Shown: positions 1-64,000, counted from the first letter of the stretch. The stretch is DNA of 64,000 bases from an uncultured Chloroflexia bacterium (GCA_963766735.1 CAVYBU010000007.1:1-64000), one strand, 5' to 3'. The notes: generated by a model from the letters alone, not told the origin. Made by a program: numbers and translations.

Positions 1-198
1 GGGGCGCCAGAAATACGCATGGGACCATCGTCTCGTTTCACCTCCAAGGTTGGCCATAGCCATCGATGGGCCGTTCCGACCAGAATCGCCACACCGTGTG
101 GGGGGACCAACTCCCGATCCCAAGCTCCGGCCGCATATCTAGGTTCGTGCCCACCAGCGCGACCGACCCGTACAGGCGTCCCAGGAAGGGAACATGTC

Positions 199-1653
199 TT
201 GAGGCGCCTGCTTGCTCTTCTCATGGGAACTGCTCTGGTGGTGGCGACGGGCGTCATCCCCGCATCGGCTGCGCGGCCGCCGGCCGCCGCATGCGTCGGC
301 CTCGTCACCAGTACCCTCTCAGTGAACGGCTACCAGCCCGGCTCGCTCGCCAGGTCGACCGAGACCTCGGCCGACTGGATCAGCCGAGCGATCCAGAACG
401 CGTGCCGCGCCGGCACGCCAGCCCCACTGGTCGCAGCCCAGGTCCTCGCCGACCAGCAGGTCGCCGTCAATGACATCGCGACCTTCCTCAGCGTCGGCTT
501 CCAGGAGCCTCCGTTCGGAACGGCTTCCGTTCTCCAGGCGGTCGGGTTCGACGGCAGTGACATCGCGACGGCGCTCCGCGCCGTCTTCGCGTCGACCGAC
601 GGTGCAACGGCCGCCATCCTCGCCGACCTCGGGTTCGACGCGACATCCGTCGCCGGTGCCCTGCTCGACGCCTTCGACTCGGATGCCCCGACGACCGTCG
701 GGCTCCTCGCGCAGCAAGGATTCGCCGTGCCGCAGGTGGCCGCCGCGCTGCGTGACGCACGACAGGCCTCCGCGGCGGAGAGCGGGTTCTGGCTTCTCAC
801 CGCCTTCCGCTTCAGCGACATCCCCGAGGCGCTGGAGGACGCGTACGCGGTCTCCGAGGAGTGGGCGATCGGTGCCTGGGAATCGACCCGGGAGTGGGGC
901 ATCGAGTTCGGGACGAAGTTCGCCGACGAGGTGATGTCGGTGAAGGACGACATCTGCGACGAACTGGTGTTCGAGGAGAAGTCGATGTGCGAGTCCGAGT
1001 TCTGGACCCTCAGGAACGTCTGGGACTGGCAGTGGTTCAATACCAAGGAGTACTACCGCACCTGCTGGGACCCGGAGTATCCCTGGGACATCGACGATGA
1101 AGACCCCTTGTGCGTCGCCGCATCCTATGCGGGGTCGTTCTATCGAGGCATCGGCGTCCCTGCCTACGAGTGGGCCGTTAGGTCATACGACTGGCTCCAG
1201 GACCCCGAACTCGATACGCCGCTGTGGCTGACGAATGCGCTGCACGAGATCGGCTACGGTGCGTCCGAGACCGCCGAGGCCCTCAAGGACGTCTACGAGG
1301 TGAGCGCCGACTGGGTCGTGGGCGCCTACCACACCGTCGGCTACGGTGCGTCCGAGACCGCCGAGGCCCTCAGGGACGCCTACGGGGTGAGCGCCGACTG
1401 GGTCGTGGGCGCCTACCACACCGTCGGCTACGGTGCGTCCGAGACCGCCGAGGCCCTCAGGGACGTCTACGAGGTGAGCGCGACCTGGGTCGCCCAGGCC
1501 TTGAAGGACGTCGGCTACGCGGCGAACGAGGCCGGTGAGGCCCTCAAGGACGCCTACAACTGGACCGAGGCGCAGGTGAACGCATTCATTGACGATCTCT
1601 ACGACATCGGCGACGACATCGGCGACTGGTTCTGCGGCTGGTGGGGCTGCTGA
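199..1653 (+). CDS. Secreted helical-repeat protein (29-aa repeats, Trp/Cys-rich middle)
   Basis: In-frame TTG at 199 after AGGAAGG; signal peptide MRRLLALLMGTALVVATGVIPASA; 29-aa periodicity in both N-terminal (GFDGSDIATALRAVF...) and C-terminal (GYGASETAEALKDVY...) halves. Confidence 0.75.
   Translation: MRRLLALLMGTALVVATGVIPASAARPPAAACVGLVTSTLSVNGYQPGSLARSTETSADWISRAIQNACRAGTPAPLVAAQVLADQQVAVNDIATFLSVGFQEPPFGTASVLQAVGFDGSDIATALRAVFASTDGATAAILADLGFDATSVAGALLDAFDSDAPTTVGLLAQQGFAVPQVAAALRDARQASAAESGFWLLTAFRFSDIPEALEDAYAVSEEWAIGAWESTREWGIEFGTKFADEVMSVKDDICDELVFEEKSMCESEFWTLRNVWDWQWFNTKEYYRTCWDPEYPWDIDDEDPLCVAASYAGSFYRGIGVPAYEWAVRSYDWLQDPELDTPLWLTNALHEIGYGASETAEALKDVYEVSADWVVGAYHTVGYGASETAEALRDAYGVSADWVVGAYHTVGYGASETAEALRDVYEVSATWVAQALKDVGYAANEAGEALKDAYNWTEAQVNAFIDDLYDIGDDIGDWFCGWWGC
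1251..1560 (+). repeat. 87-bp coding tandem repeat, about 3.5 copies
   Basis: CGGCTACGGTGCGTCCGAGACCGCCGAGGCCCTCA starts at 1251, 1338 and 1425; degenerate copy at 1512. Confidence 0.95.
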
Positions 1654-1751
1654 TCCCCGCCCGACGCTCGACCATCCACGTCTCGGCACCGTCCCACAAC
1701 GCCGTCGAGCCACGCTGACGCCCCTCGCTGGTGGCCTGCGTCTCCCCGCCC

Positions 1752-1792
1752 CGCGCCTGACCGATCGGCGGGGCCAGCGGGCGACCGGGGGT
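1752..1792. repeat. GC-rich bulged hairpin, family 1 copy A
   Basis: CGCGCCTGACCGATCGGC(A/G)GGGCCAGCGGGCGACCGGGGG, recurring at 2463, 2842, 3740 (truncated) and 6771 (degenerate). Confidence 0.85.
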
Positions 1793-1818
1793 GCAACAAT
1801 CCGCCGTCTGGCGCGTCA
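1793..1818 (+). promoter_or_regulatory. Putative ECF-sigma promoter GCAAC-N16-CGTCA
   Basis: Same AAC-N16-CGT spacing at 2883, 3867 and 8145; -10 begins 15 nt before the riboswitch-like leader. Confidence 0.6.
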
Positions 1819-1828
1819 CTGGTCTGTA

Positions 1829-1903
1829 GCGGGAGGCCGAGACACGCGGTCCATCACTGCCGGCCGCCGGGTCCGTGACGAGCCACTGGCCAGACCGACC
1901 CGC
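1829..1903 (+). ncRNA. c-di-GMP-II-like riboswitch (GAG-type variant), copy 1
   Basis: P1 GCGGG/CCCGC, P2 GGC/GCC, P3 stem, loop GGCCGCC, 3' end GACCGACCC; 20 nt upstream of CDS 1924. Confidence 0.7.
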
Positions 1904-1923
1904 GCTGCCGTTGGGAGGAAGCC

Positions 1924-2451
1924 ATGCGCAACCTTGCGACCCTGAACCTCGAGGGTGCTCGGCGGCTTCCGCGTGTTGCTGCCGGCCTGGCGGTAATCGT
2001 GCTGCTGGCCGGTTGTGGCGGGAGCGGCCACGTCATCCACGTGAACCTCGCCGTGCCGCTCGCCTCGACCGCGGAGTTCGGTTCAACCTGCGACGCAGCC
2101 GCCCTGGGCGCGACGGGGCCGATAGCCGCGACGATCCCCGGGTCGTCCCTGCAGCTCTTCGACTTCGACCGGTGGGACGTGCCCCCCCCTGATCCAGGCG
2201 AGACGAGGAGGCCGCTCACGGTCGTGGGCGAGCAGACCGTCCCAGCTACCGGCACCGTCGTGCAGGCCATCAGCGACGACCCGGGGTTCCCAGCGGCCTG
2301 TCGTTTCACGTTCGACGTGCCGACGACCGCCGACGTCAAGACCGCATACGCGGTTTCCGTCGGTACGGTCTACCTGCCGATCCCGCTGATGCAGCGCGAC
2401 GATCTGGAGGCCGCGGGCTGGGTCGCCAACATCGGCGTCAATCCCCAGTAG
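1924..2451 (+). CDS. Lipoprotein of unknown function; paralog of the C-terminal domain of 3923..4966
   Basis: RBS GGGAGG; lipobox LLAG-C; shared domain GSGHVIHVNLAVPLAS...GWVANIGVNP. Confidence 0.8.
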   Translation: MRNLATLNLEGARRLPRVAAGLAVIVLLAGCGGSGHVIHVNLAVPLASTAEFGSTCDAAALGATGPIAATIPGSSLQLFDFDRWDVPPPDPGETRRPLTVVGEQTVPATGTVVQAISDDPGFPAACRFTFDVPTTADVKTAYAVSVGTVYLPIPLMQRDDLEAAGWVANIGVNPQ

Positions 2452-2462
2452 GCGTCCGCACT

Positions 2463-2503
2463 GCGCCTGACCGATCGGCAGGACCAGCGGGCGACCGGGG
2501 GCG
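2463..2503. repeat. GC-rich bulged hairpin, family 1 copy B
   Basis: GCGCCTGACCGATCGGCAGGACCAGCGGGCGACCGGGGGCG, 12 nt after the stop of 1924..2451. Confidence 0.85.
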
Positions 2504-2516
2504 CATCATGTCCGGC

Positions 2517-2665
2517 ATGAGCGACGACCCCGCCGCCCTGCGCAACCGCGACCTCCCGCTCGCCGCCTGGCATTCCTGGCCGGCGCGGAGGAGGACGCGC
2601 GGGAGACGCGCGACCGGGGACTGACCCTCGAGGAGGTGCGCGCGGCGATGGGTCACCGAGATGAT
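2517..2665 (+). pseudogene. Frameshifted remnant of a small hypothetical gene
   Basis: MSDDPAALRNRDLPLA, then in a shifted frame RLAFLAGAEEDARETRDRGLTLEEVRAAM; coding-like. Confidence 0.35.
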
Positions 2666-2671
2666 GCGGGA

Positions 2672-2767
2672 ATGTCTAGGCGGAGCCGCCTTGTGGTGCT
2701 CCTGCTGCTATTTGCAGCGATCGTCGCCTTCACCGTGTTCGCAAGCTGGTGGATCGGGACGCCGTAG
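2672..2767 (+). CDS. 31-aa single-TM small protein
   Basis: MSRRSRLVVLLLLFAAIVAFTVFASWWIGTP*: basic N-terminus followed by a hydrophobic helix. Confidence 0.4.
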   Translation: MSRRSRLVVLLLLFAAIVAFTVFASWWIGTP

Positions 2768-2827
2768 GCCGGGCGGCGGGCATGGCCGCGATGTGACGGC
2801 TCCGGGATCGTCGAGTAGTCCGGACCA

Positions 2828-2883
2828 CGCCCCCTGCCCACCGCGCCTGACCGATCGGCAGGGCCAGCGGGCGACCGGGGGCG
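2828..2883. repeat. GC-rich bulged hairpin, family 1 copy C
   Basis: CGCCCCC...CGCGCCTGACCGATCGGCAGGGCCAGCGGGCGACCGGGGGCG with terminal CGCCCCC/GGGGGCG arms. Confidence 0.85.
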
Positions 2884-2908
2884 TAACAATCCGCCGTCCT
2901 CGGCGTTA
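2883..2908 (+). promoter_or_regulatory. Putative ECF-sigma promoter GTAAC-N16-CGTTA
   Basis: Typical ECF -35/-10 spacing; -10 begins 15 nt before riboswitch copy 2. Confidence 0.6.
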
Positions 2909-2918
2909 CTGGTCTGCA

Positions 2919-2993
2919 GCGGGAGGCTGAGACACGCGGTCCATCACCCACGGCCGCCGGGACCGCGCCGAGCCACTGGCGAGACCGACCCGC
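2919..2993 (+). ncRNA. c-di-GMP-II-like riboswitch (GAG-type variant), copy 2
   Basis: GCGGGAGGCTGAGACACGCGGTCC-ATCACCCAC-GGCCGCC-GGGACCGCG-CCGAGCCACT-GGCGAGACCGACCCGC; P1-P3 plus CGCC/GGCG pseudoknot. Confidence 0.75.
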
Positions 2994-3020
2994 AGGGGGC
3001 GTCCCTGGGAGGCACGTCAT

Positions 3021-3716
3021 ATGCGCAAGAGCTTCAGTGCTCTCGTCGCTGCCATAGCCGGGATGGCGCTGCTGGCCGGCTGTGCCGGTGGCACGCCGGC
3101 GTCCGACCCGGCAACAGCGTCATCGGCCAACATTCCTTCCGCCACCGCGTCGCCCACATCGACGCCATCGGCGCCGAGTCCGCCGGCAGGCATGGGGTCC
3201 GCCTCGATGACCCTACCGGCAAACTGGACCGAGATCGAGATGACCGAGGCCGCGCTGAGGAACTACCTCGAGGCCGCTGGCGACGCCAACCCGGAGTTCG
3301 TTGCCGTGCTCGAAGGCCTGATCGCCAGCGCCGGTTACGACCAGTACGCGTTCTGGGCGATGGGCTACAGGGACGGCGTCTATATCGGCAATCTGAACAT
3401 CACCCAGTCCCCATCGGAGGGCCTGTCGCTCGACGGGGCTGAGCCGATGCTCCTGGCACAGATGAACCAGATTCCCGGCTACTCGGATGTCAACTCGAGC
3501 CGAGCGGACCTGCCAATCGGCGAAGCCCTGCTGATCACGGCCGTGGTGACAACGAGCAGCGGCCAGGCCGACAGCGATATCGTGCAAGCCCAGCGCGGCT
3601 ACTTTCTCATCCAGAACGACGTGTTCTACGGCGTGGTGTTCTCGTGCGCCCAAGGCAATGACACGTGTCTCACTGATGCCGAGGCGATGGTCAAGACTCT
3701 CGTCATCGCGCCGTAG
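3021..3716 (+). CDS. Lipoprotein of unknown function
   Basis: RBS GGGAGG; lipobox LLAG-C; Pro/Ser/Thr linker then a globular domain with a Cys pair. Confidence 0.85.
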   Translation: MRKSFSALVAAIAGMALLAGCAGGTPASDPATASSANIPSATASPTSTPSAPSPPAGMGSASMTLPANWTEIEMTEAALRNYLEAAGDANPEFVAVLEGLIASAGYDQYAFWAMGYRDGVYIGNLNITQSPSEGLSLDGAEPMLLAQMNQIPGYSDVNSSRADLPIGEALLITAVVTTSSGQADSDIVQAQRGYFLIQNDVFYGVVFSCAQGNDTCLTDAEAMVKTLVIAP

Positions 3717-3763
3717 CCTCGACGCACCAGTCTCTGCTCCGCGCCTGACCGATCGGCAGGGCC

Positions 3764-3849
3764 AGCGGCCTGACCTACTCCGGCACCCCGCCCTCGCGGA
3801 TCAGCCGGAGGCAGCGCGCCAGCTCGCGGATGACCTCCAGCTCGGTCGG
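3764..3849. repeat. About 86-bp direct repeat, second copy 5053-5138; 3' end of a small minus-strand gene
   Basis: AGCGGCCTGACCTACTCCGGCACC...AGCTCGGTCGG; minus strand encodes APTELEVIRELARCLRLIREG.VPE*. Confidence 0.9.
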
Positions 3850-3866
3850 CGCGAGGGCCGCGGAAT

Positions 3867-3892
3867 CGAACAGGGAGTGAGCCCGAGCGTCC
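3867..3892 (+). promoter_or_regulatory. Putative ECF-sigma promoter CGAAC-N16-CGTCC
   Basis: Same spacing as the other array promoters, about 30 nt upstream of ATG 3923. Confidence 0.5.
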
Positions 3893-3922
3893 CTGCTGGT
3901 GCACCGCACCGAGGTACCTGAG

Positions 3923-4966
3923 ATGAGCTCCCTGTTCTCGCGCTTCGCAGCAGCGATCACGGTCGGCCTCCTGGCCGCGGCCTGCTCGGCCGCCGCGACC
4001 CCGAGCCCCACGTCGACTCCTGTCGCATCCCCGCCAGCTCCCGCCACGATCCTGGTGGATCCGACGCCCGTGGCGACCGAGGTGCCCCCTGGGACGACCT
4101 CGCCGCTGGAGCGCCCGGGCGCGAGCGGTGCGGCGAAGCTCAGCGGCGCGATCTTCGGGCTGTTCTCGATCCGGGGTGACGAGTGCCCGACCCCGGAGCA
4201 TCCCGACGGATTGCTGTCGGGGATGGGGGAGAACGGCGAGACGGCGCTCGAGGTGACCATTCGGCCCGACGCGACCGCGCGCTTCGTGTTCTACCCGACA
4301 CCCGGCGACGAGAGCGACTCCATTGCGGCTACCGTCCCGGCATCGCCCCAGGTCGCCGGCGACGGGTGGGCAGTCGCCCTCCAGGCATCTCCCGCGGGGA
4401 TCGGGCCGGTCACCCTCGACGTCGAGTGGACCTGCGATGCCGCCACGGCCACGGCGTCACCCGGATCCCTCGGGAGCGGCCACGTCATCCACGTGAACCT
4501 CGCCGTGCCGCTCGCCTCGGCTGCGGCTCTCGGTTCAACCTGCGACGCAACAGCCCTGCGGGCGACGGGGCCAGTGGCGGCGACGATCCCCGGGTCGCGA
4601 CTGTCGTTCTTCGACTTCGACCAGCCGCTCGACATGTTCGACCCGGCGGACGAGCCGAACGAAACGCCGCCAGAAGGCAGCAGCCCTCGGGCAACCGTGG
4701 TGCCGGAGGAGCCCAACGAGACAAAGGTGCCGTTCATTCCCCTCGGCGAGCAGACGGTGCCGGAAACCGGCACGCTCGTGAAGCCCATCAGCGACGATCC
4801 GGGCTTCCCAGCGGCGTGTCTGTTCAGCTTCGACGTGTCGACGACCGCCGACGTCAAGAAGGCGTACGTGTTCTCGGTCGGGTCCGTCTACTTCCCGGTC
4901 CCGCTCATCCTGCGTTCCGATCTGGAGGCCGCGGGCTGGGTTGCCAACATCGGCGTCAATCCCTAG
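3923..4966 (+). CDS. Two-domain lipoprotein of unknown function
   Basis: RBS GAGG; lipobox LAAA-C; C-terminal domain paralogous to 1924..2451. Confidence 0.8.
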   Translation: MSSLFSRFAAAITVGLLAAACSAAATPSPTSTPVASPPAPATILVDPTPVATEVPPGTTSPLERPGASGAAKLSGAIFGLFSIRGDECPTPEHPDGLLSGMGENGETALEVTIRPDATARFVFYPTPGDESDSIAATVPASPQVAGDGWAVALQASPAGIGPVTLDVEWTCDAATATASPGSLGSGHVIHVNLAVPLASAAALGSTCDATALRATGPVAATIPGSRLSFFDFDQPLDMFDPADEPNETPPEGSSPRATVVPEEPNETKVPFIPLGEQTVPETGTLVKPISDDPGFPAACLFSFDVSTTADVKKAYVFSVGSVYFPVPLILRSDLEAAGWVANIGVNP

Positions 4967-5063
4967 CAGCCCAAGCCTGCCCTTCGCGACGTCCTTGGCG
5001 TCACCGGCGATGCGCCCGGCCGATCGAGTTGAGCCGGAGAGGTGTTGGGTCTAGCGGCCTGAC

Positions 5064-5311
5064 CTACTCCGGCACCAGCCCCTCGCGGATCAGCCGGAGG
5101 CAGCGCGCCAGCTCGCGGATGACCTCTAGCTCGGTCGGAGCAACTGCGGTCCACTCCCGCGAACGGACACCGGCCCGAGCCCGCTCGCGGGGGTCAAAGG
5201 CGTACTGCTCCCACACCTTGCGCCCCTGGTCGTAGGACGGCCGCCCGACGAACCAGCGGGAGGCGTGGCGTCGTCGAGGTCGCTCCAAGCGTCCTCGAGG
5301 TCGGCGGGCAT
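5064..5311 (-). pseudogene. Small hypothetical gene with a frameshift near 5258
   Basis: MPADLEDAWSDLDDATP joins, in another frame, WFVGRPSYDQGRKVWEQYAFDP...APTELEVIRELARCLRLIREGLVPE*. Confidence 0.6.
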
Positions 5312-5535
5312 GGCCGCGATGGTACGGCTCCGCGGTCGCCGCCGAGCGCGGTCGCCGGCCAGGTCGCGCGGCAGGGACGGGGGCTACTTCAGATCGGCGA
5401 CGGCCTGACCCTACTTCGTCGCGTCTGCCTCGGGGAGATCGCCGTTGATCTGCACAAGGACGAGCACCGGGATCGCGCAACAAGTCCGACATTCGCGCCG
5501 AACCAGACGGCCTTCTCGAGCATCTCTTGTAGGTA

Positions 5536-5610
5536 GCGGGAGGCTTTGACGCGCGGCCCATCACCCACGGTCGCCGGGACCGCGCCGAGCCACTGGCGAG
5601 ACCGCCCCGC
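5536..5610 (+). ncRNA. c-di-GMP-II-like riboswitch (GAG-type variant), copy 3
   Basis: GCGGGAGGCTTTGACGCGCGGCCC...GGTCGCC-GGGACCGCG-CCGAGCCACTGGCGAGACCGCCCCGC; pseudoknot TCGCC/GGCGA. Confidence 0.75.
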
Positions 5611-5658
5611 GACGAGATCGGTGGCACGTGAGCGGCCGCCGATATAGGAGGCGGGCCG

Positions 5659-6123
5659 ATGAACCGGCGGTTTGTCGCAGTGGCACTTGGGAGCGTCCTG
5701 GCGCTCGGACTCGTCGCGCCGGTCGCCGCGAAGCCGACGATGATCCCGATCTCGGGTGACGACACGGGTGCAGTCGTGCTTGAAGAGGGCAGGACGTGGG
5801 TCTCCGGCCCGCTGACGCATGTCCGCGGCTGGTCGGCGGAGTACACCACCACCGGCGGGGAGCTTGTGAACGGGACGAGCATCATCGTCGCTAATTGGAA
5901 CATCGACGCAACGGGCGACGGGACCATGTGGGGCACCACGGAGCTGACGCTCACGTCCGGGACCGGCGGATGGCACGAGACCTGGGTCGCGAAGTTCGAG
6001 GGCGGGTCCTGGGCAGGCTGGGGCGTCGGCCGCGGGTGGGGCGATCTGGACGGCATGAGGATCCGGCTAGACGTGTTCGCAACGGGTCCATTCTCGGATC
6101 ACTTCGAGGGGTACGTCTTCTAG
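5659..6123 (+). CDS. Secreted Gly/Trp/Thr-rich beta protein of unknown function
   Basis: RBS AGGAGG; signal peptide MNRRFVAVALGSVLALGLVAPVAA. Confidence 0.85.
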   Translation: MNRRFVAVALGSVLALGLVAPVAAKPTMIPISGDDTGAVVLEEGRTWVSGPLTHVRGWSAEYTTTGGELVNGTSIIVANWNIDATGDGTMWGTTELTLTSGTGGWHETWVAKFEGGSWAGWGVGRGWGDLDGMRIRLDVFATGPFSDHFEGYVF

Positions 6124-6180
6124 GTCACGAGCAGACGGAATTTCGACGATCCGGGCGGGCGGGGGAGCGGGGGCATCCCT

Positions 6181-6239
6181 GGAGGCTCTACGCGGGGTCC
6201 GTGCTCCGGGACCGTGCGGAGCCACTGGCGAAACCGAGC
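6181..6239 (+). ncRNA. Degenerate riboswitch-like copy lacking the pseudoknot loop, with no downstream sense gene
   Basis: GGAGGCTCTACGCGGGGTCC..GGGACCGTGCGGAGCCACTGGCGAAACCG. Confidence 0.45.
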
Positions 6240-6628
6240 TAGCCCGAGGCGTCCTCAACGTCCATGCGGTCGGCGGCATCGCGGGCGGCATCGCTCGGCG
6301 TGCCGATGGAGCCCGGGTCGGCGAGCTCGTCGCGACGGATGCTGCTGCCGTACGGCTCGGCCAGCGCGGCCATTGCCGCCATGCTCCCGGCGACATTCGA
6401 CACGGGGCCAACACCTGACGGGACCGGCAATGGGATGTGGAGCGGCCGGTCCGCGTAGGCCTGCTGACCCGGATCCACGATCGTGACGCCGGCGATGGCG
6501 ACGCCATCGATCGATTCGCGCTGGGCAAGAGAGCCACCGCAGGCGGGACAGTGCGACGTTGCGGACGACACGGGCGTCGAGCACCACGGACATGCGCGCT
6601 TCTCGCCTGTCACATTTGCGTTGGTCAC
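6239..6628 (-). CDS. Zinc-ribbon domain protein
   Basis: CPWC...CPAC motif. Confidence 0.7.
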   Translation of the reverse strand: MTNANVTGEKRACPWCSTPVSSATSHCPACGGSLAQRESIDGVAIAGVTIVDPGQQAYADRPLHIPLPVPSGVGPVSNVAGSMAAMAALAEPYGSSIRRDELADPGSIGTPSDAARDAADRMDVEDASG

Positions 6629-6868
6629 TGGTGGCTTGCCTCCGGCTGGTGCGAAAGGACAGTAGCAGCCGGGTCCAGCCCCGCCGTCGGCTGCAGCACC
6701 TGTTGGGGGGCCGCGGTCTCGCTCGAACCGTGATCGCGAGGGACGTGGCCCCCGAATCGCGGTCCGATCGGCGCCTGACCGACCGGCACGGCCGTCGGGC
6801 GACCGCGGGCCGTTTGGGCCCTATGCCCCTTGGGATTGAGCGCGGCTGCGCCAGACTGTGCGACATAC

Positions 6869-6942
6869 GCGGGAGGCTCTGACACGCGGCCCACCACCCA
6901 CGGCCGCCGGGACCACGCCGAGCCACTGGCGAGACCGACCGC
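6869..6942 (+). ncRNA. c-di-GMP-II-like riboswitch (GAG-type variant), copy 4
   Basis: Same motif ending GAGCCACTGGCGAGACCGACC; upstream of 6982. Confidence 0.7.
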
Positions 6943-6981
6943 TCGTGGGGCTTCCGCCCTATCCGATGAGAGGAGAGAGCG

Positions 6982-7209
6982 ATGAGCGAGCACTTCGACA
7001 GGTTCATGGAAGGCTGGGACAAGGGCAACGTGGAGCTGCTCCTGAGTGCCTGTGCCGAGGACTTCGTGTTCGACGACGCCATTGACGGGCGCTTCACGAA
7101 AGCCAAGTTCCCGGCCTACTTCGAGTCTCTGGCGAAGGTAGGACGCGACGGCGTCCACTCGCAGAGGGTGACCTACTACGCACGTGAGCCTCATATCGCT
7201 TCAAGGTGA
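6982..7209 (+). CDS. SnoaL/NTF2-like protein, short and possibly internally deleted
   Basis: RBS GAGGAG; FMEGWDKGNVELLLSACAEDFVFDD is a typical NTF2-like N-terminus, but the ORF is only 75 aa. Confidence 0.55.
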   Translation: MSEHFDRFMEGWDKGNVELLLSACAEDFVFDDAIDGRFTKAKFPAYFESLAKVGRDGVHSQRVTYYAREPHIASR

Positions 7210-7327
7210 CCAGAGCGGAGACGTCTGCCAGGAGTGGGCGACCGAGGCCGATCGAGCCCTGTTCGGGTAGCCCTTGCATCGCCCCCGGCTCGGCGCGGAG
7301 CGCCCGACCCCGAGGCAGAATGCCCGA

Positions 7328-8053
7328 ATGAAGCGACTCCTGGCGATCGCCCTCCTCGTTTCGGCCTGTGGCGGCACAGTCGAGCCGACGGCGACGGTGA
7401 TGCCTGCCGCAACCCTGGCCCCGATCGTCGCGCCGGTCCCGACGTCGGCCGGTCCCTCGGTGATGCCCGGTATCGTCGGGGACGGGTCGCTCCACGATGC
7501 GGTCGGCGACCTCGTGCACGGCCCCGGCAACCCGGTCAAGACACCTGCATACCTCGACATCCGCGATCTCGAGGTGGTCGCAGACGGCACGACCCTCCGG
7601 CTGACCCTGACCCTCCTGGACGAGCTGCCTCCGCCGGCGCTGGCCGCCGAACGCCTGAACTACAACATCTCGCTGCTCACGGACGCCGATGTCGACCCCG
7701 GGCTCGACGGTCATGGCGGCGGCCACAGTTACACGGTCAGCCTCTCCAGGCTGACCCCGTCGGGAAGCTACCAGCCGACGTTGTGGGACCTACCGGCAGA
7801 TGCCGACACGAGGGCGATCGCCTACAAGGGACACGAGTTCCCCGGGACGGCAGTCGTGGCGGGCGACACGATTGTGTGGACGGTCAGCTTGGCCGCGCTC
7901 GGGAACCCCCACCTGATCCAGCTCAGCGTCACCTCTGTCGCAACCGTAACCTCTGGTTCGGCCGACGTGGTCGGCAGCACCTCCGATCATCTCCCGGAAA
8001 ACGGCCTCGGCGACTGGCTAACCCTCGGCGACCGGCTCGACCTCGGGCACTGA
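7328..8053 (+). CDS. Lipoprotein of unknown function
   Basis: MKRLLAIALLVSA-C lipobox; Pro-rich linker. Confidence 0.8.
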   Translation: MKRLLAIALLVSACGGTVEPTATVMPAATLAPIVAPVPTSAGPSVMPGIVGDGSLHDAVGDLVHGPGNPVKTPAYLDIRDLEVVADGTTLRLTLTLLDELPPPALAAERLNYNISLLTDADVDPGLDGHGGGHSYTVSLSRLTPSGSYQPTLWDLPADADTRAIAYKGHEFPGTAVVAGDTIVWTVSLAALGNPHLIQLSVTSVATVTSGSADVVGSTSDHLPENGLGDWLTLGDRLDLGH

Positions 8054-8089
8054 TCGGACCCCCGGCCCGTGTTGGCGGACGCGTTCGAT

Positions 8090-8145
8090 CCCGGCTCCGC
8101 GCGGAGCGTCCGACCCGCCAGGTCAGCGCCCGGCGACCGGAGGCG
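8090..8145. repeat. GC-rich hairpin, family 2 (other copies 7277-7310 partial and 8787-8850)
   Basis: CCCGGCT.CGCGCGGAGCG.CCGACCCGCCAGGTCAGCGCCCGGCGACCGG.GGCG. Confidence 0.85.
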
Positions 8146-8170
8146 TAACAACGGGCCGCCGTCGGCGTCA
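8145..8170 (+). promoter_or_regulatory. Putative ECF-sigma promoter GTAAC-N16-CGTCA
   Basis: Same motif; -10 begins 14 nt before riboswitch copy 5. Confidence 0.6.
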
Positions 8171-8179
8171 AGTGTCAGA

Positions 8180-8253
8180 GCGGGAGGCTGTGACGCGCGG
8201 TCCGTACCCACGGCCACCGGGATCGCGCCGAGCCACCGGTGAGACCGACCCGC
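8180..8253 (+). ncRNA. c-di-GMP-II-like riboswitch (GAG-type variant), copy 5
   Basis: Pseudoknot has a compensatory change, CACC/GGTG versus CGCC/GGCG in other copies. Confidence 0.75.
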
Positions 8254-8272
8254 TGGAAGTGGAGATCACGCC

Positions 8273-8779
8273 ATGCGACGCATTCTGGTGGTTGCTGCAC
8301 TTGTGGGGAGCCTGGCACTCCCGGCGGGTGCGTTGGCGCAGGAGCCAGATTCGATGTGGGTCGAGCTCGGCTCCGCCAGTCTCGTTGGGAAGTCCGTTGT
8401 GACCCTCGACATCACATTTGCCTGCCAGCCCGCCGACGACCTCGGCGAGAATTGGCAGGTGTATTGGTGGGACGAAGAAGGGATGCAGGGCACCCAGATT
8501 GACGTTCAGGTTCGGCAGGCTGTCGGTGGCCACCTCCAGGCCTCCGCTGATGCGACGTGGTACTTCGTGGACCAGGCGGACGAGCTCTGCAACGGTCAAC
8601 CGCAGACCGTCCAGATGACCATGGCGTCTGAAGGCCCGCCCTTCAAGCACGGCTGGGCAGCGATCAACATCAACGCGGCAGCGCCTTGGTATGCCCGGAA
8701 CACGGTGACCTGGGAGACCTACCCAGGTTCCGACCAAGCGGCATCGACGGGCTGGATGGCGGTCAAGATCGGCAAGTAG
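8273..8779 (+). CDS. Secreted protein of unknown function
   Basis: RBS GGAG; signal peptide MRRILVVAALVGSLALPAGALA; two Cys. Confidence 0.85.
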   Translation: MRRILVVAALVGSLALPAGALAQEPDSMWVELGSASLVGKSVVTLDITFACQPADDLGENWQVYWWDEEGMQGTQIDVQVRQAVGGHLQASADATWYFVDQADELCNGQPQTVQMTMASEGPPFKHGWAAININAAAPWYARNTVTWETYPGSDQAASTGWMAVKIGK

Positions 8780-8786
8780 CAGGGAT

Positions 8787-8850
8787 CATCGCCCCCGGCT
8801 ACGCGCGGAGCGCCCGACCCGCCAGGTCAGCGCCCGGCGACCGGGGGCGA
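8787..8850. repeat. Family 2 hairpin with 10-bp terminal inverted repeat
   Basis: TCGCCCCCGG (8789) ... CCGGGGGCGA (8841-8850), just after the stop at 8779. Confidence 0.85.
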
Positions 8851-9170
8851 CGTGTGTCCAGCTTGACAAGGGCGCAAGGGTGACCGGAGATCCCGATCCC
8901 CGGTCTGCAGGAGAATGCGGCGCCGCCGGTGGGGGAGAACTCCAGCGGCGCCGCGGGGAAGTGCTTGCGAAACGGGATGTCGTCTCTCCTGAGCACGTCC
9001 GCTTGCCAGAGGTTTCAGCCGCAACGCATTTCGAGGCCCCTGGGGCTCCACCGCGACCTCTCGTGCCGACGCCCCGGCAGCGCGGCGCGCGCGGCGACGA
9101 GCTCTCCCGTCTGGGCGCCGACCTTGACGACGTGGTGGACGCCCTGATGGCGGGTGGCCGGCGGCCGCGC

Positions 9171-10682
9171 CTACGGCTCGAGGTTCAGCTCGCCGGCGGC
9201 GAGGTATCCGGTGACCCACGCGGCGGCCCGCGTCATCTGCTCGAGCAGGACGGGATCGACGCCGTCGAGGGTGTCGCAGGCGAGGTGGTAGCAGGGGTCG
9301 TGGCGGGCCACGGACCCGATCCCGCCGACGGGGATGCCCAGCTCGTCGAACCGGTAGTGGTCGCTGGCGCCGGCATAGTCGGCCTTCTCCCAGTCCAGCC
9401 CCTGATCGTCGAAGGCCTGGCCGAACAGCTGCTCGAGGGTCGACGCTGAGGCGCTGTTGAGCGTGGCGGAGTCGTACACCTGGCGGGGCCCGTCCGGTGT
9501 GGCGATCATGTCGAAGTTCAGGTAGGCGGCGATGGCGCGCCGCTCCGCCTCGCCCAGCGAGTCGGCGTACTGGACCGAACCCCATAGCCCCAGCTCCTCG
9601 CCGGTCCAGAACGCGACGCGCACCTTCCAGCCCGGCTGCCCCCCGGACAGAGCCGCGAGTCGCCGGGCGATCTCGAGGACGGCCGCGGTACCGGAGCCGT
9701 TGTCGTTGATGCCGGGGCCGTCGACAGCCGAGTCGAGGTGCGCTCCGAGCATCAGGACATGGTCCGGATCACCACCCGGGGTTTCGGCAAGGACGTTGCT
9801 GCTCTGGCGCATCTCCGTGGTGGTGGGGATGTGGATTCGCACGTCGTGGCCCGCCGCCGCGGCGTCGGCCAGCGCGAGGCCGGCGTCTCGGGTCACGGCG
9901 ATCACCGGGATGGTGAGGCCCGCAGGATCGAGCAGCGTCGGGCGGCGGACCTGGTCCGGGCCCCACATCGGGTACGAGGAGATCAGCGCGACCGCACCCG
10001 CGGCCTGGGCGTTGACGACGGTCTGGCGGGCTCGGCACGATCCGGGCTGGACAAGAACGATTGCGCCTGCCGGTACGCCACCCCAGGCGTTCGCATCACA
10101 GCCGATGCCGTTGCGGTCCTCAGGCTTGGCGTCGGGGTCGAAACCGAGGGCGAACAACGGCGCCGTCACGTCACCCGACGGGGACAGCAGCATCGCCTTG
10201 AAGTCGCGTGGACCCTCGAGGGCAGGCGCGCCCGGGGCCAGGATCTCAAGCTCCCCGGGCCCGGTCTGCGCGAACATCGGCACGAAGACCGGGTCAAGGG
10301 TGACTTCGTAGCCGGCAGCGCGCAGCTCGTCGGCCACCCACTCGGCGGCGGCCGCGTAGCCGTCACTGCCCGCTGTTCGCGCGCCGCCGTTCTTGAGGGT
10401 GAGGGACTCGAGCGCGGCCAGATCGGCCAGCATGGCGTCGGCGTCGACGGCGTCGCGGAGTGCCTCCGCGAGTGACGGGACGCCCGGGATCGCCGACGAA
10501 TCGCCCGTCGCTCCGGGCAGTGAGGGGCTCGCGATGGCAGGCGAGGTGGGGCTGGGTGCCGGCGTGCCGCAGCCCGAAACGGAGCCCGCCAGGAGGAGCG
10601 CGACGAGCGCGAGCGCGAACCAGGCACGGCTGCTCGAGGAAGCCGGCGAGGGCCTTCGCGGACCGAGGCGGAGACCGTCCAT
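9171..10682 (-). CDS. M28 family aminopeptidase with PA domain, lipoprotein
   Basis: GAHLDS, GINDNGSG, WTGEELGLWGS, LNFDM, SDH and CYHLACD motifs; start uncertain. Confidence 0.9.
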   Translation of the reverse strand: MDGLRLGPRRPSPASSSSRAWFALALVALLLAGSVSGCGTPAPSPTSPAIASPSLPGATGDSSAIPGVPSLAEALRDAVDADAMLADLAALESLTLKNGGARTAGSDGYAAAAEWVADELRAAGYEVTLDPVFVPMFAQTGPGELEILAPGAPALEGPRDFKAMLLSPSGDVTAPLFALGFDPDAKPEDRNGIGCDANAWGGVPAGAIVLVQPGSCRARQTVVNAQAAGAVALISSYPMWGPDQVRRPTLLDPAGLTIPVIAVTRDAGLALADAAAAGHDVRIHIPTTTEMRQSSNVLAETPGGDPDHVLMLGAHLDSAVDGPGINDNGSGTAAVLEIARRLAALSGGQPGWKVRVAFWTGEELGLWGSVQYADSLGEAERRAIAAYLNFDMIATPDGPRQVYDSATLNSASASTLEQLFGQAFDDQGLDWEKADYAGASDHYRFDELGIPVGGIGSVARHDPCYHLACDTLDGVDPVLLEQMTRAAAWVTGYLAAGELNLEP

Positions 10683-10782
10683 CACCACAGGCTCCACGAA
10701 CGGAGCACCTTGTGGCAAGAGCCCGAGGTCCCGGCCGCTCCGGGCCCGAGCGCATGAGCCCGCGCAGGGATAGGCTTCGACC

Positions 10783-11615
10783 ATGGTCCATCCTCTGGTC
10801 CGGGTCGGAAGCGTGGACGTCGTGCCGCTGTGCGACGGATGGGCGCCGCTGCCGCTCTCGGGCGAGGTCCCCGGTCACGAGGTCGACTGGTCCGTGGAGC
10901 GCGAGGCGTATCCGTGGGCATTCGACGGCGCCCACGACGGGAGGTGGGCATGGCACGTCCATGCCTTCCTGCTCGGGGCAGCGAAGGATCGGTGCTGGTC
11001 GACAGCGGAATCGGGCACCTGGGGCGCCCACCCTACGAGGTGGCGGGACGGATCGACGAGGAGCTGCAGGAGGTGGGCGTCACCCCGACAGACGTTCGGC
11101 ACGTGATCCACACGCACCTTCACGCCGATCATGCCGGGGGCGCGTGCAGGCCGGACGGAGAACCACGGTTCCCGAACGCCGTCCACCACGTCCACCCGGC
11201 CGACTGGGACTTCTTCGCGGGAGCGGACGACCCCGACGACTTCCAGGGGCGGAGCGCGATGCGCCGCCTCCAGGAGCTCGGGATGCTGGACCTGGACCCC
11301 CGGGACCGTGAGGTTGCCCCGGGTGTGCGCGTCCTCCACAGTCCCGGCCACACGCCGGGACACCGCAGCGTGCTCCTGACCGACAACGCGTCCTCGATGC
11401 TCTTCACCGGTGACCTGCTCCATCTGCCCATCCAGGTATCCAACCCGGAGTGGGCGTCCAGTCACGACGAGGAAGCCGATCTCGGGGCCGCATCGCGGGT
11501 CGGCCTGCTCACGCGGGCGCGGGACGAGCGCTGGGGCGTGGCCGTGAGCCACTTCGGACGACCGTTCGGCGGCGTGCGCGGGCAGGACGGCGGCCAGCGG
11601 TGGCAATCAGCCTGA
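10783..11615 (+). pseudogene. MBL-fold hydrolase split by a frameshift near 10975 (possible sequencing error)
   Basis: N-terminus MVHPLVRVGSVDVVPLCDG...HVHAFLL continues in another frame with VLVDSGIG...HTHLHADH...PGHTPGH...TGD. Confidence 0.8.
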
Positions 11616-11652
11616 TCCCCGCAGGAGGCTGCCGGGCCCTACCATCGGGCAC

Positions 11653-11946
11653 ATGCAACCGGTGATCGTTGATGCCGAGGCCGCGAGTCGGTACGAGGCG
11701 CGCGTCGACGGCGACCTCGCGGGTTTCATCGACTACGTCACGAAGCCAGGCCGGATCGCGCTGATCCACACCGAGGTCCTGCCCGGCCGCGAGGGGCAGG
11801 GAATTGCCGGGACGCTCGCGCGGTTCGCCCTCGACGATGCTCGCCGGCGGGGGCTGCGCGTGATCGCGTCCTGTCCGTATGTCCGCGCGTACGTCGAACG
11901 CCACCCGGACACCCATGACATCGTCGTGGGTATGACGCCTGCCTGA
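11653..11946 (+). CDS. Small GNAT acetyltransferase (YjdJ-like)
   Basis: HTEV...GQGIAG.L...CPYV motif. Confidence 0.9.
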   Translation: MQPVIVDAEAASRYEARVDGDLAGFIDYVTKPGRIALIHTEVLPGREGQGIAGTLARFALDDARRRGLRVIASCPYVRAYVERHPDTHDIVVGMTPA

Positions 11947-11959
11947 GGCCGAGGGGCGG

Positions 11960-12196
11960 CTATCGACGCCAGCTGCTGGGGTCGAACAGGTAGAACGTCG
12001 TGATGGACCACTGCTCGCGGGCGTCCAGCAACCGCTCCCGGACGACTTCCGCAAGGGGCCGGGACCGGGCCGAGGCTTCGGCCGTGGGGACATCGCCGAT
12101 CTCCCCCCGGTCTCGGCGGTCCGTGGGCGTGCCTGCGTCCTCCAGCAGGCGCACCCGCCCGCCGTCGATCCGCTCAAACACGATGTATCCGGCCAC
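11960..12196 (-). CDS. Small hypothetical protein
   Basis: GTG start; C-terminal REQWSITTFYLFDPSSWRR; coding-like. Confidence 0.5.
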   Translation of the reverse strand: MAGYIVFERIDGGRVRLLEDAGTPTDRRDRGEIGDVPTAEASARSRPLAEVVRERLLDAREQWSITTFYLFDPSSWRR

Positions 12197-12465
12197 GTTC
12201 CACGCATCGTAACGACCGGCTGTCGCGGAGGGAACCCACAGCGATGCCGCCGTGCGAGCGGGGCGCCCCATATCGTGGGTCGCGGATCAAGCGACACCCT
12301 CGCGAGCGTTCGCCGGCGATCCCGAAGGCGGCCAGCCTGCGCCGGCGATCGCACATCGTCCCGTCCTGTGGAGCCGCCCGGCGGGCGCACCTGCGCCGGG
12401 TCTAGGATCGTCCGCGGTACCGCCGACGCCCGACAGCCACCAGCCCGCAGACACGAGGACGACCG

Positions 12466-14946
12466 ATGGACACGCCGCAGCAGGTTCACGCCAAGGGCAG
12501 CATCCCGGACCAGGCCCGCGTGGTCATCATCGGTGGCGGCATCATCGGCACCAGCATCGCCTACCACTTCGGCAAGCTCGGCTGGAAGGACACGGTCCTG
12601 CTCGAGCGTCGCCAGCTCACGGCCGGCACCACGTGGCACGCGGCCGGCCTCATGACCTCGGCGGGCATGACGTCCGAGACCCAGCTGTGGATGTCCCGGT
12701 ACACGCGGGATCTGTGCGTCTCGCTCGAGGCTGAGACGGGGCAGGCGACGGGGTTCCGTCCGATCGGGCACCTTCACCTCGCGACCACGCCTCAGAGGCT
12801 GGAGGGTCAGCGCCGCGAGGCAGCGTTCGCACGGGGCTTCGGCATCCCGAACGAGGAGATCTCGGGCGCCGAGTTCGGCCGCATGTGGCCGGCGGCACGG
12901 ATCGACGATGTCCTGGCGGCGTTCTACGTGCCCGACGAGGGCCGCGTGAACCCGGCCGACCTGGCCCAGGCCTACGCGAAGGGCGCACGCATGAACGGCG
13001 TCCGGATCGTGGAGGGCGTCACGGTCACCGGCATCACGCAGGCGAACGGGTTCGTCACCGGCGTCGAGACGGACCAGGGGCCGATCCGCGCCGAGTACGT
13101 GGTCAACGCGGCCGGCATGTGGGGCCGCGAGGTCGGCGCGATGGCCGGCGTGGCGGTCCCGCTCCAGGCGGCCGAGCACTACTACCTCGTCACGGACACG
13201 GTTTCCTGGGCTCACCCGGACCTGCCGATCGTCGAGGAGCCCGACCGCTATGGCTACTACCGCGAGGAGGGTGGGGGGATCCTCGTGGGTCTGTTCGAGC
13301 CCAAGGCTGCGGCGTGGTCCCTCGACGGTGTCCCGAGTGACGTCGCATTCGCCAGCCTGCCACCCGACTGGGACCGCATCGGAACGTACCTGGACACGGC
13401 GCTGGACCGGTTCCCGTCCCTCCGCGAGGCCGGCGTCCGGACAATGTTCTGCGGACCGGAGAGCTTCACCGCGGACGTCTTGCCGCAGCTCGGCGAATCA
13501 CCGGAGGTCCGCAACCTGTTCGTTGCCGCGGGGCTCAACAGCCTGGGGATCATCTTCTCCGGTGGAGTCGGCAGCATCACGGCGCAATGGATCGCGGACG
13601 GAGTGCCGCCCGTCGACGTCACCGGCATGACGGTGGACCGGGCCCAGACCTTCGAGACCAGCCGGCGGTTCCGGAAGGACCGCACCGTCGAGCAGCTGGG
13701 GATGCTGTTCGGGGATGCCGCGTTCCCGTCCTGGCACGCGTGGTCAGCGCGCTATGTGCGCCGCTCGGTCATCCACGACCGGCTCGCCGCCGACGGGGCG
13801 CACTTCACGCCGTCGTCCGGCTGGGAGTACCCCGACTGGTTCGACATTGACGGGACGAACCCGGCCGAGCCGCAGGGCTGGGGACGCAACGGGACCTTCG
13901 CCTACGTGGCTGAGGAGCACCGGGCCGTCCGCGAGGCCGTCGGCATGCTCGACATGTCGGGCATGGCCAAGTTCCTGGTCCAGGGTCGTGACGCGGAGCG
14001 CGTGCTCAACCGTGTGTGTGCCAACGACGTGTCGGTCCCCGTCGGCCGCATCGTCTACACACAGTGGCTGAACGAGGTCGGCGGGATCATCGCCGACCTG
14101 ACCGTCACCCGGATCGCGGAGCAGGAGTTCATGCTCGTGGTCACGGACACGATCCACCGGCGGATGGCGCCCTGGATCAAGCGCCACACCCGCGATGACG
14201 AGTTCGTGACCGTGACCGACGTCACGGCCGGCATCACCCTGATGACGGTCCAGGGTCCACGGTCGAGGGAGCTCCTGTCCTCGCTCACGAGCGCGGACCT
14301 GTCCAACGAGGCATTCCCGTACCTCACGGCGCAGGAGATCGACCTCCACTACGCCCGGGTGATGGCCATGCGCGTCACCTACGTCGGGGAGCTGGGCTGG
14401 GAGCTGCACGTGCCCGCGGACCAGGCCCTGACCGTGTACGACGCGCTTCGCGAGGCCGGCTCCGGCCTCGGCTACCGGAACGTGGGCATGGGCGCTCTGA
14501 ACAGCCTGCGCCTCGAGAAGGCGTACCGGGACTTCGGCCTGGATATCGACAACAGCGACACGCCGCTCGACGTGGGCCTCGGGTTCGCGGTGGCCTGGGA
14601 CAAGCCCGGTGGGTTCATCGGCCGGGACGCGCTGCTCGCAGTCCGTCGGCCGGGGCCGCCGAAGCGCCGCCTGGTCCAGGTCTTCCTGGAGGACCCCGAC
14701 CCGATCCTCTACCACGCAGAGCCCGTGCTGCGCGACGGGAAGTGGTTCGGCCACGTCCGCTGGGGCGGCTACGGGCACACCCTGGGCGGCGCGATCGGCA
14801 TGGCAATGGTCGAGGACGAGGCGGGTATCCCCGCGGATGCCATCGACAACGGGCGGTTCGAGATCGACATTGCCGGCGTCCGCTTCCCGGCCCGCGCATC
14901 CGTCCGCCCGATGTACGACCCGGATCGCCTCCGGATCAAGGCCTGA
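12466..14946 (+). CDS. GcvT-family FAD oxidoreductase (dimethylglycine/sarcosine dehydrogenase-like)
   Basis: GGGIIG, AGTTWHAAG, GPESFT, RVTYVGELGWEL and SLRLEKAY motifs. Confidence 0.93.
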   Translation: MDTPQQVHAKGSIPDQARVVIIGGGIIGTSIAYHFGKLGWKDTVLLERRQLTAGTTWHAAGLMTSAGMTSETQLWMSRYTRDLCVSLEAETGQATGFRPIGHLHLATTPQRLEGQRREAAFARGFGIPNEEISGAEFGRMWPAARIDDVLAAFYVPDEGRVNPADLAQAYAKGARMNGVRIVEGVTVTGITQANGFVTGVETDQGPIRAEYVVNAAGMWGREVGAMAGVAVPLQAAEHYYLVTDTVSWAHPDLPIVEEPDRYGYYREEGGGILVGLFEPKAAAWSLDGVPSDVAFASLPPDWDRIGTYLDTALDRFPSLREAGVRTMFCGPESFTADVLPQLGESPEVRNLFVAAGLNSLGIIFSGGVGSITAQWIADGVPPVDVTGMTVDRAQTFETSRRFRKDRTVEQLGMLFGDAAFPSWHAWSARYVRRSVIHDRLAADGAHFTPSSGWEYPDWFDIDGTNPAEPQGWGRNGTFAYVAEEHRAVREAVGMLDMSGMAKFLVQGRDAERVLNRVCANDVSVPVGRIVYTQWLNEVGGIIADLTVTRIAEQEFMLVVTDTIHRRMAPWIKRHTRDDEFVTVTDVTAGITLMTVQGPRSRELLSSLTSADLSNEAFPYLTAQEIDLHYARVMAMRVTYVGELGWELHVPADQALTVYDALREAGSGLGYRNVGMGALNSLRLEKAYRDFGLDIDNSDTPLDVGLGFAVAWDKPGGFIGRDALLAVRRPGPPKRRLVQVFLEDPDPILYHAEPVLRDGKWFGHVRWGGYGHTLGGAIGMAMVEDEAGIPADAIDNGRFEIDIAGVRFPARASVRPMYDPDRLRIKA

Positions 14947-15013
14947 CGCAGCGGGTCTGACCGGGGCGCCCGCCGCACGGTCCGACAAGGGCGCCCACCG
15001 GTAGACTGGCCGG

Positions 15014-16519
15014 GTGACCCCCGACCACCAGGACCTGGATCAGGAACAGCTCACCGGCCGCAACGACATGGACCCGGAGGCGTTCCGCTCCGCCGGGCAC
15101 GCCGTGGTGGACCGCCTCGCGGACTACCTCGCGGACCTCGAGCGGTACCCCGTGTTCCCGCCGATCGAGCCCGGGACGATCGGTCCGCAGCTCCCCGCCC
15201 ACGCGCCCGAGGGGCCGGAGCCGATGGACGCCATCCTGGCGGACGTCGACCGCCTGGTGTTCCCGAACGCCACGCACTGGCAGCACCCGGGCTTCTTCGC
15301 CTACTTCGCAACCAGCGCGTCAGGGCCTGGGATCCTGGGCGAGATGATCACCGCCGCTCTGGGCCAGAACCCGATGCTGTGGCGGACGTCGCCGATCGGC
15401 ACGGAGCTCGAGGGCGTGGTGGTCCGCTGGCTCCGGGAGGGACTGGGCCTGCCGGATGCCTTCGACGGCCTGCTGACCGACACCGCCTCGACGTCCACCC
15501 TGATCGCCCTTGCCGCTGCGCGAGAGGCATCGGGCCTCGACGCGGCGGCGCTGGGCCTGGCGGCGCGGGAGGACGTGGCGCGCCCGCGTGTCTACGCCTC
15601 CACAGAGGCACACAGCTCGATCGAGAAGGCGTGCATGACGCTTGGCCTCGGGCGCTCGGCCCTCGTCAAGATCCGGACCAACGACCAGTACGAGATGGAC
15701 GCGGTGGACCTGGGGGCGGCGATCTCCGCGGACCGGGCAGCAGGCCTGCGTCCGATCGCGATCGTGGCGACAGTCGGCACGACGTCGTCCACCTCGGCGG
15801 ACCCGGTGTCCGCCGTGGCCGACATCGCCGAGCGCGAGGGACTGTGGCTGCACGTGGATGCGGCGTACGCCGGGGTGGTTGCCCTGGTCCCCGAGCGACG
15901 AGGACCGTTCGAGGGCTGGGAGCGAGCGGACTCGATCGTCGTCAACCCGCACAAGTGGCTGTTCACGCCCCTCGACGCCTCGTTGCTGCTCAGCCGGCGC
16001 ATGGACCAGCTCCGGGCCGCCTTCAGCCTCGTGCCGGAGTACCTGCGCACGCTCGACCGGGTGAACCCCGTCGTGGACTACAACGAGTACCAGCCCCAGC
16101 TTGGGCGGCGGATGCGAGCGCTCAAGCTCTGGATGCAGCTCCGCTGGTTCGGGATGGAGGGACTCCGGCGCCGGATCAGGTACCACCTGGAACTCGGGGC
16201 GGACTTCGCCGCATGGGTGGACTCGGACCCGGACTGGGAGCGCCTCGCGCCGGCGCCGTTCTCGACCGTCTGCTTCCGGTATCGCCCCTCTCGGCTCGTC
16301 GGACGCGAGGACGCACCGGAGATCCGCTCGCAGCTCGATGACCTCAACACACGCCTGATGGCTGGCGTCAACGGCACCGGCGAGGTCTTCCTCTCGCACA
16401 CGCGCCTCCGGGACCGGTTCACGATCCGGATGGCGATCGGCAACCTGCACACCGAGCCCCGACACGTGGACCGGGCGTGGGCGCTGCTGCGGTCCGAGGC
16501 CGCGCGTCTGGACGCCTGA
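15014..16519 (+). CDS. PLP-dependent group II (aromatic L-amino acid-type) decarboxylase
   Basis: HWQHPGFFAYF, HSSIEKA, WLHVDAAYAG, NPHKW and LGRR.RALKLW motifs. Confidence 0.93.
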   Translation: MTPDHQDLDQEQLTGRNDMDPEAFRSAGHAVVDRLADYLADLERYPVFPPIEPGTIGPQLPAHAPEGPEPMDAILADVDRLVFPNATHWQHPGFFAYFATSASGPGILGEMITAALGQNPMLWRTSPIGTELEGVVVRWLREGLGLPDAFDGLLTDTASTSTLIALAAAREASGLDAAALGLAAREDVARPRVYASTEAHSSIEKACMTLGLGRSALVKIRTNDQYEMDAVDLGAAISADRAAGLRPIAIVATVGTTSSTSADPVSAVADIAEREGLWLHVDAAYAGVVALVPERRGPFEGWERADSIVVNPHKWLFTPLDASLLLSRRMDQLRAAFSLVPEYLRTLDRVNPVVDYNEYQPQLGRRMRALKLWMQLRWFGMEGLRRRIRYHLELGADFAAWVDSDPDWERLAPAPFSTVCFRYRPSRLVGREDAPEIRSQLDDLNTRLMAGVNGTGEVFLSHTRLRDRFTIRMAIGNLHTEPRHVDRAWALLRSEAARLDA

Positions 16520-16564
16520 CTGATCCGCCAGTTCCGCGGGCCCACCCAACAAGGAGCGCGACCG

Positions 16565-16924
16565 ATGTCCAAGCCGATCGAGGTCCTCTACTTCTATCGC
16601 ACGAAGTGGGGCCACCACGACGAGTTCCTGGAGCTGTTCAGGCGCAACCATTGGCCGATCCTGCGCGAGGGTCAGGCCGCCGGCCGGTACACGGACGTCC
16701 AGCTCTGGGCGCCGCGGTTCCACGGGGTGGGGGAGGCCGAATGGGACGTGCTCGTCTCCATCACGTACCGGGACTGGGCTGCGATCCAGGAGCACGCCGA
16801 CGAGGACCTCGTTGCGCGGCTGTATCCGGACCAGGCGACGTTCAGGAGCGAGGAGCGGCGGCGCTTCGAGATCCTCGATGCGCACTGGGACGTGGTGCTC
16901 GAGGACCAGTCGCTCCCGCGCTGA
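16565..16924 (+). CDS. Dimeric alpha-beta barrel (NIPSNAP-like) hypothetical protein
   Basis: RBS AAGGAG; FLELFRRNHWP...HWD pattern. Confidence 0.7.
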   Translation: MSKPIEVLYFYRTKWGHHDEFLELFRRNHWPILREGQAAGRYTDVQLWAPRFHGVGEAEWDVLVSITYRDWAAIQEHADEDLVARLYPDQATFRSEERRRFEILDAHWDVVLEDQSLPR

Positions 16925-17011
16925 TCAGGATCGAGCCGGCGGGCGCAAGGCGCCCTCGGACCCGCATAATGGGCGCCCTGATCCGCCGTCCATCGGAGGC
17001 CCTCACAGCCC

Positions 17012-17401
17012 GTGCCGCCCATCACCGAGCTCTCCCGCATCGAGCCCGTGCACCTCGCGCGGCTCGAGAAGCAGGGCATCTTCACCACCGGGATCCTGCT
17101 CGAGGTCTCGGAGACGCCCACCCGTCGCCAGTCACTCGCGGACCACGTCAAGGCCACGACCAACGACGTGGCGACCTGGCGCGACGAAGCCCTGATGCTG
17201 AACCTCGCCGGCTTCGGACCGCGGGAGCACCAGCTGTTCGTCCAGGCCGGCATCGGCGGGCTGCGGAACCTCCTGGACGTGGAGCTGGCTCCGTTCAAGG
17301 TCCGCCTGGCCCGCGCGGCGACGGAGCTCAACTGGGAGGTGCCACCGGACCTGATGGTTGAGACGTGGTGGGAACAGGCGCGGACCCTCGAGGAGGCGTG
17401 A
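17012..17401 (+). CDS. DUF4332-like HhH protein
   Basis: LEKQGIFTT..LL...GFGP...L..AGI...V..W...A pattern. Confidence 0.7.
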   Translation: MPPITELSRIEPVHLARLEKQGIFTTGILLEVSETPTRRQSLADHVKATTNDVATWRDEALMLNLAGFGPREHQLFVQAGIGGLRNLLDVELAPFKVRLARAATELNWEVPPDLMVETWWEQARTLEEA

Positions 17402-17461
17402 GCCCCGGCCGGGGACGGCGCGGAGGGTGACCCTGCCCGCACCCGGTACCATCGGTTCCTG

Positions 17462-18130
17462 ATGGCAATCCTGCGCGACGTACTCGCGGCCCTCGTCACC
17501 GGCATCGCGACGGCCCTCGTGATCGTGGCCTTGGCGATCCTCCCGTTCCTCAATCCCGTGTGGGTGGGTTTCGAGCAGGACCGCGCCGAGGCCTCAGCCT
17601 GGACGGGCTTCAGCCCGGCAGCCCTCGCCGTCGTCACGGGGGAGATCCTGGCGGATCTCGTGATCGGGCCGCCGGCGTTCGACGTGGAGCTGGACGGGCA
17701 GCCCGTGCTCCTGGAACGGGAGCGCGAGCACATGCGGGACGTCCGGAGCGTGTTCGCCGCGTTCTACGCCGCCGCACTGGTCGGCGCCCTGGTGCTGGTG
17801 GGCGCCTATCTCGCCGCCCGTTGGCGCGGCGTCCGCTCCAGGATCGCCTTCTGGCGGCGCCTGGCCGGGAGCGGCAAGGTCGTTGCCATCGTCACCGTCG
17901 TCGGCGGCATCACCGGCGTCTTCTTCTTCGACACCGCCTTCGAGGTGTTCCACCGGCTCTTCTTCCCGGCGGGCACGTACCTCTTCGATCCGAGCACGGA
18001 CCGCCTCGTCCAGCTCTTCCCTGAACAGTTCTGGGTGGAGACGACGATCGGGGTGGGGGTCGTGGTCATTGCGCTCTCGGTTGGTCTGGGCCTCCTGGCT
18101 GGTCGCCGCGCCGCAGGGCTGGAGCGGTGA
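17462..18130 (+). CDS. DUF1461/TIGR01906-like integral membrane protein
   Basis: EREHMRDVR, FEVFHRLFF, FDP..D.L..LFPEQFW. Confidence 0.85.
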   Translation: MAILRDVLAALVTGIATALVIVALAILPFLNPVWVGFEQDRAEASAWTGFSPAALAVVTGEILADLVIGPPAFDVELDGQPVLLEREREHMRDVRSVFAAFYAAALVGALVLVGAYLAARWRGVRSRIAFWRRLAGSGKVVAIVTVVGGITGVFFFDTAFEVFHRLFFPAGTYLFDPSTDRLVQLFPEQFWVETTIGVGVVVIALSVGLGLLAGRRAAGLER

Positions 18131-19281
18131 ACCCGGGCGGCGTGCCGATCGCGCGCCTGTTCGGGATCGAGATCCGCGTCTCGCTCGCCTGGGCAGTTCT
18201 GGCCGCAATCGTGACGCTCCTCGGTGCCGAGCAGGCCTCGGTCATGGCGCCCGGCATCGCCGCCCCGCTGCAGTGGTTGATTGGCGGCGCGGTGGCGCTC
18301 GGGTTCCTCATCTCCGTGGTTGCCCACGAGCTTGCCCACGCCCTCGTCGGGCGCCGCAGGGGCGTGCCGGCGAGCACGATCACCCTGGCGTTCATCGGGG
18401 GCATGGCGCCGCTCTCGATCCAGGCCTCCAGGCCCGTCGATGAACTGGTCATCGCCGTTGCCGGTCCTCTGCTCTCGTTCATCGTCGGGGCACTGCTCCT
18501 GCTCGCGGGCGCCGTGACCGGCATGGCAGGCCCGGCGCTCGGGGCCGTCGCTGGCGGTCTCGTCCTCATCGGCGGGCTCAACCTGATCCTCGGTCTCCTC
18601 AGCCTGCTGCCCGGGATGCCGCTGGACGGCGGCCGCGTCGTCCGTGCGCTGGCCTGGGCGCGGACCGGCAATCCGGACCGCGCCGGGCGCATCACCGCAC
18701 GCGTCGGCAGGATGATCGGCTGGGCGACGGTGGGGGTGGGGGCGGTCGTCGCGCTCGCGGATCAGGTGACGGTGGGGCTCCTGCTCCTTACCCTCGGCTG
18801 GCTGGTCGCCACAGGCGGGAGGACACTGGACCGGCGCCTGGACCTGGAGATCCTGCTGCGTGGCGCGACGGTCGGCGAGACGATGCAGACCGAAGGCCCG
18901 GTGGTTCCGCCCAACCTCACCGTGGATACGTTCGCGGATCGCTTCCAGGGTCCCGATGCCGTCACAGCGGTCCCGGTCGTGGAGGACGGGTTCGCCCTGG
19001 GTGTCATCGGAGCGAAGCGCCTCAAGCGGTTGGGCCGCCGGAAGCTTGGGACCGTGCGGGCGGGGGACGCGATGGCGTCGCCACCGCAGGCACCATTCTT
19101 CGCAGCGGGCGACGATCTCTGGGGTGCCGTGGAGACGCTGAACCTGGGTGGCCTGGAAGGCTTCGTGGTTGTCGACGGTGGCCGGTTCGTCGGGATCGTC
19201 ACGCGGGAGGCGATCGGAGACCTGATCCGGGGTCGCCTGCAGGCTCGGGAGGCCGCCGCTGCCGGAGACCGGACGCGGTGA
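18127..19281 (+). CDS. Site-2 protease (M50) with CBS domains
   Basis: HELAH, AGP, LLPGMPLDGGR; C-terminal CBS pair. Confidence 0.88.
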   Translation: MNPGGVPIARLFGIEIRVSLAWAVLAAIVTLLGAEQASVMAPGIAAPLQWLIGGAVALGFLISVVAHELAHALVGRRRGVPASTITLAFIGGMAPLSIQASRPVDELVIAVAGPLLSFIVGALLLLAGAVTGMAGPALGAVAGGLVLIGGLNLILGLLSLLPGMPLDGGRVVRALAWARTGNPDRAGRITARVGRMIGWATVGVGAVVALADQVTVGLLLLTLGWLVATGGRTLDRRLDLEILLRGATVGETMQTEGPVVPPNLTVDTFADRFQGPDAVTAVPVVEDGFALGVIGAKRLKRLGRRKLGTVRAGDAMASPPQAPFFAAGDDLWGAVETLNLGGLEGFVVVDGGRFVGIVTREAIGDLIRGRLQAREAAAAGDRTR

Positions 19282-20597
19282 GCGACGCGCTGCTGAGCGT
19301 CGAGGCGGCCCAGACGACGGTGCTCGCGGGTGTCGAGGCCCTGGCGGAGACCGAGATGATGGCACCTGACGATGCGCTTGGCCGCGTGGTGGCAGGAGCC
19401 CTGGTGGCCACCACGTCGATCCCGCCGTGGGACTGCTCGGCCATGGACGGCTATGCGATCCGCGCTTCAGACCTGCGGTCGGCGACGAACGCGAGGCCGG
19501 TCCGGCTCACGGTGGTGGGCGAGGTCCGTGCCGGTCGGGACCCGGACGTTCGCGTGCTGTCCGATACCGCGGTCCGGATCGCGACGGGCGCCCGCATTCC
19601 GTCGGGTGCGAACGCCGTCGTGCCGGTGGAGTCGACGACCCCGATGGGGGAGTCGGGCAGCCCGGGACCCCGTGGCCGGGAGGCGACGGGTCCCCTGCCG
19701 GTCGCGTGCCTTGTCCACGAGAGGGTGCCGATCGGGTGGGCGATCCGGCGTGCCGGGTCCAGCGTCGCAGCAGGCACGGAGGTGGTGCGGGTCGGCGAGA
19801 CGGTCACGCCGGCGGCGGTGGCGCTTGCGGCCGGCATCGGTGCCGGATCGATCGTCGTGCGACGGCGCCCGGTGGTCGCGGTGCTGGCCGTGGGCGACGA
19901 GATCCGTGGGGTCGGCACCGAAACGGGATCGGCGGGCATCCCCGATGCGAACGGGCCCGGGCTCCGCGCGCTGGCGCGGGACGCCGGCGCGGTGGCCATG
20001 GACATCGGGATCGCCGAGGACCGTCTGGAGGATGTGGTGGAGAGGCTGCGGCGGGGGATCGCGGAGGCGGATCTCGTCGTGGTCTCGGGTGGCGCGTCCG
20101 AGGGCCCGTACGACGTGGTTCGCAATGCCTTCGATGCCGTCGGCCACATGAACCTCTGGCGGGTTTCCATCCAGCCCGGCAAGCCCTTCGCCTTCGGGCG
20201 TGCTGACGCGGAGGGTCGGGAGTCGCCGGTGCTGCTGTTCGGCCTGCCCGGCAACCCCGTGGCCTCGTGGGTCACGTTCGAGCTGTTCGTGCGCCCGGCC
20301 ATCCGGCGTCTCGCCGGCCACTCCTCCCTCCACCGTGCGGTGGATCGGGGCGTCCTGGAGGAGCCGGTCACCAAGATCCCGGGTCGGCGCGGCTACCAGC
20401 TGGTCGTCGCCCTTCGAGACGACTCGGGGACACCGCTCCGCGACACCTCTGGCCGGGTCCGGGTCCGCCTTGCGGGAGGACGGGGAAGCCGCGGGCTCAC
20501 CGCCCTCACCGCGACGGATGCGCTGGCCGTCATCCCGGAGGCGAGCGCGCTCGCGGAGGCGGGCACGGAGGTCGAGTTGCGCTGGTTGGGTCGCTGA
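19278..20597 (+). CDS. moeA: Molybdopterin molybdotransferase
   Basis: SAMDGYA, IATGA, SGGAS, QPGKP and GLPGNP motifs. Confidence 0.93.
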   Translation: MSDALLSVEAAQTTVLAGVEALAETEMMAPDDALGRVVAGALVATTSIPPWDCSAMDGYAIRASDLRSATNARPVRLTVVGEVRAGRDPDVRVLSDTAVRIATGARIPSGANAVVPVESTTPMGESGSPGPRGREATGPLPVACLVHERVPIGWAIRRAGSSVAAGTEVVRVGETVTPAAVALAAGIGAGSIVVRRRPVVAVLAVGDEIRGVGTETGSAGIPDANGPGLRALARDAGAVAMDIGIAEDRLEDVVERLRRGIAEADLVVVSGGASEGPYDVVRNAFDAVGHMNLWRVSIQPGKPFAFGRADAEGRESPVLLFGLPGNPVASWVTFELFVRPAIRRLAGHSSLHRAVDRGVLEEPVTKIPGRRGYQLVVALRDDSGTPLRDTSGRVRVRLAGGRGSRGLTALTATDALAVIPEASALAEAGTEVELRWLGR

Positions 20598-20651
20598 CGG
20601 GTCACCGGGCGTTCGCGGACCCGGTAGGATCGACGGCGAGCAGGAGGTTCC

Positions 20652-21242
20652 ATGGATCGCCCCGACGCCCCGCGTGCTGAACGCCGACGCCTGACCCACG
20701 TGGATCGGCGCGGTCGGCCGCGGATGGTGGACGTGGGCGCCAAGCCCCCCACGGCCCGGCGTGCCGTCGCGGAGGCCGAGGTGGTGGTCTCGCCCGAGAC
20801 CATGAGCCTGGTCATCGACGGGGGCAACCAGAAGGGCGACGTCCTGACCGTGGCCGAGCTGGCGGGCGTGATGGGCGGCAAGCGCACCGCGGAGCTGATA
20901 CCGCTTTGCCATCCGCTCGCGCTGACAGACCTGTTCGTGTCGATCACCCCCGACCGCGCCGCCGGGGTGCTCCGTGTGCGCGCGGAGGCCGCGACGGTCG
21001 GTCCCACGGGCGTCGAGATGGAGGCGCTCACGGCGGCGTCGGTGGCCGCCCTCACCGTGTACGACATGGTCAAGGGCGTGGAGCGCGGCGTTGAGATCCG
21101 CTCGCTGCGCCTGCTCAGCAAGACCGGTGGCAAGAGTGGGGACTGGCACCGTCCAACCCCCCTGGACGAGGGCGTCGTGGTGCAGCGCCGCCGCCCCGGC
21201 GACCGGATCGCGGGCCGCGTCGGGAAGCGCAAGCCACTTTGA
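20652..21242 (+). CDS. moaC: Cyclic pyranopterin monophosphate synthase
   Basis: LTH...MVDV, KGDVL, LIPLCH, TGVEMEALT, YDMVK, KTGGKSG. Confidence 0.95.
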   Translation: MDRPDAPRAERRRLTHVDRRGRPRMVDVGAKPPTARRAVAEAEVVVSPETMSLVIDGGNQKGDVLTVAELAGVMGGKRTAELIPLCHPLALTDLFVSITPDRAAGVLRVRAEAATVGPTGVEMEALTAASVAALTVYDMVKGVERGVEIRSLRLLSKTGGKSGDWHRPTPLDEGVVVQRRRPGDRIAGRVGKRKPL

Positions 21243-21808
21243 CGGCTCCATCCGATCCCATGCCGGCCAGTCGTTCCGCGCCCCGCTCCGCGCTCGTCCT
21301 GACGGTGAGCGATCGCAGCGCGTCCGGTGAGCGGGCGGACACCTCCGGCGGGTTGTTGGAGGCGAGGCTGACGGCACTGGGTTTCGTCGTCGAGCGACGC
21401 GTTGTGCCAGACGACCAGGAAGCGATTGCCGCGGCGATCATCACGGGATCACGGGGGCATCGCCTGGTGATCACCACCGGCGGCACGGGCCTGACGCCGC
21501 GCGACGTGACCCCGCAGGCGACGGCCACCGTCCTGGACTACCAGGTCCCCGGCATCGCGGAGGCGATGCGGGCCGAGGGGCGGCGCTCCACGCCGTTCGC
21601 CGCGCTGTCGCGCGGCCTCGCGGGCGTCCGCGGCGGCTCGCTCATCGTCAACGTGCCCGGATCGCCGAAGGGGTCGATGGAGTCGTTCGAGGTGCTCGTC
21701 CCGCTCCTCGACCATGCTCTGGAGACCCTCAGCGGACCGTTCGATCACGCCGCCGCCCGGGCCGCCGGGCGAGATGACCTGCCACCCGATCTGCCGGAGA
21801 GAGCCTGA
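21239..21808 (+). CDS. moaB: MogA/MoaB molybdopterin adenylyltransferase
   Basis: TVSDR, TTGGTGLTPRDVTP, LSRG, NVPGSP. Confidence 0.9.
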   Translation: MTAPSDPMPASRSAPRSALVLTVSDRSASGERADTSGGLLEARLTALGFVVERRVVPDDQEAIAAAIITGSRGHRLVITTGGTGLTPRDVTPQATATVLDYQVPGIAEAMRAEGRRSTPFAALSRGLAGVRGGSLIVNVPGSPKGSMESFEVLVPLLDHALETLSGPFDHAAARAAGRDDLPPDLPERA

Positions 21809-21811
21809 GCC

Positions 21812-23953
21812 ATGTTCGAGCAATTCGCCGAGGTTCCCTACTACCCGCTGGTGTTCCCGATCTTCTGGGGAGCCTTCGCGATCTTCGGGCTGATGGTGGT
21901 CCGGCGCCTGCGGGTCTTCACCGCGGCGCACGCGGACGGCCCCGCCGGCTCGACGGAGATCGGGCGGCGTCTCTGGGGCCTGGTGCGGTTCACGGTCCTC
22001 CAGACGCGGATGTTCCGCCATCCCCGGGCGGGCATCGTGCACTACGCGATCTTCCTGGGCTCGACGACCCTGCTCATCGGCAACATCAACATCGTCACCG
22101 GCGGCCTGCTCGCGGCGGTCATCGGCTGGCCCATCGACGGCCTGTTCTGGGCCCTCCTGACCGGCCTGCAGAACATCACCGCCGTCGCCGTCTTTGTCGC
22201 CCTCGGCTTCGCGTTCTGGCGGCGGATCGTGGATCGCCCGACTCGGATGACCCTGAGCCGGGGCAACATGATGGTCCTGGTCCTCATCCTGCTGGTCGTC
22301 GCGACTGAGTTCCTCGCGCTGGTGTTCGAGGCGGCGAGGTACGGTGACGTGCCGGGGTCGTTCGTGACCAACGCCATGGCGGTCCCGCTCGGTGGTCTCG
22401 ACGATCAGGTGACCGAGACGCTGTTCGCGGTGCTGTGGTGGGGACACATCGCGGTGCTCGCCGTCTTCCTCGTCTTCATCCCCACCAACAAGCACTTCCA
22501 CGTCTACACGAGCTTCTTCAACGTCTACCTGCGGAAGCTGAGCCCCCGCGGCCAGCTGCCGGCGATGGACCTGGAGGCGGAGGACGCGACGTTCGGGGTC
22601 CGGTCGCTCGCAGACCTCCGCTGGAAGGACATCCTTGACGGGTACACCTGTACCGAGTGCGGTCGCTGCCAGGAGGCGTGCCCCGCCTTTGCCACGGGCA
22701 AGCCGCTCAATCCCAAGCTGCTCATCATGGGCATCCGCGAGATGGCCAAGAGCGCCGAGACGGGCATCGACCTCATCCCGGACGGTCGCGCCGTGCGCGA
22801 CACCTATGGTCGGCCGGACCCGCAGGCGGACCCGACAGCCATGGCGGCCTCAATCGTCGATACCGCCATCCCGTATGACGCGGTCTGGGACTGCCTGACC
22901 TGCGGTGCGTGTGTGGAGGCCTGCCCGGTCACCATCGAGCACGTGGACAAGATCGTCGGGCTGCGGCGCAACATGGTCCTCGAGGACAGCAGGTTCCCGC
23001 AGGAGCTCACGGCGGCGTTCCGCGGCATGGAGAGCGTCGCCAACCCGTGGGGCCAGCCGCCCTCGGCACGGATGGACTGGACGAAGGGACTCTCGTTCAA
23101 GGTCCGGACGGTCGCCGAGGTCAAGGCGGCCGGCCAGCTCGACGGTCTCGAGGTCCTCTACTGGGTCGGCTGCGCGGCCGCCTTCGACGACCGCAACAAG
23201 CGCGTCGCGCGGGCCGTCGCCACCTGCCTCGACGCCTCGGGCATCTCCTACGCAGTCCTTGGCCAGGAGGAGGCCTGCACGGGCGACCCGGCCCGCCGGA
23301 TGGGCAACGAGTATGTGTTCCAGATCCTTGCCGGCCAGAACATCGACACGCTCAAGAAGTACGGCATCGAGGAGCGCACGATCGTCACGGCCTGTCCGCA
23401 CTGCTTCAACAGCATCGGCAACGAGTACGTCCAGCTGGGCGGCAAATTCAAGATCCGCCACCACAGCGAGTTCCTGGCCGACCTCGTCAAGAGTGGTCGC
23501 CTGGTGCTCGGTGAGGACGGGCTGCCGGGCCGGTCGATCACGTACCACGACTCCTGCTACCTGGCGCGCTACAACGGCGTCATCGCACCCCCGCGCGACG
23601 TCATCAAGGCGATCCCCGGCCTTGAGCTGCGCGAGATGGACAACAGCGGGCGCCAGTCGTTCTGCTGCGGCGCGGGCGGCGGCCGGATGTGGATGGAGGA
23701 GACCCGGGGCACGCGTGTCAACGAGGCGCGAACGCTGCAGGTCCTCGACACGGGCGCAACGATGGTCGCCACGGCTTGCCCGTTCTGCATGGTGATGCTG
23801 CGCGACGGCCTGGCCGACGCCGGCAGGGGAGGGGACGCCGAGAACGCGGTGTCGGCCCAGGACATCAGCGAGCTGCTCGCGGCCGCGCTGGCGCCTGCCC
23901 AGGCGCTGGCCGGCAGGGACGTGCCGGAGGGTCGAGCGCTGCCCGTGGTCTGA
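21812..23953 (+). CDS. FadF-like membrane Fe-S oxidoreductase (TM + 2x4Fe-4S + CCG domains)
   Basis: CTECGRCQEACP, CLTCGACVEACP, TACPHC, YHDSC, CCGAGGG, TACPFC. Confidence 0.92.
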   Translation: MFEQFAEVPYYPLVFPIFWGAFAIFGLMVVRRLRVFTAAHADGPAGSTEIGRRLWGLVRFTVLQTRMFRHPRAGIVHYAIFLGSTTLLIGNINIVTGGLLAAVIGWPIDGLFWALLTGLQNITAVAVFVALGFAFWRRIVDRPTRMTLSRGNMMVLVLILLVVATEFLALVFEAARYGDVPGSFVTNAMAVPLGGLDDQVTETLFAVLWWGHIAVLAVFLVFIPTNKHFHVYTSFFNVYLRKLSPRGQLPAMDLEAEDATFGVRSLADLRWKDILDGYTCTECGRCQEACPAFATGKPLNPKLLIMGIREMAKSAETGIDLIPDGRAVRDTYGRPDPQADPTAMAASIVDTAIPYDAVWDCLTCGACVEACPVTIEHVDKIVGLRRNMVLEDSRFPQELTAAFRGMESVANPWGQPPSARMDWTKGLSFKVRTVAEVKAAGQLDGLEVLYWVGCAAAFDDRNKRVARAVATCLDASGISYAVLGQEEACTGDPARRMGNEYVFQILAGQNIDTLKKYGIEERTIVTACPHCFNSIGNEYVQLGGKFKIRHHSEFLADLVKSGRLVLGEDGLPGRSITYHDSCYLARYNGVIAPPRDVIKAIPGLELREMDNSGRQSFCCGAGGGRMWMEETRGTRVNEARTLQVLDTGATMVATACPFCMVMLRDGLADAGRGGDAENAVSAQDISELLAAALAPAQALAGRDVPEGRALPVV

Positions 23954-24082
23954 TCCCAGGGCGGCGACGACCTCGTCAGCAGCCTGTGTGGCCCTGCGCC
24001 CCGTCGGCGCCCCGAGCGGCGGTGCGCCCCGTCAGCTCGTGAGCGGCGCCCGCCCGCCGGCCCCAAGCGGCGCGTGCGCCGG

Positions 24083-24304
24083 TCAGCCCTTGAGCGGCGC
24101 CCGGCAGGAGATGCAGGTGCGGTCCGTCCAGAGGTTGCCCATGCCGCACTTCGGGCAGATCTTCTCGCCCTCCGTGGAGACGGCGAACGGGGAGTCGGAA
24201 CCCTCGGGTGTGGACGGCCTCCGGGGCCTCACCAGCATGTACCCGAGCGAGGCGAGCGCGACGGCGACGGCGACGATGAAGACGATGACGTACGTCTGGT
24301 CCAC
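24083..24304 (-). CDS. Small membrane-anchored zinc-ribbon protein
   Basis: GTG after GGAGG; TM helix then CPKC...CISC. Confidence 0.7.
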   Translation of the reverse strand: MDQTYVIVFIVAVAVALASLGYMLVRPRRPSTPEGSDSPFAVSTEGEKICPKCGMGNLWTDRTCISCRAPLKG

Positions 24305-24442
24305 GGCGGAACCTCCCGCGGCCCCGATCACCCGAGACCCCCGCGGTCGAGCGGGTCGGTGCCGCCCAATAAGGGTAGACCCGTCGTCGGGCGATGTCAC
24401 CCCGGACGTTCGGCGTGCCGCGGCGCTGCTACGATGCCTTCC

Positions 24443-25621
24443 ATGAGCACGAGCGTGCCCGCCCCCGGTTCGGTCCGCCTGACCGATGAGCAGATCCTCC
24501 TCCGCGATGCCGTGCGCATCCTCGCCGACGAGCAGGTCGCCCCTCGCGCGGCGGCGATCGATCGCGACGAGGCGTGGCCCGAGGACATGCGCCGCCTCCT
24601 GGGTGAGCATGACGTGTTCGCGATCCCGTTTGCGGAGCAGCACGGCGGCCTGGGCGCAGACCTGCTGACGCTGTGTCTGGCGATCGAGCAGCTGTCGCGC
24701 CACTGTGCCACGACGGGCCTCATCCTCGCTGTCCAGTCCCTGGGTGCCACCCCGATCCAGGTTGCGGGCACGCCGGAGCAGCAGGATCGCTGGCTCCCCG
24801 GCCTCGCGTCGGGCGAGAAGCTCATCGCCTTTGCGCTGACCGAGGCCGAGGCCGGTTCCGATCCGTCCGGCATCCGCACGAAGGCGGTCCTCGATGGCGA
24901 CGACTACGTCATCACCGGTTCCAAGCGGTTCATCAGCCACGCAAGCGTGGCGGATTACGTCGTCGTATTCGCGGTCACCAACCCGGACGCCGAGAAGTCC
25001 AGCCGGCGTCTGTCCGCCCTCCTGGTTGAAACCGACCGGCCGGGCTTCAAGGTGACGCGGATCGAGCACAAGATGGGGATCCGGGGCTCACCCACGGCGG
25101 AGCTCGCCTTCGACGGCGTCCGCGTTCCCGTGAGCAACCGCCTGGGGGCCGAGGGCCAGGGGTTCGCGATCGCGATGCAGACGTTCGAGCGGTCGCGGCC
25201 GGGCATCGCGGCCCAGGCCGTGGGCATCGCCCAGGGCGCGCTCGAGGCCGCCGCGACGTACGCCACCCAGCGCCGCCAGTTCGGCAAGTCGATCGGCGAG
25301 CTCCAGATGGTCGCGGCGATGCTTGCCGACATGGACGCCGCCACCGAGGCGGCGAGGCACCTCCTGTACACCGCCTGCGAGGAGATCGAGGCGGGAACGC
25401 CCGACGCCGCCCGATGGGCCGCGATCGCGAAGCTGGTGGCAGGCGACACCGCGATGCGGGTCACGACGGACGCCGTCCAGGTGCTGGGGGGCTACGGCTA
25501 CATCGACGAGTACCCAGTGGAGCGCATGATGCGCGACGCGAAGATCACCCAGCTGTACGAGGGGACCCAGCAGATCCAGCGGCTCATCGTTGCCCGGTCG
25601 CTGCTTGCGAAGAGCAGCTGA
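24443..25621 (+). CDS. Acyl-CoA dehydrogenase
   Basis: FALTEAEAGSD, GSKRFIS, KMGIRGS, RRQFG, GGYGY, YEGTQQIQR. Confidence 0.95.
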   Translation: MSTSVPAPGSVRLTDEQILLRDAVRILADEQVAPRAAAIDRDEAWPEDMRRLLGEHDVFAIPFAEQHGGLGADLLTLCLAIEQLSRHCATTGLILAVQSLGATPIQVAGTPEQQDRWLPGLASGEKLIAFALTEAEAGSDPSGIRTKAVLDGDDYVITGSKRFISHASVADYVVVFAVTNPDAEKSSRRLSALLVETDRPGFKVTRIEHKMGIRGSPTAELAFDGVRVPVSNRLGAEGQGFAIAMQTFERSRPGIAAQAVGIAQGALEAAATYATQRRQFGKSIGELQMVAAMLADMDAATEAARHLLYTACEEIEAGTPDAARWAAIAKLVAGDTAMRVTTDAVQVLGGYGYIDEYPVERMMRDAKITQLYEGTQQIQRLIVARSLLAKSS

Positions 25622-25806
25622 CACGGGGGCGGCGTCCACCCACCCAGGAGCGTTGCGCGCGTGCGAATCCTCGTCCTGACCAGGCCCGCACCGGTTCCGG
25701 CGTCGAACGCCGGACGGCTCGGCATTGACCACCGGCTCGATCGCTGGGCGCCGCCCGCGGTTGTCCACGGCGGCGGCTGAGCGGGCGGGCGGGGGCGGGT
25801 CGGACG

Positions 25807-26442
25807 GTGACGGGAGGCGCGATCCTGTGGCTTGCGCTCATCGGCGTCCTTGCGGGGCTGTTGCTGCTGTTCCTCGTCACCACGCGCCGCATGTCGGTGC
25901 TGATCGCCCGGACCCGGGATCTTGAGCGGGTTCAGCGCTCCGTCGAGAGCATCGATCTCAGGCTCGCGGGAGTGATCGATCCCCTCGTGGCGCGGCTGGA
26001 TGAGATCCGGCGGCGGGGCGGGGATCCGCAGGCACTGGCCCGGGACCTCGGACCGGCCCAGGCAACACTTGGGGACCTTGCCGATGAGGCGCGGGCGCTG
26101 CGCCTGCCGGCGATCCTCGCGGATCAGGCATCGGTCATGATCCACGAGACCGAGCGCGCGGCCCGGGCCGCGGAGCTCGTCGAGCACGGCCTCGGCGCCA
26201 TTCTCGCCGCCCGGGGGAACCGGGAGCTGGAGGGGCAGACGTCGCTCAAGCGAGGAGCCCTCAATCTTCGCCACGCCCGGGAGGCCTTTGGCCGCGCCGC
26301 TGCGGACGTCGCCGCGATGCGCCCCGCGGACGTCGCGGCGCGTCCGGGTCACGGGTCCGGGGCCTACTCAACGACGCCCCGTCCTGCCCCGACCCACGAG
26401 GGTGACCAGGACGTCGACGGGTCCTTCGAACCCCGCATGTAG
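25807..26442 (+). CDS. Membrane-anchored helical hypothetical protein
   Basis: N-terminal TM helix, coiled-coil-like body. Confidence 0.7.
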   Translation: MTGGAILWLALIGVLAGLLLLFLVTTRRMSVLIARTRDLERVQRSVESIDLRLAGVIDPLVARLDEIRRRGGDPQALARDLGPAQATLGDLADEARALRLPAILADQASVMIHETERAARAAELVEHGLGAILAARGNRELEGQTSLKRGALNLRHAREAFGRAAADVAAMRPADVAARPGHGSGAYSTTPRPAPTHEGDQDVDGSFEPRM

Positions 26443-26476
26443 TGGTATTCTCGGCCGACACCACAAGGGATAGTGG
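26430..26476 (+). promoter_or_regulatory. Tandem NrdR boxes
   Basis: ACCCCGCATGTAGTGG (26430) and CCACAAGGGATAGTGG (26461), 31 bp apart, directly upstream of nrdR. Confidence 0.7.
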
Positions 26477-26496
26477 TGGAGGAGGACGGAGGGTCC

Positions 26497-26985
26497 ATGC
26501 GCTGTCCACAGTGCGGCACCCGAGACTCGCGCGTCGTGGACTCTCGTGACCTGGATGAGTCCGCGATGGTCCGACGCCGCCGGGAGTGTCCCGCCTGTGC
26601 GGCCCGCTTCACCACCTACGAGCGCGTCGAGGCCGCCCGGCTGGTCGTCGTCAAGCGCGACGGCGTCCGCCAGGAGTTCGACCGCGACAAGCTGGCACGG
26701 GGGCTGGCCAAGGCCCTGACCCGGCGCCCGGTCCCGGACGACGCGGCCGAGCGTGCCGCCGACGAGATCGAGGGGGAGCTTCGGTCATCGGGTCTCTCCG
26801 AGATCCCGAGCTCGCGGGTAGGGACGATGGCCATGGACAAGCTGCGGGCCCTGGACCACATCGCCTATATCCGGTTTGCCTCCGTGTACCAGAGCTTCGA
26901 GGACCTGGCGGATCTCAAGCGGGAGGTGGACCAGCTGTTCGCCGAAGGCACGCCCAAGAAGGGGAAGGGGAAGCGGGAGGCATGA
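26497..26985 (+). CDS. nrdR: Transcriptional repressor NrdR
   Basis: MRCPQC...DSR...[18 protein letters not shown] cone, AYIRFASVY. Confidence 0.97.
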
Positions 26986-27575
26986 GCGTCCTGTCCGATC
27001 GCGACATCCGCGCCCAGCTGGAGTCCGGCCGCGTCCGGATCCACCCGTACGACCCCGCGGACCTGCAGCCCTCTTCCGTGGACCTCCACCTCGACCGCAG
27101 CTTCCGGGTGTTCCGCAACAACCGGTACGCGTACATCGACCCGCGCCAGCCCCAGCCCGATCTCACGGAGCTGCTGTCCATCACGGACGACGAGCCGTTC
27201 GTCCTCCACCCGGGAGAGTTCGTGCTGGGCCAGACCCTGGAGTGGGTGGAGCTGCCGGACGACCTGGTCGCCAGGCTCGAGGGCAAGAGCTCGCTGGGCC
27301 GCCTGGGCCTCCTCATCCACTCGACCGCCGGCTACGTGGACCCGGGCTGGAAGGGCACGCTCACCCTCGAGCTGTCCAACGTGGCCAACCTGCCGATCGC
27401 CCTCTATGCCGGGATGAGGATCGGCCAGATCAGCTTCTTCCGGATGAGCTCCCCGGTGGAGCGGCCGTACGGCAGCAAGGACCTCGGGTCGAAGTACCAG
27501 GGCCAGTCAGAGCCCACGGCGTCCGCCTACCACGCGGACTTCGAGCGTGGCCGGAAGATCACGGAAGGGACCTGA
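26982..27575 (+). CDS. dcd: dCTP deaminase
   Basis: [38 protein letters not shown]. Confidence 0.97.
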
Positions 27576-28444
27576 CCACGAGCATCAACGACGCCGTCCA
27601 CTGGCGGTCGGACCTCGGCGGTGGGACCACGGTCGCCCTGGTCCAGGCCGGCACGTTCCGCACCGACGCCGGCGCGATCTTCGGACCCGTGCCATGGATC
27701 CTGTGGCGGGCCTGGGCCGAGGGCGAGCTGGACGAGAATCGGCGGATCCTCCAGGCGCTCAACTGCTTGCTGGTGGAGACGCCGGCCGGGCGCGTCCTGA
27801 TCGAGACCGGGATCGGGGAGCGGCTGGACGAGAAGAACACCGCGATGCGCGGCTACCTGGGCCTGCCAATCGTCCCGGCGTTGCGAGAGGCGGGCTTCGA
27901 CCCCGGCACCGTGGACCTGGTGGCGATGAGCCACCTGCACTTCGATCACGCCGGAGGGTTGCTCCTGGCGGATGGAACCCGGGCGTTCCCGCGGGCGCGG
28001 ATCGTGGCCCAGCGGTCCGAGTGGGAGATCGCGCTGGACGGCAACAGCCGTCTCGTGGCGTCCTACGACCAGCCGGAGCTGCGCCTGGTCGCGGACTGGG
28101 GGGCCGAAGGATGGACGGAGGGTGACCGTGAGCTCCTGCCCGGCGTGTCTGTCGTCCGGACGGGAGGGCACTCCGCGGGTCACCAGGCGATCGTGGTGAA
28201 GGGGTCCGGGCCAGGCGCGCGGACGCTCGCGTTCTTCGGGGACCTGTGCATGCGCCCGTGGGCGGCAAACCCGCGCTGGGTGACAGCGTTCGACGACTTC
28301 CCGCTGGACAGCGTCGCGGTCAAGGGCGAGCTGTTCCGGCGCGCGGTCGAGGACGACTGGATCGTGGCGATGTCGCACGAGGCGCGATCACCGGTCGGGA
28401 AGCTCATCCCGGATCGGGACCGCTTCCGGTTCGAGGCGCTGTAG
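27572..28444 (+). CDS. MBL-fold metallo-hydrolase (YtnP-like), apparent CTG start
   Basis: [28 protein letters not shown]; CTG overlaps the dcd stop. Confidence 0.85.
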
Positions 28445-28456
28445 GCGGCCGGGGGC

Positions 28457-29159
28457 TCAGCTGGGCCCGGGGTTGGGGGTGTTCAGCCATTCCCGCAGCA
28501 GGGACTCGGCTCCCTCGTACGTCATCGGCCCGTTCACGACGCGCAGGACACGGCCCTCCCGGTCGATGAGGACCTGGGTCGGCAAGGCGAACACGCGGTA
28601 CTTCTTGAAGATGTCCGCCGTCGCGTCGAACGCGATCGTGTAGGGCAGGCCGTACCGGTCGGCGTAGGCCTGGACGTCGGCCGGGGTGGTCTCCTGGACA
28701 GCGATGCCGATGACCGCCAGGCCGTCCCCGCTGTTGACCGCGATATCACGAAGGACGGGCGTCTCGGCCTGGCAGGGTGGACACCAGGTCGCCCAGAAGT
28801 TCAGCCAGACGAGCTTGCCTCGGAGGTCGGCGAGGCGGACGGGGTTCCCCTTGAGGTCGAGCAGCTCCTGCGTGGTCCCGTCGTCGGCTGTCCACGAGAG
28901 CTCCGGGGCCATGTCGCCGACCGCCAGGCCCTCGTTGGCAGTACCGACGACGTACGCGGTGGACTCCGGGAGCGCCGTGGCACCGGCAGGGACAGCGCCG
29001 ATGGGCCGGGTGACGAGGGTCAGCGCGAGGGCGGCGGCCCCGATGACGGAGACGACGGTCAGGATCTGACGCCACGAGAAGGGGCCGATCCCGCCGCTCC
29101 GCGCCGGAGGGTCCGGAGAGCGTCGCAGGCGGGTGGGGGTCCGGGGGAGCGCCCGTCAC
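28457..29159 (-). CDS. Membrane-anchored TlpA/ResA thiol-disulfide oxidoreductase; apparent frameshift near 29095
   Basis: NFWATWCPPC; in-frame TM segment GIGPFSWRQILTVVSVIG lacks a usable start; GTG 29159 is in another frame. Confidence 0.8.
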
Positions 29160-29195
29160 AGGGGAGCGTCCGTCAAAGGAGAGCGCCCGTCACAG
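29147..29195. repeat. 17-bp tandem repeat x3 at the ccdA/TlpA junction
   Basis: GAGCG(C/T)CCGTCA(C/A)AG at 29147, 29164 and 29181. Confidence 0.85.
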
Positions 29196-30008
29196 CGCCG
29201 GCGAGAACTGGAAGTACTTCGGCAGGAGCACGAGGACGTCGAAGATCATCGCCAGGCCGATCGCTACAACCAGCAAGCCGCCGATCAGCGACACAACCTG
29301 TCCGTGTCGGACGAGGAACCGGACGAGCCTCCGGGAACGGTCGTAGAACGCGGCGATGATCACGAACGGCACCCCCAGGCCGATCGTGTAGCCCACCAGC
29401 AGCAGGGCTCCGCTCAACTTGCCCTCGGACGTGGCGGCCATCGTCAGGATCCCGCCCAGGATTGCCCCGATGCACGGCGTCCACCCGATGGCGAACACGG
29501 CCCCCAGCACGAACGCCGCACCGAACCCCGTGCGGCCTGCCACCAGCCGGCTGCCGACGCGCCCGCCCATGCCGCCGCCATCCGTTGGGGCGAGCGACAT
29601 GCCGCCGGTGGTCGTGGCCAGGCTGGCCGAGGCCCCGGCGTCGAGCGGACGCCATGTTCGCTCCAGCAGCGGGATCTTCAGGATGCCCGCGAGGCTGAGC
29701 CCCATCACGACCAGCACGACACCCCCGATGGTGCGCAGGGGCTTGATGTAGTCGGCGATGGCGCCGCCGGCGAATGCCGCCGTCACGCCGAGGAGGGTGA
29801 ACACCGTCCCGAACCCGGCGACGAACAGCAGCGAGTGGCGCACCGCCGCCCAACGAGAGGGCCTCGCGCCGGAAGCTTCACCCTGGGCCGCGACGGCAAC
29901 CGACGTGAGCTGGCCGAGATAGGCGGGGACCAGCGGCAGGACGCAGGGCGAGAGGAAGGAGATCAGGCCCGCGGCCATGGCCACGAAGAAGGTGAAATCG
30001 CCGTTCAT
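29190..30008 (-). CDS. ccdA: Cytochrome c biogenesis protein CcdA
   Basis: SFLSPCVLPLVP and GWTPCIG motifs. Confidence 0.93.
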   Translation of the reverse strand: MNGDFTFFVAMAAGLISFLSPCVLPLVPAYLGQLTSVAVAAQGEASGARPSRWAAVRHSLLFVAGFGTVFTLLGVTAAFAGGAIADYIKPLRTIGGVVLVVMGLSLAGILKIPLLERTWRPLDAGASASLATTTGGMSLAPTDGGGMGGRVGSRLVAGRTGFGAAFVLGAVFAIGWTPCIGAILGGILTMAATSEGKLSGALLLVGYTIGLGVPFVIIAAFYDRSRRLVRFLVRHGQVVSLIGGLLVVAIGLAMIFDVLVLLPKYFQFSPAL

Positions 30009-30292
30009 CGCAGTGCGGTCCCGTCCAGCGTATCGGCCAGGAACCGGCTCACCTTGTCGGTGCTCGTCGCCAGCTCCAGCTCAGAGCCGCCGATCGCAAG
30101 CACCGGGATCGTGGTCAGGTAGCGCCGGTGCCAGCTCACGTCATCCTCGATGTTGCGATCGACGAGCACGGGGACTGACAGCCCGGTCTCGGCGCGGCGC
30201 GCCAACAGCGCCCCGACGATCGCATGGGCGTCCTCGCACAGGTGGCAGCCCGGTCGGCCGTAGAGGATGAGATCGGGGGGCGGAGCGGTCAC
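30005..30292 (-). CDS. Glutaredoxin-like protein (DUF836)
   Basis: LYGRPGCHLC...IPVL. Confidence 0.85.
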   Translation of the reverse strand: MTAPPPDLILYGRPGCHLCEDAHAIVGALLARRAETGLSVPVLVDRNIEDDVSWHRRYLTTIPVLAIGGSELELATSTDKVSRFLADTLDGTALR

Positions 30293-30379
30293 GTCATGAA
30301 TTGTAGGGGCGTCGGGCGGATCGCCCCACAGGCGCGCCCGGGCCGTGTGTGGTGCCGGGCGGCTCCCTAGAATCCAGCC

Positions 30380-30778
30380 ATGCCCCAGGCGACGCTCTAC
30401 GACCAGATCGGCGGCATGCCGTTCTTCGAGCGGTTGGTCTACCGGTTCTACCAGGGCGTCCGGTCGGATCCGGTGCTGCGGCCGATGTACGCGGAGCAGG
30501 AGGACTTCTCCGGCCCCCGACGACGGCTTACCCTGTTCCTCGTCCAGTATTGGGGTGGGCCGACCACGTACCTCGAGGAGCGCGGCCACCCGCGCCTGAG
30601 AGCCCGCCACTCCCCGTTCTCCATCGGGGACCTGGAGCGCGACCGCTGGCTCCACCACATGCAGGTCGCCATCGACGGGTCCGACGCGCCGCCGGACCTG
30701 CGCGAGCAGCTCGAGAGATACATGGTCAAGGCGGCCGACGCGATGCGCAATCGGGACGAGGACCTGGCCCCGGGCTGA
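30380..30778 (+). CDS. Group II truncated hemoglobin
   Basis: LYDQIGG, FY, QYWGGP..Y...RGHPRLRARH, RDRWL. Confidence 0.93.
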   Translation: MPQATLYDQIGGMPFFERLVYRFYQGVRSDPVLRPMYAEQEDFSGPRRRLTLFLVQYWGGPTTYLEERGHPRLRARHSPFSIGDLERDRWLHHMQVAIDGSDAPPDLREQLERYMVKAADAMRNRDEDLAPG

Positions 30779-30812
30779 GTGGACACCGCCGTCGGGTACG
30801 ATGCAGGTCCGC

Positions 30813-30888
30813 GCCCCCGTAGCTCAGTGGATAGAGCGCAGCCGTCCTAAGGCTGGCGTCGGCGGTTCGAATCCGTCCGGGGGCGCCA
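30813..30888 (+). tRNA. tRNA-Arg (anticodon CCT)
   Basis: Cloverleaf: GCCCCCG/CGGGGGC acceptor, GCTC/GAGC D-arm, CAGCC-GTCCTAA-GGCTG, TTCGAAT loop, encoded CCA. Confidence 0.96.
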
Positions 30889-31000
30889 CTCCATGTTCAA
30901 ACCTGCGATCTTGGCGAAGAACGGCCAGGCATCCAGACGCGGCGCTGAATGCGGTTACGGCGACGATGAGCTGCGGCACATGCAGCCAGGGGGCGATGTC
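30889..31000 (-). pseudogene. Probable large serine recombinase C-terminal remnant 1
   Basis: RIQRRVWMP, frameshift, AWPFFAKIAGLNMEWRPRTDSN running into the tRNA antisense; parallels remnant 2. Confidence 0.4.
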
Positions 31001-31124
31001 GGCGACCACCAGATCGAAATCGGCCACCGCGACCGGACCCGGCAAGCGGGCTCGAGGCCGCAGGCGCTATGGTCCTCGTGTAGAGCGACCCAGCTCGCCC
31101 GCATATGCCGAGGAATAACGTGTG

Positions 31125-33881
31125 ATGCAGGCGCTCGACCGTCGGCTCGTCGCGGTGGTCTTCACGGACATGGTTGGCTACACCGCATTGATGCACGCCG
31201 ACGAGCAGCAGGCCGTCGAACGGCGCAACCGGTACTGGCGGGCGGTCGACCGTCATCACCAGGCTTTCGGTGGGACGATCGTCCAGCGGCTCGGCGATGG
31301 CAGCATGAGCATGTTCCCGAGCTCACTCGCGGCCGTCCGGGCCACAGTCGAGATCCAGCGCGAGCTCGCCGTTGGCGAAATCCCTGTCCGCGTCGGCATC
31401 CACGTCGGTGAGGTGACGCTCGATCGAGAGCGGCTCACTGGTGAGGCGGTGAACATCGCCTCCAGGATCGAGTCCTTCGCCGTGCCCGGCGGGGTGATGC
31501 TGTCGGACTCGGCGTACGACCATCTCAGGAACCGGACGGATGTGGCCGTCGTCAGCCTGGGGCGGTTCAAGCTCAAGAACGTCGGTCGTCCGCTGGAGCT
31601 CTTCGCCGTGTCCGCTGACGGCATCGTCGTGCCGGATCCGCGGGCACTTGAAGGCAAGGGCGAGCGGTTTGCGAGTCTGCCCAGCAACCTCCCGGAGCCG
31701 GTCGGACCATTGCTCGGTCGGGCCACCGAGCTCGACTTGCTCGTCGCGTCGGTCCGAGACCATCGGGTGGTCACGATCACCGGCCCGGGTGGGGTCGGGA
31801 AGACGCGCTTCATGGTCGAGCTCGGCCGCGTGCTCGCCTCGGACTACCTGGACGGCGTCGCGTTCATCCCGCTGGCCGACCTCGTCGAGGCCGATGCCTT
31901 CATACCCGCTCTTGCCGCTGCATTGGACGTCAAGGAGGCCGAAGGACGGACGCTCGGCGACGGTGTCACGTCGCTGATCGGTGACAAGAAGGCGCTCCTG
32001 CTCCTGGACAACCTCGAGCAGATCGTGTCGGCTGCTCCGGAGATCGCCCGGCTGGTGGCAGCCTGTCCAGAGCTTCGGATCGTGATCACCAGCCGGACCC
32101 TGCTGCGGATCGCTGCGGAACGGGAGTTTCCGCTTGCCCCCCTCGCGGTCCCTGCCTCGTCCGACGCGGGCTCGACTGAGGCGCTCCTCGAATACCCGGC
32201 CGTCGCGCTGTTCGTCGAGCGAGCCCGCGCCTCGAAGGGCAGCTTCGCGCTGACGCCGCAGAACGCGGCTGCCGTCACCGAGGTATGCCGCCGCCTGGAC
32301 GGTCTTCCACTGGCGCTTGAGCTCGCTGCCGCGCGGCTGCGGATCCTGTCACCGGAGGCGCTCCTGGAGCGGCTGGACCACGCCTTGAACGTGCTCACCA
32401 CCGGTCCACGCGACACCGCCGAACGGCACCAGACCTTGCGCGCCACGATCGACTGGAGCCACGCGCTGCTGGGGGAGTCGGAGCAGCGTCTCTTCCGGCG
32501 GATGGCCGTGTTCGTCGGCGGTTGCACCCTCGCTGACGTCGACGCTGTCTGTGCAGAGCCGGGCGAGACGAGCCTCGAAGCGCTGGAGTCGCTCGTCGAC
32601 AAGGCGCTCGTGCAGGCAGACGGTCAAGGGGACCGGCTCCGAATGCTCCAGACGATCGGCGAGTACGCCCGGGAGCAGCTCGAGGGGTCGGGAGAGACCG
32701 AGGACGTCACTCGACGATTCGTCACGCGATACGCCGCGATCGCCCAGGACATCCGCGACGGCATCGAAGGTGTCGACCAGGTGGGGTCGCTCCAGCGCGC
32801 CGTCGAGGAGGACGCCAACATCCTGTCCGCGCTCGAGACTCTGCTTGCCATGGCAGTGGCGGGGGACGAGGTCGCGGCGCAGGAAGGTCTGCAGATGTGC
32901 GGGGACCTCTACATGTGCTGGCACATCCGTGGCAAGAACGTCACGGCGAGCGAGTACGGCACAGCCTTCCTCGAGGCGGACAGATCGGGCCGGCCCACGG
33001 TGGCACGGTCGGGCGCGCTCATCACGGCAGGGCTGGGATCGTTCGCCCTGGGCCATCTCGGCCAGGCGGATGAGCAGTGGGCCGAGGCGTATCGAGTCGC
33101 GGAGCAGGTCGGGGCGGGCCGCGAGATGTGTGTCGCGGCGTTCAGCCGGGCCTTCGTGCTTATCGCGATGGGCGACGGGGCGGCAGGACGGTGGGCGAAG
33201 GACGCCCTCGAGCGGAGCCGGGCGCTCGGCTCCGCCTGGGTGCTGGGGTTCTCGCTGACGGTCCACGGTCTCGCCCGTGCGGGCATCGGCGACACGGAGA
33301 CGGCGGAGGCTGAGTACCGGGAAGCCCTGCAGGTCCAGGAGGATCTCGGCGACCTCGAGGGGGCCGGGCTGACGCTGGGCTTCTTCGCTGCGCTCTGCGC
33401 CTCGCGCGGCGAGCGGCCGCGAGCTCTGGAGATGTACCAGCGGGCGTTGACGGGGTACGAGACGATCGGTGATCGTGCCGAGGAGGCCCGCATGCACGAC
33501 GAGATGGCGTGGACCCACCTGCTCAATGATGACATCGCCGAGGCGCGTCACCACTTCCTCGCGTCCGTACGGGCCTACGCCGACGTGGCAAGCGTCCGTG
33601 GCGTCGGGCTCGCGATGATCGGCCTGGCCGCCGCTGAGGGTGTCGAGAATCGGCCGGAGCGGGCCGTGCAGCTTGCCGCGGCGGCGGAGGTCTTCGCCCG
33701 TCAGGAGGGCATCGTCAACGTCTACTCCGACGCGAACCCGGGTCTCAACTTCGTCGAGCAGGCACGCGCATCACTGTCGGAGGCGGACATCGCCCGAGCC
33801 ACGGACATCGGCCGCCGATTGACGATCAAGCAGGCGCTCGACCTCGCCAGGAACGCCGACGCAGCTCCGGCCCAGGCCTAG
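31125..33881 (+). CDS. Class III nucleotidyl cyclase + NB-ARC/STAND ATPase + TPR-like repeats
   Basis: FTDMVGYT, GDG, VNIASRIE; GPGGVGKT, LLLDNLE, DGLPLALELAA; helical repeats. Confidence 0.92.
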   Translation: MQALDRRLVAVVFTDMVGYTALMHADEQQAVERRNRYWRAVDRHHQAFGGTIVQRLGDGSMSMFPSSLAAVRATVEIQRELAVGEIPVRVGIHVGEVTLDRERLTGEAVNIASRIESFAVPGGVMLSDSAYDHLRNRTDVAVVSLGRFKLKNVGRPLELFAVSADGIVVPDPRALEGKGERFASLPSNLPEPVGPLLGRATELDLLVASVRDHRVVTITGPGGVGKTRFMVELGRVLASDYLDGVAFIPLADLVEADAFIPALAAALDVKEAEGRTLGDGVTSLIGDKKALLLLDNLEQIVSAAPEIARLVAACPELRIVITSRTLLRIAAEREFPLAPLAVPASSDAGSTEALLEYPAVALFVERARASKGSFALTPQNAAAVTEVCRRLDGLPLALELAAARLRILSPEALLERLDHALNVLTTGPRDTAERHQTLRATIDWSHALLGESEQRLFRRMAVFVGGCTLADVDAVCAEPGETSLEALESLVDKALVQADGQGDRLRMLQTIGEYAREQLEGSGETEDVTRRFVTRYAAIAQDIRDGIEGVDQVGSLQRAVEEDANILSALETLLAMAVAGDEVAAQEGLQMCGDLYMCWHIRGKNVTASEYGTAFLEADRSGRPTVARSGALITAGLGSFALGHLGQADEQWAEAYRVAEQVGAGREMCVAAFSRAFVLIAMGDGAAGRWAKDALERSRALGSAWVLGFSLTVHGLARAGIGDTETAEAEYREALQVQEDLGDLEGAGLTLGFFAALCASRGERPRALEMYQRALTGYETIGDRAEEARMHDEMAWTHLLNDDIAEARHHFLASVRAYADVASVRGVGLAMIGLAAAEGVENRPERAVQLAAAAEVFARQEGIVNVYSDANPGLNFVEQARASLSEADIARATDIGRRLTIKQALDLARNADAAPAQA

Positions 33882-33915
33882 ACGTCGGTGGGGCTTTGCG
33901 GAGCCCCGGCGCCAT

Positions 33916-34047
33916 GACGTGGCGGGAGCCCAAGCGTCAGTCCGTATGCTGGCCGGCCTGCCCTTCGAGACGCTGCTACCGGGGCATGGGGACCCCATCA
34001 TCGGCGGCGCGTGGAACGAATTGGCCGCGTACCTCGCCGGCGGGTGA
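33916..34047 (+). pseudogene. C-terminal fragment of an MBL-fold hydrolase
   Basis: DVAGAQASVRMLAGLPFETLLPGHGDPIIGGAWNELAAYLAGG*; no upstream body. Confidence 0.6.
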
Positions 34048-34124
34048 AGTACGCGATCGAACAGGACCGCTACCGGCTCTCATGTCAGGCGTAGGCTGCG
34101 AGACGGGCAGTTGGCGCCCGGCGC

Positions 34125-34141
34125 CCGTCCGGGGGCGCCAC
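34125..34141 (+). mobile_element. att-like direct repeat of the tRNA-Arg 3' end
   Basis: CCGTCCGGGGGCGCCAC is identical to 30873-30889. Confidence 0.8.
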
Positions 34142-34320
34142 GACCACACGCTGCCCTGCCCGAAGAACGGCATCGCCTCGGGTCGAAGGCGGATCGAAGC
34201 CGCCCCACGGCCGACGGTCGTCACCTCTTCCACGAGATTCGCGACGGGCTGCTTCGTTTGGTCGGGTGTTGCGCGTTCGAGCGCCGCGGGAACGGCCAGC
34301 GACCGCGTGGGAGGGCGCCC
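34142..34320 (-). pseudogene. Probable large serine recombinase C-terminal remnant 2
   Basis: SLAVPAALERATPDQTKQPVANLVEEVTTVGRGAASIRLRPEAMPFF...WRPRT reading into the att copy. Confidence 0.5.
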
Positions 34321-34376
34321 AGGCCCGGTGGGCTCCCGGAACATCTGGGAGCTCCATGCGGGTCTCCGCTGATCGT

Positions 34377-35528
34377 CTACACCTGCAGGAAGGAGCCCAC
34401 GGCCATCCCCGCGAGCGCGAGCAGGATCAGCGCGAGCACGGCCGGGCCGCCCCAGCGTCCGAGCGACCACGCGGGATCGCGCACCGGACCCGTGCGCCGG
34501 GCGGCCAGGTACATGGGCACCACGATCAGCGCGACGACCAGGGCCGTCGCCCCGGCCGCGAGCCGCAGGAACTCGAGGAACTCCGCGGTCAGGAGCCACA
34601 CGAGGAGCAGGGACGGGATCGTGGCGGCGACCCAGGCGAGCCGGTGCGACACGGCCGTCCGCTCCCGCAGGATGTCCGCCAGGGCGAGCGATACCGACCA
34701 GTAGCTTGTCACCAGCGCCGCGACGATGAACGCCGACCCGACCGTGCCAGCCCAGGGTCCGATCCGGTCGGCGATGCCGATGATGGCGACCTTCGTCACC
34801 TCGGTGGAGACGCCGAGCGCCACGACGGCCACGACCGCCGTCAGCACGCCGTTGAGCGCCAGACCCAGCAGGAGCGCGCGGACGGCGCCCCGGCGATCGT
34901 CCCCCAGCCCGGCCACGACCTGGGGGACGCTGTAGAAGGTCCAGTAGGCGTACATCACCATCGCGTACAGCGCGAGCCACTCCGCCGGCGTCCCGGTCGG
35001 CCCGGGCGGAAGGTCGAACGGGACGCCCACCGCACCGGCGGCGATCACGACCACGAGGCCGAACAGGGCAAGCGCCCCGAACCGCTCGGCAACGCCGACC
35101 GCCTTGAGGCCGAAGAAGACCACTCCCGCTGAGACGACGTAGACCGCGAGCTCGGCGGCGAACCGGTCGATCCTCAGCAGACCGGCGACGATCTCGCCGG
35201 CGCCGGACACATAGGCGGCAAGGTTGGCGAGGAACGCGAGGCTGAGCAGCAGGAACACGGCCCACAGCACCGGCCGGCCCAGGCGACCGTGGAACACGTA
35301 CAAGCGCATCAGCTCAACGATCTGCAGGTCCCGGCCGGTCCGGAACAGGACCTCGGCGAGCATCAGGTGGACCATCGAGCTCGCCGCCCAGGCGATGGGC
35401 AGGATGATGGCCAGCCCCAGCGCGCCAGTGCGGTCCGCGAGATAGGGGACCGCCATGATCCCGGCGCCGACGCCGGCCCCGACCATCAGCGAGGTCGCCT
35501 CCCAAGTGCTCAGTCGCTGGGTCGTCAC
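34377..35528 (-). CDS. Aromatic amino acid permease-like transporter (HAAAP/APC)
   Basis: LMVGAGVGAGIMAVP, many TM segments, ALVTSYW. Confidence 0.85.
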   Translation of the reverse strand: MTTQRLSTWEATSLMVGAGVGAGIMAVPYLADRTGALGLAIILPIAWAASSMVHLMLAEVLFRTGRDLQIVELMRLYVFHGRLGRPVLWAVFLLLSLAFLANLAAYVSGAGEIVAGLLRIDRFAAELAVYVVSAGVVFFGLKAVGVAERFGALALFGLVVVIAAGAVGVPFDLPPGPTGTPAEWLALYAMVMYAYWTFYSVPQVVAGLGDDRRGAVRALLLGLALNGVLTAVVAVVALGVSTEVTKVAIIGIADRIGPWAGTVGSAFIVAALVTSYWSVSLALADILRERTAVSHRLAWVAATIPSLLLVWLLTAEFLEFLRLAAGATALVVALIVVPMYLAARRTGPVRDPAWSLGRWGGPAVLALILLALAGMAVGSFLQV

Positions 35529-35568
35529 GATCCTCTCCGGAGAGTCGGCCCGGGGCCCTGGTCGGTGC

Positions 35569-36672
35569 TCATAGGGTCGCCATCTCGACGTACGGCACCC
35601 GGGTGTCCAGCCCGGCCGCCGGGTCAGCGTCCCACGCCATGACGAACAGGTCGCTGCGGTACGTCACGTGCAGCCACCGACGGGCGACCCGGAGGAGGGG
35701 ATCCTCGTCCGCGAGCCCGAGCATCAGGAACGCCTTGCCCCGCGCCTGCGCCCGTGCCGCAACCGCGGACAGGAGGAGCTCCATCACGTCGGGGTCGTCG
35801 TCGGAGACGCACGTGCACGCCGCGAAGGAGAGCGGGATGGCCGTCCCGGGTGGCGTCAGCGGCCGCGCGCCGATCAGCCGCGCCAGGAGGTCATACCCGG
35901 GGCTCAGGCGCCGGAGCCGCGGTCCATACGCGTGGACGATGTCCTGCTTGAAGGAGGCCTGGTCCCAGCCGGCCATGACACCGGCGATTGCCCCCTCACG
36001 CAGCACCACGGCCACGTCGTCCGGCGCCAGGCCCCGCATCGTCCTTCCCCCGGCGAAGTCCTCGACGGTGTAGGCCGGGTAGAGCTGACGCCGCGGGCCG
36101 TGGGCACGCAGGAATGCCACCGTCGGCTCGAGGCCGATCTCCGCGGCGCTCACGACCTCGAACCCGGCGCGCCTGACCGGCCGACGGGGCCGCAGCAGGA
36201 TCGCGCAGACCGTTAGTCCGGCGAGCCGGGCCGAGCGGAGCCCGCCGGGGGGGCGCGCGCCAAGCAGCACCCCACGAGCACGGGGGTTCTCACGGGCGAT
36301 GACCCCCATGTACAGCAGCCCCGGTGGGCTGGCGGCCCGAAACACCGGCATCGAGCGGTGCAGCAGCCACCGCCCACGATAGCCATCGGCCACACGGATC
36401 TGGCCGACGTAGCCCACACGGGTCTCGGCGCCGTTGAGGAAGGCGGAATGCTCGGCGCGGCACAGGATCCCGGCAAGGCTGCCATCCGGGGCACGACCGA
36501 CAAACACGTCGCAGGGGTCGCCCATGATGGACGTGCCCAGGAAGTAGTCGGGCTCGCGAGCGAACCGCACGCTGACAGCACCCGGCATCGGGGTAGCGGC
36601 CACGAGGCGGCGGATATCGGGCTCGTCGTCCGGCGTGGCGAGACGGACCTCGATGTCGGCCGGGGCGCTCAT
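35569..36672 (-). CDS. GNAT-fold protein of unknown function
   Basis: VRLATPDD, FAREPDYF, GYVGQIRVADGYRG; ATGA overlap with the radical SAM gene. Confidence 0.8.
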   Translation of the reverse strand: MSAPADIEVRLATPDDEPDIRRLVAATPMPGAVSVRFAREPDYFLGTSIMGDPCDVFVGRAPDGSLAGILCRAEHSAFLNGAETRVGYVGQIRVADGYRGRWLLHRSMPVFRAASPPGLLYMGVIARENPRARGVLLGARPPGGLRSARLAGLTVCAILLRPRRPVRRAGFEVVSAAEIGLEPTVAFLRAHGPRRQLYPAYTVEDFAGGRTMRGLAPDDVAVVLREGAIAGVMAGWDQASFKQDIVHAYGPRLRRLSPGYDLLARLIGARPLTPPGTAIPLSFAACTCVSDDDPDVMELLLSAVAARAQARGKAFLMLGLADEDPLLRVARRWLHVTYRSDLFVMAWDADPAAGLDTRVPYVEMATL

Positions 36673-38003
36673 CGGAGGCCGAGCCGGATGCCCTGGCGCT
36701 TCCATGCCTCCTGCCTGTACAGCGGGTTGTAGGCGCAGTACAGCGCGAACCGGAGCGGGGACGACATGTTCGTGCGCCGGTCGAACGCCCGACGCAGGAT
36801 CGAGGACGCGCTGCTCCACCGACGTCGGCTCGCCCAGGCCGCCTCCGTGAGCTGCTCGGGCGTCATCCGGGCCGGCCGGAACGCGGCCTCGTTGAAGCGG
36901 TAGTCGGGATGGAGCCACCAGCGGCCGTCGTAGAGGAGGCGGCCCTCGGCCTGCAGCCGGGCATACAGCGGCGTCCCCGGGTACGGCATGAGCACGTTGA
37001 AGGCCGCGAACGTGAACCGGTTGTCGATCGCCCACTCGCACGCTGCAAATATGGAATCGGGAGTATCCCGGTCGTAGCCCACGGTGAACGCGGCCCACGT
37101 CTGGAGCCCGTGCTCGCGGATCGTCCCGATTGCGCCGGCGTAGCGGTCGAATCCGACGAGGTTGGTGCCCTTGCGCATCTGGCGGAGGTTCTCGGGGTCG
37201 AGGCTCTCGAACCCGATCACGTTGCCCAGGCAGCCGCTGTCCACGAACAGGCGCATCAGCTCCGGATCACGAACCTGGTCCACGCTCGCCTGCGACACCC
37301 AGCGGATCCGCAAGGGGATCAGCGCTCTCAGGAGCGCCTTCGCCGCTGCAGGATCGGCGATGAGGTTGTCATCGACGAAGAACAGGTTGCGTCCCTGCTG
37401 GGCGCGAATCTCGGCAACGACCTCGGCGGGCGCTCGCGCGTACTGGTGGTGGTGGAAGTACTCGGCGACGGCGCAGAACTCGCAGCCGAACCGGCAACCA
37501 CGTCCGAACTGCAGGAGGGTCAGGGGGAGGTAGCCCTTGCTGGCGAACAAGTCTCGTCGAGGGATGAGGGCCCCGGGCTGCGGAGGCCCGACCGGGGCGT
37601 CGTACCTGGGTCGCAGCCGCCCTTCGTGCGCGTCGGCCACGACCTGCGGCCAGAGCGTCTCGGCGTCGCCGGTGAACACGGCATCGGCGTGCGCGGCAAC
37701 CTCGTCCGGGATCAGGGTCGGATGCATGCCGCCCATCACCACCGGGACGCGGCGTGCCCGGTACTCGGCCGCGATCTCGTAGGCACGGCGCGCGGTGAAC
37801 GTCTCGACGGTGATCGCGACGAGGTCCGTGGGCTCGTCGTAGTCGATGATGTCGATGCGGTCGTCGAGGAGCTGGACGTCGACGCCGGCCGGGGTCAGGG
37901 CGGCCAGCACCGCCAGCTGGAGCGGTTCCATCCGTGCCGCATCGAGGAACGGCGCGCCGTCGCCGAGGCGCCCGAGGGTGGGCTTGATGAACGTGACGAG
38001 CAT
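36669..38003 (-). CDS. B12-binding domain radical SAM protein
   Basis: EPLQLAVLAALTP, VVMGGMHPT, RGCRFGCEFC, FVDDN, IGFES, PYPGT. Confidence 0.93.
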   Translation of the reverse strand: MLVTFIKPTLGRLGDGAPFLDAARMEPLQLAVLAALTPAGVDVQLLDDRIDIIDYDEPTDLVAITVETFTARRAYEIAAEYRARRVPVVMGGMHPTLIPDEVAAHADAVFTGDAETLWPQVVADAHEGRLRPRYDAPVGPPQPGALIPRRDLFASKGYLPLTLLQFGRGCRFGCEFCAVAEYFHHHQYARAPAEVVAEIRAQQGRNLFFVDDNLIADPAAAKALLRALIPLRIRWVSQASVDQVRDPELMRLFVDSGCLGNVIGFESLDPENLRQMRKGTNLVGFDRYAGAIGTIREHGLQTWAAFTVGYDRDTPDSIFAACEWAIDNRFTFAAFNVLMPYPGTPLYARLQAEGRLLYDGRWWLHPDYRFNEAAFRPARMTPEQLTEAAWASRRRWSSASSILRRAFDRRTNMSSPLRFALYCAYNPLYRQEAWKRQGIRLGLR

Positions 38004-38210
38004 CGCCGCATCTCCCGGCAGGACCTCAGCGACGATGGCCTGTCGCGCCCGGGGCGGCAAGTGCCGATCGTCGCGCCGTCAGGCTCCTCGGGCCTCGCCT
38101 GCCAAGCGAGCGGACCGATGGGGGTGTCCGTGCCCCCATGGTTGTCCGGGACGCCACCACATTCGCCTCCCGATCGAGTGGCGTTCTGGAAGGCGTGCTA
38201 GCGTCGCTTC

Positions 38211-38660
38211 ATGAATGGCACCTCGGCATCCCGCCCGTCTTCGCTTCCACGGCTCGTCGCACGGGTGGTTCTCGGGCTGTTCCTGCTGTTCACCGGCCTC
38301 GGTCACCTCACGTTCAGCCGCGCGGAGTTCAGCGCGCAGGTTCCGGACTGGCTGCCCGTGGGAGACGACGTCGTGGTCGTCGGGTCGGGCGTCGCGGAGC
38401 TGGCCCTGGGCGCGGCCCTCATCGCCCTCCCGCGCCACAGGGTCGCCGTGGGGTGGATCGTTGCAGCGTTCTTCGTGGCGATCTTCCCTGGCAACATCTC
38501 CCAGTATCTGAACCGGGTTGACGCTTTCGGACTCACCAGCGACGAGGCGCGAGCCGCCCGCCTGGCCTTCCAGCCGGTCCTCGTCCTGTGGGCTCTCTGG
38601 TCCACGGGCGCATGGCGTGACCGGGGAACGCTCCGGGGCGTGGTCAGGCGCCGGCGGTAG
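38211..38660 (+). CDS. DoxX-like membrane protein
   Basis: G.GHL...QVPDWLP...SGVAE...FPGNI...RL.FQP. Confidence 0.85.
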   Translation: MNGTSASRPSSLPRLVARVVLGLFLLFTGLGHLTFSRAEFSAQVPDWLPVGDDVVVVGSGVAELALGAALIALPRHRVAVGWIVAAFFVAIFPGNISQYLNRVDAFGLTSDEARAARLAFQPVLVLWALWSTGAWRDRGTLRGVVRRRR

Positions 38661-38876
38661 TCAGGGTCCAGCCTCGGGGGTCCTGTCGGCGATGGTGACC
38701 GAGGGAGCCTTCGCCGTCAGCTGACAGCCAGTTTCGGATCACGGGCAGAATCATCTCCCGCAGCCGCTCGGCAAGGGCACATGGGGTCATCGACACCGGT
38801 CCAGAGTAGGCAGATTCTCCGGTCGGGCACAAGATGAACGAGCTCGAGAACGCCGGACGTCGCTCCGGGCGTGACC

Positions 38877-40028
38877 TCAGCCGAGCGCGGCGCGCAGCGA
38901 CACGTCGAGGTCGGCCCAGAGGTCCTCCACGTTCTCGATGCCGACCGACAGGCGACACAGGGTGGGACCCACGATCGACGCATCGCCGGCGTAGCGCGCC
39001 CGGCGCTCGATCAACGACTCGACGCCTCCGAGGCTGGTGGCGTGGGCGAGCAGGCGCAGCCGCGCCAGGAACGCCTCGGTCTGGTCGACGGTTCCGGCGA
39101 CCTCGAAGGACAGCATCGACCCCGACCCGTGGGGGAGCACGCGCGAGGCGCGCTCGTGCTGCTGATCGCCGGGGAGGCCGGGGTAGAACACGTTCGACAC
39201 GTGCGGGTGTGACGCCAGGCGACGGGCGAGCTCCGCGGCCGACGCCTCGGCCCGGTCGAGCCGGACGGCGAGCGTGCGCAGGCCGCGCAGCGCCAGGAAG
39301 GCGTCGAAGGCGCCGGGGATCGACCCATGGTCGTGGCGGTACGTCGCCAGGAAGTCCGCGTGTGTCGTGTCCCTGCACACTGCCGCTCCGAGGAGGACGT
39401 CGGAGTGGCCCGCGATCAGCTTGGTCGCGGAGTGGAGGACGATGTCCGCTCCGAGGTCGAGAGGCCGCTGGCGGAGCGGCGTCGCGAACGTCGCGTCGAC
39501 CACGGTGATCGCACCGCGCTCCCTCGCCCCGGCGGCGATCGCGGGGACGTCGGCGACCACGATGAGCGGGTTGGCGATCGACTCCACCCACACCATGTCG
39601 GCGCCGTCGGCCGCCGCCAGGAAGGCGTTGGTGTCGCCCGCTGGGGCCAGATGGACGTGCAGGCGGCCGGACGCCTGCATCCGCTCGAAGATGTTCCTGA
39701 CGCCGTAGTACGTGACCGAGGACAGCACAACCGTCCCACCGGGCGGCACGAGGTCGGCGATTGCGGCCGCTGCTGCGAGACCCGAGGCGAACGTCACGGC
39801 CCGGCCGCCGTCCAGCGCACCCAGCGCCTCCTCGAGCGCGCCCCAGGCGGTGTTGCCGTCGCGGCCGTACTCGAGGCTCGCGTCGTGGACGTAGGTGGAG
39901 CTCAGGGTGATCGGCGCGTTCATTGGGGCACCGGGCGAACGCGCGGGCCGGCCGGCCTGGACGGCGACCGTGTCGGCCGACCACGCCTGGTCGAGGGCGA
40001 GGGGAGCGGGGTACAGCGGCTCGGTCAT
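38877..40028 (-). CDS. Cys/Met metabolism PLP enzyme (cystathionine gamma-synthase-like)
   Basis: YGRDGN, FASGLAA, VDATFATP, HSATKLIAGHSD, TSLGGVESL. Confidence 0.9.
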   Translation of the reverse strand: MTEPLYPAPLALDQAWSADTVAVQAGRPARSPGAPMNAPITLSSTYVHDASLEYGRDGNTAWGALEEALGALDGGRAVTFASGLAAAAAIADLVPPGGTVVLSSVTYYGVRNIFERMQASGRLHVHLAPAGDTNAFLAAADGADMVWVESIANPLIVVADVPAIAAGARERGAITVVDATFATPLRQRPLDLGADIVLHSATKLIAGHSDVLLGAAVCRDTTHADFLATYRHDHGSIPGAFDAFLALRGLRTLAVRLDRAEASAAELARRLASHPHVSNVFYPGLPGDQQHERASRVLPHGSGSMLSFEVAGTVDQTEAFLARLRLLAHATSLGGVESLIERRARYAGDASIVGPTLCRLSVGIENVEDLWADLDVSLRAALG

Positions 40029-40030
40029 GG

Positions 40031-40867
40031 TCAGGGCTCCGTCGATCGGGGGTGGGATGCGGTCAGCAGGCGGCTCGCCGTGGCGACGGCCGGGTCGAGG
40101 GCGTTGGGGCGGTCCTCCACGGCGACGACCTTCTCCCAGACGGAGACGTGGGACCGGCTCGTGTTCGTGAAGGGCGTCCTGGCCCAATCCTCCCATCGCT
40201 CGCGGACCTCCATGCCCGCGATTCTTGCCATCAGGTCCAGCTCGGCCGGCCACGCGTAGCGGAACGGGGTCGACGAGCGTGTGACCGTGCCGTCGTGCGT
40301 CGTCACGTGGTGCGAGACGAGCGACTGGCTCACGACGTCATATTCGTCGACGCCAATGTGGGACTCGGTCACAGCGAACGGAACGAACCGCCCACCTGGT
40401 GGGAGCCGCCGCAGGGCTGGAACGAAGGTCTCGACCACGAACCTGCCACCGGGCCGGAGGTGTGCGGCCGCGTTGACGAAGCAGTCGACCTGGGCGTTCT
40501 GCGTCGTGAGGTTCGTGATCGTGTTGAAGACGAGGTAGACGAGCGAGAAGCCCCCGGCATCGGGGAGGCGCACCGTGGAGATGTCCCCGATGGTGACCGG
40601 GATCGATGCCTCGTCGCCCCCGGGCTTGGTCCGCAGGCGCGCCACCATGGCTGACGACAGGTCGATCCCGGACACTCGGATCCCCCGGGCGGCGAGCGGC
40701 AACGCCACGCGACCTGTGCCGATCGCGAACTCCAGCGCCATACCGCCCTCCGCGTGCTCCGCAAGGAATGTCACGGCAGGCTCGAGCGCCCTTGGTTCGA
40801 ACATCGTCGCTTCGTCGGCGTCGTAGGTCGACGCCGTTTCCTCGTCGAACCAGTTGTCGGCAGGCAT
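40031..40867 (-). CDS. Class I SAM-dependent methyltransferase
   Basis: ALEFAIGTGRVA, LVYLVFNTI, HLRPGGRFVVE. Confidence 0.9.
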   Translation of the reverse strand: MPADNWFDEETASTYDADEATMFEPRALEPAVTFLAEHAEGGMALEFAIGTGRVALPLAARGIRVSGIDLSSAMVARLRTKPGGDEASIPVTIGDISTVRLPDAGGFSLVYLVFNTITNLTTQNAQVDCFVNAAAHLRPGGRFVVETFVPALRRLPPGGRFVPFAVTESHIGVDEYDVVSQSLVSHHVTTHDGTVTRSSTPFRYAWPAELDLMARIAGMEVRERWEDWARTPFTNTSRSHVSVWEKVVAVEDRPNALDPAVATASRLLTASHPRSTEP

Positions 40868-41108
40868 GGCGCAAGCGTAGCCGACGGCCCCCGGACGGTC
40901 GGACAGCCACCGTGTACGAAGCCGGCCGCTTCGACGCTCTCATGGCGGGAGGTGTGCCGGTCTCGTCCTCAGTCCAGATGGCATGGCCGCCTCGAGAAGG
41001 CCCCAACGGCCCTCGACCCACCGCTCACAGCCGTGCACAGTCGTGTGCGCGCCCGATCGGGCTGACACCGGCTGGGACAGTCCGTGGGGCACGTGACATC
41101 TCACAGGT

Positions 41109-41648
41109 ATGAGCAGCCTCGCGCCGGACCTCGCGACCGCAGCAACGGTGGAGCGTGCCGTTGCCGGTGACGAGATTGCCTTCGCCCGGATCGTCGCGAC
41201 GCACCGAGCCGAGATGGTGCGCGTCGCGTACGTCGTGTCCGGGGACTGGGACCTCGCCCAGGATGCCGCTCAGGCCGCCCTCTGGAACGCCTGGCGCAAG
41301 CTCCCCTCGCTGCGCGACCCGGCATCGCTCCGTCCGTGGCTCATGTCGGTGGCTGCGAATGAGGCCCGGGCGATCGTACGCCGCGAACACAGACACCCGG
41401 TCGTCGAGCTGGCGGTCGCTGGCGAACAGGCAGGCAGCGACGGGCCGGCCGACGGGATCGACCAGATCGACCTGGGCAACGCCCTCCGTCGACTGAGTGG
41501 TGATGACCGGACGCTGGTCGCGCTTCGCTATGTCGCCGATCTCGATTCGGGCGAGATCGGGGACCTGACCGGACGCTCCGCTTCAGGTGTGCGTACCCGA
41601 CTATCCCGTGTCCTACATCGCCTGCAGAAGGACCTCGACCATGACTGA
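41109..41648 (+). CDS. ECF RNA polymerase sigma factor
   Basis: [23 protein letters not shown]...GVRTRLSR. Confidence 0.9.
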
Positions 41649-43938
41649 GCACGAGGTCTTTGAGACCCGCCTGCGCACCGCACTTGCCCGGCACGTGGCC
41701 AACCCTCCCACCGACTTCGACGCACTCGCATTCGCCCGGACCGTCGCCGCCGCCGAGCCGCGCCGGCGCGGCCGAGCCGGCGCGATCGCCGCCGCCCTGG
41801 GCGCGCGGCGCGCGGACCGCCGGCCGTGGTGGGCGGTCCTCGCCCCATCCGCCGGCCGGAGCCCGGCGTACCGGATGGCCTGGATCCTCGTCCTCACCGG
41901 GCTGCTTCTGGCGGCCAGTGTCTCGGCGGTCTTCGTCGGGAGCCAGCTGCTGCACCGCACGAACGAGCTGGCTGTCGTGCCGCCAATGTTGACGCACACG
42001 TTGGCGCACCCCGGCGAAGTGACGGGGGTTGCGTGGAGCCCTGACGGCACCCACCTGGCCACCCGCGGCAGCACCACCGAGAGCAATCGCGACGCCGAAT
42101 GGACGCTGGACGCCGTTGGGGTCTGGGATGCGGCCACGGGCGAGGAGGTGCTGTTGCTCGAGCAGGTTGACGCGGGGGGTGGTCCTCTTGCATACAGCCC
42201 CGATGGCACCCGCCTCGCCATCAGAGGGTTCGAACCGACGGTCTACGACGCGGTGACCGGCGAGGAGGTCGGGCCGACGATCGTTGAGTTCCTTTCCTAC
42301 AGCCCTGACGGCACCCGCATCGCCGCTGGCGGTGCCTGGGGCGCGGCAGGAATCCTCGACGCCACCACCGGCGACGAACAGCTCGAATTCCGCGGGGCCG
42401 GCGGCTTCACGAACGATGCGGCGTGGAGCCCCGACGGCACCCGGATCGCCGCCGCCTATGGGACGAGCATCTGGGTCTGGGACGCGACCACCGGGGACCA
42501 GCTGCTGGTTCTCGAGGGCTACGTCGACGGCGACACCTACGACCGGTTGAGGGACATCGAGTGGAGCCCGGACGGCACCCGGATCGCCGCCGCCTTCAGT
42601 CTCGGGATCAAGATCTGGGACGCGGCCAGCGGCGACCGTTTGCTGACGCTGGAGGGCCACACCGAGGTCGCCTGGAGCCCTGACGGAACCCGCATCGTCA
42701 CGGCCAGCTCCGACGGGACCGCCAGGATCTGGGATGCCACCACCGGCGACGCGCTGACGACCCTCACCGGCCACACCAACCGCGTGACCGACGTGGCATG
42801 GAGCCCCGACGGCACCCGGATCGCGACCGCCAGCCTCGACGGGACCGCCAAGATCTGGAAGGTCCTGTCGCCGCCGGCCGTCGTGCCGGCCCCCAGCGTC
42901 TCCCCAGCGCCGGCGACGCCCGCGACCCTGTCGCCGCTGGCGCTCGACACGGTCGGCGAGCCGACCGTCTCGGAATCGGTGCTTGGCAGGATCACGTGGC
43001 GGACCTACGAGATCCCGCCGGGACATATGCTCGGGGAGCTGACCGGCACGCGGTACGGGCCCGTCGCGCTCGACGACAAGGACCTTCGCTGGCTAGGCCC
43101 GAATGGCACATGGGAGGGAGCGACCCTTCCGTGGGATGCGTCACCGCTGTCATTCGTCAGCGATGGGCGTGTCGTCAGCGGGCTGACGCCGGCTCACTGG
43201 ATTGTGTGGGACGGAAACCGGTGGGGCGTTGGGGATGCCCTCAAACTGCCGATCGGGGACGCCGACTTCGCGGCCGGGCCGCGCGGTGTGATCGTGGTCG
43301 GCCCCGCCGTCGCGGCCATCGCCCGCGACGGGCAGCACTTCGTGACCGTCTCCCGGCCGGGGGGCAGGTACGACTCGATCGGCCCGATCCTCGCGACGGC
43401 CGACGGGTTCGTCGCCCTCGTGCGGGCCGGGGAACCAAATCCCGTGGGGGGCGGCGACCTGGGCGAGCAGATCCCGTGGTTCTCGGCCGATGGCAGCTCC
43501 TGGGAGCCGGCATCGACCGCATCACCATTCGGCGGAGGGACCTCGATCGAGGACGTGGCCGGCCGGGACGGTCGATTCGTGGCCGTGGGACAAGTCGGGC
43601 TCGCCGGGAGCGACCTCGTTTCATGGGTGGCCTGGGTCTCTGATGACGGGCTCGCCTGGGAGCGCCTCACCGACCTCCGATTGCCGTTGAGCGAGGGGGG
43701 TGTCAGGGTGACGGCGGGGGAAGCCGGCTGGGTCATCTACTCGAAGGTCGGGTCCGCCTGGGCCTCTGCGGACGGGCTGGCCTGGGAGTCGCTCGGCGAC
43801 TGGCCAAGGGTTCGCGGCATGGGCTGGATCCCGCCCGAGGTCGTGCTCGCCGGCGACACGATCGTCGGCGTCGGCTATCTCGCGGGCCACGGCGACGTCG
43901 TCGTCGTCGTCGGCACGATCGAGCGTCCCTGGAGGTGA
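41641..43938 (+). CDS. Membrane-anchored WD40-repeat protein, putative anti-sigma/sensor
   Basis: Overlaps the sigma stop; cytoplasmic N-terminus, one TM helix, seven (W/Y)SPDGT repeats, PT linker, Asp-box-like W.S.DG..W repeats. Confidence 0.85.
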
Positions 43939-43944
43939 TCAACC

Positions 43945-44922
43945 GTGACACGTCTAGTGTTGGCGCTGGTGGCGGTGGGGCTCTCGGCCTCCCTGGCGGC
44001 CTGCGGCGGTAGCAACCCAACAGGCGCTCCGACAGCGGCGGTCGCTCCGACAGCCACGACCGCTCCGACAGCGATGGCCGCTCCGATGCCGACGGCCGCT
44101 CCGACAGCGGCGCCTGAGGCACAGCCCCAAGCCGTCATCGAGAGAGATCTTGCGTTCGCCACCTACAACGGCGTGACGCTGACGCTCGACTTGTACATTC
44201 CCGCCGACCCCGACGGTGCACCGATCGTGATCGAGCCGTGGGAGAACTTCGCCGAACGAATCGCACAAGAGGGGGCGATCGCAGTCATCGGCAAGACAGG
44301 AGTCAAGGTTCCCGATGCCGGGGACGACGCCGAGGCCCGCCTGAGCGACCACGGTGCCGTCATCCGGGCTCAGGCCGAGCAGACCGCCTGTGCGATCCTT
44401 TTCGCCCGGGCGCGAGCGACCGAGCTGGGAAGTGACGATCCGGTCGTGGTGGTCGGCGGGTGGAGCCAATACGGCGGGGTTGCGGCACATGTCGCACTGT
44501 TCGGAGCCACGCTCGAGGAACGTTGGGACGAGTTCGCCGCCACGGTTGGTGGTCCGCCGCGTCAGGTCGAATGCGCGGTCGCCGACGGCTCGACACACGT
44601 GGATGCCCTGGTGGGTCTGGCCGGCGCCTACGACTTGTACGTACCGGCCTTCGACGGGCGGTATGGGCGAAGCTACCAGCAGGAGATGTACCCAGAACAG
44701 CAGAAGTTCCTGGCCGGCGCGATCGGAGTTCATCCGGAGCTCACGGTTCGCCTGATCCACGGCACTGGTGACGTCATGATCCCCATGGAGGATTCGGTCG
44801 CGTTCGAAACAGCGCTGGCCGACGCCGGCTACGACGTGCAGCTGGCCACCTTCGTTGGCGGGCACCAGAACCCGCCGACCGAGCTCAGCCTCGAGATCTT
44901 CAAGGAAGTCCTCGGCTTGTAG
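43945..44922 (+). CDS. Lipoprotein, alpha/beta-hydrolase fold
   Basis: LAA-C lipobox; LDLYIP, GGWSQYG, IHGTGD, GGH. Confidence 0.8.
   Translation: MTRLVLALVAVGLSASLAACGGSNPTGAPTAAVAPTATTAPTAMAAPMPTAAPTAAPEAQPQAVIERDLAFATYNGVTLTLDLYIPADPDGAPIVIEPWENFAERIAQEGAIAVIGKTGVKVPDAGDDAEARLSDHGAVIRAQAEQTACAILFARARATELGSDDPVVVVGGWSQYGGVAAHVALFGATLEERWDEFAATVGGPPRQVECAVADGSTHVDALVGLAGAYDLYVPAFDGRYGRSYQQEMYPEQQKFLAGAIGVHPELTVRLIHGTGDVMIPMEDSVAFETALADAGYDVQLATFVGGHQNPPTELSLEIFKEVLGL
44023..44113 (+). repeat. 18-bp coding tandem repeat x5 (APTA linker)
   Basis: GCTCCGAC/TG units at an 18-nt period. Confidence 0.8.
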
Positions 44923-45109
44923 GTCTGTCATCGACCTGGCACCGATCGCCCCGCCGACTGCCCGTCTGGTACCGGTGATCCGGATCGGCGCTCCCCAGTC
45001 GTCGCGCGGTGGCGGCATGGGCCAGGACCGCACCGACCCGCCGTCGGGTGGCCGCGACGCCGTGATCTCGCCACGGCCTCGATGAGCGCCGGCGTCTCGG
45101 CGATCTCCG

Positions 45110-45270
45110 CATGACGAGTACGTCACTCGTGGACCCGACCGCGACCGCGATCAGGAACGCGAGGACGGTCGCGATGGCGTCGCCGATGTAGGGATGAAGC
45201 CCAGGAAGAACGTGAGGACGCCGACCGGCAGGGCGAGCGGCAGCCCGAGCAGAACCATCATCAGCCACGC
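45110..45270 (-). pseudogene. Internal fragment of an AI-2E family transporter
   Basis: WLMMVLLGLPLALPVGVLTFFLGFIP, shift, YIGDAIATVLAFLIAVA. Confidence 0.55.
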
Positions 45271-45484
45271 CGTCCGACCCAGGTCCGGCGTCCGGTCGCC
45301 ATTGCGACGAAGACGGAAACGAGGACTCAGTCTCCTGGGGTCAGAGGCCCGGGCACGGCAGCGGCCCTTGGTGGAACCTTCGCAACTGGCGGTCTGGCAC
45401 GTGACTCGGTGCGCCCCGCCTCGTACGATTCCGCGACGGATCGCCGTCGTCGGCGACTTCGTCTACCGCGAGATGGAGGTGGCC

Positions 45485-46171
45485 ATGACCATCATCGACT
45501 GCCGTGGACGAGCGGCCACGGTCCTCGGGCTCGCTGCCGTCGTGGCGCTCGCGGCCTGCGGTGGAGCGGCCGCCCCCACGCCCGAGTCCACACTCTCGCC
45601 GACCACCGCGGCTTCGCCCGCGGCAACCCCGGTTCCCGCGCTGCCGGAGCGCACGCCGGAGATCAGCGCGGCGCCCACAGACGCGCCCGTGACCCCCGAC
45701 CCGGACGCGAACGGGGGTTTCGCGTACCCCGCCTCTGAGGTGTTGGCGTACTACGCCGGCCTCGGGTTCGAGTGCCTGGCTCCAGAGGCAAGCACCAAGG
45801 CTTCCGGTTACACCGTGCAGCGCTGTACCAGAGCGGCTCCGGCCGCTGATCAGGTGCACGTAGTCGCGGTCGTGACCGACCCGCGCGGCGTGCCCGGGGA
45901 CGCATTCGCGGCCGTCATCGCGAACGACGGCGCGACGATGCCGACACCCGCGCAGAGCCTCGCCCACCTGTCCCGGTTCGTAGGGGTCATGCTTGGCGGC
46001 GAGATGGGCATGGACCCCAGCGTGTGGCTGGTGAAGAACCTCGGCGCGGAGTCAGAGCAGACGACGGCCGGCGACCTCACGGTCACGACATACAGCTTGA
46101 ACGACGACAGTGGAGTCGGCCTCTTCCTGGAGATGGCCAACCAGGGGTTCCTGGACGCCGCCGCGCCGTGA
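45485..46171 (+). CDS. Lipoprotein of unknown function
   Basis: RBS GGAGG; LAA-C lipobox; PT linker; Cys pair. Confidence 0.8.
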   Translation: MTIIDCRGRAATVLGLAAVVALAACGGAAAPTPESTLSPTTAASPAATPVPALPERTPEISAAPTDAPVTPDPDANGGFAYPASEVLAYYAGLGFECLAPEASTKASGYTVQRCTRAAPAADQVHVVAVVTDPRGVPGDAFAAVIANDGATMPTPAQSLAHLSRFVGVMLGGEMGMDPSVWLVKNLGAESEQTTAGDLTVTTYSLNDDSGVGLFLEMANQGFLDAAAP

Positions 46172-46275
46172 TCCGGAGCTGCCGGCAAGCGTCCCGGCCA
46201 CCGTCCACGGCGTAGGCCGAGTCGCGCCAGGCTGGAAGCCCCCGGAGTGAGGCCGCTGGGCAACGCGCCTCGTGC

Positions 46276-46467
46276 CTGGGGTGCTGGGCTACAGCGCCGG
46301 GCCTGACCCGCCGGCGCAGCCCCCTCGCCGCGATCGTGATGATCGTCGTCCTTGGGGCGGTCATCACCCTGGTGGTGGATCTCGACGGGCCGCGCGACGG
46401 GTTCCTCACGGTGAGCCAGCAGCCGCTGATCGACCTCCAGGAGCAGATCGGCCCGCCTTCGCCCTGA
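46276..46467 (+). pseudogene. C-terminal fragment of a DUF4239-like membrane protein
   Basis: GVLGYSAG, shift, LTRRRSPLAAIVMIVVLGAVITLVVDLDGPRDGFLTVSQQPLIDL. Confidence 0.6.
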
Positions 46468-46516
46468 CCGTCCCGCCCACGCTCGGCCGGACGGCGCCAA
46501 CTGCGGGCACGAAGAA

Positions 46517-46550
46517 GCCCCCGTGCCGGACGGCTGTCCGGCACGGGGGC
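46517..46550 (-). terminator. Intrinsic terminator hairpin
   Basis: 15-bp stem GCCCCCGTGCCGGAC/GTCCGGCACGGGGGC, then TTCTT on the minus strand, just after the nucleotidase stop. Confidence 0.75.
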
Positions 46551-46573
46551 ACTTGTTCCCGACGGGGATCAGG

Positions 46574-48318
46574 CTACGGCAGCTCGTTCACCCGGTCGGT
46601 GCTCGGCGGAGCAACCGGGCTGTAGGCCGCGAAGAAGTTGACAAAGGCCTGGAGGTCGTTGCCACCATCGAGGCGCGGCGCGGTGATGGTGCCGAACGTG
46701 ATGAAGTTGTCCCCACCGTCGGCGAGGAAGTTGTTGACCGTCACGTTGTAGGTGGCTCCCGGGTCGAACGCCACGCCGTTGAGCATCACGTTGCTCACCG
46801 TGACCGACGTGCAGTTGCCGGCGACGATTGTCGTGGCAAGGTCGTAGGTGAGGCCCTCGGACACGCCGAGGTGCAGGAACGGGTCGGCTCGAGCCGATCG
46901 GCTGGCACTGCTCCTCGAGCACCGAGATGATCTGGGCTCCGGTCATCGGGAAGGTGACCAGGGTGTTGCCGAACGGCTGGAACGTGAACGCCTCACCGTA
47001 GGTGACGACGCCATCGCCCTCGGCGGCGGCTGCGACTGCGGCGTACGTGAGATCAGACCGGAGCCCACCGGGGTTCATGAGAGCGAGCTGGGCCCCGCTG
47101 GCCGAGGTCGACCACAGCTGGGCATCGGCGACCAGGTTGCCGATCGCGCGACTCGACGCCACGGTCCGAGTCCGTCGGGTTCCGCCGCGAATGATCGTCG
47201 CGGTGACGTTGCCGATCGGGGTGCTTCCGGCCTGCGTCGTACAGCGGCTGCCACTTGGCGATGATCGCGGTGAGCGCCGGGTCCGGCGTCAGGGCTGTCT
47301 GGTCGACGACGTGGTTGGCCGCCTTGCTGAGGTCGCGGCGCACATCGTGCGTCCGCTTGTCCAGCACGAGGTTGACCTCGGACACGACTCGGCCGTAGGA
47401 GTAGGCGCTGGTGACGATGCGCGGCTTGCCTGCCGAATTGTCAAGCTTGCAGTTGTAGGGCAGGTGGGTGTGACCGGTCAGGATGGCGTCGATCTCGGGA
47501 TCGAGCGCGTCGTTGATCGCGACGATCGGACCGGAGATGCCGACACAGGCGTCAACGTCGCCCGGAGGCGGCGTCTGTGAGCCGCCCTCGTGCAGCAGCA
47601 CGACGATCGCCTCGACGCCCTGCTTCTTGAGGATCGGGACGAGCTTGTTCGCAGTCTCGGCCTCGTCGAGGAAGTCCCAGCCCTGGATGCCGGCGGCGGC
47701 GACGAGGGTGTCGGTGGCCTCGAGCGTCATGCCGATGAAGCCGACCTTGACGTTGTTGAACTGCTTGATCCAGTAGGGCGGCAGGGGCGTCTTGCCGGTC
47801 GTCTCGTTGACGACGTTGGCGGCCAGCCACTGGAACTCGGCACCGGCGTACGGGGCATCGGGGAAGTAGCAGCCGTCCACGGGGTGGCAGCCGCCGTTCT
47901 GCATCCGCAGGAGCTCCGTGACGCCTTCGTCGAACTCGTGGTTGCCCACGCCGGAGACATCGAGGTGCATCGCGTTGAGCGACTCGACGGACGGCTCATC
48001 GTGGAACAGCCCGGAGAACGCAGGCGAGCCACCGATCAGGTCTCCCGCGGCAACGGTCAGGCTGAACTTGTGGCCGCTGCGCAGCTTGGCGAGCTCCGCC
48101 GCAAGGTACTCGGACCCACCGGCGGGAGTCCCTTCGATTGTCCCGGGCGTGCTCGCCTCGAGGTGGCCGTGGTAGTCGTTGAAGGCCAGGAGCTGGACAG
48201 GGATGAGCTGGCCGGGCGGGTCCGGCTGCTTGCCAACCGCGCTGGCGGCGGTGGTCGCCACCAGCATCATCGCGGCAAGGACTGCCAGCAATCGTCGGGA
48301 TCCGGGGGTGATGGGCAC
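46574..48318 (-). pseudogene. Secreted 5'-nucleotidase/metallophosphatase with frameshifts (about 47230, 47180, 47150, 46880)
   Basis: NDYHG, AGD, GNHEFD, LLHEG, TGHTH, then NPGGLR, QPFGN and VTVNNFLADGGD in different frames. Confidence 0.85.
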
Positions 48319-48471
48319 GATCTCCTCCGCTTGCGTGCGGGGTGGTTAGGGAGGTCCCGCAGTAGATTTGTATGGTAACCGGAGGTCGCGCCAATGGGGT
48401 GAACCGGCCATCGATCCGGTGACAGATGTCAACAGAGATCGTCCCGGGGAAGCGACCGCGGGTGCGGGGGG

Positions 48472-50817
<2,346 letters not shown>

Positions 50818-50953
50818 CGGGCCACGGTAGCAGCGCAGCCGGCGAGTCGTGGATATTAGTTGCGCAGATACGCAAGTAGATGGTAGCCTTCAGATGTCGC
50901 CGGTGCCCATCCTGGGATCGCCATCCCGCGCCGGCCGCAAGAGGGTTCACTTC

Positions 50954-51352
50954 GTGGAGATGATCATCGACTTCCCGGGCGGCTCGCGCGTCGACGCGCA
51001 TTTCGGCGGGTTCTCCGTGCCGACGGACCAGCCGCCGTCGGGTGGGGGTGAGGGTTCGGCCCCGACGCCATTCGCGACCTTCCTGTCGACGATCGGGACA
51101 TGTGCCGGCATCTACGTGCTGGGCTTCTGCCGCCAGCGTGGCATCTCGACGGACGGCATCCGCCTCGTCCAGCGGATGCAGACCGATCCGACGACCCGCC
51201 TGGTGAGCCAGGTGCAGGTCACGATCGAGCTGCCCGAGGGGTTCCCGGCGAAGTACGCGGAGGCGGTCGTGCGCGCCGCGGAGCAGTGCGCGGTCAAGAA
51301 GCACTTCGAGAACCCTCCCGTGATCCACGTGGGAAGCACCCTCGCGGGCTGA
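50954..51352 (+). CDS. OsmC family protein
   Basis: TDQP...GG.GSAPTP, two Cys (TCAG, QCAVK). Confidence 0.9.
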   Translation: MEMIIDFPGGSRVDAHFGGFSVPTDQPPSGGGEGSAPTPFATFLSTIGTCAGIYVLGFCRQRGISTDGIRLVQRMQTDPTTRLVSQVQVTIELPEGFPAKYAEAVVRAAEQCAVKKHFENPPVIHVGSTLAG

Positions 51353-51418
51353 CTTCTCGTGGCTCAAGGTGCATTGACTCCCGTATACAGGGCGCCCTGC
51401 ACCGTGTAGGGTTGCGCA

Positions 51419-52669
51419 ATGGCGTCCCTTCCCACGCGCATCGACACCGCCGTGATCGGTGCCGGCCAGGCCGGGCTCACGATGAGCTGGCACCTGCAGC
51501 AGGCCGGTCGTGACCACCTCCTGCTGGATGCACGCGCCACCCTTGGTGGCGGCTGGCAGGACCGGTGGGACCAGTTCAGGCTCGTCGGGCCGAACTGGAC
51601 GGCATCGTTCCCTGGCGCGCCATATGACGGGAGCGACCCGGATGGGTTCATGGCGCGCGACGAGATCATCGGTCGCGTTGCGCGGTACGCAGAGACGATC
51701 GGCGCGCCGGTGGTCCTCGATACGCGCGTGCACGGGCTTCGAGGCGCGCAGGACGGATTTGCGCTCGAGACCTCCCAGGGTCCGGTCCGCGCCCGCGAGG
51801 TCGTGGTCGCCACTGGCGGCTTCCACGCACCAAGCGTCCCCGCCCTCGCAAGCGGGCTCTCGCCGCGGGTCCTGAGCCTGCATGCGCACGACTATCGACG
51901 AGCCGCCGACCTTCCTCCCGGCGCGGTGCTCGTCGTCGGCTCGGGGCAGACGGGGACGCAGCTGGTCGAGGAGCTGCGGTCGGCAGGCCGGGAGGTCTAC
52001 CTGTGCGTTGGTGGAACTGGTCGTGTTCCGCGCCGGTACCGCGGCAGGGACATCTTCTTCTGGTTGTCGCAGCTGGCCGAGCGCGGGAGGGACGTGGGGG
52101 TCACCCTCCCGTCGGTTGACACCCTGCAGGACCCACGGCGACGGCTGGCCGGCAACCCTCAGTTGTCGGGCCACGGTGGGGGCCACGAGGTCGATCTCCA
52201 CCAGCTCGGTCGGGATGGGACCACGCTGCTGGGCAGGCTCCAGGCGGTAGATGGCGAGCGCATCAGCCTTGGCGCGGGTCTGGCAGCAAGCCTCGCCTCC
52301 GCTGACCGGTTCTTCGGCGAGCGGTTCCAGGGTCCGATCGATGCCTTCATTGCGGCAGCCGGCATGGATTGCCCGCCGGCCGATCCGCCCGTCATCACGG
52401 ACTCCGTGGCACCGGCCATCGCCGAGCTCGCCCTCGATGAGGCGGGCATCTCGACGGTCCTGTGGGCGACCGGGTATCGCCAGGACTACAGCTGGATCGA
52501 GCCTCCGGTCACGGACGAGCTGGGCTTCCCGCGGCAGAGCCTCGGAGCCTCCGACGTGCCTGGGCTCTACTTCATCGGGTCGCTCTGGCAGCACGACCAG
52601 GTGTCCGCCACCCTGGTCGGGCTCCCGCGTGATGCGCGCACGCTGGCGAGCCGGATGGGGCTCGGCTAG
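51419..52669 (+). CDS. Flavin-containing monooxygenase family oxidoreductase
   Basis: GAGQAG, WQDRWD, VVATG, VGSGQTG, WATGY. Confidence 0.9.
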   Translation: MASLPTRIDTAVIGAGQAGLTMSWHLQQAGRDHLLLDARATLGGGWQDRWDQFRLVGPNWTASFPGAPYDGSDPDGFMARDEIIGRVARYAETIGAPVVLDTRVHGLRGAQDGFALETSQGPVRAREVVVATGGFHAPSVPALASGLSPRVLSLHAHDYRRAADLPPGAVLVVGSGQTGTQLVEELRSAGREVYLCVGGTGRVPRRYRGRDIFFWLSQLAERGRDVGVTLPSVDTLQDPRRRLAGNPQLSGHGGGHEVDLHQLGRDGTTLLGRLQAVDGERISLGAGLAASLASADRFFGERFQGPIDAFIAAAGMDCPPADPPVITDSVAPAIAELALDEAGISTVLWATGYRQDYSWIEPPVTDELGFPRQSLGASDVPGLYFIGSLWQHDQVSATLVGLPRDARTLASRMGLG

Positions 52670-52831
52670 ACCCGACATGGTGCCGCAAGGCACGAGCGAT
52701 TGGCAGCCCGGCGCTCGGAGCGGCACCGTGGTCGCGTATCCTGCTCATCTGACCATCGTTGCTCCCTTCATGCGGCGTGGCCATCGTCCACCTGCGCCAA
52801 GGTCGGAACGCACCTCGAGGAGGAACCTGGG

Positions 52832-55606
52832 ATGACATCAGCGCTCGAGCAGCCAGGCCCGGGTGCCGCGGCGAAGGCCGCTGCGGCCTCTCCGGTGTGG
52901 CACGCGCTCAGCCCCGACGAGGCTCTTGCCGCGCAGGGCGTCTCCGTCGATGCCGGCCTCACGTCGGCCGAGGCCGACTCCCGGCGCGCGACGTACGGCA
53001 GGAACACGTTCGCCGAAGCGAAGAAGGCGTCGACGTGGCAGCGGTTCACCCGCCAGTACGCGGACCCGATGCAGATCGTGCTCGTGGTCGCGGGCGTCAT
53101 CTGCCTGTTCCTGCCCGGCCAGTTCTACACCGGCGTCTTTCTGATCCTGCTCACCCTGTTCAACGCATGGATGGCGATGAACCAGGAGGGCAAGGCAGAG
53201 GCGAGCGCCTCGGCCCTTCAGGGGATGATGGTCGTCAAGGCCAAGGTGCGGCGCAACGGCGATCTAGTCGAGATCCCGATGGAGGAGCTCGTCCCGGGCG
53301 ACATCGTCAACATCGAGGCAGGCGACCTCGTCCCCGCCGACGCGCGCATCCTCACCGCGGCGACCCTCGAGATCGACGAGTCCGCGCTCACCGGCGAGAG
53401 CGTCCCCACCCCCAAGCAGGTCGACTCGGTCGCTGCCGACGCGGCTCTTGGGGACCGCGTGGACCTGGCCTTCATGAACACCCAGGTCACCCGTGGGGCC
53501 GGCACCATCCTGATCATCACCACCGGGATGGCGACCGAGGTGGGCCACATCAGCGGCATGCTCCAGTCAACTACGGTCGAGAAGACACCGCTGACCAAGC
53601 AGCTGGACGTGCTCACGAACCAGATCCTCGTCATCGCCGGCGTCGCGCTTGCGGTCTCGGTCATCCTGGGCCTGTACCGCAAGGTCGAGCTCGATGAGCT
53701 GTTCCTCAGCGCGGTGGCGTTCGCGGTCGCGGCCATCCCGACGGCGCTGCCCGCCGTCGTCACCGCCATCCTGGCGAAGGGCTCGCAGATGCTCGCCGAC
53801 GCGGGCGCCATCATGAAGCGCCTGCGCTCCGTGGAGACCCTGGGCTCGACGTCCGCCATCAACTCGGACAAGACCGGGACCCTCACCCTCAACCAGATGA
53901 CCGCCACCCAGATGGCGATCGTCGGCCGGCGCTACGCGATCAGCGGCGAGGGCTACTCGACGACCGGGCAGATCGCCCACACCGGCGGCCAGCCCGACGT
54001 GCCGCTCGAGCAGTACCTCCTGCCGATGGTCCTGTGCGCAGACGCTGAGGTCAGGGATGGGGGACTGGTGGGTGACCCGACCGAGGGAGCCCTGGTCGTC
54101 CTTGCCGCCAAGGGCGGCGTGGATCCCGCGCTGACGCGAGAGCAGTACCCGCGCGTCGCAACCCTGCCGTTCGACGCTGCGTACAAGATGATGGCCACGT
54201 TCCACCGCATGACGGACGCGAGCGGACGAGACGTCATCCGCTGCTACATCAAGGGAGCCCCGGACCAGCTACTCGCACGCGCGACGAGCGCGCACGGCCC
54301 GGACGGCACCGAAGTGCCCGTTGACCAGCTGCGCGACGCCTACCTGGCCGAGAACGATCGCCTGGGCACGATGGGCCTGCGCGTCATGGCGACGGGCCAG
54401 AAGGACTTCGACCCGGCAACGTTCGACCCGGACGCAGACCTGCTGCCGGCGCTTGACGGCCTCACGCTGCTGGCGATCGTCGGCATCGTCGACCCGCCGC
54501 GTCCGGCTGCGAAGGACGCCATCACCCAGGCGAAGGCGGCCGGGATCCAGGTCCGCATGATCACCGGCGACCACGCGGTCACCGCCGAGGCCATCGCCCG
54601 CCAGCTGGGCATCGAGGGCCGCGCGATCACCGGTGCCGAATTCGGGGCGATGAGCGACGAGGAGGCGATCCGCCAGATCGACGGCATCGGCGTTATCGCC
54701 CGCGTCTCGCCTGAGCACAAGGTCCACCTCGTCGACATCCTGCGCAAGAAGGGTCACGTCGTCGCTATGACCGGCGACGGCGTGAACGATGCCCCAGCGC
54801 TCAAGAGGGCCGACATCGGCATCGCGATGGGGATCACAGGGACGGAAGTCTCCAAGCAGGCCGCCGTCATGATCCTCACGGACGACAACTTCGGGACGAT
54901 TGTCAAGGCCGTCGGGCTCGGCCGCTCCGTGTACGACAACCTGATGCGGTTCATTCGCTTCCAGATGGCGGGCCTGTTCGGGTTCATCGCCACGTTCCTC
55001 GGCGCGTCGCTGTTCAACATCCTGGGCGGGATCCCATTCCTGCCGCTCCAGACGCTCTGGATCAACTTCACCGTCACGACCATCCAGGCGATCGGCCTCG
55101 GCTACGGAAAGCCTCGGGAAGGCCTCATGAAGGAGCCGCCCAGGCCCAAGGAGCAGCAGATCATGCCGCGCCGCCTGACGACCTGGCTCGTGTTCGTCGG
55201 ACTGGTGATGGGTGTCGGCACCCTCGGGGTGCTGTGGTGGGCCAACGACGCCTACGGCGAGGTCGTCGCGCGGACGATGGGTCTCACCGCCTTCTGCCTC
55301 TACCGCCTGTTCTCCTCGCTGGAGAGCGCGGATGAGAGCGAGTCCCTGTTCGGTGGGTCGATCCTCTCGAACCGGCCGCTTCTCATGGGAACGGGCATTT
55401 CCGTCCTGGCGATCATCCTCGCGACCGAGTTCGGCTTCTTCCAGCGTCTGCTGGGCACGACTTCCATGACCGTTGAGCAGTGGGCCGTGTGCATCGTCGT
55501 CCCGCTGTCGCTTATCGTGGTCGAGGAGGTGCGCAAGCTCCTCAAGGTGCGGACCGTTGAGCAACCGGCCACCACACAGGCAGCTTCGGCCGCCGCCGCG
55601 GCATAG
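52832..55606 (+). CDS. P-type ATPase, P2A-like architecture, substrate uncertain
   Basis: TGES, DKTGTLT, KGAPD, MITGD, TGDGVNDAPAL; TM4 reads IPTALP. Confidence 0.93.
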   Translation: MTSALEQPGPGAAAKAAAASPVWHALSPDEALAAQGVSVDAGLTSAEADSRRATYGRNTFAEAKKASTWQRFTRQYADPMQIVLVVAGVICLFLPGQFYTGVFLILLTLFNAWMAMNQEGKAEASASALQGMMVVKAKVRRNGDLVEIPMEELVPGDIVNIEAGDLVPADARILTAATLEIDESALTGESVPTPKQVDSVAADAALGDRVDLAFMNTQVTRGAGTILIITTGMATEVGHISGMLQSTTVEKTPLTKQLDVLTNQILVIAGVALAVSVILGLYRKVELDELFLSAVAFAVAAIPTALPAVVTAILAKGSQMLADAGAIMKRLRSVETLGSTSAINSDKTGTLTLNQMTATQMAIVGRRYAISGEGYSTTGQIAHTGGQPDVPLEQYLLPMVLCADAEVRDGGLVGDPTEGALVVLAAKGGVDPALTREQYPRVATLPFDAAYKMMATFHRMTDASGRDVIRCYIKGAPDQLLARATSAHGPDGTEVPVDQLRDAYLAENDRLGTMGLRVMATGQKDFDPATFDPDADLLPALDGLTLLAIVGIVDPPRPAAKDAITQAKAAGIQVRMITGDHAVTAEAIARQLGIEGRAITGAEFGAMSDEEAIRQIDGIGVIARVSPEHKVHLVDILRKKGHVVAMTGDGVNDAPALKRADIGIAMGITGTEVSKQAAVMILTDDNFGTIVKAVGLGRSVYDNLMRFIRFQMAGLFGFIATFLGASLFNILGGIPFLPLQTLWINFTVTTIQAIGLGYGKPREGLMKEPPRPKEQQIMPRRLTTWLVFVGLVMGVGTLGVLWWANDAYGEVVARTMGLTAFCLYRLFSSLESADESESLFGGSILSNRPLLMGTGISVLAIILATEFGFFQRLLGTTSMTVEQWAVCIVVPLSLIVVEEVRKLLKVRTVEQPATTQAASAAAAA

Positions 55607-55632
55607 TCCGCACCCGCGAAAGGACGCATTCC

Positions 55633-56508
55633 GTGGCTAAGAAGAAGAACAAGAAGGACAACATGACCAAGCCCGAGGAGGCGAGCCATGACGTGGGGGG
55701 TGTTGAGGCTCCGACCACTCCTGCCGATCCCCCGGCGAAGATGAAGACCAAGGACTACGAGCTCGAGATGGCCCGTCTCCACGGCGAGCTCGTCGCGATG
55801 CAGGAGTGGGTCAAGGCGACCGGCGCCAAGGTCTTGATCGTGTTCGAAGGCCGGGATACCGCGGGCAAGGGGGGCGTGATCAAGCGGATCACCGAGCGAG
55901 TCAGCCCCCGCGTGTTCAAGGTGGTGGCCCTGTCCGCTCCGACGGACCGCGAGAAGTCGCAGATGTACATCCAGCGGTACCTGCCGCACTTCCCGGCCGC
56001 GGGCGAGGTCGTGATCTTCGATCGGAGCTGGTACAACCGTGCCGGCGTCGAGCGGGTCATGGGCTTCTGCACCCCGGAGCAGACCGAGGGCTTCCTCGAG
56101 CAGACCCCGGCTGTCGAGAAGGCCATGGTGGAATCGGGCATCATCCTGATCAAGTACTGGCTGGAGGTCAGCGCGGACGAGCAGACGCGCCGTCTGGAGG
56201 GCCGTATCCACGACCCGCGGAAGGTGTGGAAGCTGACCGACATGGACCTCAAGTCCTACAGCCGCTGGACGGACTACTCGCGGGCGCGGGATGCCATGTT
56301 CGCGGCGACGGACACGCCCTGGGCACCCTGGTACATCGCACGCACGGACGACAAGAAGAAGGGCCGGCTCAACATCATCACCCACCTGCTGAGCCAGGTG
56401 CCCTATGAGCCGCTCGAAACCAAGGACATCACGTTGCCGAAGCGCAGGGTGAGCGCCAGGTCCGCCGAGTCGAAGCTGCCCCTCAAGTACATCCCGACGC
56501 CGTTCTGA
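55633..56508 (+). CDS. ppk2: Polyphosphate kinase 2
   Basis: FEGRDTAGKGG, FDRSWYNRAGVERVMGFC. Confidence 0.95.
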   Translation: MAKKKNKKDNMTKPEEASHDVGGVEAPTTPADPPAKMKTKDYELEMARLHGELVAMQEWVKATGAKVLIVFEGRDTAGKGGVIKRITERVSPRVFKVVALSAPTDREKSQMYIQRYLPHFPAAGEVVIFDRSWYNRAGVERVMGFCTPEQTEGFLEQTPAVEKAMVESGIILIKYWLEVSADEQTRRLEGRIHDPRKVWKLTDMDLKSYSRWTDYSRARDAMFAATDTPWAPWYIARTDDKKKGRLNIITHLLSQVPYEPLETKDITLPKRRVSARSAESKLPLKYIPTPF

Positions 56509-56704
56509 CGGGAGCGGTCTGGGTCCCGTTGGCGTGACCGACGGTCCCTCAGATCAGCTTTTGCTTTCGGGGAGTTCCGGGGTCAGACGCCCCAAGCCAA
56601 GGGCATCGATGATCTCGATCCCCGTCTCGGGCGGATAGGAAGCGATGCCGCGTCCAGGAGCTTCGTGGTGGCGCGGCCGTCGGCACGGCGGCTGGCCCGT
56701 CGGG

Positions 56705-56893
56705 CTACCAGTGCCGGGCGCGCTGGAGGGCGTAGAGGCCCAGGTACACCGCGATGCCGATTCCCGCTCCCACCAGCACGATCACGCCATGGAGCTCCGC
56801 GGGAACCGTGGCCGAGAAGGCCATGAGCGCGATCTCGAGGATCACCACCGCGGCGACGACAACGACCCAATGACGACCATTCCGGACTGTCAT
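56705..56893 (-). CDS. Small two-TM membrane protein
   Basis: ATG after GGAGG; two hydrophobic helices. Confidence 0.55.
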   Translation of the reverse strand: MTVRNGRHWVVVVAAVVILEIALMAFSATVPAELHGVIVLVGAGIGIAVYLGLYALQRARHW

Positions 56894-57083
56894 CGACCAC
56901 CTCCGTCGTCGCCAAGTCTGGCGCGAAACAGGATGACCGCAAGTGTCGATGGTCACCGGCGCAGGCTCCGGCCCCGGGGGCGGGCGGTCGCCCGGCGCAT
57001 AATGGCGCTCGCCCATCACTCGGCCGACGAGGCACACGAGCCCCCACGGCAGGCCGACCGGACTCGACAGCAGGGATCGCCGA

Positions 57084-59858
57084 ATGACCCAACGGACGAA
57101 CGTGGCTCTCGTGGTGAACGGCACCCCCCGTAGCCTCGACGTCCCCCCGGGGTGGCGGCTCCTGGACCTGCTCCGTGATGGTCTCGGCCTGGTCGGGAGC
57201 AAGGAAGGATGCGACGACGGCACGTGCGGGACGTGCGTCGTCATGGTCGACGGGAAGGCGCTGCGTGCCTGCCGGACGTCTGCGACGAAGGCGGCGGGAA
57301 GCCAGGTCCTGACCATCGAGGGGCTCGGGAGCGTCGAACGTCCGCACGCACTGCAAGAGGCGTTCGTGGCGGCCGATGCGGTCCAGTGCGGGTTCTGCAC
57401 CCCCGGCATGATCATGGCTGCCGCGGCGCTGCTCGAGCGCAATCCCCATCCCAGCCGGGGCGAGATCGGCCAGTGGCTCGGCAGCAACCTCTGTCGCTGC
57501 ACCGGGTACGAGAGCATCGTGGACGCGATCGAGTGGGCAGCCAACGGGCAACAGGGCTCGCCGCGCGCCTGGCCTGCGCAGGCGGATGGCGCGACGCAGC
57601 CGCCGGAGGGGGCCGGTCATCGGCGCGTGGATGCGCTGGACAAGGCCACCGGCCGCGCGCTCTACGCGGCGGATCTGGCGGTCGATGGGATGCTGCATGC
57701 CCGGGCTCTGCGCAGCCCGCACGCGCACGCGGAGATCATCCGTATCGATACGGAGCGCGCGCGACAGCTGTCTGGCGTCTTGGCGATCCTGACCGCTTCG
57801 GACGTCCCCGAGAACAGCTACGGACGCAAGGTGAAGGACGAGCCGGTCCTTGCGGATGCCAGGGTCCGGAAGGCGGGCGACCCGGTCGCTTTGGTCGTGG
57901 CGACCTCGCCCGAGGTGGCGGCCTCGGCGCTCGCGGTGATCGAGGTGGAATACCGACAGCTCCCCGCCGTGTTCACGCCTGATGAGGCACTCGCGGACGG
58001 CGCACCGGCGATCCATCCAGGGGGCAACCTGCTGGCGGAGAACTGGCTGCGGTCGGGCAACATCGAGGACGGATTCGGGCGCTCCGATGTCGTGGTGGAG
58101 AGCACCTACACGACCCCCTGGAATGAGCACGCCTACCTCGAGCCGGAAGCGGCGCTCGCCTACTGGGAGGAAGACACGCTCGTCGTCCGGACGGCGACGC
58201 AGTACTCGCACTACCAGCGGGCCGAGATCGCGAGGACGCTTGGCCTGCCAGTCGAGCGGGTCCGTGTGCTTCCCACCGTCGTCGGGGGCGCATTCGGAGG
58301 CAAGACCGAGATCTCGTGCCAGTGCCTTGCTGCGCTGGCCACGTACCGCACAGGCCGGCCGGTCAGGATCGTCTACAGCCGGGCAGAGTCGTTTGCGACG
58401 ACGACGAAGCGGCATCCGTACCGGATCCGATGCCGGAGCGGCGCTACCCGGGACGGAAGCCTCACGGCCCTCCAGGTGGACATGGTCGCCGACACCGGCG
58501 CGTACGCCTCGTTCGGCCCCGGGCTGATGGTCAAGACGTTCGCCTCGGCGGCGGGTCCGTACCGCTGGCCGCACATCGAGCTTCACGGACGGGTGGCGTT
58601 CACCAACAACCCGACGGCCGGTTGCATGCGCGGCCCAGGCACAACGCAGGTCGCCTTCGCCGTTGAATCGCAGATGGACCAGCTCGCCGAGAAGCTGGGC
58701 ATGGATCCCCTCGCGTTCCGGGAGAAGAACGGGCTGCGGCACGGCGACAGGCTCCTGTCCGGACAGGTACTCGAGCGCGACCCGGCCTACGGCTCAACGC
58801 TCGAGGCGGTCCGGCCGCACTGGCTGGAGGCGAGGGCGAGGTGCGCCGAGCCGGGGGCCGGCGATGGCCCGGTGCGGCGAGGGGTCGGGGTGGCCTCGGT
58901 CTGGTACGGCATCGGTGGTGGTGGCGGCGGCCCCGTTCCCGGCCAGGACCCCGCGCTCACGGTGGGGCGCGGGCCAGGGCGAGCAGCGATCGACCTTGGC
59001 GCTGATGGTTCGATCACGCTGAGGACCGGCGCGCTCGACCTCGGACAGGGGTCCTCCACCGCCCTGGGCATCATTGCCGCGGAGGAGATCGGCGTCCCGT
59101 TCGATCAGGTGGACGTCCTGACCGGCGACACGGCCACGTGCCCGGACGCCGGCCCCGCGGTGGGCAGCCGGGTGACGTTCTTTGTCGGCAACGCGGTGCG
59201 GAATGCGGCAGCCGACTTCCGGGAGGCGATCCTGGGCACCGCAAGCGGGCTGCTTGATCGTCCGTTCGGGGAGCTCGAGGTCCACGGTGCGCAGGTCAGG
59301 AGCCGCGGAGGTCCCGAGGTTGCGATACCGCTGTCCGGTATCGCCCGGGCGAGGGCGGAGGTGGGACGCACCAACACGTTCGAGGGCTACTTCGACGCCG
59401 ACGTCCCCGCCTACGACCCCAGCCTTGGGCAGGGCGAGCCCTACGCGATGTACGTCAGCGGGACGCAGATGGCGGAGGTCGAGGTCGACACGAGGACGGG
59501 CGCGGTGCGGGTCCTGCGCGTGGTCGCCGCCCACGACGTGGGGAGGGCGGTCTTTCCCGAGGGCGTCGTCGGCCAGATCGAAGGCGGGATCGCCATGGGC
59601 CTGGGGTTCGCCCTCACCGAGGAGTTCATTCCCGGGGCGACCACCGGCTTCAAGCAGTACCGGGTGCCTCGCACGAGGGACATGCCCGAGATGGTCACGC
59701 TGCTCGTCGGTGGGGCCGGGGGGCCGCCCGAGCTGGAGGCCAAGGGCGTGGCCGAGTGCTCGAACATGGTCGTCGCTCCGGCCATCACGGGGGCGATCGC
59801 CCACGCGACGGGAGTCCGGGTCGTGGATCTGCCGGTGAGGCTCGCGCGCCGCGACTGA
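57084..59858 (+). CDS. Xanthine/aldehyde oxidoreductase family molybdoenzyme with fused 2x[2Fe-2S] domain (Mop-like)
   Basis: GCDDGTCGTC, QCGFCTPG, CRCTGY, GGAFGGK, MRGPG, GQIEGG, KGVAE. Confidence 0.93.
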   Translation: MTQRTNVALVVNGTPRSLDVPPGWRLLDLLRDGLGLVGSKEGCDDGTCGTCVVMVDGKALRACRTSATKAAGSQVLTIEGLGSVERPHALQEAFVAADAVQCGFCTPGMIMAAAALLERNPHPSRGEIGQWLGSNLCRCTGYESIVDAIEWAANGQQGSPRAWPAQADGATQPPEGAGHRRVDALDKATGRALYAADLAVDGMLHARALRSPHAHAEIIRIDTERARQLSGVLAILTASDVPENSYGRKVKDEPVLADARVRKAGDPVALVVATSPEVAASALAVIEVEYRQLPAVFTPDEALADGAPAIHPGGNLLAENWLRSGNIEDGFGRSDVVVESTYTTPWNEHAYLEPEAALAYWEEDTLVVRTATQYSHYQRAEIARTLGLPVERVRVLPTVVGGAFGGKTEISCQCLAALATYRTGRPVRIVYSRAESFATTTKRHPYRIRCRSGATRDGSLTALQVDMVADTGAYASFGPGLMVKTFASAAGPYRWPHIELHGRVAFTNNPTAGCMRGPGTTQVAFAVESQMDQLAEKLGMDPLAFREKNGLRHGDRLLSGQVLERDPAYGSTLEAVRPHWLEARARCAEPGAGDGPVRRGVGVASVWYGIGGGGGGPVPGQDPALTVGRGPGRAAIDLGADGSITLRTGALDLGQGSSTALGIIAAEEIGVPFDQVDVLTGDTATCPDAGPAVGSRVTFFVGNAVRNAAADFREAILGTASGLLDRPFGELEVHGAQVRSRGGPEVAIPLSGIARARAEVGRTNTFEGYFDADVPAYDPSLGQGEPYAMYVSGTQMAEVEVDTRTGAVRVLRVVAAHDVGRAVFPEGVVGQIEGGIAMGLGFALTEEFIPGATTGFKQYRVPRTRDMPEMVTLLVGGAGGPPELEAKGVAECSNMVVAPAITGAIAHATGVRVVDLPVRLARRD

Positions 59859-59937
59859 CGCGACGAGGCGCAGACCCGCGGTCCGCCACGGAGCGTTCGT
59901 ATCGCGAGTTCCACGCAGTCGGTACCCTTGACCGGTC

Positions 59938-61614
<1,677 letters not shown>

Positions 61615-61690
61615 CGGCCACCCGGCTCCGACCGGCGTATCGGGCCGTTTGTCACTGTCCGGTGCGGCGGTCCTTCGGCACCCTCAGCAG

Positions 61691-62155
61691 ATGCGCAGGC
61701 TCATTCTCGGCGCGGGCGCGATCATCGTCATCGCCTTCGTTGCCATCCAGGTCGTGCCCTACGGCCGCGACCACGGCAACCCTCCCGTCACCGGCGAGCC
61801 GCCGTGGGACTCCGCAGCGACACGCGAGCTTGCCGTGAGGGCCTGCTTCGACTGCCACAGCAACGAGACCAATTGGCCGTGGTACTCGAACATCGCGCCA
61901 ATCTCATGGCGCCTCCAGAAGCACGTCGACGAGGGACGCGAGAAGCTCAACTTCTCGGAGTGGGGGAGCGGGGAGCAGGAGACGGAGAAGATCGTCAAGG
62001 TCGTCCAGGAAGGCGAGATGCCGCCCTGGGACTACCTCATCCCCCACGCGGAGGCCAGGTTGTCGGACGCGGAGACGCAGTCGCTCCTCGATGGGCTCGG
62101 CAGGACGTTCGGTGCCGGCTCGGTCGGAGAGGGCAGCGAAGGCGACGAGGACTAG
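61691..62155 (+). CDS. Haem-binding domain (cytochrome c-type) exported protein
   Basis: ACFDCHSNET.WPWY, LNFSEW, MPP. Confidence 0.9.
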   Translation: MRRLILGAGAIIVIAFVAIQVVPYGRDHGNPPVTGEPPWDSAATRELAVRACFDCHSNETNWPWYSNIAPISWRLQKHVDEGREKLNFSEWGSGEQETEKIVKVVQEGEMPPWDYLIPHAEARLSDAETQSLLDGLGRTFGAGSVGEGSEGDED

Positions 62156-62179
62156 CGACTTCGCCCCGGGGGCCGTCGC

Positions 62180-64000
62180 TCAGGCGGCGGTGACGTCCTC
62201 ACCGGCCGGCGTCCGTTCCGGCATCGGCAGGGGTGCGGCGCTCCCGTCCTTGCCGAAGCGCTGGTCGAGGTGCCTCTCCGCCCAGCGACGGATCTGGCGG
62301 TAGACGGCCGGAGCCCCGACCAGCTCCTCGTCGAGCTCCCAGTCCGCCGGGTGCATGATGACCGGCAGGGTCTGCGGGCCGCCCAGGCCGCCGTGGGAGC
62401 CGATGAGCTCCTCGAATGCTGCGACCTCCTCGAACTCGGGGTCGTACAGGCTGATCACGGAGAGGTCGGGCACGTAGTCCATCCCGTCGAGACGCAGGAG
62501 TGCCTCGCGCGACCGGCCGCCGTACTGGGCGACCGGGTCCACGCCCTCGACGCGGTTCTCCTCCAGGTAGTTGATGCCCTCCCGACCGATCACGATGGAG
62601 CCGTGCTCCTCGGACTTGATGAGCATCGCCCCGATGCCCTGGTGCCGGGCCAGCGTGTCGACGAGACCCGGGTGCGCCTCGGCGAGCTGCTCCAGCGTCA
62701 CCCGTCCGGGCATCTGCGGGAAGTAGACGAGGCCCAGGTTGCCCGACGCGATGGCGATCAGGTCTGGGCGCTCCGCGGGTGCCTCACCGGCCACCGCCGG
62801 CGCCTCACGCTTCTCCTCTCCGGAGGGCCTGAGCTCCACGACACCATCCGAGGTCTGTGAGCGCAGGGCCGTCCGGGCAACCCTCCCGGAGACCCCCTTC
62901 GTGCTCGTCAGGTCGGACAGGAAGGCGTTCGTCGGCCCCCACTCCTCGACGCGGGCGGTTTCCTCCTCCATCTTCGTATCGCCACGCATCAGCCCCTTGA
63001 CCACGTCGCCGAGCGTCTTGCCGTAGCGCTGGAGGAACGTCGCGCCGAGGGTCTGGCCGTGGTCGGACACGATGATGAAACGGTACGGGCGAGGCGCGGA
63101 CGCCGCGGCCTTCTCCAGCGTCGCGATCGCCCGATCCACGCCGTCGAGGGCGTCGAGCGTTTCGGCCCGCTCGGGCCCGCTGTGGTGCGCGATCTCGTCG
63201 TAGTCGGTGTAGTCGACGTAGATGACCGGCGCGCCGCGGTACATCTCCTCGATGACCAGGGATGTCGACAGGTCGCGGAGGCCCACGTTGGTGGCGGCCC
63301 GCGCGATGGGGTAGGGCCGGCCGCGGTGCATCCGGGGGACGATGCCGGCCCGGACCTGGCGGCGCGCCTGGATGTTCTCCTTGATGATCTCGGCCACGAA
63401 GCGGACGATCGTGCCGAGGTAGTTGTACGGGCTGGCGAAGAACGTCATGAAGGTCTGGCTCTGGCCCAGGCCCTGTCCCTTGTCCTTGATCGTGGCCATG
63501 GTGATGTACGAGCGGACCGCATCGCCGGAGAAGAGGTTGCCGACGCTGGCCCCGTCGTTCGAGCACAGCCCCTCGCCATTCGAGATCCGGGTCGCAACCT
63601 CCATTGCGTCAGCCGGATGGTTGGCGACCATGACCCGGCCGAGCTCCTTCTCGTACCAGCGGAAAGCCGGGATACCGTCGTTGTTGCCGTGAAGGATCCC
63701 GGCCTGGCTGGCCGGGGTGGTGGGCGGCAGGAGCGCCTCCCAGCTCGAGAGGCTGTACCGGCCGGAGCGAACCCAGTTGGACAGGTGCGGGACGCGGCCG
63801 GCCCGGATCTGGCGGACCAGGATCGGGTGGGCGAGACCGTCGATCTGGATGACGACGAGGCCTGGCTTGTCAGTCCGGACCACGCCCTCCCGGCGGGCGG
63901 CTACCTGCTGCATGAGGACCGCGAAGTACGAGTCGTCGCTGGAGATCGAGAAGACCGCGACGAGGATGGTGTTCACCGTCGCGTAGACGAACGACGCGAT
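62180..64000 (-). CDS. Alkaline-phosphatase-superfamily (type I phosphodiesterase-like) membrane protein, 5'-partial
   Basis: IQIDGL, TPASQAGILHG, YDEIAHHSG, SDHGQ, GSHGGLGG; frame open toward the window edge. Confidence 0.85.
   Translation of the reverse strand: MASFVYATVNTILVAVFSISSDDSYFAVLMQQVAARREGVVRTDKPGLVVIQIDGLAHPILVRQIRAGRVPHLSNWVRSGRYSLSSWEALLPPTTPASQAGILHGNNDGIPAFRWYEKELGRVMVANHPADAMEVATRISNGEGLCSNDGASVGNLFSGDAVRSYITMATIKDKGQGLGQSQTFMTFFASPYNYLGTIVRFVAEIIKENIQARRQVRAGIVPRMHRGRPYPIARAATNVGLRDLSTSLVIEEMYRGAPVIYVDYTDYDEIAHHSGPERAETLDALDGVDRAIATLEKAAASAPRPYRFIIVSDHGQTLGATFLQRYGKTLGDVVKGLMRGDTKMEEETARVEEWGPTNAFLSDLTSTKGVSGRVARTALRSQTSDGVVELRPSGEEKREAPAVAGEAPAERPDLIAIASGNLGLVYFPQMPGRVTLEQLAEAHPGLVDTLARHQGIGAMLIKSEEHGSIVIGREGINYLEENRVEGVDPVAQYGGRSREALLRLDGMDYVPDLSVISLYDPEFEEVAAFEELIGSHGGLGGPQTLPVIMHPADWELDEELVGAPAVYRQIRRWAERHLDQRFGKDGSAAPLPMPERTPAGEDVTAA

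What the first reader, a model, noticed from the sequence alone, without database searches (positions are those of the whole stretch)
1829..8253. Five c-di-GMP-II-like riboswitches with an altered ligand pocket, each leading a different gene
Seen: a 74-75 nt motif at 1829, 2919, 5536, 6869 and 8180, each 20-50 nt before a start codon. It pairs as GCGGG/CCCGC, GGC(T)/(A)GCC and a P3 stem, with a loop-to-tail pseudoknot that shows a compensatory change (CGCC/GGCG to CACC/GGTG). Known: this order matches c-di-GMP-II aptamers (GGAA...GGGCAC...GAG...GUGCAACCGACC). Here the AA bulge that contacts the ligand reads GA, apparently the c-di-GMP-II-GAG variant type. Four of the five downstream genes are unrelated exported proteins of unknown function. 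Inference: a compact cyclic-dinucleotide-controlled surface-protein regulon whose ligand may not be c-di-GMP.
Basis: partly seen in the sequence, partly recalled or inferred. Interest (0 to 1): 0.85.

Follow-up and report, generated by a model that had tools for sequence, protein, structure and literature searches.

The report
Cluster of known c-di-GMP-II-GAG riboswitches
Five copies of an already catalogued riboswitch-type RNA, a variant of the class II cyclic-di-GMP sensor for which I could find no verified ligand, each sit just ahead of a different gene, mostly for exported proteins, so the finding is real but belongs to a known family.

Summary
All five motifs are full-length matches to Rfam RF03169 (c-di-GMP-II-GAG), at 55-77 bits against a cut-off of 40. 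They score below the cut-off of the parent c-di-GMP-II model, or not at all. Each lies 19-48 nt before a Shine-Dalgarno sequence and ATG.

The five are part of about 15 distinct copies in this 3.6-Mb genome. The genome is probably a Limnocylindria-like Chloroflexota MAG. Most copies precede lipoprotein, secreted or membrane-anchored protein genes.

P1, P2, P3 and the pseudoknot are supported on 42 copies.

The same genome keeps a canonical c-di-GMP-II aptamer before an HD-GYP gene, with a terminator, and this arrangement recurs across the genus.

No leader holds a terminator, so control is most likely at translation. The direction is unresolved, with a lean to ON.

The ligand is untested: c-di-GMP about 0.6, another dinucleotide about 0.3.

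This is a known family with new members. The scan has already noted this family in at least 17 other genomes.

The parts
1823..1909 (+). c-di-GMP-II-GAG aptamer, copy 1 (core 1829-1903). The most deviant copy: one U-U mismatch in P3 and one C-C mismatch in the pseudoknot.
   Evidence: RF03169, 55.4 bits. No RF01786 match at E <= 0.001.
1924..2451 (+). Gene 1: 175-aa putative lipoprotein (lipobox LLAGC), no Pfam family. SD GGGAGG lies 6 nt before the ATG.
   Evidence: (GC3 0.85). The C-terminal 167 aa are 63% identical to the product of 3923-4966. The first 34 aa are 88% identical to the gene after the copy at C7:235073.
2913..2999 (+). c-di-GMP-II-GAG aptamer, copy 2 (core 2919-2993).
   Evidence: RF03169, 73.9 bits. 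RF01786 gives 37.8 bits, below its cut-off. Metagenome contigs match only between 2919 and 2992/2993 (loose ends).
3021..3716 (+). Gene 2: 231-aa putative lipoprotein (LLAGC), no Pfam family.
   Evidence: (GC3 0.82).
5530..5616 (+). c-di-GMP-II-GAG aptamer, copy 3 (core 5536-5610).
   Evidence: RF03169, 76.5 bits. RF01786 gives 40.4 bits.
5659..6123 (+). Gene 3: 154-aa protein with a signal-peptide-like N-terminus (..VAPVAA-KP), no Pfam family.
   Evidence: (GC3 0.85). The nearest Atlas clusters are 'hypothetical protein', commonest in Chloroflexota.
6181..6237 (+). Decayed sixth aptamer copy (relic). It keeps the P3 3' strand, the GAGCCACUGGCGA segment and a GCGUCC linker, but leads no gene. 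It abuts the 3' end of a minus-strand ORF (6239-6628).
   Evidence: nhmmer E 1.1e-4. Repeat family D6. Not reported by Rfam at E <= 1.
6863..6948 (+). c-di-GMP-II-GAG aptamer, copy 4 (core 6869-6942). One C is missing from the P1 3' strand and P3 has one mismatch.
   Evidence: RF03169, 58.7 bits. No RF01786 match at E <= 0.001.
6982..7209 (+). Gene 4: 75-aa ORF matching only the first half of a SnoaL_2 (NTF2-like) domain. No signal peptide. Probably truncated.
   Evidence: PF12680 E 3.9e-5, profile positions 2-49 of 102, below the curated cut-off.
8174..8259 (+). c-di-GMP-II-GAG aptamer, copy 5 (core 8180-8253). It carries the compensatory pseudoknot change.
   Evidence: RF03169, 69.2 bits. 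RF01786 gives 43.1 bits. The pair at columns 46-71 is AU.
8273..8779 (+). Gene 5: 168-aa protein with a signal-peptide-like N-terminus (..AGALA-QE), no Pfam family.
   Evidence: (GC3 0.77). The nearest Atlas clusters are 'hypothetical' or 'putative secreted protein'.
1746..1798 (+). Intergenic hairpin-forming repeat (core CCTGACCGATCGGCAGG followed by GCGACCGGGGG). Further copies lie at 2456-2508, 2836-2888, 3734-3786 and 6764-6816. Copies sit just after stop codons and, in three cases, 83-105 nt before an aptamer. Its role (terminator, operator or promoter region) is not established.
   Evidence: the repeat finder family D5. 11 places in the genome, all in gene orientation.
8083..8145 (+). 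Second intergenic repeat with the palindrome GCTCCGCGCGGAGC. Related copies lie at 7277-7310 and 8787-8849, each just after a stop codon. This copy precedes aptamer 5.
   Evidence: the repeat finder families D10 and D11.

Best explanation
The five elements are cis-acting riboswitch aptamers of the catalogued family c-di-GMP-II-GAG (Rfam RF03169). Each sits in the 5' leader of its own single gene.

Shown here:
- The RNA has the class II fold: a 5-bp P1 (GCGGG/CCCGC), a 3-bp P2 (GGC/GCC), a 7-8-bp P3, and a 6-bp pseudoknot between the P3 loop and the 3' joining strand.
- The pocket differs from canonical class II at the A69 equivalent, which is G. C68 becomes A, and the first P2 pair is G-C.
- The five belong to a genome-wide set of about 15 leaders, mostly before genes for exported proteins.

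Inferred:
- A cyclic dinucleotide binds at the three-helix junction and locks P1 and the pseudoknot. It is most likely c-di-GMP, made by the genome's roughly 10 intact GGDEF cyclases.
- The gap to the start codon is only 19-48 nt and holds no terminator, so the output is most likely translation initiation.
- In many copies a conserved GCGUCCC lies directly before the SD. It can pair with the P3 3' strand or with the P1/P2 5' strand. Without ligand it would invade the aptamer and draw the adjacent SD against a helix. With ligand the aptamer closes and the SD is free.
- This gives an ON switch that raises surface and exported proteins when the signal is high.

My odds: RF03169 membership and action in cis, about 0.9. 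Translational output, about 0.7. ON rather than OFF, about 0.6. Ligand is c-di-GMP, about 0.6.
For: Family: five full-length RF03169 hits at 55-77 bits against a cut-off of 40. They score lower on, or are missed by, RF01786.

Structure on 42 copies (15 own, 27 from 16 same-genus genomes): 80.5% of cells are paired, against 36-43% when the partners are slid. 20 of 28 pairs change on both sides. 0 of 500 shuffles reach the observed values.

Position and orientation: 12 of 15 distinct own copies have an SD, a start and a GC3-rich ORF within about 66 nt on the sense side. 0 of 15 have one on the antisense side. 254 of 3000 random positions pass the same test.

No terminator-like site lies in any leader.

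Signalling context in this genome:
- 16 GGDEF matches, 10 of them with an intact GG[D/E]EF motif.
- 2 EAL domains.
- An HD-GYP-type gene behind a canonical class II aptamer.
- 2 class I aptamers.

Across relatives, GGDEF was found in 24 of 24 same-genus genomes and 0 of 16 in the sister family. GAG copies were found in 18 of 24 and 0 of 16.

The regulon resembles c-di-GMP regulons. By eye, 11 of 15 products are lipoproteins, secreted or membrane-anchored. In Clostridioides difficile, class II riboswitches are ON switches before adhesin and pilus genes (PMC11477304, passages read).

Expression platform: GCGUCCC occurs next to the SD in 6 own and 6 relatives' leaders. Its best duplex partner lies inside the aptamer in 12 of 12 cases, at -11.6 to -17.8 kcal/mol.
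Against: No ligand was tested, and I found no report of one for this variant.

The nucleotide that recognises one guanine of c-di-GMP is changed. The genus keeps the canonical A69 form separately at one orthologous locus. Both facts argue for a functional difference.

The thermodynamic model of SD accessibility is inconclusive. Enforcing the aptamer raises P(SD unpaired) by 0.1 or more in 10 of 27 leaders, lowers it in 5 of 27, and changes it by less than 0.1 in 12 of 27.

Three of the five window leaders (1823, 6863, 8174) lack the GCGUCCC element; copy 5530 has only a partial match.

Copies 1 and 4 carry helix defects, and copy 4 leads a truncated gene.

Support for the pseudoknot from covariation is a single double-sided change.

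The copies are about 90% alike, so part of the conservation is recent common descent.
Confidence: 0.6

Rival explanations
1. Same RNA, same cis-acting mechanism, but the natural ligand is not c-di-GMP. Candidates are another cyclic or linear dinucleotide, such as c-di-AMP, 3',3'-cGAMP or pGpG. The A69-to-G change would retune the upper base site of the pocket.
For: A69 reads G-alpha of c-di-GMP through three hydrogen bonds (PMC13715770, whole text read). Its equivalent is G in 5 of 5 window copies, and that column is at least 90% conserved over 42 copies.

The genus keeps one canonical A69 aptamer before an HD-GYP gene, apart from the many GAG copies. All 6 relatives' loci checked read GUGCAACCGACC, and 5 of 6 show the orthologous gene.

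The class II scaffold is easily retuned. An engineered one-nucleotide variant binds 3',3'- and 2',3'-cGAMP, and the class II aptamer is described as less selective.

The genome has a DAC c-di-AMP synthase, but no ydaO-type c-di-AMP riboswitch was found (genome 93.85% complete).
Against: No cGAMP synthase candidate was found. There are 0 SMODS matches. All 10 intact GGDEF domains keep Asp in GHxxGD. The rule that a Ser at this position marks the cGAMP-making 'Hypr' type is recalled, not from a call.

The regulon of surface and exported proteins fits c-di-GMP better than the cell-wall and osmolyte regulon known for c-di-AMP riboswitches (recalled).

GAG copies were found only in genomes that also hold GGDEF genes. 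That comparison rests on two lineages only.
Confidence: 0.3
2. The copies are relics or a dispersed repeat spread by local duplication, and no longer sense a ligand. The similarity to riboswitches would be inherited, not functional.
For: The region is a patchwork of segmental duplications. Repeat D1 is 153 nt, and D4 and D7 are gene pieces.

The copies are 89-93% identical to one another.

Decayed copies exist at 6181-6237, C2:352803 and C9:25298. C2:126406 has no clear gene after it.

Copy 4 has a deletion in P1 and leads a 75-aa gene fragment.
Against: The sense-strand position before an SD and start codon holds for 12 of 15 copies, against 0 of 15 on the antisense side and 8.5% of random positions.

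Both-sided changes keep P1 and P3 paired across 42 copies from 17 genomes.

The joining strand and pocket positions are nearly invariant, while the flanks diverge completely.

In metagenome contigs the similarity begins and ends exactly at the aptamer borders.
Confidence: 0.04
3. The structured leader is bound by a protein or acts as a ligand-independent element, for example in mRNA stability or as a thermometer, rather than as a small-molecule sensor.
For: No ligand has been verified for this variant in anything I could read. Two kinds of hairpin-forming or palindromic repeats (D5 and D10) accompany the leaders and could be protein sites.
Against: The architecture is the same, position by position, as the crystallised c-di-GMP-II aptamer. 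The floor A, the ceiling A, the intercalating A and the G73 equivalent are all kept.
Confidence: 0.05

Closest known systems
Rfam RF03169, c-di-GMP-II-GAG riboswitch aptamer (clan CL00127)
   Same: Full-length matches over the curated cut-off for all five copies. Same helices, same joining-strand sequence (GAGCCA-UGGCG-AGACCG), same place in 5' leaders.
   Different: Nothing defining differs. The outer six P1 pairs of the model are only about 40-50% paired in this lineage, so the real P1 is about 5 bp. The host is probably Chloroflexota (Limnocylindria-like), where this genus carries 1-13 matches per genome and this genome the most. By my recollection the family comes from the structure-guided variant search of Weinberg et al., PNAS 2017. 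That paper is not held here, so I could not check what it says about ligands.
Canonical c-di-GMP-II riboswitch (Rfam RF01786; crystal structure PDB 3Q3Z)
   Same: Identical architecture, column for column: P1, unpaired A, P2, 6 nt, P3, 3 nt, P2', 14-nt joining strand, P1'. The pseudoknot runs from the P3 loop to the joining strand. The equivalents of A13, A61, A70 and G73 are kept.
   Different: The A69 equivalent is G and the C68 equivalent is A. The pseudoknot is GGCG/CGCC, shifted by one position, instead of GUGC/GCAC. Scores are below the RF01786 cut-off. In this genome the canonical copy uses a terminator hairpin with a U tract that overlaps ACCGACC and controls an HD-GYP gene. The GAG copies have no terminator and control genes for exported proteins.
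Class II c-di-GMP riboswitches of Clostridioides difficile before CD2831, CD3246, the type IV pilus operon and cmrRST
   Same: Several copies per genome, each ahead of surface or adhesion genes. They switch expression ON at high c-di-GMP (PMC11477304, passages).
   Different: Those are canonical class II aptamers that act on transcription termination. These are the GAG variant, with no terminator and an unverified ligand.
c-AMP-GMP (3',3'-cGAMP) riboswitches, which are pocket variants of c-di-GMP-I (GEMM-I)
   Same: A precedent in which a single pocket substitution in a c-di-GMP aptamer changes the dinucleotide sensed, with the variants long hidden among hits to the parent class (PMC5473149, passages).
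   Different: A different fold (class I). The change of ligand there was shown by experiment. Here it is only a possibility.

Membership tests
c-di-GMP-II-GAG (RF03169) | Covariance-model score at or above the curated gathering score (40 bits), over the full model. | tested here: met
   55.4, 73.9, 76.5, 58.7 and 69.2 bits, model positions 1-86 of 86.
c-di-GMP-II-GAG (RF03169) | Scores better than the sibling models of the clan. | tested here: met
   cmscan kept RF03169 as the best of the clan. RF01786 gives 37.8-43.1 bits for three copies and nothing at E <= 0.001 for two.
c-di-GMP-II-GAG (RF03169) | P1-P2-P3 three-helix junction and loop-to-tail pseudoknot, maintained by compensatory change. 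| tested here: met
   42 copies: 80.5% paired against 36-43% slid. 20 of 28 pairs have both-sided changes. 0 of 500 shuffles reach this. The pseudoknot is 89.7% paired but has only one both-sided change.
c-di-GMP-II-GAG (RF03169) | G-A-G at the pocket positions that are A69, A70 and G73 in canonical class II. That the name refers to these three positions is my inference. | tested here: met
   All five window copies read ..A-G-A-C-C-G.. where the RF01786 consensus reads ..C-A-A-C-C-G... Numbering comes from PMC13715770.
c-di-GMP-II-GAG (RF03169) | Sense orientation in the 5' leader of a gene. | tested here: met
   5 of 5 in the window. 12 of 15 own copies against 0 of 15 antisense and 8.5% of random positions.
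c-di-GMP-II-GAG (RF03169) | Ligand-dependent folding and gene control. | not testable with these tools
   Needs in-line probing, ITC or reporters. No report was found in the held library.
Canonical c-di-GMP-II (RF01786) | Score at or above the gathering score (53.5 bits). | tested here: not met
   At most 43.1 bits for the window copies. Only C6:189655 and its duplicate C10:4657 pass, at 59.5 bits.
Canonical c-di-GMP-II (RF01786) | Adenine at position 69, which reads G-alpha by its sugar edge. | tested here: not met
   G in 5 of 5 window copies.
Dispersed repeat or mobile element | Random orientation and position relative to genes. | tested here: not met
   (see above). The looser ORF-only test was not selective: 80% of random positions pass.

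The most novel reading that the evidence does not exclude
The GAG aptamers sense a dinucleotide other than c-di-GMP, or read c-di-GMP at a markedly different threshold. In that case this Chloroflexota genus would run two separate class II channels side by side. One is a single canonical aptamer giving c-di-GMP feedback on an HD-GYP phosphodiesterase. The other is an expanding GAG regulon of exported proteins. The GAG regulon appears to spread by copying a cassette made of the leader and a signal peptide onto new genes.
Probability: 0.3. Interest if true: 0.75.

Novelty: new member of a known kind. Interest (0 to 1): 0.3.

Why it matters
Taken alone this is routine annotation, since the RNA family is already in Rfam.

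Its use is as material for an open question, namely what the GAG variant binds. This genome offers many near-identical natural GAG aptamers. It also holds, as an internal control, a canonical class II aptamer and two class I aptamers, together with a defined set of cyclases (GGDEF and DAC; no CD-NTase found).

The regulon also marks about a dozen uncharacterised exported proteins of an uncultured soil and sediment lineage as probably controlled by a second messenger.

Tried and rejected
(1) Direction of the switch. I computed SD accessibility with and without the aptamer enforced for 27 leaders. The result was mixed: 10 up, 5 down, 12 unchanged. Plain MFE folds differ from copy to copy. Neither settles ON against OFF.

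(2) Promoters. The sigma-70 consensus scan found 0 sites in 1600-8900. The transcription starts are unknown.

(3) Expression. There was one search for sequencing runs and one lay, and only contigs were available. An RNA-library run (X20) has contigs with 0-2 differences on 5680-5997 and 1700-1817. The tool itself warns that this does not show transcription. No start, end or strand could be read.

(4) Function of genes 3 and 5. There is no Pfam match, and the Atlas neighbours are 'hypothetical'.

(5) An ORF-only orientation test was not selective, as 80% of random positions pass. I replaced it with a test requiring SD, start and ORF.

(6) Literature. The source paper (PMC5358364 and its DOI), Smith et al. 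2011 (PMC3093532) and Bose et al. 2016 (PMC5397252) are not held. The supplement of PMC5737381 is too large to read. These may contain ligand tests of the GAG variant that I could not see.

(7) PMC13715770 looked like a ligand report for a 'c-di-GMP-II variant'. It concerns an engineered Bacillus halodurans deletion mutant, not the natural GAG class. I used it only for pocket numbering.

(8) Reading the intergenic repeat D5 as a promoter. I found no acceptable -35/-10 pair by eye or by scan, and left it open.

Full report
OBSERVATION

A covariance-model scan of the whole 64-kb window against Rfam 15 reports five + strand, full-length matches to RF03169 (c-di-GMP-II-GAG riboswitch aptamer). They lie at 1823-1909, 2913-2999, 5530-5616, 6863-6948 and 8174-8259. 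Scores are 55.4-76.5 bits against a gathering score of 40, with E-values from 3e-8 to 1e-13. The only other match over a cut-off is a tRNA at 30813-30885. A permissive scan at E <= 1 adds no further aptamer.

The pseudoknot pairs CGCCGG in the P3 loop with CUGGCG in the 3' joining strand. The copy at 8174 has CACCGG with CCGGUG. A sixth, decayed copy lies at 6181-6237 (nhmmer E 1e-4). It is followed by no gene.

WHICH FAMILY

The parent model RF01786 (c-di-GMP-II, cut-off 53.5 bits) gives only 37.8-43.1 bits for three window copies and no match at E <= 0.001 for the other two.

The two Rfam consensus lines have the same architecture, column for column. The 14-nt strand between P2' and P1' reads A-G-U-g-G-U-G-C-A-A-C-C-G-g in RF01786 and A-g-U-G-G-C-G-A-G-A-C-C-G-a in RF03169.

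With a constant offset of one, the model positions match the numbering of PDB 3Q3Z as described in PMC13715770 (whole text read):
- The A14-U60 pair stacks on the ligand backbone.
- A61 is the ceiling of the pocket.
- A69 reads G-alpha with three hydrogen bonds from its sugar edge.
- A70 intercalates.
- G73 reads G-beta.
- A13 is the floor.

The variant therefore keeps the equivalents of A13, A61, A70 and G73. It replaces A69 by G and C68 by A, and it has G-C for the first P2 pair. That 'GAG' names positions 69, 70 and 73 is my inference.

STRUCTURE

I aligned 42 copies: 15 distinct copies of this genome and 27 from 16 same-genus genomes. I left out one near-identical duplicate (C24:1398), one half copy (L046:221-305), three weak own hits and the two canonical copies.

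On this alignment 80.5% of cells form standard pairs, against 36-43% when the 3' partners are slid by 1-3 columns. 20 of 28 pairs show changes on both sides, and 0 of 500 shuffles reach the observed values.

There are three caveats:
- The sequences are close kin.
- The six outer P1 pairs of the model are only about 40-50% paired, so P1 is effectively 5 bp here.
- The pseudoknot is 89.7% paired, but it has a single both-sided change (the 8174 copy) plus one G-U.

GENOME-WIDE PICTURE

The window is contig 7, bases 1-64000, of a 3.62-Mb, 35-contig, 70% G+C assembly that is 93.85% complete with 4.22% contamination. It holds 21 RF03169 matches at E <= 0.001, and 18 of them are over the cut-off. Two of those 18 are really canonical class II copies and one is a contig duplicate. 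That leaves about 15 distinct GAG copies on 6 contigs, plus partial copies.

Genes after the GAG copies:
- Five have products with an L-A-G-C type lipobox.
- Four have products with a signal-peptide-like N-terminus.
- Two have products with an N-terminal membrane anchor.
- One encodes an ECF sigma factor.
- Two have products without an export signal.
- One copy has no clear gene after it.

The export signals were judged by eye, not by a predictor. Pfam finds Septum_form, ATC_hydrolase, SnoaL_2 (three, weak), Beta_helix/NosD and alpha/beta-hydrolase. It finds nothing for four of the five window genes. The five window proteins are mutually unrelated by BLASTP at E <= 1e-3.

A first orientation test that used ORFs alone was not selective: 80% of random positions passed. 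I then required an SD, a start codon and a GC3-rich ORF within about 66 nt. On that test 12 of 15 copies pass on the sense side and 0 of 15 on the antisense side, against 254 of 3000 random positions.

TWO CLASS II TYPES SIDE BY SIDE

The canonical copy (C6:189655, duplicated on C10) is followed by a hairpin with a U tract. The 5' arm of that hairpin is the aptamer's ACCGACC. After it comes a gene with HD_5 (HD-GYP type) and MASE9 domains.

In relatives, RF01786 passes its cut-off in 15 of 41 genomes searched, typically once per genome. All 6 loci I inspected keep GUGCAACCGACC and the same hairpin. 5 of 6 show the orthologous membrane protein, and the sixth locus ends at a contig edge.

GAG copies vary from 0 to 13 per same-genus genome. 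They were found in 18 of 24 same-genus genomes and in 0 of 16 genomes of a sister family with genomes of about 1.1 Mb. GGDEF was found in 24 of 24 and 0 of 16 of the same genomes. These are only two lineages, so this is not a statistical association.

The genome also holds two class I aptamers, 2 EAL domains, one DAC, no SMODS-type CD-NTase and no ydaO-type c-di-AMP riboswitch. All 10 GGDEF domains with an intact GG[D/E]EF motif keep Asp in GHxxGD. The rule that cGAMP-making 'Hypr' GGDEFs carry Ser there is recalled.

MECHANISM

No terminator-like site lies in any leader, and the gaps are 19-48 nt. I therefore infer control of translation initiation.

A motif GCGUCCC directly precedes the SD in 6 own and 6 relatives' leaders. 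Its best predicted partner lies inside the aptamer in all 12. In 9 of 12 it is the P3 3' strand and pseudoknot region, and in 3 of 12 the P1/P2 5' strand, at -11.6 to -17.8 kcal/mol. This suggests a switching strand that competes with aptamer folding, which would make ligand binding free the SD (ON).

The support is limited. Three of the five window leaders lack the motif. The accessibility model is mixed: 10 of 27 up, 5 of 27 down and 12 of 27 unchanged. The ON reading leans on analogy with the canonical copy here and with the C. difficile class II switches before adhesin and pilus genes (PMC11477304, passages).

LIGAND

I found no report of a verified ligand for the GAG variant. Seven full-text searches were run. 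The four papers that name the variant only list the Rfam model. The likely source paper and two structural papers are not held, and one supplement is unreadable.

c-di-GMP remains the most likely ligand, at about 0.6. The cyclases are abundant, the regulon is of the surface-protein kind, and the rest of the pocket is kept.

A different dinucleotide, or a different threshold, stands at about 0.3. It is favoured by the changed G-alpha reader and by the conserved coexistence with a canonical copy.

SURROUNDINGS

The locus is a patchwork of duplications.
- Leader 1 and its upstream 80 nt are 89% identical to leader 2 (repeat D1).
- Gene 1 shares 63% identity over 167 aa with the C-terminus of the gene at 3923-4966.
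- Gene 1 also shares its leader and first 34 codons (88%) with a SnoaL-domain lipoprotein gene at C7:235073. A cassette of leader plus signal peptide seems to be copied onto different mature domains.
- Two hairpin-forming intergenic repeats (D5 and D10/D11) sit just after stop codons and before several aptamers. Their role is open.
- In public metagenome contigs, similarity to other organisms begins at 2919 and ends at 2992/2993. The same is seen at 5610/5611 and at 8180. These are the aptamer borders.

ORGANISM

69 of the 80 listed carry labels of Chloroflexota (Chloroflexia, Limnocylindria or Limnocylindrales, Anaerolineaceae). 11 carry other labels, mostly Actinomycetota. The Atlas neighbours of gene 3 are also commonest in Chloroflexota. 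The host is thus probably a Limnocylindria-like Chloroflexota MAG. This is inference, not identification.

VERDICT

This scan has recorded the family 24 times in at least 17 other genomes. I rate the novelty as a new member of a known kind. Interest is modest at 0.3. It rests on the unresolved ligand and on the useful natural contrast between GAG and canonical copies in one genome.

Noticed in passing
G000 contig C6:189655-189738 (+), duplicate at C10:4657-4740 (outside the window): The single canonical c-di-GMP-II aptamer (RF01786, 59.5 bits). It is followed by a terminator-like hairpin with a U tract that overlaps the aptamer's 3' strand, then by a 454-aa HD_5/MASE9 (HD-GYP type) gene. The arrangement is conserved in relatives.
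   Followed up: yes
G000 contig C25:26750-26824 and 28223-28297 (+): Two c-di-GMP-I (RF01051) aptamers at 42.9 and 62.3 bits, 1.4 kb apart. I did not look at their genes.
   Followed up: no
window 1746-1798, 2456-2508, 2836-2888, 3734-3786, 6764-6816; also C7:291032-291948 and C2:353808-359696: An intergenic repeat of about 50 nt with the imperfect palindrome CCTGACCGATCGGCAGG. It occurs at 11 places in the genome, always in gene orientation, mostly just after stop codons in arrays of small genes. It could be a terminator, an operator or a REP-like element.
   Followed up: partly
window 7277-7310, 8083-8145, 8787-8849: A second intergenic repeat with the palindrome GCTCCGCGCGGAGC, each copy just after a stop codon. 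The copy at 8787 repeats the region upstream of aptamer 5 but has no aptamer behind it.
   Followed up: no
window 1924-2028 and C7:235058-234957: The leader and the first 34 codons (lipoprotein signal peptide) are shared at 88% identity between two genes whose mature parts are unrelated. This suggests that a cassette of riboswitch plus signal peptide is copied onto new genes.
   Followed up: partly
window 19-1653 (+): A 544-aa ORF with three 87-nt tandem repeats (1250-1557, 83-97% identical), giving 29-aa repeats, and a Cys/Trp-rich C-terminus. It has only a weak, sub-threshold Pfam hit. It starts near the contig end, so its own leader cannot be seen.
   Followed up: no
window 3759-3852 and 5048-5141: A 94-nt direct repeat (93% identical) that covers the 3' ends of two minus-strand ORFs ending ..ELEVIRELARCLRLIREG(G/L)VPE. 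These look like duplicated gene fragments between the riboswitch units.
   Followed up: no
G000 C30:254465-255934 and C3:389328-387487: In two GAG-led genes the SD-linked ATG and signal peptide are in a different frame from the long GC3-rich ORF. This may be a frameshift, either real or an assembly error.
   Followed up: no
window 30813-30885 (+): A tRNA gene (RF00005, 60 bits). By eye the anticodon loop reads CCU (Arg). ARAGORN was not run.
   Followed up: no
loci L066, L067, L068, L054 (relatives): In four same-genus copies the intercalating-A equivalent is U or C (..GAGUCCG.., ..GAGCCCG..). The GAG and GCG subtypes therefore grade into each other within one genus. Three of the four (L066-L068) precede 416-430-aa proteins with similar N-termini; L054 precedes an unrelated 371-aa protein.
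   Followed up: no
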